Of a DNA stretch of 64,000 nt, positions 1-64,000 are shown piece by piece. The stretch is from Escherichia coli (lineage in GTDB: Bacteria; Pseudomonadota; Gammaproteobacteria; Enterobacterales; Enterobacteriaceae): the NCBI RefSeq assembly GCF_044324785.1, contig NZ_CP172127.1. One strand, written 5' to 3'. A program made the translations under genes and the position numbers. Positions within the stretch are counted from its first letter, which is position 1, and the number at the start of each line of letters is the position of its first letter. The notes beneath the pieces were generated by a model. It was given only the letters and a program-made list of their open reading frames with translations, was not told the DNA's origin and did no database searches.

Positions 1-813
1 TGATCGATAAGCCAACCTGCTGCCAGTTTTACTGAACCATCCACCTGGGGGTAATTTGGTGCTGTTGGAAATTGAGCCAGTAATGCTTTAGCCGTTTCGG
101 CAGATACAACAGGGTTTTTGAAGAAACTACCGGCATTGCCATTCACTTTTGGATCAGGGAGTTTGGTGGTACGCATATGACACACCGCATTAAATACTTG
201 CTGTGGCGTTACTGTTGTAGGATCCAGTCGAGTTAAGTCACCATACGTTAGTACAGGTTGCCACTCTTTTGGCAGACGCAGACCTACGGCTACAATGGCG
301 AAGCGGTCCTGGTATTCATGTTTAAAAATACTGTCGCGATAGCCAAAACGGCACTCTTTGGCAGTTAAGCGCACCTGCTTGCCTGTCGCCAGTTCAACAC
401 AGTCAACATAAGCGCAAACTCGCTGTAATTCTACGCCATAAGCACCAATATTCTGGATAGGTGATGAGCCGACACAACCAGGAATTAATGCCAGATTTTC
501 CAGACCAGGCATACCTTCCTGCAAAGTGTATTTTACCAGGCGATGCCAGTTTTCTCCGGCTCCTACATGTAAATACCACGCATCAGGTTCATCATGAATT
601 TCGATACCTTTGATCCGGTTGATGATCACCGTGCCGCGATAGTCTTCCAGAAAAAGTACATTACTTCCTTCACCCAGAATAAGAACGGGTTGCCCTTCTG
701 CGGTTGCATGCTGCCAGGCATTGAGTAATTGTTGTTCGTCTTCGGCACATACAATGTGCTGAGCATTATGATCAATGCCAAATGTGTTCCAGGGTTTTAA
801 GGAGTGGTTCATA
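1..813 (-). CDS. murB: UDP-N-acetylenolpyruvoylglucosamine reductase MurB, partial (N-terminal ~271 codons; 3' end lies beyond window start)
   Basis: Reverse-strand translation from ATG at 811-813 reads [28 protein letters not shown]..., matching MurB; not listed in ORF track because it runs off the window edge. Confidence 0.9.
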
Positions 814-896
814 GCTGCTTTCCTGATGCAAAAACGAGGCTAGTTTACCGTATCTGTGGGGGGATGGCTTGTAGTTATGACGACAGGGAAAGTTTG

Positions 897-945
897 TAGA
901 AACGCAAAAAGGCCCAGTCTTCCGACCGGGCCTTCTGCTTAATTT
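897..945 (-). terminator. rrnB T2-like rho-independent terminator
   Basis: GC-rich hairpin (aaaaaggcccagtcttccgaccgggccttct on + strand) in the position of the classical rrnB T2 downstream of 5S rRNA. Confidence 0.7.
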
Positions 946-1062
946 GATGCCTGGCAGTTTATGGCGGGCGTCCTGCCCGCCACCCTCCGGGCCGTTGCTT
1001 CGCAACGTTCAAATCCGCTCCCGGCGGATTTGTCCTGGTTGGGAGAGCGTTCACCGACAAAC

Positions 1063-1113
1063 AACAGATAAAACGAAAGGCCCAGTCTTTCGACTGAGCC
1101 TTTCGTTTTATTT
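1063..1113 (-). terminator. rrnB T1 rho-independent terminator
   Basis: Reverse complement reads caaataaaacgaaaggctcagtcgaaagactgggcctttcgttttatctgttg, the classical rrnB T1 hairpin, immediately 3' of 5S rRNA. Confidence 0.85.
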
Positions 1114-1114
1114 G

Positions 1115-1234
1115 ATGCCTGGCAGTTCCCTACTCTCGCATGGGGAGACCCCACACTACCATCGGCGCTACGGCGTTTCACTTCTGAGTTCGGCATGGGG
1201 TCAGGTGGGACCACCGCGCTACGGCCGCCAGGCA
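1115..1234 (-). rRNA. rrfB: 5S ribosomal RNA
   Basis: 120 nt; reverse complement begins TGCCTGGCGGCCGTAGCGCGGTGG and ends ...GGGAACTGCCAGGCAT. Confidence 0.97.
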
Positions 1235-1328
1235 AATTCTGTTTCATCAGACCGCTTCTGCGTTCTGATTTAATCTGTATCAGGCTGAAAATCTTCTCTC
1301 AATCCGCCAAAACAGCTTCGGCGTTGTA

Positions 1329-4232
<2,904 letters not shown>

Positions 4233-4425
4233 TCACAACCCGAAGATGTTTCTTTCGATTCATCATCGTGTTGCAAAAATTTGAGAGACTCACGAACAAC
4301 TTTCGTTGTTCAGTGTTTCAATTTTCAGCTTGATCCAGATTTTTAAAGAGCAAATATCTCAAACATCACCCGAAGATGAGTTTTGAGATATCAAGGCAGG
4401 TGACTTTCACTCACAAACCAGCAAG

Positions 4426-4501
4426 TGGCGTCCCCTAGGGGATTCGAACCCCTGTTACCGCCGTGAAAGGGCGGTGTCCTGGGCCTCTAGACGAAGGGGA
4501 C
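4426..4501 (-). tRNA. gltT: tRNA-Glu (16S-23S spacer tRNA)
   Basis: Reverse complement GTCCCCTTCGTCTAGAGGCCCAGGACACCGCCCTTTCACGGCGGTAACAGGGGTTCGAATCCCCTAGGGGACGCCA, 76 nt with CCA end. Confidence 0.95.
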
Positions 4502-4586
4502 GTATCAGTCTGCTTCGCAAGACGCCTTGCTTTTCACTTTCTATCAGACAATCTGTGTGAGCACTACAAAGAACGCTTCTTTAAGG

Positions 4587-6128
<1,542 letters not shown>

Positions 6129-6291
6129 AAAAGTTTGATGCTCAAAGAATTAAACTTCGTAATGAATTACGTGTTCACTCTTGAGACTTGGTATTCATTT
6201 TTCGTCTTGCGACGTTAAGAATCCGTATCTTCGAGTGCCCACACAGATTGTCTGATAAATTGTTAAAGAGCAGTGCCGCTTCGCTTTTTCT

Positions 6292-6500
6292 CAGCGGCGC
6301 GGGGTGTGCATAATACGCCTTCCCGCTACAGAGTCAAGCATTTTTTTGCTTTTCTCTGTTGAGATTCTCAGGAGAACCCCGCTGACCCGGCGGCGTGTTT
6401 GCCGTTGTTCCGTGTCAGTGGTGGCGCATTATAGGGAGTTATTCCGGCCTGACAAGAGGAAATTTAAAATAATTTTCCGACCGCGCAACATTCAACCAAA
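6292..6500 (-). promoter_or_regulatory. rrnB tandem promoters P2 (about 6292-6337) and P1 (about 6415-6454) with upstream A/T-rich UP/Fis region
   Basis: Reverse complement contains TTGTCAGGCCGGAATAACTCCCTATAATGCGCCACCACTG (P1) and TTGACTCTGTAGCGGGAAGGCGTATTATGCACACC (P2); A/T tract aaatttaaaataatttt upstream of P1. Confidence 0.85.
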
Positions 6501-7358
6501 TCAGTCTAAAACTGCCAGTTTTTCGAGCGTTTCGAAGCCGTAACGCTGTAAAACGGGCAATAATTGTTCAGCTTCTGGCGTCATTGCCATACAAAAGGCA
6601 ATATTCGCATCGGCAGATTTTGCATCCGGGGCTTCATGTTCTAACAGCCAGGCCGTTCGGCGAGCAATCGCTGCGCCAGAATCCACCAGCCGGGTTCCCT
6701 CTGGCAGCACCTGTAACAGTTCTTCTTGTAGTAGAGGGAAATGGGTACACCCCAGTACAACGGTATCTGGCGGCTCTTTCATTCTTAACCACGGGCGTAG
6801 GATACGTTTTAGCGCATCCAGAGAAACATCTTCGCCATGCAGCTTCGCTTCAGCCAACTCAACCATCTCTGCCGAGCCCAGCATTTCTATCTGGCATTCA
6901 TTAGCGAAACGCGCGATCAGCTCATGAGTATAAGAACGTTTAACTGTTCCGCGGGTTGCCAGTAATCCGACAATGCCATTTGCCGTCAGACGTGCAGCAG
7001 GTTTAATCGCCGGCACGACACCAACAACCGGGAAGTCGAACTTTTCGCGTAATGCAGGAAGTGAAACGGTACTGGCAGTGTTGCAAGCAACCACAGCCAG
7101 CGCAAGGGGATAACGTTTTTGCACTGCGGTGACAATTGCCACCACTCGCTCAACAATAAACGCTTCGCTTTTTTCGCCATACGGGAAAGCGACGTTATCG
7201 AAAGCATAAATGTAATGGAGATCCGGTAAGAGATGCCGGATCTCGTCATAGACCGACAACCCACCGACGCCGGAGTCAAACACCAGCACGGTGGGACGTG
7301 GTTCAGAAGGTGTAGCTGCCAGACAAGGTGTATTCCCGTCCTGCAGTTTGGTAGCCAT
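6501..7358 (-). CDS. murI: glutamate racemase MurI
   Basis: Translation [37 protein letters not shown]...; start taken at conserved MATKLQ rather than the upstream in-frame Met of the ORF track. Confidence 0.93.
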
Positions 7359-9147
7359 AGACTGTCTCATAATCTTTGTCGAACAGGTTGGCTATTTTAC
7401 CACGAACTGTCAGGTGAGAGGTGACCGGATACGCAACCGCAAGATCCCACAAGCTCACACCGCCCATTTTAACGGTTTGATAAGGATAAGATGAGTAATC
7501 CTTATCATAGCGAGTGCCTAAATACTGATAAGTAATACCCCAGTCGAAGTCATACAACTGCCAGTCGAGCTGGTATTTCACCTGCTGTTTAGCACGGCGT
7601 AACAACGGCGTGTCGGTAATTGCATTGCGCGCATCGACATAATCATAACTCACAGTATGCGTCAGTGGTCCGGTATCAAAATTGGCGGTCGCCTCGACGC
7701 CCTTAATCCGCGCTTTCCCTTCGTTGTAATATTTCAGGGTGTGATCATCATAATCGATCAAGTCACTGACATCGTTACGATATCCGGAAATACGCCAGTT
7801 CACCCCAGCGGTTAAACCTTCAAACGCGCCTTCCCACTGTTTGCTTTTCTCAGGGTCCAGATTCGGATTTCCGTAGAAACCATACAGTTGTCCAAGATTT
7901 GGTGCCTTATAAGATGTCCCGTAGGAAGCAATGAAGCGATAACCTTCGATTAATTCCCAACCGATGCTGGTTTGCCAGGTTCCATGACGACCAAACTGTG
8001 AGTTATCGTCGCTGCGTGCTGCGCCTTCAAAGGTAAAATCGCCGACTTGTTGCAGCCCGGTCAGATAGATGCCGGTATTACGTTGATCATATCCATCCTC
8101 AACATAACCTGTACCCGGCGTCGTAGTCTGTTTCTGCCAGTCGACACCCGCACCAATACTACCGTGACCAACGATGACATTGTTTGCCCACTGGACGGTG
8201 TACTGCTTCATCTCATCCAGCGTCGCGGACGAATCATAACGACCATAATGGGGATCGTAGTTGTAATCTTTGCTATGGCTATAGCTGGTAATGAGTTGTG
8301 ATTTAATCAGTTCGCCGTTATAGCGCAGCCCGGCGTCCCAACTTTGGCTATAGAGTTTACGGGTATCGAGCAACGGTGAGCCGGGAGAATAATACGCGTC
8401 ATAATTGGTACGGTTATCATAGCCATAGCCGCGCACAAAGCCGCTCCAGGCATCAGTAAAGTTATGCTCCAGCGCGCCATAAAGCGTTTTACTTAAAAAA
8501 CCATCGTTATCTGTCTGCGCTTGCGTTCCGGTATTACCATAGGCAACAACATCATAACCATGAGTATGGGCATAATCGCCCAACAACGTTACTCGTGTCT
8601 TATCCCCCAGTTGTTGCTGCGTAGAGACATCATAGTTCTGATAACTATTGCTTCCCCACCCTGCTGAAATTTCCGTTCCGGGTTCATCGCGCGTCGTGAT
8701 GATATTCACCACCCCGCCTATTGCATCGGAACCATAAACGGCGGAGCGCGGCCCACGGATATATTCAACACGCTGGACAAGCGCAATAGGGAACTGGCTA
8801 AGGTCGGCAGAACCACTCACCCCCGCCAGATTCAGGCGTACGCCATCAATTAACACCAACACATGACTGGCATTTGTACCGCGAATAAAAATAGATGATA
8901 GCTGACCTGAACCGCCGTTTTGGGTGATATCCACGCCCGGAAGACGGCGCAGCACATCATTGACCGAGGTCGACTGCCAGCGGTCGATATCCTGACGCGT
9001 CACAATGGTGGTTGGTGCAAGCACAGTGCTGCGCGGCTGTTCAAAACGGTTAGCAGTAACGACGAGAGTATCCGGGCTGGTATCCTGTGCCCAAGCAGAA
9101 AAGGCTGTGACAGAACACGCCGTCAGCAGCGAAGCTTTTTTAATCAT
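7303..9147 (-). CDS. btuB: TonB-dependent vitamin B12/cobalamin outer membrane transporter BtuB
   Basis: Translation [37 protein letters not shown]... ending ...SGSYTF (TonB-dependent receptor C-terminal Phe); 3' end overlaps murI start by 56 bp. Confidence 0.95.
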
Positions 9148-9199
9148 TGTAAAGCATCCACAATAGAAGAAGGATGCCGCAGGTTTCATCAATATTACG

Positions 9200-9395
9200 C
9201 GATGATGAGAACCAGATGCGACGTTGGCCGGCAGGTCTTCGGGCTTGGAGGGGTATCTAAGATACTAAGAGATGATGACTTCCCACCGGATGGCAGTGTC
9301 CGCATAACGCAATCATCGCACCTTTCCTTACCGCTGCGCGTCAGCTCCAGATTCGCACTGGATTCCCTATTAACTCACAGGACCGGCAAGTGGAT
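9200..9395 (-). promoter_or_regulatory. cobalamin (B12) riboswitch in btuB 5' leader
   Basis: Reverse complement reads GCCGGTCCTGTGAGTTAATAGGGAATCCAGTGCGAATCTGGAGCTGACGCGCAGCGGTAAGGAAAGGTGCGATGATTGCG..., the btuB leader carrying the B12 element; boundaries approximate. Confidence 0.75.
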
Positions 9396-9515
9396 GCTAC
9401 AGGTTGTAACAAGTTACTGTCCAGACGTAGCTCACAAATAGGAATTCATCAAGATCTGGACATCTGATGAGCAATCCCTACAATCGCCGCGTACTTTAAT
9501 TTTTCAGGATACATC

Positions 9516-10616
9516 ATGACCCCCGAACACCTTCCAACAGAACAGTATGAAGCGCAGTTAGCCGAAAAAGTGGTACGTTTGCAAAGTATGATGGCACCGT
9601 TTTCTGACCTGGTTCCGGAAGTGTTTCGCTCGCCGGTCAGTCATTACCGGATGCGTGCGGAGTTCCGCATCTGGCACGATGGCGATGACCTGTACCACAT
9701 CATTTTCGATCAACAAACCAAAAGCCGCATCCGCGTGGATAGCTTCCCCGCCGCCAGTGAACTTATCAACCAGTTGATGAGCGCGATGATTGCGGGTGTG
9801 CGTAATAATCCCGTTCTGCGCCACAAGCTGTTCCAGATTGATTACCTCACCACGCTGAGCAATCAGGCGGTCGTTTCTCTGCTGTACCATAAAAAGCTGG
9901 ATGATGAGTGGCGTCAGCAGGCGGAAGCCCTGCGCGATGCACTGCGCGCGCAGAATCTGAATGTGCATCTGATTGGTCGGGCAACGAAAACCAAAATCGA
10001 GCTGGATCAAGATTACATCGACGAACGTCTGCCGGTCGCAGGGAAAGAGATGATCTACCGTCAGGTAGAAAACAGCTTTACCCAGCCGAACGCGGCGATG
10101 AATATTCAGATGCTGGAATGGGCGCTGGACGTAACCAAAGGCTCAAAAGGCGATTTACTGGAGCTGTACTGCGGCAACGGTAACTTCTCATTAGCCCTGG
10201 CGCGCAATTTTGATCGGGTATTAGCCACCGAAATCGCCAAGCCTTCGGTCGCTGCCGCGCAATACAACATTGCCGCTAACCATATTGATAACGTCCAAAT
10301 TATTCGTATGGCGGCAGAAGAATTTACTCAGGCGATGAATGGTGTACGCGAGTTTAATCGCCTGCAAGGGATCGACTTGAAGAGTTATCAGTGCGAAACC
10401 ATTTTTGTCGACCCACCGCGCAGCGGTCTGGACAGTGAAACCGAGAAAATGGTGCAGGCGTATCCGCGTATTCTGTATATCTCCTGCAATCCGGAAACGT
10501 TATGCAAGAATCTGGAAACATTAAGCCAGACGCACAAGGTTGAACGTCTGGCTCTGTTTGATCAGTTCCCCTACACGCACCATATGGAGTGCGGCGTATT
10601 ACTGACCGCGAAGTAA
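9516..10616 (+). CDS. trmA: tRNA (uracil54-C5)-methyltransferase TrmA
   Basis: 366 aa; [19 protein letters not shown]..., SAM-dependent methyltransferase motifs, C-terminal ...[11 protein letters not shown]. Confidence 0.93.
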
Positions 10617-10620
10617 AATC

Positions 10621-10646
10621 TATGCCGGATGCGCCAGCATCCGGCA
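10621..10646. terminator. bidirectional hairpin terminator between convergent trmA and yijD
   Basis: Perfect palindrome gccggatgcGCCAGcatccggc between the two stop codons. Confidence 0.6.
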
Positions 10647-10655
10647 TGATACCGA

Positions 10656-11015
10656 TTACTCAGCAACTTCCTGCTTACGGTTACGCATCTTCGCGCCAAT
10701 CCAGAACACCATAATGACGGACAGTACTGCCGGGAAGAAGTTAGAGCCGATATCCGGATATTCCGCACGAACTACCGTGCTGTACAGCAGTACGCCGAGA
10801 ATAAAACAGGCAGCTGCCAGACCCGGCAAGCCTACCGGCATAGTGCGATTAAGATAACGTTGATGCAGGCAGTAAACCGTCAGCACCAGGGAAATAATCG
10901 GGAATACAGAAAATGGCACAATGGAGCTAAACAGCGCTGCGAAAGTACCATTAATCGATAAGCCAGCCACCAGCGCCAGCAGCAGCGTACCTCTATCTTG
11001 ATTTGCTTGTTTCAT
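10656..11015 (-). CDS. yijD: small inner membrane protein YijD
   Basis: 119 aa, hydrophobic, conserved position downstream of fabR. Confidence 0.85.
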
Positions 11016-11662
11016 TACTCGTCCTTCACATTTCCCGGAATAATTGCGGATTTCTCTTGTTCACGGCGATACCAGTAATAAGCCCCTTTCGAAATCATTC
11101 GCAGTTGCAGTACCAGTCGCTCTTCTAATTGCCGACGTTGTTCGACGCCGACGTCCAACGCCTCGGCACCCGCACTGAAGACAATCGTCACCATGGCTTC
11201 GGCTTGCGCTTCAGTAAACGCACGCGGCATATGGTTTTCGAGTTCCAGATAGTCCGCAAGTTCCGCAATGAAGTGCTGAATTTCACGCGCAACGGCGGCA
11301 CGAAACGCAGCGGAGGTGCCGGAGCGTTCCCGCAATAATAACCGGAAGGCGTTAGGATTATTACCGATGAACTCCATAAATGTGGAGACCGAGGTACGGA
11401 TCACACTCCCGCCTTTGGCGATACGCTGACGCGCCTGGCGCATGAGTTGGCGTAGCATTAAACCGCTCTCATCAACCATGGTCAGACCCAGTTCGTCTAC
11501 GTCGCGGAAATGCCGATAAAAAGAGGTGGGAGCAATGCCCGCTTCACGCGCCACTTCACGCAAACTCAGGCTGGCGAAGCTGCGTTCAGCACTTAATTGG
11601 CTAAATGCGGCTTCCACCAGCGAACGGCGGGTTTTTTCTTTTTGTTGCGCTCTTACGCCCAT
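11015..11662 (-). CDS. fabR: TetR-family repressor of unsaturated fatty acid biosynthesis FabR
   Basis: Translation from [29 protein letters not shown]... with TetR-type HTH; upstream in-frame extension in ORF track rejected. Confidence 0.88.
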
Positions 11663-11996
11663 CACGATGTCTGAATCCTTGCCAAAAGTACTGCTGGCAC
11701 TATACCAGAGAATGAACATACTGGATTGCTCCAGTGTTGTGAATGAACGGTAACGCAATAAAACATATTTACTGCAATTCTTTGGCCGGTTCTTTTACGT
11801 ACAACGGAAACCTGCCGCTTAAACGGAGAGTATCGTCGATAAAAATCCAATAAAACGTTCAGGTCAAAAGTAAGAAACAGACAAAGCAAAGGCCGCTCAC
11901 GCTATAGCCAGATAAATGACGGGGATCAATTGGCTTACCCGCGATAAAATGTTACCATTCTGTTGCTTTTATGTATAAGAACAGGTAAGCCCTACC

Positions 11997-13397
11997 ATGC
12001 CACATTCCTACGATTACGATGCCATAGTAATAGGTTCCGGCCCCGGCGGCGAAGGCGCTGCAATGGGCCTGGTTAAGCAAGGTGCGCGCGTCGCAGTTAT
12101 CGAGCGTTATCAAAATGTTGGCGGCGGTTGCACCCACTGGGGTACCATCCCGTCGAAAGCTCTCCGTCACGCCGTCAGCCGCATTATAGAATTTAATCAA
12201 AACCCACTTTACAGCGACCATTCGCGACTGCTCCGCTCTTCTTTTGCCGATATCCTTAACCATGCCGATAACGTGATTAATCAACAAACGCGCATGCGTC
12301 AGGGATTTTACGAACGTAATCACTGTGAAATATTGCAGGGAAACGCTCGCTTTGTTGACGAGCATACGCTGGCGCTGGATTGCCCGGACGGCAGCGTCGA
12401 AACACTAACCGCTGAAAAATTTGTTATTGCCTGTGGCTCTCGTCCATATCATCCAACAGATGTTGATTTCACCCATCCACGCATTTACGACAGCGACTCA
12501 ATTCTTAGCATGCACCACGAACCGCGCCATGTGCTGATTTACGGTGCTGGAGTGATCGGCTGTGAATATGCGTCGATCTTCCGCGGTATGGATGTAAAAG
12601 TGGATCTGATCAATACCCGCGATCGCCTGCTGGCATTTCTCGATCAAGAGATGTCAGATTCTCTCTCCTATCACTTCTGGAACAGTGGTGTAGTGATTCG
12701 TCACAACGAAGAGTACGAGAAGATCGAAGGCTGTGACGACGGTGTGATCATGCATCTGAAGTCGGGTAAAAAACTGAAAGCTGACTGCCTGCTCTATGCC
12801 AACGGTCGTACCGGTAATACCGATTCGCTGGCGTTACAGAACATTGGGCTGGAAACTGACAGTCGCGGACAGCTGAAGGTCAACAGCATGTATCAGACCG
12901 CACAGCCGCACGTTTACGCGGTGGGCGACGTGATTGGTTATCCGAGCCTGGCGTCGGCGGCCTATGACCAGGGGCGCATTGCCGCGCAGGCGCTGGTGAA
13001 AGGTGAAGCCACCGCTCATCTGATTGAAGATATCCCTACCGGCATTTACACCATCCCGGAAATCAGCTCTGTGGGCAAAACCGAACAGCAGCTGACCGCG
13101 ATGAAAGTGCCATATGAAGTGGGCCGCGCCCAGTTTAAACATCTGGCACGCGCACAAATCGTCGGCATGAACGTGGGCACGCTGAAAATTTTGTTCCATC
13201 GGGAAACGAAAGAGATTCTGGGTATTCACTGCTTTGGTGAGCGCGCTGCCGAAATTATTCATATCGGTCAGGCGATTATGGAACAGAAAGGTGGCGGCAA
13301 CACTATTGAGTACTTCGTCAACACCACCTTTAACTACCCGACGATGGCGGAAGCCTATCGGGTAGCTGCGTTAAACGGTTTAAACCGCCTTTTTTAA
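11997..13397 (+). CDS. sthA: soluble pyridine nucleotide transhydrogenase SthA (UdhA)
   Basis: 466 aa; [24 protein letters not shown] (FAD GxGxxG), pyridine nucleotide-disulfide oxidoreductase family. Confidence 0.93.
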
Positions 13398-14297
13398 CAC
13401 TTTATCGAAATGGCCATCCATTCTTGCGCGGATGGCCTCTGCCAGCTGCTCATAGCGGCTGCGCAGCGGTGAGCCAGGACGATAAACCAGCCCAATAGTG
13501 CGGCGTGGTTCCGGCTTAATGCACGGCAGATAAACAACCCCATCGCGTTTGCGCTCCGGCGGCACAGCCAGCGCTGGCAATAAAGTGATCCCGCTACCTG
13601 CCGCCACCATGTTGCGCAGCGTCTCCAGGCTGGTCGCGCGGAAGTGTGTATCTTCATCTGCCCCGGCTTCAAAGCAGAAACCCATTGCCTGATCGCGCAA
13701 ACAGTGACCGTCTTCCAGCATCAGCAGTTTTTCCCCTGCCAGATCGGCCATCGGTACGCATTCGCGGTTCGCCCACGGGTGATCTTCATAGATAGCCAGC
13801 AACATTGGCTCATCAAACAACGGCACTTCAATGAATGCTTCGCTCTCTTTCACCAGCGCGAGGATCACGCAATCGAGTTTGCCGCTGTCCAGTTGCGCCA
13901 GTAACTGGTGGGTCTGTGCTTCATGCAGATACATTTCCAGCTTTGGAAAGGTCTGGTGCAGCATCGGGATAATATGCGGTAGCAGGTACGGCCCGACCGT
14001 GGGAATCAAACCAATATGCAGCGGCCCGGACATGGTCTCACCCTGCTGGCTTGCCATCTCTTTAAGGACTTTCACCTCACGCAGCACGGTACGCGCCTGA
14101 TCCACCAGCAGCATTCCCGCCTGGGTGAACAACACTTTACGGCTGGTCCGCTCCAGCAACATCACGCCCAGCTCATCTTCCAGCTTACGAATTTGCCCGC
14201 TAAGCGTCGGCTGGCTAACGTGGCAGGAGTCTGCCGCACGCCGAAAATGGCGGTGTTCAGCCAATGCCACCAGGTACTCAAGATCACGAATATTCAT
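13380..14297 (-). CDS. oxyR: LysR-family hydrogen peroxide-responsive regulator OxyR
   Basis: Translation [44 protein letters not shown]...; start at conserved MNIRDL; 3' end overlaps convergent sthA by 18 bp. Confidence 0.95.
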
Positions 14298-14396
14298 TAT
14301 CCATCCTCCATCGCCACGATAGTTCATGGCGATAGGTAGCATAGCAATGAACGATTATCCCTATCAAGCATTCTGACTGATAATTGCTCACAGAAA

Positions 14397-14506
14397 CGGA
14401 GCGGCACCTCTTTTAACCCTTGAAGTCACTGCCCGTTTCGAGAGTTTCTCAACTCGAATAACTAAAGCCAACGTGAACTTTTGCGGATCTCCAGGATCCG
14501 CTTTTT
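14397..14506 (+). ncRNA. oxyS: OxyS small regulatory RNA, divergent from oxyR
   Basis: Sequence GAAACGGAGCGGCACCTCTTTTAACCCTTGAAGTCACTGCCCGTTTCGAGAGTTTCTCAACTCGAATAACTAAAGCCAACGTGAACTTTTGCGGATCTCCAGGATCCGCTTTTTTTT, including the terminator hairpin GCGGATC/GATCCGC and U tract. Confidence 0.93.
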
Positions 14507-14548
14507 TTTATTCTACAGGCCCACAGCAAGAGAGCCTGATAGTAACAG

Positions 14549-15832
14549 TTACTCAATCCGATCTTTGACAATAAAGAAGTAACACAGCGCCCCGGTGAAC
14601 GTCACACAGGCCGCGATAACCAGCGCCAGATTAAACGAGTGCGTGGTATCCACTACCCAACCGGTTACGATCGGAGCAAAGGAAGCAAAAACAAAACTGC
14701 CAAAGTTTTGAATCCCGGCGATGGAAGCCACTTTTGTTTCTGACACCATCACCTGCACCAGTCCCCATGCAGATGTTCCCGCGAAATGCACGCAGAACAG
14801 CGCCATTGAGATAAACGCTACCGCCTGGGCTGGCGAGGAGGATTGCACGACCAGCAACGTGCCTAATGCCGACATCATCAAACCGCAGACAATAGCCGTT
14901 TTACGCGTCTTCGCCAGGTCGTAGCCTTTTTTCGCCAGCCGATCGACAACAATACCGTTAACCCACATCCCAACCGCCGCCGCGAGGAAAGGAATCGCCG
15001 CCACCCAACCGGTTTTCGCCAGACTGAAACCTTGTTCGGCCTGCAAATAACCGGGCAACCACGCGATGTAGAGCCAGCCTGTATAGTTGACGCCAGAGAA
15101 ACCTAAAATCATCCCCCAGGTTGTCCGATGCTTAAACAGCGCCAGCCACTCGCTAAATTGTAATTGTGGACGCGGTTTAACCGGCGCGGAGAGATAGGTC
15201 CGTTCTTCGTCGGTCAGGACAAACTGCGCCCGGTTGCGATACCACGCGTACCAACAGATCCCAACCAGAATCCCCGCCACGCCGATGATGACGAACATTG
15301 CCCGCCAGCCCCATGCCAGCTGCATCAATACAAGAGCAGGAGGCGCAATAGCCTGACCGATAACGGTAGATGAGTTAAAAATCCCCAGCGCCGTGCCGCG
15401 TTCTTTTTGCGCATACCAGTCGGTGATCGACTTTACTCCCGCAGGCATAAATGGCGCTTCGCCAATACTCAAACCAATACGCATTAAAATAAAGTGGCTA
15501 AAAGAATTAACCATTCCTGTTAATGCCTGCATTAATGACCAGAATATTAAGCCTGCGCCTAAAACTATTCGTGGGCCAAAGCGGTCTAGCAAAATACCGG
15601 AAGGGAGTTGTGAAAAACCATAAGACAGAGAAAAGGCAGAAAGCAAAACGCCAAATTCTGTCGCCGATAATCCTAACTCGCCACGAATCGCTTCGCCTGC
15701 CACGCTCAATGACGAACGGTCGAGGAAATTAACGATCCCCGCCATAAATAATAAAACCAGGGTCACTGTCTGAATACGACGAATCCGTTGCGGTTTATTA
15801 CCCGCAACACTGGTTGACACATCAACGTCCAT
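14549..15832 (-). CDS. MFS transporter, anion:cation symporter type (aldonate/hexuronate transporter-like)
   Basis: 427 aa, 12 predicted TM segments, N-terminal motif GIVNFLDRSSLSVAG typical of DgoT/ExuT/GudP-like MFS sugar-acid permeases; immediately downstream of the dehydratase gene. Confidence 0.8.
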   Translation of the reverse strand: MDVDVSTSVAGNKPQRIRRIQTVTLVLLFMAGIVNFLDRSSLSVAGEAIRGELGLSATEFGVLLSAFSLSYGFSQLPSGILLDRFGPRIVLGAGLIFWSLMQALTGMVNSFSHFILMRIGLSIGEAPFMPAGVKSITDWYAQKERGTALGIFNSSTVIGQAIAPPALVLMQLAWGWRAMFVIIGVAGILVGICWYAWYRNRAQFVLTDEERTYLSAPVKPRPQLQFSEWLALFKHRTTWGMILGFSGVNYTGWLYIAWLPGYLQAEQGFSLAKTGWVAAIPFLAAAVGMWVNGIVVDRLAKKGYDLAKTRKTAIVCGLMMSALGTLLVVQSSSPAQAVAFISMALFCVHFAGTSAWGLVQVMVSETKVASIAGIQNFGSFVFASFAPIVTGWVVDTTHSFNLALVIAACVTFTGALCYFFIVKDRIE

Positions 15833-16952
15833 TTTTAGCTCCTTGAGCGGAATTAATCGATTTGATGACTATTCAGAAAATAATTAAGCGAACCGTTATT
15901 ACCAGTTCCACAATGTGCCATCTTCCAGTCGTGCGACGGGGAGATACGCCGGGTCATACGGATATTTCGCCGCCAGTTTCTCATCGAAAGAAATACCCAG
16001 CCCCGGTTCATCGCCTGGGTGCATATAACCTTCATCGAAGCGCCAGCTATGCGGGAAGACTTCAAGCATTTGTTCGGAATAGCCCATGTACTCCTGAACG
16101 CCAAAGTTTGGCACCCAGAGGTCAAAATGCAGCGCCGCCGCATGACAAACAGGCGATAAATCTGAAGGGCCATGCGAACCGGTACGTACCTGATAAAGCG
16201 ATGCAAAATCGGCAATCCGTCGCATCCCGGTAATGCCGCCTGCATGGGTAATCGTCGTGCGAATATAGTCAATCAGCTGCTCTTCGATTAACTGCTTGCA
16301 GTCCCAGATACTGTTAAACACTTCACCGACCGCAATCGGCGTCACAGTATGCTGGCGAATCAGACGAAAACATTCCTGGTTCTCGGCAGGCGTCGGATCT
16401 TCCATCCAGAACAGGCGGTAATCCTCAATGCTCTTCCCAAAGCGCGCCGCTTCGATAGGAGTCAGGCGATGGTGCATGTCATGCAACAGATGTTCGTTAA
16501 AACCGAACTTATTACGCACCGCTTCGAATAACTTCGGCGTAAAATCGAGATACTTTTCTGAAGACCACAACTGCTCTTCTGGCCACAGGCCTTTGGTTGC
16601 CGGTTCATACGCCAGTCCTTTGCCCTTCGCCAGGCCATAAGTGGTTTGCATACCCGGTACACCACACTGCACACGAATCGCCTTAAAGCCCATCTGCTGG
16701 TGCTTTGCATAGTCTTCAAGGACTTCATCAATCGTACGCCCGGTGGTGTGGCAATAAACCATCACGCCTTCACGAGAAGCACCACCAAGCAGTTGATACA
16801 ATGGCATATTTGCCGCTTTTGCTTTGATATCCCACAACGCCATATCAATGGCAGAAATGGCTGACATCGTGACGGGGCCACGTCGCCAGTAAGCACCGGT
16901 GATGCTGCCAACTTACTGATTTAGTGTATGATGGTGTTTTTGAGGTGCTCCA

Positions 16953-17228
16953 GTGGCTTCTGTTTCTATCAGCTGTCCCTCCTGTTCAGCTACTGACGGG
17001 GTGGTGCGTAACGGCAAAAGCACCGCCGGACATCAGCGCTATCTCTGCTCTCACTGCCGTAAAACATGGCAACTGCAGTTCACTTACACCGCTTCTCAAC
17101 CCGGTACGCACCAGAAAATCATTGATATGGCCATGAATGGCGTTGGATGCCGGGCAACTGCCCGCATTATGGGCGTTGGCCTCAACACGATTTTACGTCA
17201 CTTAAAAAACTCAGGCCGCAGTCGGTAA
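16953..17228 (+). CDS. insA: IS1 protein InsA (zinc-finger DNA-binding)
   Basis: 91 aa [43 protein letters not shown]... Confidence 0.95.
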
Positions 17229-17650
17229 CCTCGCGCATACAGCCGGGCAGTGACGTCATCGTCTGCGCGGAAATGGACGAACAGTGGGGCTATGTCGGGG
17301 CTAAATCGCGCCAGCGCTGGCTGTTTTACGCGTATGACAGTCTCCGGAAGACGGTTGTTGCGCACGTATTCGGTGAACGCACTATGGCGACGCTGGGGCG
17401 TCTTATGAGCCTGCTGTCACCCTTTGACGTGGTGATATGGATGACGGATGGCTGGCCGCTGTATGAATCCCGCCTGAAGGGAAAGCTGCACGTAATCAGC
17501 AAGCGATATACGCAGCGAATTGAGCGGCATAACCTGAATCTGAGGCAGCACCTGGCACGGCTGGGACGGAAGTCGCTGTCGTTTTCAAAATCGGTGGAGC
17601 TGCATGACAAAGTCATCGGGCATTATCTGAACATAAAACACTATCAATAA
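17147..17650 (+). CDS. insB: IS1 transposase InsB (expressed as InsAB' by -1 frameshift)
   Basis: 167 aa ...[41 protein letters not shown]... Confidence 0.93.
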
Positions 17651-18261
17651 GTTGGAGTCATTACCGTAAGCACCTTTATAAAAGAATTGCCAGATATCTT
17701 CGATACGGCTGGCATCGCGGCCAATTAATTGTGGACAAAGATGATCTTTCAGATAAGAAGCGACCGACAATTCGCGCCCATTTAACGTGGCATCTCCTAA
17801 TCCACAAAGTCCGCTTTCAGTGGTTATTTTAAGCGTAACGAAATTACGTCCTGGGCAAGTAACAAAAACATCTGCAGCAATAATTTTCATTATTGCAATC
17901 TCCTGTGTTGTAAATAGACGCTTCAAACTTAATTTTACGCCTACTACCATACAAGAGAGAAAGAGCGATTATTCAACCGTGATCACATTAAAAACAAAAA
18001 TTCCCACCGAGGAACAAGAATATCCTCAAATTTCATCCACACTATTAATTACTATTGTTAAAACAACACGTTAAATAATCACATAACAAATTCCTCTAAG
18101 GAAGAGAGTCATAACAATAACAAATGATAATCATATTTTACTTAATTCAATACGTATCGATATGTTTATTTTAAAAAGATTTTTCGGAATGAGAGATGAA
18201 AAGAAGATACACAAACAGGAAGAAATACGATTAATATTGGTCGCGGTAAGGGTAGCCGTTC

Positions 18262-18378
18262 CTCCCTTCCGCAACCCATTAACCCTTGAAGTCACAGTCT
18301 ATTTCAGGCATTTCTCAACTCAAAATAACGAAGGCCAATGTGAACTTTGTGGCTCTCCAGGATCCGCTTTGTTTTCCA
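18262..18378 (+). repeat. diverged partial copy of the oxyS 3' half including a terminator-like hairpin
   Basis: ttaacccttgaagtcac identical to oxyS; the following ~80 nt are about 80 percent identical (tttctcaactcaaaataacgaaggccaatgtgaactttgtggctctccaggatccgctttgtttt versus oxyS tttctcaactcgaataactaaagccaacgtgaacttttgcggatctccaggatccgctttttttt). Confidence 0.8.
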
Positions 18379-19857
18379 TCAAACAACGGAACTCAGCGCA
18401 CTGGCAACCTGTTTAAAGCGAGCAAACCGTCGCCTGAGCATGTGTGCTTTTTCTACATTCGGTTCAAGACGAATCACGTTGAGATGCGTGGCCTTCATGG
18501 CCTGTTTGAATCCAGAATAAGCCCCTCCTCCTACTGCCGCACACATTGCAGCCGCTCTACAACCTGACTGTTCAATATCGACAATTTCAAGAGGCATGTT
18601 GCTGGCATCACAAAACATCTGCATCCAGATTCTGGAATGCGTTGGCCCGCCAGAGAAACGAATCGTTTGCAATGACTTATCAATCTCAATAAGACGGTCC
18701 TGATGCAACAAATGAGAAAAGACAATGCCCTGATAAATCGCGTACACCAAATCTTCTCTTTTATGATGCCCACACAGCCCCAAAAATCCCCCGCTTAATG
18801 CCTCATGGTAATTCGAGCCAAACAACCACGGGAAAAAGAGAATATCATTCTGCTTCTCATACCCTCGTTCCACCCACTCATTAATCACCCGATAGCTGTC
18901 AGGAAGATCCGGTAAAAATTGCTGCAAGAACCATGTCAAATTACTGGCTGATGTAGGGCTTCCCTCATGGGCGAAAAATGTACCTGGAATGCTAAATTTC
19001 CCCCATACATAGGGATAATCAGAAGGAATAATGCGATCAAAGATACGCGTTGCAATTGACCAGGTGCCAGCAACCGCACTTAACGTTGTACTGTCATAGA
19101 TGCCAGAAGTGAGCGCCGCACCAACGACATCAAAAACACCACCAAAAACAGGCGTTCCGGCGAGAAGCCCACATTGGCTGGCTGCTTCAGATGTCACAAC
19201 CCCTGCTAAATCAGCGGAGCCAATAATATCGGGAACCTTACCCGCAACTTCCTTAATCTCAAATAGGCGAAAAAGTTCAGCATCATAAGCACTGGTATAT
19301 TGATTATAAAAATTACTGCCTGAAATATTGGTTTCTTCACAAGCCAGTTTGCCAGTAAGCCGTGAACGTATGTAATCATGAACCATCAAAATGGTTCCGA
19401 TGCGGCCATAATTGTCAGTCTCATGTTTTTTCAACCAATGCAATAGTGCTACAGGGTGCGATGGCCAGAGCTGTTGCAGACTACGGTGATAGCTTTCGCG
19501 GTCAATTCCTTGTTCTTTCCAGCTTGCAACCAGTTGTTGTGCGCGAGAATCAGAGGAAACAATGCCGTATCGTAAGGGCTTACCTTGCCGGTCGAGCAGG
19601 TACAAACCTTTACCATGAGCAGAAAAACTGATGCCATCAATCTGACTCGCAGTAATATTGTTCTCTGACATCGACAGTGAAATGACCTGGCACGTTACCT
19701 TCCATAACGCCTCCATGTCGCGTTCGCAAAAACCAGGACATGGGCTTAACAGAGGTAACACTTGCGAAGAGACACCTATTTCACGTCCTTCTGCCGTATA
19801 AATTCCCGCTTTGGTTTCTGTACCACCTAAATCGACACCAATAAAATACCGCTCCAT
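18379..19857 (-). CDS. FGGY-family carbohydrate kinase (xylulokinase/L-xylulokinase-like)
   Basis: 492 aa; MERYFIGVDLGGTETKAGIYTAEG N-terminal actin-fold kinase motif; last gene of the minus-strand operon. Confidence 0.82.
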   Translation of the reverse strand: MERYFIGVDLGGTETKAGIYTAEGREIGVSSQVLPLLSPCPGFCERDMEALWKVTCQVISLSMSENNITASQIDGISFSAHGKGLYLLDRQGKPLRYGIVSSDSRAQQLVASWKEQGIDRESYHRSLQQLWPSHPVALLHWLKKHETDNYGRIGTILMVHDYIRSRLTGKLACEETNISGSNFYNQYTSAYDAELFRLFEIKEVAGKVPDIIGSADLAGVVTSEAASQCGLLAGTPVFGGVFDVVGAALTSGIYDSTTLSAVAGTWSIATRIFDRIIPSDYPYVWGKFSIPGTFFAHEGSPTSASNLTWFLQQFLPDLPDSYRVINEWVERGYEKQNDILFFPWLFGSNYHEALSGGFLGLCGHHKREDLVYAIYQGIVFSHLLHQDRLIEIDKSLQTIRFSGGPTHSRIWMQMFCDASNMPLEIVDIEQSGCRAAAMCAAVGGGAYSGFKQAMKATHLNVIRLEPNVEKAHMLRRRFARFKQVASALSSVV

Positions 19858-19873
19858 GATCCCTCCTTAGTTT

Positions 19874-20737
19874 CTAAATATTATCCCAGCCGGCAAGGCG
19901 CATTTTCTCTTCAATCCATTGACGTGCATGAATAATTTCTAATAGAGGTTCCGTCGCTTTTTCTGTCCACATTTCTATCAGAAACGTTCCGCGATAATTA
20001 AGATTACGCAGAATCTTAAATAATTTAATAAAATCTACACACCCTTCACCAAAAGGAACGTCACGAAATTGCCCTGGAGAATCAGGCGTTACTGGGTACG
20101 TATCTTTAAGATGGATTGCGGCAATTCGATCAATCCCCTTTACCAGCTCACTTTCCAGTTCATTACCCCATGCGGTCAGATTGCCAACATCCGGATAAAC
20201 GGTAAACCAAGGGGAATTAATTTTTGTATCCAGGACTTTCCATTTACTAATAGAATTAATAAATGGCGTATCCATGATTTCTACAGCACACATAACTTGT
20301 GCCGCTGCGGCCTGTTCAGCTGTCCAGGCCATCGCATCTTCAAACCAGGCGATAGTTTCTTCATTCTGCGGCTCATAATAAACGTCATAGCCTGCCAGTT
20401 GGATTGTTCGAATCCCCAAATCCTGCGCCAGGCGTAACGCCTTCAACATAATCGTACGCGCCTGCTGACGAGTATCTCTATCATGGCTACCAAATGGAAA
20501 ACGCCGGTGAGCAGACAGGCACATTGTCGGAATACGGATCCCCGTTTGCTGAATGGCGCTAATAAGCTCCATACGCTCGGTGAGCGACCAGTCCAGGCGG
20601 GCGAGTCGTTCATCATTCTCATCTACCGACATCTCAACAAAATCAAAACCGCAAGATTTAGCCAGGGCTAGTTTCTCTACCCAACTGGTATTCCTGGGTA
20701 GCGCTTTTTCATAAATACCTAACGGGTGGCGTCGCAT
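19874..20737 (-). CDS. sugar-phosphate 3-epimerase, TIM-barrel (L-xylulose/L-ribulose-5-phosphate 3-epimerase UlaE/SgbU-like)
   Basis: 287 aa; LGIYEKALP...GFDFVEMSVDE.DERLARLDWS...CLSAHRRFPFGS...IQLAGYDVYYE...PDVGNL...FGEG.VDF motifs shared with UlaE/SgbU. Confidence 0.85.
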   Translation of the reverse strand: MRRHPLGIYEKALPRNTSWVEKLALAKSCGFDFVEMSVDENDERLARLDWSLTERMELISAIQQTGIRIPTMCLSAHRRFPFGSHDRDTRQQARTIMLKALRLAQDLGIRTIQLAGYDVYYEPQNEETIAWFEDAMAWTAEQAAAAQVMCAVEIMDTPFINSISKWKVLDTKINSPWFTVYPDVGNLTAWGNELESELVKGIDRIAAIHLKDTYPVTPDSPGQFRDVPFGEGCVDFIKLFKILRNLNYRGTFLIEMWTEKATEPLLEIIHARQWIEEKMRLAGWDNI

Positions 20738-21813
20738 TATTTTCCCTCACGAGTGATCAATTGTTGTTGAAAGATTTTCCGGCTCTTATTCATGTCACGC
20801 TGCAACTGCCATTTTTGTTTGATGAATTTAAATGCCAATGCGGCGATCAATGTGATCCCCCATACCGCCAGATTGAAATGCAAACTAATTCCCAACAGAC
20901 TAAGGCCGGTAGCAATAACCTGAAGCACAAGTAAGGCACAAAAAACATGACTGACTTTACCCGCCCCACCGAATGGATCTGTGCCTCCCAATACAATTGC
21001 AAGAACCGTCAAGAGCAAATAGGAATCGCCATAGCCCATACGCGCCGAATTAAATCGCGCGAGCATAATAAGACCTGCTAATACACACAACATGCTGGAT
21101 ATAGCATATATAGCAATTAATACGCGGTCGGTGCGAATACCGCTAAACCATGTGGCGTTAATATTACTGCCACACATATAAATCGTTTTTCCCGTACGGG
21201 TTTTGCCGAGGAACAGAGCTAAAGCAACGGTGGTGACGATAAAAATCATCATCGGTACTGGGATCCCCATGATAACTTCAGACCCAATACTGCGGACTAC
21301 TGGTGGCATACCACTTAAAGCTGCCCCCTTAGTCAGGTAAATACCGATACCACTAATAATGGTCATGCTACCCAATGTGACCAAAATAGGGTGAGCGCCT
21401 ATATGAGAAATAATTAACCCAGTAATAGCTCCAATGATGATGGCAATAAGCATCGCCCCGACAATAGCCAGGAAGAGCCAAAACAACTGGCTACCTGTAG
21501 ATGCATCTGCGGGTACATATTGAATCAACACCCAGGCCATAAACAGGCTGGTCAGATTCGCAGTACCGATGATTGCCAGATTAAGCCCCCCGCTCAACAT
21601 CGGTATAAACATCGCAAACGTGAGCAACCCAAGCTCTGGCAATTGAAATGCAATGCTCAGAAAAGTATTGTCGGTGAAAAAACGCCCCGGCATTGCCAGA
21701 CTAAATAACACCACCGCAATAAAACATATTGATAATAAGCCTGAACTGGTACCATCTAGTGGAAAAAATATCCGCTTGTTCATTTCGATCCTCCCGTTAG
21801 ACGAAACCAACAT
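20737..21813 (-). CDS. sugar ABC transporter permease (CUT2/RbsC-like)
   Basis: 358 aa, multi-pass membrane protein, in operon with the ATPase and binding protein. Confidence 0.8.
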   Translation of the reverse strand: MLVSSNGRIEMNKRIFFPLDGTSSGLLSICFIAVVLFSLAMPGRFFTDNTFLSIAFQLPELGLLTFAMFIPMLSGGLNLAIIGTANLTSLFMAWVLIQYVPADASTGSQLFWLFLAIVGAMLIAIIIGAITGLIISHIGAHPILVTLGSMTIISGIGIYLTKGAALSGMPPVVRSIGSEVIMGIPVPMMIFIVTTVALALFLGKTRTGKTIYMCGSNINATWFSGIRTDRVLIAIYAISSMLCVLAGLIMLARFNSARMGYGDSYLLLTVLAIVLGGTDPFGGAGKVSHVFCALLVLQVIATGLSLLGISLHFNLAVWGITLIAALAFKFIKQKWQLQRDMNKSRKIFQQQLITREGK

Positions 21814-22789
21814 CAGTTTCTTTACGCTTTTTGTAATGGGTCACACAAATCGCCGAGACAATAACCACCCCAATAACGATATTGACGAAATAACTCGAGA
21901 CACCAATCAAATTAAGGCCGTTTTTAAGAATACCGATAAGAAATACGCCCATAAGCGTACCAATGACCGTACCACGTCCGCCTGATAAACTGGCACCGCC
22001 CAATACCGCTGCAGCCAGCACATCCAACTCTCCGCCAACCAATGCATTCGGCACAACTTCACTCATACGGTAAGCTTGCAGCATTCCACCAATTGCTGCA
22101 GCGGCACCAAGATAACCGTAAGCAAACAGATAAATTAGCGACACCCGAATCCCAATACGTCTTGCTGATTCGGTATTCCCTCCCACGGCATAAAGCTGAC
22201 GCCCAATATGGGTTTTGTTCATTATCACCCACGTCAGAAATGCCATTCCCAGCATAACCACTAACGGTAATCCGATCTGGTAATCTTCTCCGCCAAATTC
22301 AAAACTCAGGAAAGAACGCTGCGTAATCCACCAATCCGGTAAATCGTAAATACTGTGACCATTAGTCAACCACATCAACATACCGAACAGTAACGACTGC
22401 ATACTAATCGTAATGATGATAGAAACGACATTAAGGTAATAAATAAGAATAGCGTTTATCAAACCAAAAATGATGCCAAAAAAAACAGCAAACACCAGGC
22501 AGAAAAATGGATTTGATAGCGTTTCATTAAGCAGTAACGACGCCACAACATATTGCACAACCGAAGCTACTGCTGCAAAAGAGATATCAATTCCGCCAGT
22601 AACCAATACGACAAATAATCCGAGGGCGAAAATACCCGTTACGGCATAACTCTCCGAGAGATCGAGCAAGTTCTGTATTGATAAAAACTCATCGCTCATG
22701 ATGGAAAAAAATACCAGCATGAGAACAATGACCCATCCTAACCAAGCTTCGACTGAACGAGGAAACCGCAGCCGCATAAAGCTAACCAT
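21797..22789 (-). CDS. sugar ABC transporter permease (CUT2/RbsC-like)
   Basis: 330 aa hydrophobic multi-pass protein; overlaps neighbouring genes by a few codons (translational coupling). Confidence 0.8.
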   Translation of the reverse strand: MVSFMRLRFPRSVEAWLGWVIVLMLVFFSIMSDEFLSIQNLLDLSESYAVTGIFALGLFVVLVTGGIDISFAAVASVVQYVVASLLLNETLSNPFFCLVFAVFFGIIFGLINAILIYYLNVVSIIITISMQSLLFGMLMWLTNGHSIYDLPDWWITQRSFLSFEFGGEDYQIGLPLVVMLGMAFLTWVIMNKTHIGRQLYAVGGNTESARRIGIRVSLIYLFAYGYLGAAAAIGGMLQAYRMSEVVPNALVGGELDVLAAAVLGGASLSGGRGTVIGTLMGVFLIGILKNGLNLIGVSSYFVNIVIGVVIVSAICVTHYKKRKETDVGFV

Positions 22790-24299
22790 TAATCACCTCC
22801 GCCAACTGCTGCTCGGTATAATTCGAAGGCAACAGCTCATGAATAATCTTTCCGCGCTTCATATGAAAAATACGATCGCAGTTATAATAAGCTTCTGGTG
22901 CTTCATCAGTAATTAATATCACTGAAATACCCACACCTGAAAGCCGATGAATAAGCTGGTAAATACTATCTTTTGCGCCAATATCTACACCTACCGTTGG
23001 CGCATCCAGAATTAAAACCTTAGGTCGTGTTAAAATCCATTTAGCCAGGACAACCTTTTGTTGATTGCCACCAGATAGCGTTGAAAGTGGATTATTTGGA
23101 TCGGTGACCTTAATATCCAAATCCTGGATCCACTCCTTGACTAAGGTTTCTTTTCGATTTTCATCAATAAACCCCGATGGCGTCTTTAAACGATCCAGAA
23201 TCGAGAGCACCATATTATCGCTGATAGATTGGGGTAATACGGCCCCCAGTGTCAGGCGATCTTCTGAAACATATGCTATTCCCAGTTTTACCGCATGCGT
23301 GTTGTCTTTAATTGTAACGGGCTTACCTTCAAGATAAATATCACCACTATCTGCTCGAGTAATACCGAAAAGACTCAATGCTAATTCGGTTCTCCCCGCA
23401 CCAAGTAAACCACACAATCCCAGAACCTCGCCTTGGTGTAGTTTTAGAGATACATCTTCAAATTGCCCTTTTCTGCATAATTTTTTTAGTTCAAGAACTA
23501 CTTTACCTTCAACGCTATTTGGTAGTTTTTTCTGGTGGACTATAGTTTTTCCGGTCATTAACTCAGTAATATCGCCTGGAGAAAGTTGATTGGCAGCCCA
23601 CGTTCCAATTATCTCTCCATCACGGATGACCGTAATTCGGTCTGAGATTTCCTTAACTTCATCAAGGCGGTGGCTAACAAAAACTACGGTAATATTTTTA
23701 TCGCGTAAGTAATTCACTGTGCGTAGTAATTGATTAACTTCAGTGCGCGTCAATGACGCCGTTGGCTCGTCCATGATGACTAACCGGGCATCGGCAATCA
23801 GAGCCCGGCAAATAGCGACCTGTTGGCGTTGTGCAATCGGCAAATGTTGTACTAACGCATCAGGATCGAGATTGAATTCCAGTTCCTGAATTATTTTCTG
23901 TGATACATCTCGAAGTTGTTTTTTTCTGTGCAGCCCTAAATATCCCTTCAGGTTGTATTCAAAAGCGATATTTTCAGCCACAGAAAGATTTGGGAATAAA
24001 GAAAGATCCTGATATATCACCTGAATACCCAGTTCCCGAGCTTTATCAGGAGAAAGACGAGTCCAGGACTTACCATCTATAATAATTTCACTTCCCGAAT
24101 CAGGAACATAAACACCACACAGCGTTTTGATCAGAGTACTTTTACCACACCCATTCGCACCAGCAAGACAATGAACCTCACCTTTATTTAAGGTAAGATT
24201 GATATTTTTTAGAGCCCTATGGCCACCGAAACTTTTCGTTAGTGACCTTAGCGTCACTAATGGTTGCTCCGCATTCTTCTCTATAATATGAGGCATCAT
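22782..24299 (-). CDS. sugar ABC transporter ATP-binding protein with two fused ABC domains (RbsA/MglA/AraG type)
   Basis: 505 aa; Walker A GANGCGKST in domain 1, second P-loop GLLGAGRTE, ABC signature LSGGNQQK. Confidence 0.88.
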   Translation of the reverse strand: MMPHIIEKNAEQPLVTLRSLTKSFGGHRALKNINLTLNKGEVHCLAGANGCGKSTLIKTLCGVYVPDSGSEIIIDGKSWTRLSPDKARELGIQVIYQDLSLFPNLSVAENIAFEYNLKGYLGLHRKKQLRDVSQKIIQELEFNLDPDALVQHLPIAQRQQVAICRALIADARLVIMDEPTASLTRTEVNQLLRTVNYLRDKNITVVFVSHRLDEVKEISDRITVIRDGEIIGTWAANQLSPGDITELMTGKTIVHQKKLPNSVEGKVVLELKKLCRKGQFEDVSLKLHQGEVLGLCGLLGAGRTELALSLFGITRADSGDIYLEGKPVTIKDNTHAVKLGIAYVSEDRLTLGAVLPQSISDNMVLSILDRLKTPSGFIDENRKETLVKEWIQDLDIKVTDPNNPLSTLSGGNQQKVVLAKWILTRPKVLILDAPTVGVDIGAKDSIYQLIHRLSGVGISVILITDEAPEAYYNCDRIFHMKRGKIIHELLPSNYTEQQLAEVING

Positions 24300-24362
24300 A
24301 ATATTCCTGAATACGACTAAAGGAATTCCGGGTCAAATTTGACCCGGTGATTTACGGTAAAA

Positions 24363-25367
24363 TTACAAGCCTAACTTCACTAAATGTCGTGTATTTTCAA
24401 GATCGAGCTTTTCTGGATTATCACTATAAATAGTGTTGTTATTAACCTTGATCTCGCCCATATCACCGATTTTTACACCGTCTTTAATAGGTTCACCGTT
24501 CATCATTGCCGTCGCAACCTGGACAAAAACCTTACCCGCAATCATAGGGTTTGAAATATATCCCCCATCAATGGCGCCTTTTTCGAGTAGCTTAATTCCC
24601 TGACCTGGAGTGAAGGTTCCAAAAACGCAAATTGCGTCATTTTTCTTCCGCTTATCAATAGCACGCCCCGCACCAATTGGTCCTTGTGAACCAAATGACA
24701 TAATGCCTTTAAGATCTTTATATTTAGACATTAAATCGTTCGTCGTGCGCATTGAATCATCCACCGATTCAGCAACACCAAAACGATCTTCAACCAACGT
24801 CATATTTGGATAATGTTCTTTTTGATAAGCAATCGCGGCATTGGCCCAGTCATTTACCAAAGGCACGGTCAGACTGCCGACAAACATGGCGTATTTACCT
24901 TCTTCGCCCATGCACTTCGCCATATCTTTCATATGATTGGCACCCATTGTCTGGGTATTTAACAACTCAAAATCCCAATCTGCATTTTTTTGATCTGGTG
25001 ATTCGTGGGTAATAACTTTAATACCGGCTTCTTGTGCACGCTTAAGTACAGGTTCAAGAACCTTTGCATCGTTAGGAACAACCCCAATAACATCCACTTT
25101 TCGTGCAATTAAATCTTCAATCGCCCGAACCTGTTCAGCTGGATCTGCCGTTGTAGGGCCGACCTGCCATGCATCAACCCCCAATAGTTTTCCTTCATCT
25201 TTAATGCCTTGTTCCATCACATTAAACCAGGGAATGCCACCGACTTTTACTACTACCCCCATCGTAAAAGGTTTATTCGCTTTTTGTGATGTTACAGTCT
25301 GATCAGCCCATGCAGCAGTGGAAGATAATACGGTAGCAATAAGGCAGGGTAAGATTAATTTTTTCAT
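24363..25367 (-). CDS. periplasmic sugar-binding protein of ABC transporter (RbsB/LsrB-like)
   Basis: 334 aa with N-terminal signal peptide MKKLILPCLIATVLSSTAAWA; first gene of operon. Confidence 0.82.
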   Translation of the reverse strand: MKKLILPCLIATVLSSTAAWADQTVTSQKANKPFTMGVVVKVGGIPWFNVMEQGIKDEGKLLGVDAWQVGPTTADPAEQVRAIEDLIARKVDVIGVVPNDAKVLEPVLKRAQEAGIKVITHESPDQKNADWDFELLNTQTMGANHMKDMAKCMGEEGKYAMFVGSLTVPLVNDWANAAIAYQKEHYPNMTLVEDRFGVAESVDDSMRTTNDLMSKYKDLKGIMSFGSQGPIGAGRAIDKRKKNDAICVFGTFTPGQGIKLLEKGAIDGGYISNPMIAGKVFVQVATAMMNGEPIKDGVKIGDMGEIKVNNNTIYSDNPEKLDLENTRHLVKLGL

Positions 25368-25489
25368 CGTAATTTCCTTAAGAAATAGTTCAGGTGTCAG
25401 GAAAACTCGATATAATATCGACCTGACTATTTATATAATTTATAATCCCTTAGGCATTGATTAATAATTTAGACAATAAATAATGCCTA

Positions 25490-26299
25490 TTATTTATCAA
25501 CCTCCACAATGTTTAATTGTGGAAATTGTGTTCGATACCGAGTATCTGTACAAACATTAGTCACCAGAATATCGATTTCATCCAGCGTGCATATTTTACT
25601 AAATGCATACTGTTCAAACTTACTGGAGTCGACCAGCAATATTTTTTGTCCTGACACCTGAAGCATCACCTGTTTAAGTCTGGCATTAATTTCACTGCCA
25701 TCGCGGACACCATTCCCCAGATTCAACCCCTGGCATGAAAAGAAAAAACTGTTGATTTGAAAATTTCGGATCGCCCCCTCTGCAACCGGGCCATGAAAAT
25801 CATCATGTCGCTCAGAATACTCACCACCGATACCAATAATTCGAACTCGATCACGGCAAGCCAACGCCTGAATTATCCGTAATGAATTTGTAACTACAGT
25901 AACATCTATATCGGGAATTTGACGAGCTAAAAACCAACAAGTACTACTGTTATCCATTAAAATACAATCACCAGGGTGAATAAATTGCAATGCGGCCTTC
26001 GCAATTCTGGCTTTTATATCAGGATTTTCTTCAGTCCGTTTACGGAATGATTCCGCACGATCGATACTATTATCTTGCCACGCATTATCGGCGAGCATAA
26101 CCGGAGCGCTATCAGATGAATCCAGAGCGACCGCGCCACCAAAGCTACGGATTAACTTTTTGTTGCGCTCCAGTACCGTTAAATCCCGACGAATTGTCTC
26201 AGGAGACGCTTTAAATAATCGTGATAATTCTGTTACCTGTACAGCACCTTGTTTTTGTACATGTGCGCATATCATTTTATGGCGCTCTGCCTGCAACAT
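25490..26299 (-). CDS. DeoR-family transcriptional regulator
   Basis: 269 aa; N-terminal HTH (VTELSRLFKASPETIRRDL) and C-terminal DeoR sugar-phosphate-binding domain; upstream of the ABC operon on the same strand. Confidence 0.85.
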   Translation of the reverse strand: MLQAERHKMICAHVQKQGAVQVTELSRLFKASPETIRRDLTVLERNKKLIRSFGGAVALDSSDSAPVMLADNAWQDNSIDRAESFRKRTEENPDIKARIAKAALQFIHPGDCILMDNSSTCWFLARQIPDIDVTVVTNSLRIIQALACRDRVRIIGIGGEYSERHDDFHGPVAEGAIRNFQINSFFFSCQGLNLGNGVRDGSEINARLKQVMLQVSGQKILLVDSSKFEQYAFSKICTLDEIDILVTNVCTDTRYRTQFPQLNIVEVDK

Positions 26300-26752
26300 A
26301 GTATCGGTCCGTTATTATCAAATTAGCATGCTTATATAATTAACTGTTCCCTCATAAAATAAAGTGATAGGAATCAAGATTCATTTTATAAATATAATCG
26401 CAAACAGAAATGGTGATCTTTACCACAAATTAAATTGAGAATATTCTACTATTGGACATTTTTTTGAGATATACGTCACTAAATAAGCTTTATTCTGTCA
26501 CCTGACGAAAAATTTAAATGCAAAAACAAAAATAATCGGGCATAGCAATCTCTTCCATTCATGACCGAATACGCCCGAATAAAACCGTTTACGCCCACTT
26601 ACCCTCTTTCATTGCCTTCTTACATGCCTTGAATATTTTACATTTCTTATATTCAGCGTAATTTAGGCAACATAATTTACGAGCAAAAATAGCCAAAACC
26701 CAAAAGTTAAAGTTTATTTATATAATACATACAGATTATCGTGGAGTTAAAA

Positions 26753-27435
26753 ATGGATACGCTAAAGGAAAAAGTTCTTGCTGCGAATTTATCACTACCC
26801 CTTCATCAGTTAGTGACGTTTACCTGGGGAAATGTTAGCGGTATTGATCGCGAAAAAGGTGTCATGGTTATTAAACCTTCTGGGGTCGAATACAGCCAAA
26901 TGGGCAGGTGGTAGTGGATTTACAAAGTGGTGAAGTTATTGATGGACACAGGAAACCCTCTTCAGACACAGATACTCATCTGGCGCTATACCGTGCTTTC
27001 CCGGATATTGGAGGTATCGTTCATACCCATTCCCGACACGCCACAATATGGGCTCAGGCCGGAAAAGATCTCACGGCCTTTGGGACAACCCATGCAGATT
27101 ATTTCTACGGCACTATCCCCTGTACACGCCCCATGAAGGATGACGAAATTAATGGACAATATGAATATGAAACGGGGCGAGTGATTATTGAAACGTTCAG
27201 GCAACGAGAAATATCTCCCGCTGACATTCCGGCTGTTTTAGTAAACAGTCATGGCCCCTTTGCCTGGGGAACTGATCCCGCGAACGCCGTGCATAACGCC
27301 GTTGTACTTGAAGAAATCGCCTATATGAATCTCTTTACACAACAGCTACACCCCCATCTTACGGCTATTCAACAGCCTCTACTGGATAAGCATTTTTTAC
27401 GCAAGCATGGTGCCAATGCTTATTACGGGCAGTAA
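26753..27435 (+). pseudogene. L-ribulose-5-phosphate 4-epimerase (AraD/SgbE/UlaF-like), frameshifted near codon 50
   Basis: ATG at 26753 with GGAG RBS gives [53 protein letters not shown] then stop at 26912; +1 frame continues [52 protein letters not shown]...HGANAYYGQ, strongly AraD-like. Confidence 0.8.
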
Positions 27436-27484
27436 CCCTCTAAGCATGGCCTGGCGTTTTGCCAGGCCACGAATCGCCCAGGAC

Positions 27485-28858
27485 TTACCCCAACCGCGCC
27501 CTTGCAAAAGCAATCGCCTGCGCCACCTGCTGCGGTGAGACGCCGCCTTTTGCAGCACGCTTGTCGAGGCACGATTGCAGCGACAGAATCGGATAGACAT
27601 CTTCGCCAATCACCTGGCTGAATTTCTGCAACTCACTGAGCGGCAGATCTTCCAGCGGTTTGCCCTGACGAATGGCTTCCACCACCGCTTCACCAACAAT
27701 ATGGTGCGCCTCGCGGAACGGTACGCCTTTCGCCACCAGGTAATCCGCCAGTTCAGTGGCGTTCGCATACCCCTGCTGCGCCGCTTCCTGGCAACGTGGA
27801 CATTTCACCTGAATGCCGTCCAGCACCAGCGCCGCCATATGCAAGCAGTCCAGCCAGGTATCGAGCGCGTCGAACAGACCTTCTTTGTCTTCCTGCATAT
27901 CTTTGTTGTAAGCCAGCGGCAAACCTTTCAGCGTCATCATCATGCCGGTTAACGCCCCCTGCACCCGACCGCATTTACCGCGAATCAGCTCCAGCGCATC
28001 CGGGTTTTTCTTCTGCGGCATTAATGATGAACCTGAAGTCACGCGGTCAGAAAGCTCCACAAATCCCGCTTCGCCGGTGTTAAAGAAAATCAGATCTTCA
28101 GCAAAACGCGACAGATGCACCATGCCGATAGCGGCAGCAGAAAGCAGTTCCAGCACATGATCACGGTCAGAAACGCTGTCGAGACTGTTACGGGTCGCCG
28201 AAGCAAAGCCCAGCCAGCCTGCTAACTGTTCACGGTCGATTTCATAGGCCGTTCCCGCCAGTGCGCCACAGCCTAACGGGCTGACATCCAGACGCTTAAG
28301 CGCGTCCTGCAAACGGCTTTCATCACGCGCCAGCATCTCAACGTAGGCCAGGCACCAGTGCGCGAAAGTCACCGGTTGAGCGCGTTGCAGGTGGGTGTAA
28401 CCTGGCATTACCGCGTCCTGATTGTTTTGTGCGGTTTCCACCAGCGCCGATTGCAGCTGCCGGTTAGCCGTCAGTAACTCGCTAACGGTATCTTTGCACC
28501 ACAGTTTCAGGTCAGTCGCGACCTGGTCATTACGGCTACGCCCGGTGTGCAGTTTTTTGCCTAACTGACCCACTTTGTCGATCAATTTGCCTTCCACCCA
28601 GCTATGGATATCTTCGGCGTCGCTTTCAAGGATTTGTTGTGGCCTGGCGCGAACATCTTCCAGCAGCACGTTCAGCGCCTCTTCCAGTTGCGCCTGTTCT
28701 TCTGCGGTCAACACACCGACCGTTACCAGGGCTTTGGACCAGGCCACAGAGCCAACAATATCCTGCTCCGCCAGACGGTAATCAAAGCGCAGTGAGTCGT
28801 TGAATTGTTTGAACCGTTGATCTGCTGCCTGGGTAAAACGCCCGCCCCAAAGTGCCAT
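27485..28858 (-). CDS. argH: argininosuccinate lyase ArgH
   Basis: 457 aa; [37 protein letters not shown]..., fumarate lyase signature [10 protein letters not shown]. Confidence 0.95.
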
Positions 28859-28918
28859 AACTCTGTTTCCTTATTTTGAAATTCAATGCCGGAAAGCTGC
28901 GCCTCCGGCCAACAAAAC

Positions 28919-29695
28919 TTAAGCTAAAATCCGCGTACCCATCGGCATACCGTTAAACAGTGCCGGAAGCTGTTCCGCATGACGCCAGGAGGCGATATCC
29001 ACCGGGCGGCCCAGCGTGCGTGCAGCATCCAGCGCCGCGTTCACTTTCACTATCATGCCGTCAGTAATAATGCCCTGCTCAATCAGTTGTTCTGCTTTCG
29101 CGGCGGTCATTTCGGCAATGCGTTGCCCTTTGCCGTCGAGAATGCCACTGACGTCGGAGAGCAAAATCAGATCCGCGCCCAGCGTTGCCGCCAGCGCCGT
29201 TGCCGCCTGATCGGCATTGACGTTCATCAGTTGCCCTTCGTCTGTTACGCCAATGGAGCTGACCACCGGTAGATAACCGTTCTCCAGCAAGGAGTTGATA
29301 AGCTTAGGCGAACCTGGCTGCGCCAGTCCAACATGGCCTAACTCTTCATCAAGCTGGGTCACTTTGACGCTGTCGCCGTCACCGAGAAACAAACCTACGG
29401 CCGCAATCTGATGTTTCTTCGCCCATGCCAGCAGGGTTTTATTTGCCGTTCCCGCCAGTGCTCCGGTGATAATGTCAATCTGATCAGCAGGCGTCACCCG
29501 CAGGCCGTTTTTCTTTTTCACCGGCAGATTCAGCCCTTTCATCAGCTCATCCACCACGCAACCGCCGCCGTGCACAATCACCAGCGGACGCTGATGTGAC
29601 ACACGATAATTCACCAGTGCACTAAACAGACGTTCCAGCGCCTCTTCACTATCCAGCAGTACGCCGCCCAGTTTGATAATTAATGGATTCATCAT
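28919..29695 (-). CDS. argB: acetylglutamate kinase ArgB
   Basis: Translation from [24 protein letters not shown]...; start chosen at the conserved N-terminus, not the upstream Met in the ORF track. Confidence 0.93.
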
Positions 29696-29702
29696 TGCAC
29701 CC

Positions 29703-30707
29703 TTAAATAAGAGACTGCGTTTCCGCATAGCCGAAACGAATATTGGCGCACTGTACCGCTTGTGCCGCCGCGCCTTTCAGTAAGTTGTCTTCGGTCGCCA
29801 CAATAATCAGATGCTCGCCCTGAACGGCAAACCCGATATCGCAAAATGGCAGCCCAACGACATTTTTCAGCGCCGGAACGCCTTTGTCATACAGTCGCAC
29901 CAGCGGTTTATGGGCATACGCCTGCTGTAACACTTGCGCGACTTGCGCCTGGGTCACACCCGGTTTCAGGCGGCAGGTAATGGTTTCGAGAATGCCGCGC
30001 GGGAAATTGCCCAGATGCGGGGTGAAGATAACGTCAGCACCGAGGTGTGTGGCGATCTCTGGTTGATGGCGATGGGTAAAGACGCCATACGGTTGCAGGC
30101 TAACTTCACAAAAACTATTTGAAATCGCTGCCTTACGTCCTGCACCGCTCACGCCGCTGGTGGCGTTGATTACCGGCCACTGATTGAGGTCAAGAAGATC
30201 GGCATCAATCAACGGTTTCAGCGCCAGCTGTGCCGCCGTCGGATAACAGCCTGGCACGGCAATCAAGTTCGCTTCTTTTAATTTATTACCGCACCACTCC
30301 GCCAGACCGTAGGCTGCCTGTTCCAGCAGTTCCGGATACTGATGGGTAAAGCCGTAATATTTTTCATAGAAGGTGGCGTCGTTAACACGAAACGCGCCGG
30401 AAAGGTCGAACACCACGCAGCCCGCTTCAAGAAATTGCGGCGCTAAATCGTGGCTAACTTCATGGGCGGTGGCGAGAAACACCACGTCCACCCCTGGGCT
30501 AAACTCGCTGATATCCGACATCGGCTGCAACGGCAGATCAACGATGCCTTTGAGCTGCGGATGCAAATCGGAGATTAACTTTCCCGCATCATTGCTTTGC
30601 GCTGAAACAGTCAAAGCGGTTATGTTCATATGCGGATGGCGATTTACATAGGTCACTAGCTCTGCGCCAGCGTAGCCGCTGGCACCCACAATCAGCGTAT
30701 TCAACAT
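29703..30707 (-). CDS. argC: N-acetyl-gamma-glutamyl-phosphate reductase ArgC
   Basis: 334 aa; [35 protein letters not shown]... Confidence 0.95.
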
Positions 30708-30794
30708 CGGGGCTATTCACCTTCTTATGTCTGGTTGCCAGGTTAAACGTAAAACATTCACCTTACGGCTGGTGGGTTTTATTACGCTCAACGT

Positions 30795-30840
30795 TAGTGT
30801 ATTTTTATTCATAAATACTGCATGAATATTGATACTATCA
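30795..30840. promoter_or_regulatory. ArgR operator (ARG boxes) in the divergent argE / argCBH control region
   Basis: A/T-rich imperfect palindromes tgtatttttattcataaatactgcatgaatattgatact resembling the ARG box TNTGAATWWWWATTCANW, between divergent argC and argE. Confidence 0.6.
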
Positions 30841-30860
30841 TGACCAGAGGTGTGTCAACA

Positions 30861-32012
30861 ATGAAAAACAAATTACCGCCATTTATCGAGATTTACCGTG
30901 CTCTGATTGCCACACCTTCAATAAGCGCCACGGAAGAGGCACTCGATCAAAGCAATGCAGATTTAATCACTCTGCTGGCGGACTGGTTTAAAGATTTAGG
31001 CTTCAATGTGGAAGTGCAGCCTGTGCCAGGAACTCGCAACAAATTTAATATGCTGGCAAGTATCGGACAGGGGGCTGGCGGTTTGTTGCTGGCGGGGCAT
31101 ACCGATACGGTGCCATTTGATGACGGACGCTGGACGCGCGATCCGTTTACACTGACGGAGCATGACGGCAAGCTTTACGGCTTAGGCACCGCCGACATGA
31201 AAGGCTTTTTTGCGTTTATCCTTGATGCGCTACGCGATGTCGACGTCACGAAACTGAAAAAACCGCTCTACATTCTGGCGACTGCCGATGAAGAAACCAG
31301 TATGGCCGGAGCGCGTTATTTTGCCGAAACTACCGCCCTGCGCCCGGATTGCGCCATCATTGGCGAACCGACGTCACTACAACCGGTACGTGCACATAAA
31401 GGTCATATCTCTAACGCCATCCGTATTCAGGGCCAGTCGGGCCACTCCAGCGATCCAGCACGCGGAGTTAACGCTATCGAACTGATGCACGACGCCATCG
31501 GGCATATTTTGCAATTGCGCGATAACCTGAAAGAACGCTATCACTACGACGCGTTTACCGTGCCATACCCTACGCTCAACCTCGGGCATATCCACGGTGG
31601 CGATGCATCTAACCGTATTTGCGCTTGTTGTGAGTTGCATATGGATATTCGTCCGCTGCCAGGCATGACACTCAATGAACTTAATGGCCTACTCAACGAT
31701 GCGCTGGCTCCGGTGAGCGAACGCTGGCCGGGTCGTCTGACGGTCGACGAGCTGCATCCGCCGATCCCTGGCTATGAATGCCCGCCAAATCATCAACTGG
31801 TTGAAGTAGTTGAGAAATTGCTCGGAGCAAAGACCGAAGTGGTGAATTACTGTACCGAAGCGCCGTTTATTCAAACGTTATGCCCGACGCTGGTTCTGGG
31901 CCCTGGCTCAATTAATCAGGCTCATCAGCCTGATGAATATCTGGAGACGCGGTTTATCAAGCCCACCCGCGAACTGATAACCCAGGTAATTCACCATTTT
32001 TGCTGGCATTAA
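30861..32012 (+). CDS. argE: acetylornithine deacetylase ArgE
   Basis: Translation from [35 protein letters not shown]...; M20 peptidase family; start 13 codons inside the ORF-track start. Confidence 0.93.
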
Positions 32013-32039
32013 AAAAGCAAATCAGGCTGATGACAAAGC

Positions 32040-32105
32040 CATGCAAGCGCACGGACAGTCCCCTCGCCCCTTCGGGGAGAGGGTTAGGGTGAGGGGAAAA
32101 CCGTG
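32040..32105. repeat. intergenic palindromic repeat containing motif ggggagagggttagggtgagggg
   Basis: gtcccctcgccccttcggggagagggttagggtgagggg; the same motif occurs in inverse orientation at 47672-47694. Confidence 0.6.
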
Positions 32106-32423
32106 CCCATACTGACCCGTAAGCGAGTTTGTCAGCAATCTCAAATGATGCCCAAATGGTAACTACAACTCATAACTCTTTGGTGTTAATTGAGGCGATT
32201 TTTTAACATTCCCATAAGTTACGCTTATTTAAAGCGTCGTGAATTTAATGGCGTAAATTCCTGCTATTTATTCGTTTGCTGAAGCGATTTCGCAGCATTT
32301 GACGTCATCGCTTTTACGTGGCTTTATAAAAGACGACGAAAAGCAAAGCCCGAGCATATTCGCGCCAATGCGACGTGAAGGATACAGGGCTATCAAACGA
32401 TAAGATGGGGTGTCTGGGGTAAT

Positions 32424-35075
32424 ATGAACGAACAATATTCCGCATTGCGTAGTAATGTCAGTATGCTCGGCAAAGTGCTGGGAGAAACCATCAAGGATGC
32501 GTTGGGAGAACACATTCTTGAACGCGTAGAAACTATCCGTAAGTTGTCGAAATCTTCACGCGCTGGCAATGATGCTAACCGCCAGGAGTTGCTCACCACC
32601 TTACAAAATTTGTCGAACGACGAGCTGCTGCCCGTTGCGCGTGCGTTTAGTCAGTTCCTGAACCTGGCCAACACCGCTGAGCAATACCACAGCATTTCGC
32701 CGAAAGGCGAAGCTGCCAGCAACCCGGAAGTGATCGCCCGCACCCTGCGTAAACTGAAAAACCAGCCGGAACTGAGCGAAGACACCATCAAAAAAGCAGT
32801 GGAATCGCTGTCGCTGGAACTGGTCCTCACGGCTCACCCAACCGAAATTACCCGTCGTACACTGATCCACAAAATGGTGGAAGTGAACGCCTGTTTAAAA
32901 CAGCTCGATAACAAAGATATCGCCGACTACGAACACAACCAGCTGATGCGCCGCCTGCGCCAGTTGATCGCCCAGTCATGGCATACCGATGAAATCCGTA
33001 AACTGCGTCCAAGCCCGGTAGATGAAGCCAAATGGGGCTTTGCCGTAGTAGAAAACAGCCTGTGGCAAGGCGTACCGAATTACCTGCGCGAACTGAACGA
33101 ACAACTGGAAGAGAATCTCGGCTACAAACTGCCCGTCGAATTTGTTCCAGTCCGTTTTACCTCGTGGATGGGCGGTGACCGCGACGGCAACCCGAACGTC
33201 ACTGCCGATATCACCCGCCACGTCCTGCTGCTCAGTCGCTGGAAAGCCACCGATCTGTTCCTGAAAGATATTCAGGTGCTGGTTTCTGAACTGTCGATGG
33301 TTGAAGCGACCCCTGAACTGCTGGCGCTGGTTGGCGAAGAAGGTGCCGCAGAACCGTATCGCTATCTGATGAAAAACCTGCGTTCTCGCCTGATGGCGAC
33401 ACAGGCATGGCTGGAAGCGCGCCTGAAAGGCGAAGAACTGCCAAAACCAGAAGGCCTGCTGACACAAAACGAAGAACTGTGGGAACCGCTCTACGCTTGC
33501 TACCAGTCACTTCAGGCGTGTGGCATGGGTATTATCGCCAACGGCGATCTGCTCGACACCCTGCGCCGCGTGAAATGTTTCGGCGTACCGCTGGTCCGTA
33601 TTGATATCCGTCAGGAGAGCACCCGCCATACCGAAGCGCTGGGCGAGCTGACCCGCTACCTCGGTATCGGCGACTACGAAAGCTGGTCAGAGGCCGACAA
33701 ACAGGCGTTCCTGATCCGCGAACTGAACTCCAAACGTCCGCTGCTACCGCGCAACTGGCAACCAAGCGCCGAAACGCGCGAAGTGCTCGATACCTGCCAG
33801 GTGATTGCCGAAGCACCGCAAGGCTCCATTGCCGCCTACGTGATCTCGATGGCGAAAACGCCGTCCGACGTGCTTGCTGTCCACCTGCTGCTGAAAGAAG
33901 CGGGTATCGGCTTTGCGATGCCGGTTGCTCCGCTGTTTGAAACTCTCGATGACCTGAACAACGCCAACGATGTCATGACTCAGTTGCTGAATATCGACTG
34001 GTATCGCGGCCTGATTCAGGGCAAACAGATGGTGATGATTGGCTATTCCGACTCAGCAAAAGATGCGGGCGTGATGGCAGCGTCCTGGGCGCAATATCAG
34101 GCACAGGATGCATTAATCAAAACCTGCGAAAAAGCGGGTATTGAGCTGACGTTGTTCCACGGTCGCGGCGGTTCCATTGGTCGCGGCGGCGCACCTGCTC
34201 ATGCGGCGCTGCTGTCACAACCGCCAGGAAGCCTGAAAGGTGGCCTGCGCGTGACTGAACAGGGCGAGATGATCCGCTTTAAATATGGTCTGCCAGAAAT
34301 CACCGTCAGCAGCCTGTCGCTTTACACCGGGGCGATTCTGGAAGCCAACCTGCTGCCACCACCTGAGCCGAAAGAGAGCTGGCGTCGCATTATGGATGAA
34401 CTATCAGTCATCTCCTGCGATCTCTACCGTGGCTACGTACGTGAAAACAAAGATTTTGTGCCTTACTTCCGCTCCGCTACGCCGGAACAGGAACTGGGCA
34501 AACTGCCGTTGGGTTCACGTCCGGCGAAACGTCGCCCAACCGGCGGCGTCGAGTCACTACGCGCCATTCCGTGGATCTTCGCCTGGACGCAAAACCGTCT
34601 GATGCTCCCCGCCTGGCTGGGTGCAGGTACGGCGCTGCAAAAAGTGGTCGAAGATGGCAAACAGAGCGAGCTGGAGGCTATGTGCCGCGATTGGCCATTC
34701 TTCTCGACGCGTCTCGGCATGCTGGAGATGGTCTTCGCCAAAGCAGACCTGTGGCTGGCGGAATACTATGATCAACGTCTGGTAGACAAAGCACTGTGGC
34801 CGTTAGGTAAAGAGTTACGCAATCTGCAAGAAGAAGACATCAAAGTGGTGCTGGCGATTGCCAACGATTCCCATCTGATGGCCGATCTGCCGTGGATTGC
34901 AGAGTCTATTCAGCTACGGAATATTTACACCGACCCGCTGAACGTATTGCAGGCCGAGTTGCTGCACCGCTCCCGCCAGGCAGAAAAAGAAGGCCATGAG
35001 CCGGATCCTCGCGTCGAGCAGGCGTTAATGGTCACTATTGCCGGGATTGCGGCAGGTATGCGTAATACCGGCTAA
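32424..35075 (+). CDS. ppc: phosphoenolpyruvate carboxylase
   Basis: 883 aa; [30 protein letters not shown]..., C-terminal ...MRNTG. Confidence 0.96.
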
Positions 35076-35257
35076 TCTTCCTCTCCTGCAAACCCTCGCG
35101 CTTTTGCGCGAGGGTTTTCTGAAATACTTCTGTTCTAACACCCTCGTTTTCAATATATTTCTGTCTGCATTTTATTCAAATTCTGGATATCCCTTCAGAT
35201 ATCCTTAAGGAATTGTCGGTACATTCGGCGATATTTTTTTCAAGACAGGTTCTTACT

Positions 35258-36991
35258 ATGCATTCCACAGAAGTCCAGGCTAAACCTCTTTTTAGCTGGA
35301 AAGCCCTGGGTTGGGCACTGCTCTACTTTTGGTTTTTCTCTACTCTGCTACAGGCCATTATTTACATCAGTGGTTATAGTGGTACTAACGGCATTCGCGA
35401 CTCGCTGTTATTCAGTTCGCTGTGGTTGATCCCGGTATTCCTCTTTCCGAAGCGGATTAAAATTATTGCCGCAGTGATCGGCGTGGTGCTATGGGCGGCC
35501 TCTCTGGCGGCGCTGTGCTATTACGTCATCTACGGTCAGGAGTTCTCGCAGAGCGTTCTGTTTGTGATGTTCGAAACCAACACCAACGAAGCCAGCGAGT
35601 ATTTAAGCCAGTATTTCAGCCTGAAAATTGTGCTTATCGCGCTGGCCTATACGGCGGTGGCAGTTCTGCTGTGGACACGCCTGCGCCCGGTCTATATTCC
35701 AAAGCCGTGGCGTTATGTTGTCTCTTTTGCCCTGCTTTATGGCTTGATTCTGCATCCGATCGCCATGAATACGTTTATCAAGAACAAGCCGTTTGAGAAA
35801 ACGTTGGATAACCTGGCATCGCGTATGGAGCCTGCCGCACCGTGGCAATTCCTGACCGGCTATTATCAGTATCGTCAGCAACTAAACTCGCTAACAAAGC
35901 TACTGAATGAAAATAATGCCTTGCCGCCGCTGGCTAATTTCAAAGATGAATCGGGTAACGAACCGCGCACCTTAGTGCTGGTAATTGGCGAGTCGACCCA
36001 GCGTGGACGCATGAGTCTGTACGGTTATCCGCGTGAAACCACGCCGGAGCTGGATGCGCTGCATAAAACCGATCCTAATCTGACCGTGTTTAATAACGTA
36101 GTTACGTCTCGTCCGTACACCATTGAAATCCTGCAACAGGCGCTGACCTTTGCCAATGAAAAGAACCCGGACCTGTACCTGACACAGCCGTCGCTGATGA
36201 ACATGATGAAACAGGCGGGTTATAAAACCTTCTGGATCACCAACCAGCAGACAATGACCGCCCGCAATACCATGCTGACGGTATTTTCGCGCCAGACCGA
36301 CAAGCAGTACTACATGAACCAGCAACGTACGCAGAGTGCGCGTGAATACGACACCAACGTGCTGAAGCCGTTCCAGGAAGTGTTGAAGGACCCTGCACCG
36401 AAGAAACTGATCATCGTTCATCTGCTGGGTACGCATATCAAATACAAATACCGCTACCCGGAAAATCAGGGCAAGTTTGATGACAATACCGATCATGTTC
36501 CACCGGGATTAAGCGCAGAAGAGCTGGAGTCATATAACGATTATGACAACGCTAACCTGTATAACGATCATGTGGTTGCCAGCCTGATTAAAGACTTTAA
36601 AGCAGCAGACCCGAACGGTTTCCTGGTTTACTTCTCTGACCACGGTGAAGAGGTTTACGACACGCCGCCGCACAAAACTCAGGGGCGTAATGAAGACAAC
36701 CCGACGCGTCATATGTACACCATTCCGTTCCTGCTGTGGACGTCAGAAAAATGGCAAGCGACTCATCCGCGTGATTTCTCACAGGATGTTGATCGTAAAT
36801 ACAGCCTGGCGGAATTGATCCACACCTGGTCAGATTTAGCGGGCTTATCTTACGACGGTTACGACCCAACCCGTTCAGTGGTGAATCCGCAGTTCAAAGA
36901 AACTACCCGCTGGATTGGTAACCCGTACAAGAAAAACGCGCTGATCGATTACGACACGCTGCCGTATGGCGACCAGGTAGGTAATCAGTAA
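35258..36991 (+). CDS. eptC: phosphoethanolamine transferase EptC (YijP), inner-membrane sulfatase-family protein
   Basis: Translation from MHSTEVQAKPLFSWKALGWALLYFWFF...; N-terminal TM segments plus C-terminal sulfatase-like domain. Confidence 0.9.
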   Translation: MHSTEVQAKPLFSWKALGWALLYFWFFSTLLQAIIYISGYSGTNGIRDSLLFSSLWLIPVFLFPKRIKIIAAVIGVVLWAASLAALCYYVIYGQEFSQSVLFVMFETNTNEASEYLSQYFSLKIVLIALAYTAVAVLLWTRLRPVYIPKPWRYVVSFALLYGLILHPIAMNTFIKNKPFEKTLDNLASRMEPAAPWQFLTGYYQYRQQLNSLTKLLNENNALPPLANFKDESGNEPRTLVLVIGESTQRGRMSLYGYPRETTPELDALHKTDPNLTVFNNVVTSRPYTIEILQQALTFANEKNPDLYLTQPSLMNMMKQAGYKTFWITNQQTMTARNTMLTVFSRQTDKQYYMNQQRTQSAREYDTNVLKPFQEVLKDPAPKKLIIVHLLGTHIKYKYRYPENQGKFDDNTDHVPPGLSAEELESYNDYDNANLYNDHVVASLIKDFKAADPNGFLVYFSDHGEEVYDTPPHKTQGRNEDNPTRHMYTIPFLLWTSEKWQATHPRDFSQDVDRKYSLAELIHTWSDLAGLSYDGYDPTRSVVNPQFKETTRWIGNPYKKNALIDYDTLPYGDQVGNQ

Positions 36992-37061
36992 ATGACCTTT
37001 GTATCGCGTCTGGCGCTATTTGCCGGATGCGATACTGTCACAATGTTTACATCGAACTCCC

Positions 37062-37092
37062 CTCAGGCCACACTTTTCAGGTGGCCTTTTTT
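37062..37092 (+). terminator. rho-independent terminator downstream of eptC
   Basis: Hairpin ggccacacttttcaggtggcc followed by ttttttaat. Confidence 0.6.
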
Positions 37093-37139
37093 AATAATGC
37101 CAGTTACTGTTTTCCCGTCTACATACCTAAGGGAATAAC

Positions 37140-37991
37140 ATGTATCACGACGTCAGCTATCTGCTCTCCCGCCTGATCAACGGCCCGCTGTCCCTGCGCC
37201 AGATTTACTTTGCCAGCAGTAACGGCCCGGTGCCCGATCTTGCGTATCAGGTCGATTTTCCACGACTGGAAATTGTGCTGGAAGGTGAGTTTGTTGATAC
37301 CGGCGCTGGAGCAACGTTAGTTCCCGGCGATGTGCTGTACGTTCCCGCTGGTGGCTGGAATTTTCCACAATGGCAAGCCCCCGCCACTACCTTTAGCGTG
37401 CTGTTTGGCAAACAGCAACTCGGCTTCAGCGTCGTGCAATGGGATGGCAAACAATATCAAAATCTGGCGAAGCAACACGTCGCCCGACGCGGCCCACGCA
37501 TAGGCTCTTTTCTGCTACAAACGCTCAATGAAATGCAAATGCAGTCGCAGGAGCAGCAAACGGCAAGGCTTATCGTCGCCAGCCTGCTTAGCCACTGCCG
37601 CGATTTGCTTGGCAGCCAAATCCAGACCGCCTCACGCAGCCAGGCACTGTTCGAAGCTATTCGTGATTATATCGACGAACGCTATGCCTCCGCGCTTACC
37701 CGCGAATCTGTCGCACAGGCATTCTATATTTCGCCAAATTACCTCTCGCACCTGTTTCAAAAAACGGGGGCCATTGGTTTTAACGAATACCTGAATCACA
37801 CGCGACTGGAGCACGCTAAGACGTTGTTGAAAGGCTATGACCTGAAGGTAAAAGAAGTGGCGCACGCCTGCGGCTTTGTCGACAGCAACTACTTCTGCCG
37901 TCTGTTTCGTAAAAATACCGAACGCTCACCGTCGGAATATCGTCGGCAGTACCACAGCCAACTGACAGAAAAACCGACTACTCCAGAATGA
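37140..37991 (+). CDS. yijO: AraC-family transcriptional regulator YijO
   Basis: 283 aa; C-terminal AraC-type HTH (...FNEYLNHTRLEHAKTLL...SPSEYRRQY). Confidence 0.88.
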   Translation: MYHDVSYLLSRLINGPLSLRQIYFASSNGPVPDLAYQVDFPRLEIVLEGEFVDTGAGATLVPGDVLYVPAGGWNFPQWQAPATTFSVLFGKQQLGFSVVQWDGKQYQNLAKQHVARRGPRIGSFLLQTLNEMQMQSQEQQTARLIVASLLSHCRDLLGSQIQTASRSQALFEAIRDYIDERYASALTRESVAQAFYISPNYLSHLFQKTGAIGFNEYLNHTRLEHAKTLLKGYDLKVKEVAHACGFVDSNYFCRLFRKNTERSPSEYRRQYHSQLTEKPTTPE

Positions 37992-38319
37992 GATGGGTTT
38001 GCTGCGGCGCAGAAAGCACTTTGCGTACCGCGCTCATCACCCGCTGCGGCTCACGCAGGAAAGCGTAGATGCTGCATTGCACATAGCGGCAATGTTCAAA
38101 TCGCTCGGCACCGGCAAGCTCGATATCCGTAATCAACAGAGCAACATCCGCGCGACGGATATCCTCGTCCGCTAAACGATTCTCCGTTCCCAACGCGCCC
38201 TGAGTTTCAATGCTGACGCCCCACTTCTCTAACAGGCACAACTTTTCCAGCCGTTCCGCCGCCATATAAGTATGCGCCACGCCGCTTACGCAGGCGGTTA
38301 CTGCCACCAGGTATGCCAT
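37978..38319 (-). CDS. frwD: PTS fructose-like EIIB component FrwD
   Basis: 113 aa; MAYLVAVTACVSGVAHTYMAAERLEKL... PTS EIIB active-site Cys context. Confidence 0.88.
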   Translation of the reverse strand: MAYLVAVTACVSGVAHTYMAAERLEKLCLLEKWGVSIETQGALGTENRLADEDIRRADVALLITDIELAGAERFEHCRYVQCSIYAFLREPQRVMSAVRKVLSAPQQTHLILE

Positions 38320-38320
38320 T

Positions 38321-39199
38321 TTAACCTCCCACGGTAACCTGAAATCCGGCCCGTTCTGCCATTTCGCGCATCGTTGCTACATCAGCTGACGACGGCGCAG
38401 GCACCTCTTTCATCGACCATGTTTTCCCCAGCAGGCGGTATTTTGGTTCGCCGTACTGATGAAACGGTAAAAGATGGATCTGCCTGATATTCAGCGGGAT
38501 CAGCACGTCCAGCGCCTGCTGCATATTCTCCCGGCTGAGCGTAAAACCAGGGATCAGCGGTAAACGCGGGATCACGTTGACGCCCTCACTCACCAGCAAA
38601 CGCAGATTCTCCAGCACGCGTGGCAGGTTCATCTTCACCACATCCCGCGCCTGAGTCACGTCCATAATTTTTAAATCGAACAACACTTCATCGCACAATT
38701 TCGCCAGCGGTAACAGCTTGCTGGCTGGCGCGTCTCCGGCAGTTTCAATGGCACATGACACACCCCACAGCCGCAGTCGCTGTAAAAAACGGGTAGCAAA
38801 TTCCGCCTGCATTAACACTTCGCCGCCAGAAAGCGTGACGCCGCCGCCGGACGTGCGAAAGAAAATGTCATCTTTCATCACTTCCCGTTCCAGCGCGTCA
38901 AGGCTGATATCGCGACCAATCCGTTCAAACGCCCCGGAGGGGCATTCATCCGCATCACGCAAACATTTCGCACAGTGCAGACATTTCGCCTCTCTGCGTA
39001 CCGTCTGGATTTTGCCTGAGATCGACTCCGGATTAGCACACCACGGGCAAAGATGCGGACAGCCTTTAAAAAAGACCACCGTACGAATGCCCTCGCCGTC
39101 ATTCAGTGAATAACGCTGAATGTTGAAAATGCGCGCCACATCATCGCGGCGCGTTTCCACAACGTTACAGCTGATGCGCTGTCCGGCGGATGATGTCAT
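38321..39199 (-). CDS. pflC: pyruvate formate-lyase 2 activating enzyme PflC (radical SAM)
   Basis: Translation from MTSSAGQRISCNVVETRRD... with radical-SAM cluster CPHLCPWC and an additional Cys-rich ferredoxin-like insert. Confidence 0.88.
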   Translation of the reverse strand: MTSSAGQRISCNVVETRRDDVARIFNIQRYSLNDGEGIRTVVFFKGCPHLCPWCANPESISGKIQTVRREAKCLHCAKCLRDADECPSGAFERIGRDISLDALEREVMKDDIFFRTSGGGVTLSGGEVLMQAEFATRFLQRLRLWGVSCAIETAGDAPASKLLPLAKLCDEVLFDLKIMDVTQARDVVKMNLPRVLENLRLLVSEGVNVIPRLPLIPGFTLSRENMQQALDVLIPLNIRQIHLLPFHQYGEPKYRLLGKTWSMKEVPAPSSADVATMREMAERAGFQVTVGG

Positions 39200-41462
39200 C
39201 CTGGATCTCCTTCGACAGTTCGACAAAGAAGGCGCTGTATCCGGCAACGCGCACCACCAGCCCGGCATAATCTTGTGGGCGCTGTTGCGCTTCCCGCAAC
39301 GTGTCGGCGTTCACCACGTTAAACTGAATGTGTTGTAACTTAAGCTGGGTAAATGCCCGTAAGAAGTCGGCCAGTTTGCGTAATCCCGCTTCACCTTCCA
39401 GGGTCGCCGGAGTGAATTTCACGTTCAGCAACGTACCGTTAGACAGCAGCGTATTATCGAGCTTACTGACTGACTTCAGTACCGCCGTTGGCCCTTGTGC
39501 GTCCTGACCCAGCATAGGTGACAAGCCGCCGTCTGCCAGTTGTTCCCCGGCAAAACGACCGTCTGGCGTCGCGCCAACCACCGATCCCAACGGGACGTGA
39601 GCAGAAACGGTATACGATCCCGGCGTGAAGTAGCCGCCGCGCGGGTTTTGGTATTTTTCCACTTCTTTGCAGTAGTGGCGTAACAGTTCGGCGCTAATGT
39701 TATCCACCTCGTCGATATCGTTACCGTATTTCTCGAAGCGGTTAATTAAGCGAGCGCGGACTTTTTCGCCTTCTGGCGTTGCGAAGTTGGCTTTTAATAC
39801 CGACAGCAATTCGTCAAAACTTAAACGCTGTTGATCAAAAACCATCCCTTTCAACGCATGGAGAGAATCGCTCAGGTTGGCGATACCAATTCCCTGTACG
39901 CCGGAGAAGTTATAACGCGCGCCGCCATCGGTAATATCGCGACCTTTTTCCAGACAATCGCTGATAAAAGACGAGAGCAGCGGTACAGGTGCCCAGTCGC
40001 GATGGCCGATATCACAAATATTGCTGCCCTCTACCATCAGGGTGATGTAGTGGCTGATCTTGGCGCGGATCTGCTCCAGTAAACCTTCATAAGTCAGCGC
40101 AGCATTGCCTTCATTTTCATGCAGGCAGATTTCCATCACTTTCAGCAGATTAAACATCGCGATGTCATGCAAGCCGTAGGTTCTGCCGGGAATAGATAAT
40201 TCCACACAGCCCACTACGGAATAGTCGCGCGCATCTTCCAGCGAAACGCCACGGTTGAGGAACGCTGGTACCACCACTTCATCGTTAAAGATTTGCGGAA
40301 TGCCGGTGCCGAGGCGAATGGTTTCTGCGGTTTTCATCAGGAACGGCGTGTCGATCAAGGCGTTAGTTCGCACACCGAGGTTCGGTTGCGGTAATTGCAC
40401 GCTTTGATAAGCGTCAAGGCAGAGGAACGAAAGCACGTTCACCGCGCTACGTCCGTTTTCGGTTAACCCGCCGAGCAGTGCGGTATAGCCGGTCGGGAAA
40501 CCTGCGAAATAACGCGCACTGCTGGTGGAGCGCAACAGCACGATGTCGTTGCATTTCACCCATAAAGATTCGAGCAGTTCTTTCAGGAACGCCGGATCTT
40601 CGCCCTGGGTTAATGATGCCTGATAGAACGGCAACATATACTGGTCGAAGCGCCCCAACGATAGCGAACTGGCGTTGGATTCGTATTGCAGAATGATGTT
40701 CATGTACCAGAATAACTGGCACGCCTGCCAGAACGTCTGCGGCTTATGTTCGGCGTTATGGCGAGAGATCTCCGCAATAGTCAGCAGTTCTTCGCGACGC
40801 TGGGCATCTGTGCAGTTTGCCGCCATCGTTTCCGCCAGTTCGGCGTAACGCAAAATGTGTTTCTGCGAGGCTTCGAGCAGTAACAGCGCTGCCTGATAAA
40901 AGTGATTCTCCGGCTGTTGCTGACAATGTTGCTGCATTTGCGCTACCAGCTCACCCAGCCCGTGATTCAGCAGGCGCGGGTAATCAATAATAATGTGCCC
41001 CTGGCCTTTATCCGTCTGGTTGATGCTGAAAATCTGCGTGCTGGTCGCGGCTTTTACTTCATCCGTCATCTGCCCGTTAATGAAATCTTTCATCGAACGT
41101 TTTTCCCAGTACGGGAACAACTCTTCGCGGTAGATACGTTTATCTTCTTCGCTGATAGCAAAGCGGTCCTGCGGACGCGTCGGGAATTGATCCAGCTCTT
41201 TCAGCAGCCAGTAAGGGTCCATTTCCGGCGACATAATCCCGGCGCGTGGTTTTACGGTGCGGTTACCGGCAATCAGTTCTTCATCACGAATCGAAATTTC
41301 AACATGTTCAAGGATATACGCTGTTGCTTTCGCCCGGCGCAATATCACCGGTTCGCCTTCGGTTTGCCGATGGCTGGCGGTATAAAGCAGCGCCCGCTCC
41401 AGCGAGATTTCACGGGTATTGGCAAACAGTGCAGTTTTGAGGCGAGAGATACGATTCGTCAT
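39165..41462 (-). CDS. pflD: glycyl-radical enzyme PflD (pyruvate formate-lyase 2 homologue)
   Basis: 765 aa; C-terminal glycyl radical motif ...VRVAGYSAFFVELS... Confidence 0.93.
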   Translation of the reverse strand: MTNRISRLKTALFANTREISLERALLYTASHRQTEGEPVILRRAKATAYILEHVEISIRDEELIAGNRTVKPRAGIMSPEMDPYWLLKELDQFPTRPQDRFAISEEDKRIYREELFPYWEKRSMKDFINGQMTDEVKAATSTQIFSINQTDKGQGHIIIDYPRLLNHGLGELVAQMQQHCQQQPENHFYQAALLLLEASQKHILRYAELAETMAANCTDAQRREELLTIAEISRHNAEHKPQTFWQACQLFWYMNIILQYESNASSLSLGRFDQYMLPFYQASLTQGEDPAFLKELLESLWVKCNDIVLLRSTSSARYFAGFPTGYTALLGGLTENGRSAVNVLSFLCLDAYQSVQLPQPNLGVRTNALIDTPFLMKTAETIRLGTGIPQIFNDEVVVPAFLNRGVSLEDARDYSVVGCVELSIPGRTYGLHDIAMFNLLKVMEICLHENEGNAALTYEGLLEQIRAKISHYITLMVEGSNICDIGHRDWAPVPLLSSFISDCLEKGRDITDGGARYNFSGVQGIGIANLSDSLHALKGMVFDQQRLSFDELLSVLKANFATPEGEKVRARLINRFEKYGNDIDEVDNISAELLRHYCKEVEKYQNPRGGYFTPGSYTVSAHVPLGSVVGATPDGRFAGEQLADGGLSPMLGQDAQGPTAVLKSVSKLDNTLLSNGTLLNVKFTPATLEGEAGLRKLADFLRAFTQLKLQHIQFNVVNADTLREAQQRPQDYAGLVVRVAGYSAFFVELSKEIQDDIIRRTAHQL

Positions 41463-41512
41463 GAGGAACTCCTGTGGGAAAGCGAACCCGCCCTTGCGAG
41501 CGGGAGAAGAAC

Positions 41513-41833
41513 TTAAGCGGTTTGTGCCAGGTGAGCTTCAATTTTGCTCATAATGGCATCAGCGCGTTTTACCGCGTCGCTGATGTTGACGCGCACGATG
41601 GTCTTGCCAGCAAAACGCTCTTCAAACTTGATGCCGATATCTTTGGTCAGAATCACCATATCGGCGCTCGCCACGTCTTCCGCAGTCAGTTCATTTTCCA
41701 GACCAATTGAGCCCTGGGTTTCTACTTTCACTTCCCAGCCTTTCGCTTTCGCGGCACTTTCCAGCGCCTCTGCCGCCATATAGGTATGGGCAACACCAGA
41801 TGGACACGCGGTTACTGCAATAATTTTCGTCAT
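41513..41833 (-). CDS. frwB: PTS fructose-like EIIB component FrwB
   Basis: 106 aa; MTKIIAVTACPSGVAHTYMAAEALESAAKAKGW... Confidence 0.9.
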   Translation of the reverse strand: MTKIIAVTACPSGVAHTYMAAEALESAAKAKGWEVKVETQGSIGLENELTAEDVASADMVILTKDIGIKFEERFAGKTIVRVNISDAVKRADAIMSKIEAHLAQTA

Positions 41834-41847
41834 GGCTCGTTCCTCAA

Positions 41848-42927
41848 TTAATTAATTTCAAAATCCAAATCCAGGTCGTCTTCCTTCTCATCAGTCGAAG
41901 ACCCATTTTTACGCGCCAGACTTTTCAGCACGTTCACGCAGACTGCTGTCACAACCGCCCCGACAGCCACTGCTGCGATATAACCCAGCTTGCCTTCAAC
42001 CACCGGCAGCACAATCAGACCACCCCAGCCTGCATAGCACTGCGCACCGACCAGCGCCGCAGTTACCGCACCACAAACTGAACCGACCATGATGGAAGGA
42101 ATGACACGCAGCGGATCGGCAGCGGCGAAAGGAATCGCCCCTTCAGTAACGCCAACACAGCCCATCACCAGTGCCGCCTTGCCGGTTTCGCGCTCTTCTG
42201 CGGAGAAATTTTTACGACCAATCAGCGTCGCCAGCCCCATCCCCAGCGGCGGGATACAAATACCCACGGCAGCAATGGCCACCACGGTATAAACACCCTG
42301 AGCAACGCAAATCAGCATGAAGGCATAGGCCACTTTGTTAACCGGGCCGCCCATATCGAACGCCAGCATCAGACCCATGATCACCGCCAGCATAACAATG
42401 CTGCCCTGCTGCATCCCCTGAAGCCACTGAGTCAGGCTGTTGGTCAATGCCCCCACAGGCTCGCCCAGCCCCCACATCATGACGCCAGCGGTAATCAGTG
42501 TGCCGACGATAGGAATAATGAAGATTGGCATCACCGAGCGCAGAACTTTATGCACCGGAATTTTCTTCAGGTAATGCACCACGATGCCGCCGATAATCCC
42601 GGCGATCAGCGCACCAAAAAAACCCGCACCAAAGCTGTTACCGACCCAGGCACCGATAGCGCACGGGGCCAGCGCAGAGCGTTCTGCAATGGAATAACCG
42701 ATGTAAGCGGCGAGGAAAGGCACCATCAGCGTCAACCCCGCAACGCCGATATCAAACAGTTTTTTCAGATTCGGATCGGCTACGGCATCCGGCACTGCGC
42801 CTTTGCCATACAACATGACGGAAACCGCCAGCAAAATACCGCCCGATACCACGAAGGGAATCATGTGTGAAACGCCCGTCATTAAATGCTGACGGGTATT
42901 TTTCAGGATCTGCACCAACTCATTCAT
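41848..42927 (-). CDS. frwC: PTS fructose-like EIIC permease FrwC
   Basis: 359 aa polytopic membrane protein. Confidence 0.9.
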   Translation of the reverse strand: MNELVQILKNTRQHLMTGVSHMIPFVVSGGILLAVSVMLYGKGAVPDAVADPNLKKLFDIGVAGLTLMVPFLAAYIGYSIAERSALAPCAIGAWVGNSFGAGFFGALIAGIIGGIVVHYLKKIPVHKVLRSVMPIFIIPIVGTLITAGVMMWGLGEPVGALTNSLTQWLQGMQQGSIVMLAVIMGLMLAFDMGGPVNKVAYAFMLICVAQGVYTVVAIAAVGICIPPLGMGLATLIGRKNFSAEERETGKAALVMGCVGVTEGAIPFAAADPLRVIPSIMVGSVCGAVTAALVGAQCYAGWGGLIVLPVVEGKLGYIAAVAVGAVVTAVCVNVLKSLARKNGSSTDEKEDDLDLDFEIN

Positions 42928-43235
42928 AAGCTGCTCCCGGGCTTGCGAAAGCCCATGTCCATATTTTTGATGGAAGAAACAATAGGCAATCGCAGGCGGA
43001 GCAAACAGTGGATAAAAAGGCCATTTACTGGACTTTTGTAATATCAGTACAAAAATGCGATCCGCCTCATAACTTGCGATAATCCGGAAGTACGCCGCAA
43101 AACGGCGTCTTGTGAGACGCGTCGCAAATTGACGGTTACATTACATTTGTCCAGCTTTTGGCAGATTTGTCACATGGCAGGCCGTTGTCGTGCGCTCTTA
43201 TCCTGTAAACAGAAAACCGTACCGGGAGAAAGGCA

Positions 43236-45737
43236 ATGGCCCTGATTGTGGAATTTATTTGTGAGCTACCTAACGGCGTCCATGCGCGTCCGGCAAGCCA
43301 CGTTGAAACGCTGTGTAATACTTTTTCATCACAAATTGAGTGGCATAACCTGCGCACTGACCGCAAGGGCAACGCCAAAAGCGCCCTTGCGCTGATTGGC
43401 ACCGATACGCTGGTGGGCGATAACTGCCAGTTGCTGATTTCCGGGGCCGACGAACAGGAAGCGTACCAGCGTTTAAGCCAATGGCTGCGCGATGAATTCC
43501 CCCACTGCGACGCACCGCTGGCGGAAGTTAAATCTGACGAGCTGGAGCCGCTGCCGGTTTCACTGACCAACCTGAATCCGCGAATTATCCGCGCCCGCAC
43601 CGTGTGCAGCGGTAGCGCAGGCGGCATTCTGACGCCGATCTCTTCTTTAGATCTCAATGCGCTGGGTAATCTTCCCGCTGCCAAAGGCGTTGACGCCGAG
43701 CAATCCGCGCTGGAAAACGGCCTGACGCTGGTACTGAAAAACATTGAGTTTCGTCTGCTGGATAGTGACGGTGCCACCAGCGCGATTCTGGAAGCGCACC
43801 GCTCCCTGGCTGGCGATACTTCCCTGCGCGAACATTTACTGGCAGGCGTCAGCGCCGGATTAAGCTGCGCCGAAGCAATTGTTGCCAGCGCGAATCACTT
43901 TTGTGAAGAGTTCACCCGTTCCAGCAGCAGCTACCTGCAAGAACGTGCCCTGGACGTACGCGACGTCTGCTTCCAGTTACTCCAGCAAATCTACGGTGAG
44001 CAACGCTTCCCGGCACCGGGCAAACTGACGCAGCCCGCCATTTGTATGGCTGATGAACTGACCCCCAGCCAGTTCCTCGAACTGGATAAAAATCACCTCA
44101 AAGGATTGTTGCTCAAAAGCGGCGGCACCACCTCACATACGGTGATCCTTGCCCGTTCGTTCAACATTCCGACGCTGGTTGGTGTGGATATTGATGCCCT
44201 TACCCCGTGGCAACATCAAACGATTTATATCGACGGCAACGCCGGAGCGATTGTGGTTGAGCCAGGGGAAGCCGTAGCCCGTTATTATCAGCAAGAAGCC
44301 CGCGTACAGGATGCCCTGCGTGAGCAACAGCGTGTCTGGCTGACCCAACAAGCCCGTACCGCTGACGGTATCCGCATTGAAATTGCTGCTAACATCGCTC
44401 ACTCCGTGGAAGCGCAGGCCGCATTCGGCAATGGTGCGGAAGGCGTTGGTTTGTTCCGCACTGAAATGCTCTATATGGATCGCACCAGCGCACCGGGCGA
44501 AAGCGAGTTGTATAACATTTTTTGTCAGGCGCTGGAGTCCGCCAACGGGCGCAGCATTATTGTGCGCACTATGGACATTGGCGGTGACAAACCCGTTGAT
44601 TATCTGAACATTCCCGCAGAGGCAAACCCGTTCCTCGGTTATCGCGCCGTGCGTATTTATGAAGAGTACGCGTCGTTATTTACCACACAACTACGGTCGA
44701 TTCTCCGTGCCTCCGCTCACGGCAGCCTGAAAATCATGATCCCGATGATCTCTTCAATGGAAGAGATCTTATGGGTGAAAGAAAAACTGGCGGAAGCCAA
44801 ACAGCAACTGCGTAACGAACACATTCCGTTTGATGAGAAGATCCAGCTCGGCATCATGCTGGAAGTGCCGTCGGTGATGTTCATCATCGATCAATGCTGT
44901 GAAGAGATTGATTTCTTTAGTATTGGTAGTAATGACCTGACGCAATATCTGCTGGCAGTGGATCGCGATAACGCTAAGGTTACTCGTCACTATAACAGCC
45001 TGAATCCAGCATTCTTGCGGGCGCTCGATTACGCCGTGCAGGCGGTGCATCGCCAGGGCAAATGGATTGGTCTGTGCGGTGAACTGGGAGCGAAAGGTTC
45101 CGTGCTGCCATTGCTGGTCGGTTTAGGGCTGGATGAACTCAGCATGAGCGCACCATCAATTCCGGCGGCGAAAGCGCGAATGGCGCAACTTGATAGCCGT
45201 GAGTGCCGCCAGTTGCTCAACCAGGCAATGGCCTGCCGTACTTCGCTGGAAGTGGAACACCTGCTGGCACAATTCCGCATGACCCAACAGGACGCACCAC
45301 TGGTCACCGCCGAGTGCATCACGCTGGAAAGCGACTGGCGCAGCAAAGAAGAAGTGCTCAAAGGCATGACCGATAACCTGCTGCTGGCAGGGCGCTGCCG
45401 CTATCCGCGTAAACTGGAAGCCGACTTGTGGGCGCGCGAGGCCGTTTTCTCTACCGGTCTGGGCTTTAGTTTTGCCATTCCACACAGCAAATCAGAACAC
45501 ATTGAGCAATCCACCATCAGCGTAGCGCGTCTGCAAGCGCCGGTGCGCTGGGGCGATGATGAAGCGCAATTCATCATTATGTTAACCCTGAACAAACACG
45601 CTGCGGGCGATCAGCATATGCGCATTTTCTCGCGCCTCGCTCGCCGCATCATGCACGAAGAATTCCGTAACGCGCTGGTTAACGCCGCCTCTGCCGACGC
45701 TATCGCCAGCCTGCTGCAACATGAACTGGAACTGTAA
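43236..45737 (+). CDS. ptsA: multidomain PTS protein PtsA/FrwA (HPr-like - Enzyme I - EIIA)
   Basis: 833 aa; N-terminal HPr-like domain (NGVHARPAS), central Enzyme I PEP-utilising domain, C-terminal EIIA-Fru-like domain. Confidence 0.93.
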
Positions 45738-45748
45738 AAGGAAACATC

Positions 45749-46411
45749 ATGGAACTGTATCTGGACACCGCTAACGTCGCAGAAGTCGAACGTCTGGCAC
45801 GCATATTCCCGATTGCCGGGGTGACAACTAACCCGAGCATTATCGCTGCCAGCAAGGAGTCCATCTGGGAAGTGCTGCCGCGTCTGCAAAAAGCGATTGG
45901 TGATGAAGGCATTCTGTTTGCACAGACCATGAGTCGTGATGCGCAGGGAATGGTGGAAGAAGCGAAGCGCCTGCGCGACACCATTCCGGGCATTGTGGTG
46001 AAAATCCCGGTGACTTCCGAAGGTCTGGCCGCCATTAAGATGCTGAAAAAAGAGGGTATTACTACACTTGGCACCGCAGTGTACAGTGCTGCACAAGGGT
46101 TACTGGCCGCGCTGGCAGGGGCAAAATACGTTGCTCCGTATGTTAATCGCGTAGATGCCCAGGGCGGAGACGGCATTCGTACGGTTCAGGAGCTGCAAGC
46201 ACTGTTAGAAATGCACGCGCCAGAAAGCATGGTGCTGGCAGCCAGCTTTAAAACGCCGCGTCAGGCGCTGGACTGTTTACTAGCAGGATGTGAATCCATC
46301 ACCCTGCCCTTAGATGTAGCGCAACAAATGCTCAACACCCCTGCGGTAGAGTCAGCTATAGAGAAGTTCGAACACGACTGGAATGCCGCATTTGGCACTA
46401 CTCATCTCTAA
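45749..46411 (+). CDS. fsaB: fructose-6-phosphate aldolase 2 FsaB (TalC)
   Basis: 220 aa; [33 protein letters not shown]... transaldolase-fold. Confidence 0.93.
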
Positions 46412-46421
46412 AGGAGCAATT

Positions 46422-47525
46422 ATGGACCGCATTATTCAATCACCGGGTAAATACATCCAGGGCGCTGATGTGATTAATCGTCTGGGAGAATACCTGAAGC
46501 CACTGGCAGAACGCTGGTTAGTGGTGGGTGACAAATTTGTTTTAGGTTTTGCTCAATCCACTGTCGAGAAAAGCTTTAAAGATGCTGGACTGGTAGTAGA
46601 AATTGCGCCGTTTGGCGGTGAATGTTCGCAAAATGAGATCGACCGTCTGCGTGGCATCGCGGAGACTGCGCAGTGTGGCGCAATTCTCGGTATCGGTGGC
46701 GGAAAAACCCTCGATACTGCCAAAGCACTGGCACATTTCATGGGTGTTCCGGTAGCGATCGCACCGACTATCGCCTCTACCGATGCACCGTGCAGCGCAT
46801 TGTCTGTTATCTACACCGATGATGGTGAATTTGACCGCTATCTGATGTTGCCAAATAACCCGAATATGGTCATTGTCGACACCAAAATCGTCGCTGGCGC
46901 ACCTGCACGTCTGTTAGCGGCGGGTATCGGCGATGCGCTGGCAACCTGGTTTGAAGCGCGTGCTTGCTCTCGTAGCGGCGCGACCACCATGGCGGGCGGC
47001 AAGTGCACCCAGGCGGCGCTGGCACTGGCTGAACTGTGCTACAACACCCTGCTGGAAGAAGGCGAAAAAGCGATGCTTGCCGCCGAACAGCATGTAGTGA
47101 CTCCGGCGCTGGAGCGCGTGATTGAAGCGAACACCTATTTGAGCGGCGTGGGTTTTGAAAGCGGAGGTCTGGCTGCGGCGCACGCAGTACATAACGGCCT
47201 GACCGCTATTCCAGATGCGCATCACTATTATCACGGTGAAAAAGTGGCATTCGGTACGCTGACGCAGCTGGTTCTGGAAAACGCGCCGGTGGAGGAAATC
47301 GAAACCGTAGCTGCACTTAGCCATGCGGTAGGTTTGCCAATAACTCTCGCTCAACTGGATATTAAAGAAGATGTCCCGGCGAAAATGCGAATTGTGGCAG
47401 AAGCGGCATGTGCAGAAGGTGAAACCATTCACAACATGCCTGGCGGCGCGACGCCAGATCAGGTTTACGCCGCACTGCTGGTAGCTGACCAGTATGGACA
47501 ACGTTTCCTGCAAGAGTGGGAATAA
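46422..47525 (+). CDS. gldA: glycerol dehydrogenase GldA
   Basis: Translation from [32 protein letters not shown]...; iron-containing alcohol dehydrogenase family; start 13 codons inside ORF-track start. Confidence 0.93.
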
Positions 47526-47529
47526 CCTA

Positions 47530-47710
47530 CTCCAAACTCCCGGCTTGTCCGGGAGTTTGAGAGTGCAGGCAAAGTGGCTCACTCGTCACTGCGGGCATGT
47601 TTTTCCCCCTCGCCCTTTCAGGGAGAGGTGCGGGGTGAGGGTAAATATTCGCCCCGGAGCTGGCCTGTTCCCCTCACCCTAACCCTCTCCCCAAAGGGGA
47701 GAGGGGACTG
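47530..47710. repeat. cluster of intergenic palindromic repeat units (REP-like)
   Basis: Nested palindromes ctccaaactcccggcttgtccgggagtttgag and cccctcaccctaaccctctccccaaaggggagagggg; the latter is the inverse of the motif at 32072-32094. Confidence 0.65.
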
Positions 47711-47855
47711 TTCGAGCACTTTTTATACGTTATCACCCGTCTGAAACTCCCACGTTGTTCAGGAATTTTTTATCCGCTTCTGGACATTTTCTCTACAGAA
47801 CAATCGTTAGCCCGGTAGGTCGAATCTGTGACTCTTATTTTCACGGACGAACCAG

Positions 47856-48473
47856 ATGAAAGCTTCACTGGCGCTGGTCAGCCTGCTAACGGCATTTACC
47901 AGCCACTCCTTAAAATCTCCCGCCATTCCACCAACCGTGGTACAAATTCAGGCCAACACCAACCTTGCCATCGCAGACGGTGCCAGACAGCAAATTGGCA
48001 GCACTCTATTTTACGATCCGGCGTATGTGCAGCTTACCTATCCTGGCGGTGATGTCCCACAAGAACGCGGTGTATGTTCCGATGTGGTGATCCGTGCATT
48101 GCGCAGCCAGAAGGTTGATTTGCAGAAACTGGTTCACGAAGATATGGCGAAGAATTTTGCCGATTATCCGCAAAAGTGGAAGTTAAAGCGCCCGGACAGC
48201 AACATCGATCACCGTCGGGTGCCTAATCTGGAAACCTGGTTTACCCGCCACGATAAAACACGCCCCACCAGCAAGAACCCCAGTGACTATCAAGCGGGCG
48301 ATATTGTCTCCTGGCGACTGGATAACGGGCTGGCGCATATTGGGGTGGTGTCAGATGGCTGTGCCCGCGACGGTACGCCGCTGGTGATACATAACATTGG
48401 CGCAGGCGCGCAGGAAGAAGACGTGCTGTTTAGCTGGCGGATGGTGGGGCACTATCGGTATTTTGTTCAATAA
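47856..48473 (+). CDS. yijF: conserved secreted protein YijF (DUF1287)
   Basis: 205 aa with N-terminal signal peptide MKASLALVSLLTAFTSHS. Confidence 0.85.
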   Translation: MKASLALVSLLTAFTSHSLKSPAIPPTVVQIQANTNLAIADGARQQIGSTLFYDPAYVQLTYPGGDVPQERGVCSDVVIRALRSQKVDLQKLVHEDMAKNFADYPQKWKLKRPDSNIDHRRVPNLETWFTRHDKTRPTSKNPSDYQAGDIVSWRLDNGLAHIGVVSDGCARDGTPLVIHNIGAGAQEEDVLFSWRMVGHYRYFVQ

Positions 48474-48499
48474 GCGATCGCCCCACATGAAGAAAAAAT

Positions 48500-49405
48500 T
48501 CAGATGCTTTTTACACTGACAGCTTCTTTTTTCTTACGGCTCACCAGCGCCAGTGCCAGCACAATCAGCACAATACCGCTACCTTCAACGGCCCCCGGAT
48601 TCTCACCGAGCAGCCACCAGGAAAAGAGTACGCCGCAAACGGGAACGGCCAGTGTGCTTAAACTGGCAATACTGGCAGGCAAGTTTTTCAATACAAACAA
48701 CCATAAGCTCCACGCCAGCGCCGTCGCCAGAATCGCACTGTAGGCCAGCGCCCAGAACACGGTAGGCTGCCAGTCAATTTCACGTTGCGGCACCAGTAAA
48801 GCGACCACACTCATCACCAGCGCCGCATACAGCATCTGCCAGGATGTTAACGACAATAAATCCACGCGCGGATGACGGGCATACAGACGTTTAGCAACAA
48901 TCGCGCTCGCCCCCCAACTAACACCGGAGAGGATTGCCAGCATGGCACTTTTCATCGAAGAGAAATCGAGTTGCCACGGCTGCAACACCAAAAATAAGCC
49001 GAAAGCGGCAATCAGTATCGCGAAATATTGCCCACGTCGCAGGCGTTCACCGAGAAACAACGCGGCGAAAATCACCACCCAGAACGGCATGGTATAGCTC
49101 AGGATCGCCACCTTCCCCGCTCCTCCGCTGACCAGCGCCCACTGCGCCAGGCCAACCATCCCACAGGTTTGTAACAGGGCAATGGCTAAGGTGTATTTAA
49201 ACGGTGTCGGGCGCATTCCGCGACCACGTAATAAAAGGACAATGAATAAAACGAGAGCGCCGAAAATGCAGCGTAAGGCGGTAAAGTCGAAGGCACCGAT
49301 GTAGCTGGTGACTTGCTTCATGAAAATCCAGCTATAACTCCAGATAAGTGTGAGCACAACCAGGCCACTGATTGCCAGTGGGTTGCTCTTTCCTGCGGCA
49401 GACAT
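48500..49405 (-). CDS. yijE: EamA/DMT-family inner membrane transporter YijE
   Basis: Translation from [28 protein letters not shown]...; 10-TM DMT permease. Confidence 0.85.
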
Positions 49406-49497
49406 GAGAGATCCAGTGTGTAGTTTTCCTGTGGACACTATACGCCGGTAAAGAAACTTCAGCGACTGCCATCAGGCAGTCGCTGAAGAAGGTCAGA

Positions 49498-51732
<2,235 letters not shown>

Positions 51733-52006
51733 TTATAATTGAATTAATCCACGGATGCGATAGTTGAGATCTTACATATTGTTGGTTAAAGAGATGTAGA
51801 TCAAATTGATCGTAATTAAGACTTTTTGATTATGTCCGATTTAGGACAAATGCTTTATAAAAAAGGGTTTTAGATTTGTATCCTTCAAGTAATGAGGGAG
51901 AAAACAAGGCTGATAACCTTATTTTCCCGCCCTCATTTCGAGGCAGCATTTTGTGCTCTGTTTAAAATTTGTGATCACTGTGTGATTTTCACAAAAGGCA
52001 CAATAC

Positions 52007-52900
<894 letters not shown>

Positions 52901-52949
52901 TTACCTCATCAATCGCTTGTCGTTATATGTTGTGTTGTGCACATCTATC

Positions 52950-52980
52950 CGTTTAGACGTCCAGATGTAAAGATGAAGGA
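52950..52980. promoter_or_regulatory. MetJ operator (tandem met boxes) upstream of metF
   Basis: tagacgtc cagatgta aagatgaa: tandem 8-bp repeats resembling the met box AGACGTCT, about 55 bp upstream of the metF start. Confidence 0.65.
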
Positions 52981-53279
52981 AAAGCTAAAGGGCGTCAACC
53001 GAAAAATGACCAATGATAGTGAGGAAAAATCAGGGAAGATGAAAAAAACTCATCTTAATTAGAGGCGATAAGAGATTTCTCTATAGCGCAATCCATCTCG
53101 CACGTTTTGACTAATATTCTGACAACACAGCGACACCTGGGCTAATTCGAAAAACAACCTCCTGCCACCGGATGGTGATGCTAAGGCATCTGATTCGGCC
53201 TGCGCTCTCACGTAGGCCGAATAATGGATCTGCAAAATCAACTGGTAGCAAACAGATGAATCAACTTAATACATACTTT

Positions 53280-54833
53280 TTACTTGATATCCTTCACACG
53301 CATACCGTTGATCTGTTCATCCGTGATGGTATTGCCCGCTTTGAAGTAATCAACCACGGCGTGATAAACGTAATAACCGCCCGTTGTGTTACGCGCTCTC
53401 CCTTCGGTGAAGGCGCTAAAACCATCGCCACCATCAGCAAGGAAACTCTGAGTAGCAATGTGGTAAACCGTCGCATCTTCAATGGGTTTGCCATTCAGAG
53501 TCAGCGAGATAACCCGCTGACCAACCGGCTTACTGCTGTCGTACTTCATTTCCAGGCCTTTCGATACCTGTAAAACGCCATTACTTAAACTTGCGCCGTG
53601 TTCCATCAAACTGCGTAATTGTTTACCCGTGAGATCCATCGTCACCAGTTCGTTGGGGAACGGGAAGGTACTGATGACGCCGCCCATCGTAATCGCCCCT
53701 GCGGGGATCTCATTGCGAATACCGCCAGAGTTGGTTAAAGCCAATTGAGTGTTTTTACCCGCCGCTACCAGTAAAGCGTCCGCCGCCAGGTTCCCCAGGG
53801 ATGCCGATTCACCATAGGCACGTTTTAATTCAACCGGCGATTTCGCGACCGTTTGTTGCACCACTTCATCAAGCTTTTTATTCCAGCCGTCGATCACCTG
53901 TTTCGTTTGCGGATCGGGCTTCCACTCGTCGGCGTAAATGGTTTTAAGCTCGAAGTTTTTCACCGTAAAATCATGCGGCTTCTCTTTGTAGTCGAGAACC
54001 AGTTTGCCCACATCAATCCCGCCACTGTCAGTGGAAAGGATGAGCGTATTGCCGACTTTAATCGGTTCCGGCGTACCCACATGTGCATGTCCGGTGATCA
54101 AAATATCCAGCCCTTTCACCTGACTTGCCGTCTGAATATCTTTATCCAGTGCGCGACGCACATCAGTCCCTCCCATACTGGACTGGCGGGCCGGAACACC
54201 TTCGTGGATCAGGGCGACGGTCAAATCAACCTTGCCTTTGAGTTCATCGATATAACGTTGTAGCCATTTAATTTCATCACGCGCTTCAATACCCACTCGC
54301 GTGGCAGCAGATACTGTGTCATTAAAGGCAAATACACCGTGCAAACCTATAACGCCTATTTTCACACCGTCTTTTTCGATGATGGTATAGGGCTTATCCC
54401 AGAATGATTTACTGCTGTTCTGATAAAAAACATTGCCCTGCACAATCGGGAATTTTGCCTGACTCAACTGTAATAATGTGTTGTCCCAGCCGTGGTCAAA
54501 TTCATGGTTACCCATCGTGACAGCATCGAATGGCATGGTATTCATAATATCGATAATAGCCTTGCCTTTGGTCAGGCTGCTGATATATGGCCCGGTAAAA
54601 TAGTCGCCCGCATCAAAAAACCATGTCGCCTTATTTTTTGCTTTTTCTTGCTTAACCAGCGTAGTGATATTTGCCCAGCCGCCAATATCCCGTTTACCGT
54701 CCGCAATCCACGGCACTTTATAAGGCTCTACATGTGCATGGAGGTCGTTGGTATAAATAATGGTGACATCTTTAGCGCAAGCCCAGAATGGCAGTGTTAA
54801 TGCGATACCCGCAGCAAGTATTTTAATTTTCAT
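53280..54833 (-). CDS. secreted bifunctional metallophosphatase / 5'-nucleotidase family protein (UshA/CpdB-like)
   Basis: 517 aa; signal peptide [20 protein letters not shown]; calcineurin-like phosphoesterase motifs (TNDLHAH, GDYFTG, MGNHEFD, GHAH) plus a C-terminal 5'-nucleotidase substrate-binding domain. Confidence 0.85.
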
Positions 54834-54892
54834 AAACAGTCCCTTTCAGTGAGATAAAGGATTGCTACATTACGTTCTGAAAGAGTTATTTA

Positions 54893-54908
54893 TGTGAGAG
54901 TAATCACA
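54893..54908. promoter_or_regulatory. perfect consensus CRP (cAMP receptor protein) binding site in divergent promoter region
   Basis: TGTGAgagtaaTCACA: both consensus half-sites with 6-bp spacer, roughly 60 bp from each of the two divergent start codons. Confidence 0.7.
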
Positions 54909-54965
54909 TCCACAGGGGAGCGTTGCCGGACAAAATCAACGACCATGTGAAATCGTTGGTGATAT

Positions 54966-56096
54966 ATGTCGACTCTGTTTACGATTAATGCCTGCAAGTC
55001 GTTTGGTTGCCGTAATTTAGGGCAGCCAACATCGACAGATTATAGCTGGCCCGACTATCGACTGGGTTATCCGGCACTGCACTGTCGGGCATGTGGCAGT
55101 TACCCGCCGTTGTTTGACGAGCAACAATTTCGTGACTGGTTGACAGTTCACTTATCTACTTTTGCAACAGAGAAAGGCCATTTTTGCCCGGTATGTTATG
55201 GTACAGATACGATTTGTTATGGTCACAATCCACAGGGTTCGCAACGCATTCAATGCCGTAACTGCAAAAAAGTATGGACACCCAAACAATATCAGAAAGA
55301 AATAACGACTCCCGAAATAATCGAAACGGTTGCTTTTCTCGTGCCATTTCAGGGAGTCAGCAGCGGGCAGAAACTGTATGTTTTAATCAGTTTTGATGCT
55401 CTTCGCGGTAATATTCTTCATCTTTCTACTAATTACACGCAGCATCAGGCTGGAGAAAGTCTGCATTATCGATACAGAGGGAATGCAGAACCAGAGTTAC
55501 ACGAGAGTAATATTGTACAACGCGTTGATATGCGGGAAGCACAATTTCTACGCCGCAGTCAGTTTGATGAAATTCAGTATGGCAGCGCAGCGCTCAAACG
55601 CAATGCTAAAGGTGTTATTCTGCGTCCGGTTATCACTGCACACGGGCATTTCAGAGTACTGAATATTTTATTCCCTACAGTAAAAACACATGTAATTTCA
55701 CACGAGTGTTTTTTAAGAGGTGCCATTATTACGGCATGGGCTGATCTGTTTCGCCAACAGCAAGGTGAGATTTGGTTTATTGAAGAGGAAATAGCTGACG
55801 ATACCGATAATATGCCCTGGAGTTTTCAGGGAACAACTTATCACGGCTGGTGGAAAAATCAGTGGCAACTTTGGGGTCAGGGCAAAAATCGTAAAATGGT
55901 ATGTGCATTAACGGGCGGAAAGAGTAGCAAAGCAGAAATGCTCTCTTTAGCAACCAGCAGACATTTTATCGACTGGCTACATAAACAAGCAGTATTTACT
56001 CACAGCACCCCGCTTTCCGCAGGGCGCGTTACGCAAATACTGCTTTCTCTGGCTCAGGATTACAACAACTGCGCCAGGCGGTTAATATCCGACTGA
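54966..56096 (+). CDS. hypothetical Cys-rich protein (N-terminal paired C-x4-C / C-x2-C zinc-ribbon-like motifs)
   Basis: 376 aa ORF; N-terminus contains C..x4..C, C..x2..C, C..x2..C, C..x2..C pairs (ACKSFGC, CRAC, CPVC, CRNC); no signal peptide; 3' end overlaps convergent metL stop by 37 bp; function not recognisable. Confidence 0.6.
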   Translation: MSTLFTINACKSFGCRNLGQPTSTDYSWPDYRLGYPALHCRACGSYPPLFDEQQFRDWLTVHLSTFATEKGHFCPVCYGTDTICYGHNPQGSQRIQCRNCKKVWTPKQYQKEITTPEIIETVAFLVPFQGVSSGQKLYVLISFDALRGNILHLSTNYTQHQAGESLHYRYRGNAEPELHESNIVQRVDMREAQFLRRSQFDEIQYGSAALKRNAKGVILRPVITAHGHFRVLNILFPTVKTHVISHECFLRGAIITAWADLFRQQQGEIWFIEEEIADDTDNMPWSFQGTTYHGWWKNQWQLWGQGKNRKMVCALTGGKSSKAEMLSLATSRHFIDWLHKQAVFTHSTPLSAGRVTQILLSLAQDYNNCARRLISD

Positions 56097-58492
56097 ATCG
56101 CCCCTGCGGTGACGTCGCGCCCCGCGCCAGGCCCACGGATCACCAGAGGGTTATCGCGATACCAGCGGCTTTCGATGGCAAAGACGTTATCGCACGGCAG
56201 CAGTGATGCCAGCGGATGGTCTTCACGCACCGCTTCCACGCCCACACGCGCTTTGCCATTGGCATCGAAACGCGCCACGTAGCGCAGCACCAGCCCCATT
56301 TCGCGGGCCGCTTCCAGCCGTTGCAACATCTGCTCGTTGAGTTCATCGCCGTTTTCAAAGAAATGGTCGATGCTACCGCCTTCGCAATGGGCAGGCACCA
56401 GCGATTCCACGCGCACCTGATCTGGTTCGATGTCGTAACCCGCTTCACGCGCCAGAATCACCAGCTTGCGCATCACGTCTTTGCCGGAAAGGTCATCACG
56501 CGGGTCAGGCTCGGTTAAGCCCTGCTGCCACGCCTGATCCACCAGTTCGGTAAACGGCACGCTACCGTCGAATTGCAGGAACAGCCAGGAGAGCGTGCCG
56601 GAGAAGATCCCGCTGATCGACAAAATAGTATCGCCGCTGTCGATCAGATCGCGCACGGTATGGTTGATCGGCAATCCCGCACCGACGGTGGCGTTGTACA
56701 GCCAGTGACGCCCGGTTTTTTCGAAGGCGTCGTGGATCTGGCGATATTTATTGCTGTCGCTCGCTCCTGCCAGTTTGTTGGCACTGATGACGTGGAAACC
56801 GTGGCTGGCGAAATCAAGATACTGGTCAGCGAGCTGCTGGCTGGCGGTAACGTCCAGCACCACTAAATCATCATACGGATGGGCGCGCATCCACAGGAAC
56901 AGCGACTCTTCATCCTGCTCGACCGCTTCATCGTTGAAGAAGGCTAGCGCGCGGCTGGCATCCAGCCCGCCATAACTCAACAGGCTGCGGCGGCTGTCCA
57001 CCACGCCTGCCAGCACAAATTCAAAGCCGGTACGTGCCGAAAGCGTGCTCTGCTCACGGGCGAACAGTTCCAGCCAGCGGGAACCGATATTGCCCTTGCC
57101 GAACAATACCAGGCCGATGCGTTTTTCTGCGCGGAAGACGGACTGATGCAGCCCCTGAATCAGGCTTTCGGTTGGTCCGGTGCGCAGTACTGCCACCAGG
57201 CTGATGCCGTCATCGGACTGCCAGGTAAATTCGACCGGCTGGCCTTTCAGTTGCTGCCAGAAGCGGTGGCAATGCAGCGGGTTACGGGTGACGCCTGCAC
57301 CGACCATCGCCACCAGCGCCAGCCCCTGACGCAGGCGCAGTTCGCCAGGTAATCCCGCTTCGTCGAGGATTTTCAGCGCACTGTCAGCGACTTCTGAGGT
57401 GTAGCAAAATTGCAGCAACTGGCGATCGTTATGCACGCCAACCGCCAGTGGACGCACCTGGGCACGTTTCAGGATCTGGTCGATCTCTTTATGTGCCAGT
57501 TTGAAATCCTGACTGGCGGGCACCTGAAACTCAATCAAACAGACATCATCGTGGCTGGTGACAATACGCGCACCAGTACCAGAGGCCAGCACGCGTTCAA
57601 TGCGCGTGGAGCCTTGATCCGGCGTGTAGCTACAGCGCAGTTGCAGGTCGATTTCGCTACCGGATACCGGCTGTAAAGTACGGGCGTGAAGAACGGGAGC
57701 CGCCAGACGCGCCAGTTCGCTGGCCTCATCCAGACGCAGCAACGGCAGCAGGCAGGCATCTTTCACTTTACGCGGGTCGGCACTGTATACCCCGGCGACG
57801 TCGCTCCAGATGGTTACACGAGAAACACCCGCCAGCGCACCGATTTGTGTCGCGGAATAGTCGGAACCGTTACGCCCCAGCAGCACCGTTTCACCGGCGT
57901 TGTTACGGCTGATAAACCCGGTCACCACCAGACGTTTGCCCGGATGTTGTACCAGTAGCTGTTGCAGCAACGGGTAAGAAAGTCCTTCATCAACCTGCGG
58001 TTGCGCAGCGCGTTCAGCGCGTAAAAACTCGCGGGCATCAAGCCAGGCCGCTGGCAGCCCTTGTTGATTAAGTACCGCAGACATCAGGCGTGCCGACCAT
58101 ACTTCCCCGTGGCCCACCACTTCCGCATACACCGCATCGTTAATACCACTGTCGAGCAACGCCGCCAGGCGCTCAAGATCGCTGACAAAAGCGCTAATGA
58201 GGCTATCGGCTTCTTCGGCGGGTAACAGGCCGCTAATCAGATCGCACTGATAGCGACGCAGCGTTTGTTGAACCTGATGCGCAGAGAGACGATCGGTCTG
58301 GCTTAGTTTCAACCAGTTAATCAACTGGTTAGTGGTGCTACCGGCGGCGGAAACCACCATCATATCGTCAGGCAGAGAGTACTCCGCCATAATGCCCGCG
58401 ACACGCAAATAACACTTCACATCAGCCAGACTACTGCCACCAAATTTATGCAGTTGACGACCTTTCGCCCCTGCCTGCGCAATCACACTCAT
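56060..58492 (-). CDS. metL: bifunctional aspartokinase II / homoserine dehydrogenase II MetL
   Basis: 810 aa; MSVIAQAGAKGRQLHKFGGSSLADVKCYLRVAGIMAEYS... Confidence 0.95.
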   Translation of the reverse strand: MSVIAQAGAKGRQLHKFGGSSLADVKCYLRVAGIMAEYSLPDDMMVVSAAGSTTNQLINWLKLSQTDRLSAHQVQQTLRRYQCDLISGLLPAEEADSLISAFVSDLERLAALLDSGINDAVYAEVVGHGEVWSARLMSAVLNQQGLPAAWLDAREFLRAERAAQPQVDEGLSYPLLQQLLVQHPGKRLVVTGFISRNNAGETVLLGRNGSDYSATQIGALAGVSRVTIWSDVAGVYSADPRKVKDACLLPLLRLDEASELARLAAPVLHARTLQPVSGSEIDLQLRCSYTPDQGSTRIERVLASGTGARIVTSHDDVCLIEFQVPASQDFKLAHKEIDQILKRAQVRPLAVGVHNDRQLLQFCYTSEVADSALKILDEAGLPGELRLRQGLALVAMVGAGVTRNPLHCHRFWQQLKGQPVEFTWQSDDGISLVAVLRTGPTESLIQGLHQSVFRAEKRIGLVLFGKGNIGSRWLELFAREQSTLSARTGFEFVLAGVVDSRRSLLSYGGLDASRALAFFNDEAVEQDEESLFLWMRAHPYDDLVVLDVTASQQLADQYLDFASHGFHVISANKLAGASDSNKYRQIHDAFEKTGRHWLYNATVGAGLPINHTVRDLIDSGDTILSISGIFSGTLSWLFLQFDGSVPFTELVDQAWQQGLTEPDPRDDLSGKDVMRKLVILAREAGYDIEPDQVRVESLVPAHCEGGSIDHFFENGDELNEQMLQRLEAAREMGLVLRYVARFDANGKARVGVEAVREDHPLASLLPCDNVFAIESRWYRDNPLVIRGPGAGRDVTAGAIQSDINRLAQLL

Positions 58493-58494
58493 TT

Positions 58495-59655
58495 TTACCC
58501 CTTGTTTGCAGCCCGGAAGCCATTTTCCAGGTCGGCAATTAAATCTTCGCCATCTTCAATACCGGTGGAGATACGCAGCAGCGTCTCGGAGATCCCGGCG
58601 GCAGCACGCGCTTCTGGTGCCATGCCTGCATGTGTCATGGTTGCGGCGTGAGAGATTAAACTTTCCACTCCCCCTAATGATTCCGCCAGCGTAAACAACG
58701 ACAGCCCGCCCAAGAAACGACGCAGCGTCTGCTCATCGCCATCCAGTTCAAAACTCAACATTGCGCCAAAGCCTTTTTGCTGGCGCGCGGCAATTTCATG
58801 CCCCTGATTTTCCGGCAGCGACGGGTGATACAGTTTTTTCACCAACGGCTGGGTTTGCAGATATTTCACAATCGCCTGCGCGTTGCGCTGGGCCAGCTCC
58901 ATACGCGGCACCAGAGTTCGCAACCCGCGTAGCAGCAGATAGCTGTCAAACGCGCCGCCCGTCACGCCAATATTGTTTGCCCACCAGGCAAGTTCAGTGA
59001 CAACGTCCGGATCTTTAGCAATCACCACGCCGGCCACCACGTCTGAGTGACCGTTCAGATATTTCGTGCATGAATGCAACACCAGATCGGCACCTAATGC
59101 CAGCGGATTTTGTAATGCCGGGCTTAAGAAGGTGTTATCCACCACGCTCACCGCCCCGACTTCCCTTGCCAGATGGCAGATTTTCGCAATATCCACGACG
59201 CGTAACAATGGATTACTTGGGCTTTCTACCAGTACCAGTTTGGGGTTTTCTGCCAGCGCTGCCCGTAATGCCTGTTCATCGCCTTGATCAACAAACAACA
59301 CGCGATAGCAACCGCGTTTCGCCAGGCTGTCGAACAGGCGATAGCTGCCTCCGTAGCAGTCGTGCGGCGCAACCAGCAGATCGCCTGGTTTCAAAAAGAC
59401 GGTCGTTACCAGGTGAATCGCGGACATGCCGGTATTAGTAAGTACGGCACCAGCACCGCCTTCCAGTTCTGCCAGCGCACGCTGAACCACATCGCGCGTT
59501 GGGTTGCCGCGCCGCGAGTAATCATGCGCGCGCGGTTCATTAAATCCGGTAAAGTTATAGGTGCTGGAAAGATGGATGGGAGGGACAACGCAACCATACT
59601 GTTCGTCGTCATTTAACCCGCTACGCACTGCGATGGTGGCCTGTTTACGCGTCAT
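58495..59655 (-). CDS. metB: cystathionine gamma-synthase MetB
   Basis: Translation from MTRKQATIAVRSGLNDDEQYGCVVPPIHLSSTYNF...; PLP-dependent; the ORF-track 445-aa version is an upstream in-frame extension without stop. Confidence 0.94.
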   Translation of the reverse strand: MTRKQATIAVRSGLNDDEQYGCVVPPIHLSSTYNFTGFNEPRAHDYSRRGNPTRDVVQRALAELEGGAGAVLTNTGMSAIHLVTTVFLKPGDLLVAPHDCYGGSYRLFDSLAKRGCYRVLFVDQGDEQALRAALAENPKLVLVESPSNPLLRVVDIAKICHLAREVGAVSVVDNTFLSPALQNPLALGADLVLHSCTKYLNGHSDVVAGVVIAKDPDVVTELAWWANNIGVTGGAFDSYLLLRGLRTLVPRMELAQRNAQAIVKYLQTQPLVKKLYHPSLPENQGHEIAARQQKGFGAMLSFELDGDEQTLRRFLGGLSLFTLAESLGGVESLISHAATMTHAGMAPEARAAAGISETLLRISTGIEDGEDLIADLENGFRAANKG

Positions 59656-59714
59656 GTGATGAAGTTCCCTGGGCTTTGTCGGTGAAATGTCAGGCACCAG
59701 AGTAAACATTGTGT

Positions 59715-59750
59715 TAATGGACGTCAATACATCTGGACATCTAAACTTCT
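59715..59750. promoter_or_regulatory. MetJ operator (tandem met boxes) in metB / metJ divergent control region
   Basis: Reverse complement reads tagatgtc cagatgta ttgacgtc, three tandem 8-bp met-box-like repeats upstream of metB. Confidence 0.65.
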
Positions 59751-59931
59751 TTGCGTATAGATTGAGCAAATCCCAAATAGCCGTTAAAATTATATGCATT
59801 ATCACGCCGACAGGTGCATTACACGATGTCACGGTAGCGCCTGTACGGTAAACTATGCGGGTTTACGGTCAGTACCCACATAAATTGTGTGGTCTGGTCT
59901 CAATTTATTGACGAAGAGGATTAAGTATCTC

Positions 59932-60249
59932 ATGGCTGAATGGAGCGGCGAATATATCAGCCCATACGCTGAGCACGGCAAGAAGAGTGAACAAGTCAAA
60001 AAGATTACGGTTTCCATTCCTCTTAAGGTGTTAAAAATCCTCACCGATGAACGCACGCGTCGTCAGGTGAACAACCTGCGTCACGCTACCAACAGCGAGC
60101 TGCTGTGCGAAGCGTTTCTGCATGCCTTTACCGGGCAACCTTTGCCGGATGATGCCGATCTGCGTAAAGAGCGCAGCGACGAAATCCCGGAAGCGGCAAA
60201 AGAGATCATGCGTGAGATGGGGATTAACCCGGAGACGTGGGAATACTAA
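59932..60249 (+). CDS. metJ: methionine repressor MetJ
   Basis: Translation [66 protein letters not shown]...; 105 aa. Confidence 0.95.
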
Positions 60250-60257
60250 AGCGGAAA

Positions 60258-60290
60258 AGAGCGGCGCGGAGTTAACCAGCCGCTTTTTTC
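60258..60290 (+). terminator. rho-independent terminator downstream of metJ
   Basis: Hairpin agcggcgcggagttaaccagccgct followed by tttttc. Confidence 0.55.
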
Positions 60291-60308
60291 ATACATGGAC
60301 GTTTAACG

Positions 60309-60917
60309 ATGAAAATCAGGCTACTGATCCTCAGCCTGCTGGTTTCTGTGCCTGCATTTGCCTGGCAACCACAAACCGGCGACATCATCTTTCAGATCTC
60401 TCGCTCATCGCAAAGTAAAGCGATCCAACTGGCGACCCATTCCGATTACAGCCACACCGGTATGCTGGTGATACGCAACAAAAAGCCCTACGTTTTTGAA
60501 GCGGTCGGCCCGGTGAAATACACCCCGCTCAAGCAGTGGATTGCCCATGGTGAAAAGGGCAAATACGTTGTTCGCCGCGTTGAAGGCGGACTGAGTGTTA
60601 AACAACAGCAAAAACTGGCGCAAACGGCAAAACGTTATCTCGGCAAACCGTATGATTTCAGCTTCTCATGGAGCGACGATCGCCAGTACTGTTCGGAAGT
60701 GGTGTGGAAGGTTTACCAGAATGCGCTGGGAATGCGCGTGGGCGAACAGCAAAAGTTGAAAGAGTTCGATCTGAGTAACCCGCTGGTTCAGGCAAAGCTC
60801 AAAGAACGTTACGGCAAGAATATTCCGCTTGAGGAAACGGTGGTCTCGCCACAAGCCGTTTTCGACGCGCCACAACTCACCACGGTTGCCAAAGAGTGGC
60901 CGCTGTTTTCGTGGTAA
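60309..60917 (+). CDS. yiiX: conserved secreted protein YiiX (permuted papain-like/DUF830 family)
   Basis: 202 aa with signal peptide MKIRLLILSLLVSVPAFA; conserved position next to metJ. Confidence 0.88.
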   Translation: MKIRLLILSLLVSVPAFAWQPQTGDIIFQISRSSQSKAIQLATHSDYSHTGMLVIRNKKPYVFEAVGPVKYTPLKQWIAHGEKGKYVVRRVEGGLSVKQQQKLAQTAKRYLGKPYDFSFSWSDDRQYCSEVVWKVYQNALGMRVGEQQKLKEFDLSNPLVQAKLKERYGKNIPLEETVVSPQAVFDAPQLTTVAKEWPLFSW

Positions 60918-61003
60918 TGGATGATAAAAAAATAATTCCCGCCGTAGTCTGTTTGTTGCTTTGTAGTTGCACGACCTTTCCGCAAGCTGTCGCTCCGGTA
61001 AAC

Positions 61004-61766
61004 GGTGATGCCTCCAATTAGTTGAATTAAGGATATAATACTCGCTTCTAAGGTTGTTTCATGGTCACAGTTAACCTTCATTGTCCCCGTTGCCAGTCCG
61101 TTTAGGTTTACCGTCACGGGCAGAACCCCAAAAGACATGATCGATTCCGCGGCCGTGACTGTCACCGGGTATTTCAGCTCAGTTACTGTTACGAGCCCCG
61201 TAAACCGGGAGTTAAAGACCAAATCGCTGAAATGGCTTTCAACGGTGCCGGGGTTCGCTATACTGCCCGTACGCTGAAAATCGGCATTAATACAGTCATC
61301 CGAACTTTAAAAAACTCTCGCCACGAAGAATAACGTCATCCCCGGTCGCTCATGCTGATGTGGCACTCAACTGCGAACTTAGTCAGCAATGGAGCTTTGT
61401 CGGCAGTAAAGCGCGACAGCACTGGCTCTGGTACGTGTACAACACGAAAACTGGTGGTGTTCTGGCCTACACTTTTGGCCCCCGGACTGATGAAACCTGT
61501 CGTGAATTGCTGGCGCTGCTTACCCTTTTACCATCGGCATGTTGACCACTGACGAATGGGGTAGTTACACCAGAGAGTTACCAAAGGAGAAGCATCTGAC
61601 TGGTAAGATTTTTACTCAGCACATTGAGCGTAACAATCTGACCCTGAGAACCCGAATCAAACGTCTGGCCCGCAGAACCATCTATTTCTCGCGTTCTGTA
61701 GAACTTCATGAAAAAGTCATCGGTGCTTTTATCGAAAATATATGTTCTACTGATTGGAGTCATCAC
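61004..61766 (+). mobile_element. degenerate IS1-family element (frameshifted insA and insB, no target duplication)
   Basis: IS1-like terminal repeats ggtgatgcctccaattagttgaatt (left) and ...ctactgattggagtcatcac (right); InsA-like reading MVTVNLHCPRCQSV*, then in another frame ...AEMAFNGAGVRYTARTLKIGINTVIRTLKNS; InsB-like segments ...QQWSFVGSKARQHWLWYVYNTKTGGVLAYTFGPRTDETC... and ...TDEWGSYTRELPKEKHLTGKIFTQHIERNNLTLRTRIKRLARRTIYFSRSVELHEKVIG in different frames. Confidence 0.8.
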
Positions 61767-61866
61767 TCTTCTGATGAGCTTTCCTTGGATGATTACCAGA
61801 CTGAATACACAGCCAAAGATTTTTACCTCATTCTGCTCTTTTTTCTCAAATGACATATATTATATT

Positions 61867-62145
61867 TTACATCATATTCATAGGCATATGACATTCCCCC
61901 GCCCCCATTATGTCATTGTGGGTTGATGTTGGGCTTTCATAAAAAAATACATCTTTTTTTGAACTAGCATTAATTATATTTACTTTATACATTAAAATAT
62001 TTTCTCCATCTGGAAATATTTTAGCCACACAATATAAAGCAGCTAAATCCGAATTACTTAAAAATATATTGTCATCACTCATAACTCCAGCCATTAAATG
62101 ACTGGAGACTAAAGCAAGGAAATAACAACATTGTATTGCCTTCAT
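61867..62145 (-). CDS. small secreted protein, candidate immunity protein for the adjacent Rhs C-terminal toxin
   Basis: ATG for MKAIQCCYFLALVSSHLMAG... preceded by a GGGAG RBS; hydrophobic N-terminus; AT-rich; starts 60 bp downstream of the Rhs fragment stop on the same strand. Confidence 0.6.
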   Translation of the reverse strand: MKAIQCCYFLALVSSHLMAGVMSDDNIFLSNSDLAALYCVAKIFPDGENILMYKVNIINASSKKDVFFYESPTSTHNDIMGAGECHMPMNMM

Positions 62146-62205
62146 TTTAATTACTCCCTTGCCTGATAATTGTAACTCCATTCCCTTTAGCTTTGGGATT
62201 ATATT

Positions 62206-63564
62206 TTAGATAGGTGTTATTTGGTGTTCCCAAGTAACTACTGTATTCTTTTTTTCCATTCCATTCATATAAGAATTCGTTAAATCTTTGCTTGAAAAAT
62301 TTAGACTATCATAAACATCATTTTCTTTTGTTACTTTATTTCCTTTATCGTCAGAGTAAAAACCGTGAGTGTGATAATCGCCTACTCTCTCTGAACCTTC
62401 AGGGCGTTTTATATTTCGCAAGTCTACACTATCATTATCATTTGAACTTATCGGATTCATGGGGGAATATTCACCTTGCTTCTTACATATTAGTCCACCA
62501 TATTCTTTATTCTCGTTAATTGATTCTCCATTACACATTGCCAATGCAAATATTCCAATATCATCTATATTTTTTGATTTAAATTCATATAATCCTAATG
62601 GATCCATGCCATTCACCGGGCTCAGCGGATATGTATACAGGTTCCATCCCCCCTTCAGCCCAATCGGATCCTGAGTGATATACCGCCCCTGCAGCGGGTC
62701 ATAATAGCGGTGGCGGTTGTAATACAGGCCGGACTCCTCATCATACTGCTGCCCCGGCAGGCGGATGAGCTGCTGCAGTTGATGCGGGTTCTCTTCATTC
62801 AGCAGATTGCCCCACTCATCGTATTCTGCGCACCATTCTGTTGCCCCTTCCGTGCTGACAAGCGCCAGCGGCAGGCCGCGATGGTCGCAGTGGTACAGGT
62901 GGATTTTTCGCGCCGGCGTGTACACCGGGTCCATCTGGTTTTGCATCTGCTCCACCGTCAGGCCGCACGATGCCAGCCAGCGGCGGCTTTCCTCACTCAC
63001 CCGGTCAGCCAGGATTTCACTTTCCAGCCGGTCGAGCATCTGCACCAGCACCGGCGGGAACACCACACTGCCACCGTCTTCACCGCCGGACTGCTGAAGC
63101 GCATCCGCCAGGCTGCGGCGCTGCGTTTTCGCCAGCTCACCGGTGGCGGTTTCGACCCTGATGAGTGGCGTGAAGCTCCCCGGCTGATAAACCGTCTGGA
63201 TGCGGGTTCTGTCGTTCTGTATCGTGGTCAGCCGGTCGCCGTCCCAGCCGTACCAGGTCACTTCCGGTTTCCGTGACAGCGACATCCAGCCCGTCAGGTC
63301 CCGTTCACGCCGCCACACCCGTTTTGCCACCCTGCGGCCCAGCGGGTCGTAAAGATAGCGACTTTCGACCAGCGGCTCTGCATATTGTGTCCGCGTGTAG
63401 TGCACCAGCCGGTGCTGACTGTCGTAATGGTACCGGTGAGTCCGCTCATCATCCGTGCGGATAACCCCTTCCGGGATGAGGTCGGTTTTCTCTGTCAGCC
63501 TGCCGTGACGGTCATACCGGTAAAGATAGTGCGCGTCACGGGCGATACGGTTATCCGGCCACAT
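62206..63564 (-). CDS. orphan Rhs-family C-terminal fragment: conserved Rhs core end (to DPLGL) fused to a 127-aa variable C-terminal toxin domain
   Basis: Translation ...[14 protein letters not shown]...[15 protein letters not shown]...[17 protein letters not shown]...[45 protein letters not shown] then the AT-rich divergent tail [14 protein letters not shown]...[12 protein letters not shown]...; Rhs-like reading frame extends upstream to about 63650 without an obvious start, and the long N-terminal Rhs body is absent. Confidence 0.82.
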
Positions 63565-63678
63565 GCTGAGGGTGCTGTCCGGGTGCAGCTCCGGGTCGGG
63601 CAGGCGGTTGCCTGCCGGGTCCGTGGCATACGGGATATCAATGCCCAGGTTACATATAATAAGAGCAATTAACTTAAT

Positions 63679-63936
63679 TTATTTGTTTATAATGCGCTTA
63701 CTTAATACAAACCATTGAATATACCCTCCTGACAGAAAATAAAGCCATGTTATTATCGCCATAATATACTTACTATCAATCCTTACGCCAATAATGTCTG
63801 AAACAGTCCCTATAAATATTAGAGCAATAAAGAATACTATGCCTGTTGGAAAACATATTACCATCATTCCATAAGACATGAGACTAATTAACTCGCTCAC
63901 ATCACGAGTGGAGTCTAATAGTGAAAGTCTATGCAT
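63679..63936 (-). CDS. small hydrophobic protein (two predicted TM helices), possible immunity protein of an upstream toxin module
   Basis: 85-aa ORF MHRLSLLDSTRDVSELISLMSYGMMVICFPTGIVFFIALIFIGTVSDIIGV...; AT-rich; directly upstream of the Rhs fragment on the same strand; close to window edge. Confidence 0.4.
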   Translation of the reverse strand: MHRLSLLDSTRDVSELISLMSYGMMVICFPTGIVFFIALIFIGTVSDIIGVRIDSKYIMAIITWLYFLSGGYIQWFVLSKRIINK

Positions 63937-64000
63937 GGAAAAGAATAGTATTAAAAGCGATAAAGCCAGCCATGTAGCTCTGAATAAAAAAATAATACAT

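Follow-up and report, generated by a model that had tools for sequence, protein, structure and literature searches.

Can a stretch of DNA that encodes only the end of an Rhs protein, with a small candidate immunity gene behind it, still work as a toxin and its antidote? The Escherichia coli DNA analyzed here (a stretch of 64,000 nucleotides, the whole of which we call the window) raises this question near its end, where a preliminary description, made from the letters of the sequence, had read an orphan Rhs C-terminal toxin module with its immunity gene. In other words, is this a cassette kept for use, or is it what is left of one? Our answer, to which we would give a probability of roughly 85%, is that it is a displaced, undeliverable, and decayed orphan tip of the Rhs element that lies between yiiX and rpmE, with toxin and immunity gene both frameshifted. 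The argument turns on the following features.

61061 to 61753, plus strand: degenerate IS1H-type transposase remnant, which forms the end of the Rhs element next to yiiX
61867 to 62145, minus strand: dsORF-f3, 93 aa as read, with an AAGGGAG Shine-Dalgarno sequence 8 nt upstream
61905 to 61911 (about 61907), minus strand: 1-bp deletion in dsORF-f3, G6 to G5, from alignments with other genomes
62147 to 62205, minus strand: leftover ancestral toxin frame, now out of frame, from a repair simulation and the annotation of homologous loci L001, L004, and L005
62206 to 62589, minus strand: toxin tail as read, 127 aa, a truncated DUF4329/Tox-JAB-2 domain
62256 to 62259 (about 62258), minus strand: 1-bp deletion in the toxin, GGG to GG, from alignments with other genomes
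62590 to 63636, minus strand: orphan Rhs core fragment, from blastn against K-12 rhsC and the full-length rhs of strain N3
63637 to 63678, minus strand: spacer that separates the ybfB stop from the first position of rhs core homology
63679 to 64000, minus strand: ybfB; the homologous position of L001 and L002 carries the annotation "protein YbfB"

An Orphan Rhs Tip

The sequence features given in the preliminary description are all present, and its reading of the boundary can be seen as claimed: the GC-rich end of an Rhs core, the DPLGL codons (62604 to 62590) that close it, and the switch to an AT-rich tail. G+C is 0.57–0.65 over 62600–63600 and 0.29–0.36 over 61800–62600, a drop from about 0.6 to about 0.3 at DPLGL, and this is the arrangement of an Rhs-associated core with its PxxxxDPxGL demarcation motif followed by an AT-rich tip. 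Judged by its profile matches, the Rhs identity of the fragment is far beyond chance: NCBIfam NF041261 (RHS_core) matches at E = 6.5e-230 over model positions 905–1261 of 1261, and TIGR03696 (84.7 bits; cut-off 32.5), YD_repeat_2x (24.6 bits; cut-off 15.8), and Pfam RHS PF03527 (1.8e-14) match as well.

Could the open frame, then, be no more than the 3′ end of a full-length rhs gene extending further upstream? The tail does end a full-length rhs in 34 of the 39 genomes of a spread sample. Here, however, the RHS_core score is 766 bits against a full-length cut-off of 2000 bits, and the 1047 bp of core homology amount to the last ~349–350 codons, residues ~899–1247 of a protein of ~1395 aa; the N-terminal PAAR-like delivery domain and complete YD shell of a full-length Rhs are missing, the homology starting only at ~899 of ~1395. 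It stops at 63636. The spacer beyond shares the fragment's frame, offers no ATG, GTG, or TTG, and runs into an in-frame stop codon, 63679–63681, which is the stop of ybfB and the upstream limit of the fragment's open frame. The ybfB frame is intact in the window, where its 108 codons are visible save for about the first 5 nt (fewer than two codons), the start lying just past the window's end; we take it to be the small membrane-type immunity gene of an RhsC-type toxin tip upstream. The sequence of 63637–64000 thus refutes a continuing rhs, an idea that we consider virtually impossible, and on this point the preliminary description, which had named the end of a full-length rhs as the finding that would overturn it, was right: upstream there is ybfB and no further rhs sequence.

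The minus-strand open reading frame of 62206–63564 (452 aa) begins at an ATG that has neither a Shine-Dalgarno sequence nor any other ribosome-binding site before it. It is just one of the internal Met codons that RhsC-type cores normally contain; "LSMWPDN" occurs in K-12 RhsC too, and strain TUM14771 has GCA where the window has ATG 63564. Because ybfB stands directly upstream, core homology begins only at residue ~899, and the first ATG has no ribosome-binding site, the region is a true orphan, that is, a displaced C-terminal tip of the yiiX–rpmE Rhs element together with its immunity gene, as the preliminary description had held. The core fragment lies 3′ of another tip's immunity gene, its homology is restricted to 63636–62590, upstream of DPxGL, and the same tail is fused to full-length rhs in O157:H7 Xuzhou21, ATCC 43896, and N3.

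How did this come to lie beside yiiX? In K-12 the whole yiiX–rpmE interval is 60 bp, and the element in the window is therefore an insertion relative to K-12. The preliminary description had the cassette inserted there; the insertion stands, but the inserted unit is the whole of a long-catalogued Rhs element and not the cassette alone. At the homologous loci L001 and L002 the gene order is rpmE, full-length rhs, (immunity), ybfB, partial rhs, dsORF-f3, IS1H, yiiX, and elsewhere, N3 included, it is rpmE, full-length rhs, dsORF-f3, IS1, yiiX. No other rhs-sized open reading frame lies within the window; the main full-length rhs is expected past 64000, a placement known from the homologous loci only. 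The IS1H-type remnant has internal stops in its translations and is annotated at the same position in L001–L005 as "IS1-like element IS1H family transposase, frameshifted"; a search of it for IS1 terminal inverted repeats found none.

The cassette itself is already known, its locus catalogued and its small gene named in public annotation ("RHS element protein dsORF-f3," the PGAP name in more than 2000 genomes). It occurs in 2164–2170 of 5426 complete E. coli genomes (~40%), mostly on full-length rhs. The orphan arrangement accounts for 5 of the 39 genomes in the spread sample, a ratio to be read as a sample estimate, since the ybfB/core junction is common to the K-12-type rhsC locus and precludes an exact count.

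A Predicted JAMM-Type Toxin

What kind of toxin would this tip have carried? The preliminary description could not assign the tail to a known toxin family, and here it can be improved on. By HMM search the tail is Pfam DUF4329 (PF14220), alias Tox-JAB-2: the window copy matches at E = 1.2e-12 over model positions 6–93 of 116 and the intact allele at E = 5.9e-16 over positions 6–108 of 116, and the tail has homologs in 386 clusters. Structure prediction (pLDDT 92–98) confidently gives the toxin a JAB/MPN fold, that of the JAMM/MPN metallohydrolases; the predicted fold and the pattern of the metal-binding motif are those of the JAMM/MPN+ metalloproteases (AfJAMM, Rpn11, CSN5, AMSH, BRCC36, and the bacterial Cap3 and BilC) and of RadC. 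The likeness to Tox-JAB-2/DUF4329 as described by Zhang et al. (2012) lies in the HMM match, in an E, H[ST]H, S, D motif that is kept in 96–100% of 137 homologs, and in the association of the domain with RHS repeats and with modules for type VI delivery; the difference is that the window copy has lost its C-terminal quarter. In a numbering that starts at the D of DPLGL, the window tail has E34, H78-T-H80, S104, and D107, so that the truncated toxin retains all four catalytic-motif residues.

What the domain does is another matter. Several annotation papers label the activity of DUF4329 "RNase," citing Ma et al. (2017); our literature search found no biochemical study of DUF4329 activity, and a 2024 preprint states its activity and substrate as unknown.

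Two Missing Bases

Read as it stands, the DNA has just what the preliminary description reported, a 127-aa tail, a 60-bp gap, and a 93-aa gene, with the ATG of dsORF-f3 (62145) 60 nt past the toxin stop and its frame ending at 61867. These dimensions are real as read, but they are frameshift products, brought about by two 1-bp deletions. The first costs the toxin its ancestral frame at about residue 117 and, with it, the YLGTP motif (93–97% conserved in 137 homologs) and three predicted β-strands; a complete DUF4329 domain, with YLGTP and the last three β-strands, is thus missing from the window copy, whereas the intact alleles of other genomes have the motif. The ancestral toxin stop, TAA at 62149–62147, would have stood 1 nt ahead of the ATG of dsORF-f3. 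The second deletion shifts the frame of dsORF-f3 at about codon 81, replacing the last 26 residues and removing the C-terminal quarter of a protein whose ancestral frame runs to 61823 and gives 107 aa ending in ...HLRKKSRMR. With one G restored per site, we obtain the consensus forms, a 147-aa tail and a 107-aa small protein, as found in nearly all other genomes. Both deletions sit in homopolymer runs.

As exact 65-mers, the deletion allele of the toxin is found in 9 of 2164 genomes and that of dsORF-f3 in 35 of 2169. Compared with four other genomes, the window lacks both bases, and so does strain N3, whose two genes PGAP flags as frameshifted. The claim of an intact toxin/immunity module, therefore, does not survive the comparison: one-base deletions have broken both genes, and both have probably lost their function.

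Might the module nonetheless be intact and functional, the deletions being homopolymer errors of sequencing or assembly? The two G runs (GGG to GG and G6 to G5) are typical sites of error in long-read assembly, and it is in keeping with such errors that a single inserted base per site restores perfect consensus proteins. The alleles, however, occur together in strains N3 and A39, and singly they recur among independently assembled genomes that form clonal groups (M8/RSHH22/SK6988; EH41/EH53; ST2747, with three assemblies; and GF8/GF75/GF161). The window, moreover, is 99.9% identical to N3 over the IS1 remnant and the cassette, and shared ancestry therefore accounts for the alleles that they have in common. 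We find it unlikely that both deletions are errors.

If the deletions are real, as we think, one can still imagine the shortened products at work. One proposal is that the cassette is kept as a stored immunity gene, the 93-aa variant still protecting its host against E. coli that carry the full-length toxin. With the toxin in ~40% of complete genomes, a cell would gain from such protection; orphan immunity genes of CDI systems are expressed and protective (Poole 2011); and dsORF-f3 retains its own Shine-Dalgarno sequence. What counts against the idea is the replacement of the last 26 residues, which include two C-terminal β-strands in a low-confidence model, and the loss with them of the terminal ...R that is common to partners of other DUF4329 toxins. 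The O157:H7 lineage, furthermore, has an intact toxin on full-length Rhs and tolerates a frameshift in the middle of dsORF-f3, which argues that selection on dsORF-f3 is weak. We think it quite improbable that the variant still protects.

A second proposal is that the orphan is expressed from an internal start and acts inside the producer, as a toxin–antitoxin-like or regulatory pair. Precedents are reported for an orphan Rhs of Salmonella (PMC7043789) and for RhsFint–RhsFI of EHEC (PMC7618764), and the window offers an in-frame ATG at 63564, the strong Shine-Dalgarno sequence of dsORF-f3, and a promoter-like site at 63779–63752. That ATG, however, is the internal Met codon, without a Shine-Dalgarno sequence, that TUM14771 lacks; promoter-like sites are not enriched relative to shuffled sequences (8 in the window, 6.1 ± 1.8 expected), and a scan for promoters and terminators found nothing above chance. 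Both frames, finally, are truncated, the toxin having neither YLGTP nor its three β-strands. Expression of this sort we hold to be very unlikely. The EHEC RhsF/RhsFI pair (PMC7618764) lies at a different locus, ECs0604, and was set aside.

The Small Protein and the Compartment Question

In which compartment, then, would the intact pair have met? The N terminus of dsORF-f3 (MKAIQCCYFLALVSSHLMA, followed by GV) resembles a Sec signal and has the tripartite form of one, MK, then AIQCCYFLALV, then SSHLMA before a G, its best 11-residue Kyte-Doolittle hydrophobicity being ~2.1; in a low-confidence model of one helix and four strands, residues 1–30 are not packed against the predicted fold. The preliminary description had taken this signal to suggest a toxin that acts in the periplasm, which seems to us no more than plausible. 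N-terminal signal peptides of the toxins were set aside as an indicator of compartment, with a hydrophobic segment in only 5 of 70 stand-alone DUF4329 homologs.

The partners of other DUF4329 toxins give a mixed answer. Of the partners of distant DUF4329 toxins, 11 were sampled: 3 have clear or probable export signals and 8 have none, and the partners of Salmonella Rhs-DUF4329 proteins have no signal by SignalP (PMC10469887). From 10 metagenomic loci we defined a partner-protein family with a helix, strands, and a C-terminal aromatic-x-Arg. Between dsORF-f3 and the distant partners BLASTP found nothing significant, hhalign gave P = 0.089, likewise not significant, and an HMM of the 10 partners scored dsORF-f3 at 4.6 bits, a suggestive score that 12 of 5000 shuffles reached. 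A homolog search with dsORF-f3 returned sequences from E. coli alone, none below 69% identity, and one with the partner from L011 returned only 3 matches; sequence similarity therefore does not allow a broad family to be defined. Searches of dsORF-f3 against Pfam (even at E ≤ 10) and NCBIfam gave no family match, and it did not match Imm-NTF2-2, the immunity family listed for Tox-JAB-2 with a conserved Y and W; dsORF-f3 contains no tryptophan, and the one helix and four strands of its low-confidence model speak neither for nor against an NTF2-like roll. In its missing match to Imm-NTF2-2, too, the cassette differs from the Tox-JAB-2 systems of Zhang et al. (2012).

Structure prediction takes the small protein little further. 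The model of dsORF-f3, built on a mixed alignment of putative partner proteins, has a mean pLDDT of 49.5, too low for a fold search, and in a predicted toxin–linker–immunity fusion the toxin part is confident, whereas the immunity part and the interface are below 50.

Discussion

We have argued that this locus holds a relic. The history that we propose starts from an intact cassette, a Tox-JAB-2/DUF4329 toxin of ~147 aa that would have been a JAMM-type zinc hydrolase with an E...HTH...S..D motif, fused after the DPLGL self-cleavage motif, with dsORF-f3 coupled to it in translation. As the tip of a full-length PAAR–Rhs protein, the toxin would have been enclosed in the Rhs shell and delivered by type VI secretion, and dsORF-f3 would have neutralized it in kin cells. 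We infer this delivery route and the catalytic mechanism, the route by analogy from the PAAR-like N terminus of RhsC-type proteins and the literature. A later-acquired tip, consisting of an RhsC-type end and ybfB, then pushed the cassette downstream, on this view, and the one-base deletions afterward broke both toxin and immunity gene. The orphan lacks both an N-terminal part for delivery and the signals that start translation, and it is therefore undeliverable; it is on this reading a decaying relic, at most a substrate for recombination whose product would still be frameshifted.

Each part of this picture has relatives. The Rhs element between yiiX and rpmE is the "RhsF" of the Hill laboratory. 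Jackson (2009) lists the locus as E. coli rhs locus 11 and gives the model of tip displacement; the window has the same site, IS1H remnant, core fragment, tail, and small gene, being 98–99.9% identical to more than 2000 complete genomes; what sets it apart is the rarer orphan arrangement behind ybfB and two rare frameshift alleles. At another chromosomal locus, K-12 has the series rhsC–ybfB–ybfO–ybfC, that is, main rhs, immunity, orphan tip, and orphan immunity, with the same ybfB/orphan-core junction; window positions 64000–62615 are 97.6% identical to ybfB and the core part of ybfO, but after DPxGL the K-12 orphan has an unrelated tail and ybfC where the window has the DUF4329 tail and dsORF-f3. 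In Salmonella Typhimurium, work by Koskiniemi and colleagues in 2014 is reported to have found an orphan rhs with an active toxin/immunity pair. Poole (2011) defined orphan rhs-CT/rhsI modules, and with these and the cdiA-CT/cdiI modules (Poole et al. 2011; Starsta et al. 2020) our cassette shares retained core upstream of DPxGL, missing translation start signals, an immunity gene of its own next door, and full-length fusions in other strains. The published orphans, however, were shown to encode active pairs, whereas the window copy is frameshifted in both genes.

One further reading concerns the family more than this copy of it, and we put it forward as doubtful. Perhaps there is a subset of Rhs-linked Tox-JAB-2 systems, this cassette among them, with exported immunity proteins, in which the JAMM toxin acts, or is intercepted, in the periplasm and is a metallopeptidase rather than an "RNase"; its substrate might be, for example, isopeptide-like bonds of the cell envelope. 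If that were true, the Rhs shell would make immunity in the cytoplasm of the producer dispensable, which would explain how O157:H7 can keep an intact toxin beside a frameshifted dsORF-f3.

As a feature of one genome, the locus adds little: the displacement of Rhs tips is well described, and this is a further, degraded instance of it. The raw open reading frames would have led one to call a working toxin/immunity pair, where comparison among genomes reveals two pseudogenes. Tox-JAB-2/DUF4329 is reported to be widespread among Salmonella serotypes (PMC10469887) and is present in ~40% of E. coli genomes, and some of its partners have clear export signals while others have none. In which compartment the toxin works, and on what substrate, is thus a question that would be cheap to test.

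Layout of the locus

What is left at the high-coordinate end of the window is an orphan Rhs toxin and immunity cassette, the architecture that the preliminary description had proposed, but it is a pair of pseudogenes, for each gene has suffered a 1-bp deletion. We regard that observation as a whole as confirmed and its interpretation as partly supported. An orphan cassette at rpmE-yiiX is, moreover, already known.

Features at the Rhs end of the window
64000→63679, minus strand: ybfB, frame intact, start just beyond the window end; small protein with hydrophobic segments
42 nt between 63679 and 63636, minus strand: spacer between ybfB and core fragment
63636→62590, minus strand: rhs core fragment, homologous to full-length rhs genes
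62589→62206, minus strand: AT-rich toxin tail
62145→61867, minus strand: small gene dsORF-f3
~61061-61753, plus strand: degenerate IS1H-type transposase remnant with internal stops
60309-60917, plus strand: yiiX

The assignment of the core fragment to Rhs is beyond doubt, with NCBIfam RHS_core matching at E=6.5e-230 (model positions 905-1261 of 1261) and TIGR03696 scoring 84.7 bits against a cut-off of 32.5. Compared with K-12 rhsC and strain N3, it covers about residues 899-1247 of an Rhs protein of ~1395 aa, and window positions 64000-62615 are 97.6% identical to K-12 ybfB-ybfO. Its orphan status stands, as core homology is confined to 63636-62590 and is adjoined upstream, after an in-frame stop, by an intact copy of ybfB, which serves RhsC-type tips as immunity gene. 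The fragment's first ATG (63564), which is an ordinary internal Met codon of RhsC-type cores and reads GCA in strain TUM14771, has no Shine-Dalgarno sequence, and the window holds no second rhs-sized ORF. Running off the window, ybfB (63679-64000) implies a further toxin tip just past 64000, probably with a full-length rhs there too. The spacer between ybfB and core also carries, relative to TUM14771, a 3-bp deletion at 63661-63663 of no obvious consequence.

The rpmE-yiiX gap, 60 bp in K-12, is filled in other E. coli by a whole Rhs element, and Jackson et al. (2009) listed the site as E. coli rhs locus 11, proposing a tip-displacement model that accounts for such arrays; orphan rhs-CT/rhsI modules were defined by Poole et al. 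(2011). Two arrangements recur: rpmE, full-length rhs, (immunity), ybfB, partial rhs, dsORF-f3, IS1H remnant and yiiX (loci L001 and L002), and rpmE, full-length rhs, dsORF-f3, IS1 remnant and yiiX (N3, O157:H7 Xuzhou21 and ATCC 43896). The IS1H remnant (61061-61753), at which terminal inverted repeats were not detectable, occupies one fixed position on the yiiX side of the element in all five homologous loci examined (L001-L005) and is listed under the match in each of the best 25 genomes. The tail and small gene occur in 2164-2170 of 5426 complete E. coli genomes, one copy each and always on the chromosome; in a spread sample the tail ends a full-length rhs in 34 of 39 and a partial gene in 5. 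The NCBI pipeline names the small gene's product "RHS element protein dsORF-f3." The "f3" in that name goes back to the Hill laboratory's RhsF element.

A toxin of the Tox-JAB-2 family

The core ends at DPLGL (codons at 62604-62590), and there G+C drops from 0.57-0.65 to 0.29-0.36, just as had been described. The claim that the tail could not be assigned to a family fails: in a profile search the intact allele matches Pfam DUF4329 at E=5.9e-16 (model positions 6-108 of 116). Zhang et al. (2012) named this family Tox-JAB-2, with the motif E, H[ST]H, S, D. An exhaustive search gave 386 clusters of homologs at E≤0.001. Delivery modules of several kinds bear such homologs: Rhs, VgrG, PAAR and other giant proteins. 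Across 137 trimmed homologs, numbered from the D of DPLGL, conservation reaches 93-100% at E34 (within N..EYGG), H78-T-H80, F-S104-x-x-D107 and Y124-L-G-T-P128. Given the family match and these residues, the toxin is in our reading a zinc-dependent hydrolase of the JAMM type. If it resembles the JAMM enzymes of known structure, E34 would act as general base, with the metal bound by H78, H80 and D107. The "RNase" label that annotation papers give DUF4329 comes partly from an analogy with RadC, and a 2024 preprint states activity and substrate as unknown.

How both genes decayed

Comparison with four other genomes shows two bases missing from the window: a G from a GGG run at ~62258 in the toxin and another from a G6 run at ~61907 in dsORF-f3. 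Through the first loss the toxin leaves its frame at about residue 117, YLGTP and the predicted β-strands 122-126, 132-135 and 144-148 give way to 15 unrelated residues and a stop, and the Pfam match is reduced to model positions 6-93. The second shifts dsORF-f3 at about codon 81, leaving 93 aa in place of 107, with the segment ...MSY(T/A)YEYDVKYNICHLRKKSRMR gone. Simulated return of one G per site recovers both consensus proteins and a TAA-A-ATG junction, the toxin stop lying 1 nt ahead of the immunity start. The 127-aa tail and the small ORF 60 nt past the toxin stop, with its hydrophobic N-terminus, had been read correctly in the window, but tail, gap and 93-aa gene are all products of frameshifts.

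Could the deletions be sequencing error? We give this a low probability. Searched as an exact 65-mer, the window's toxin allele is present in 9 of 2164 genomes and its immunity allele in 35 of 2169, repeatedly in clonal groups of assemblies; strains N3 and A39 have both, and PGAP flags both genes in N3 as "frameshifted." From IS1 remnant through tail the window is 99.9% identical to N3, against 96-97.6% in the metF-metL backbone, where no complete E. coli genome of the 5426 exceeds 97.6%. Clonal recurrence and this disparity lead us to read the deletions as inherited alleles, apparently carried by an exchanged segment; over 52000-64000, the Rhs end looks laterally exchanged, while the backbone shows the window to come from a poorly sampled Escherichia lineage.

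Between metF and metL lie a 5'-nucleotidase/metallophosphatase-like gene (53280-54833, minus strand) and a 376-aa ORF (54966-56096, plus strand) overlapping the metL 3' end by 37 nt. Some E. coli have the two genes (L001-L003), whereas neither is annotated in that interval in Xuzhou21 or ATCC 43896.

The immunity candidate and the periplasm

Where would the intact toxin be neutralised? The N-terminus of dsORF-f3 (MK / AIQCCYFLALV / SSHLMA|GV) has the form of a putative Sec signal. Pfam and NCBIfam searches gave the protein no match, nor does it match Imm-NTF2-2, which Zhang et al. give as the immunity family of Tox-JAB-2. Homologs turn up in E. coli only, and both structure predictions are of low confidence. 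We compared the genes directly downstream of 11 distant DUF4329 toxins. Three of these partners, all Rhs-linked, have predicted export signals: a lipoprotein signal (...TFAS|C) in L010, a Sec-type signal (...ITFA|TDKE) in L011 and its relatives, and an N-terminal hydrophobic segment in L007. The other eight, linked to PAAR, VgrG or other modules, have none, and PMC10469887 reports that SignalP scored no signal peptide in the partners of Salmonella PAAR-Rhs-DUF4329 proteins.

Most partners share a loose pattern of helix, strands and then a C-terminal aromatic-x-Arg, and dsORF-f3 can be aligned with them along its full length; neither BLASTP nor hhalign gives this similarity significance, and its score, reached by 12 of 5000 shuffles, is only suggestive.

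Partners examined for their C-termini, by locus
L007: 6664-7074
L009: 2320-2577
L011: 6189-6566
L012: 839-1324
L014: 3839-4348
L015: 10896-11375
L016: 3079-3660
L017: 3538-4062

Encoded next to unrelated DUF4329 toxins, nearly all of these end in aromatic-x-Arg (YYAR, HYSR, FYGR, TFAR, SYMR, YYLR, YFVR), and intact dsORF-f3 ends in SRMR. A conserved arginine at this end could perhaps plug the JAMM active site. With partner signals mixed and similarity not significant, the periplasmic action suggested earlier is possible, not established; we put at about one in four the chance that neutralisation of this E. coli toxin takes place in the periplasm.

A proposed history and its meaning

On a full-length Rhs, as the family literature suggests (Poole 2011; PMC8636562 and PMC8765631), a PAAR-Rhs shell would enclose the intact C-terminal toxin, cleave itself at DPxGL and be launched by a type VI system, and a JAMM-type toxin would then damage a recipient unless dsORF-f3 were there. 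In this window, gain of an RhsC-type tip with ybfB most likely displaced the cassette downstream. It has neither delivery domain nor start signals, and decay of both genes followed. Through its 1047 bp of core homology the cassette could still be joined to an upstream rhs by recombination, which would yield a frameshifted toxin.

Elsewhere a different lesion is found: a 65-mer that spans a 1-bp deletion in an A7 run mid-dsORF-f3 (L004, the Xuzhou21 locus, 8467-8789; ~61960 in the window) has an exact match in 307 of 2138 E. coli genomes. All those sampled belong to O157:H7 or to strains close to it, and the full-length rhs that bears the DUF4329 tail in Xuzhou21 is annotated as intact. If that state holds for the rest, a whole lineage would have kept the toxin with its immunity gene broken. 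The activity of Tox-JAB-2, and the compartment in which it acts, is the only thread here that we think worth pursuing.
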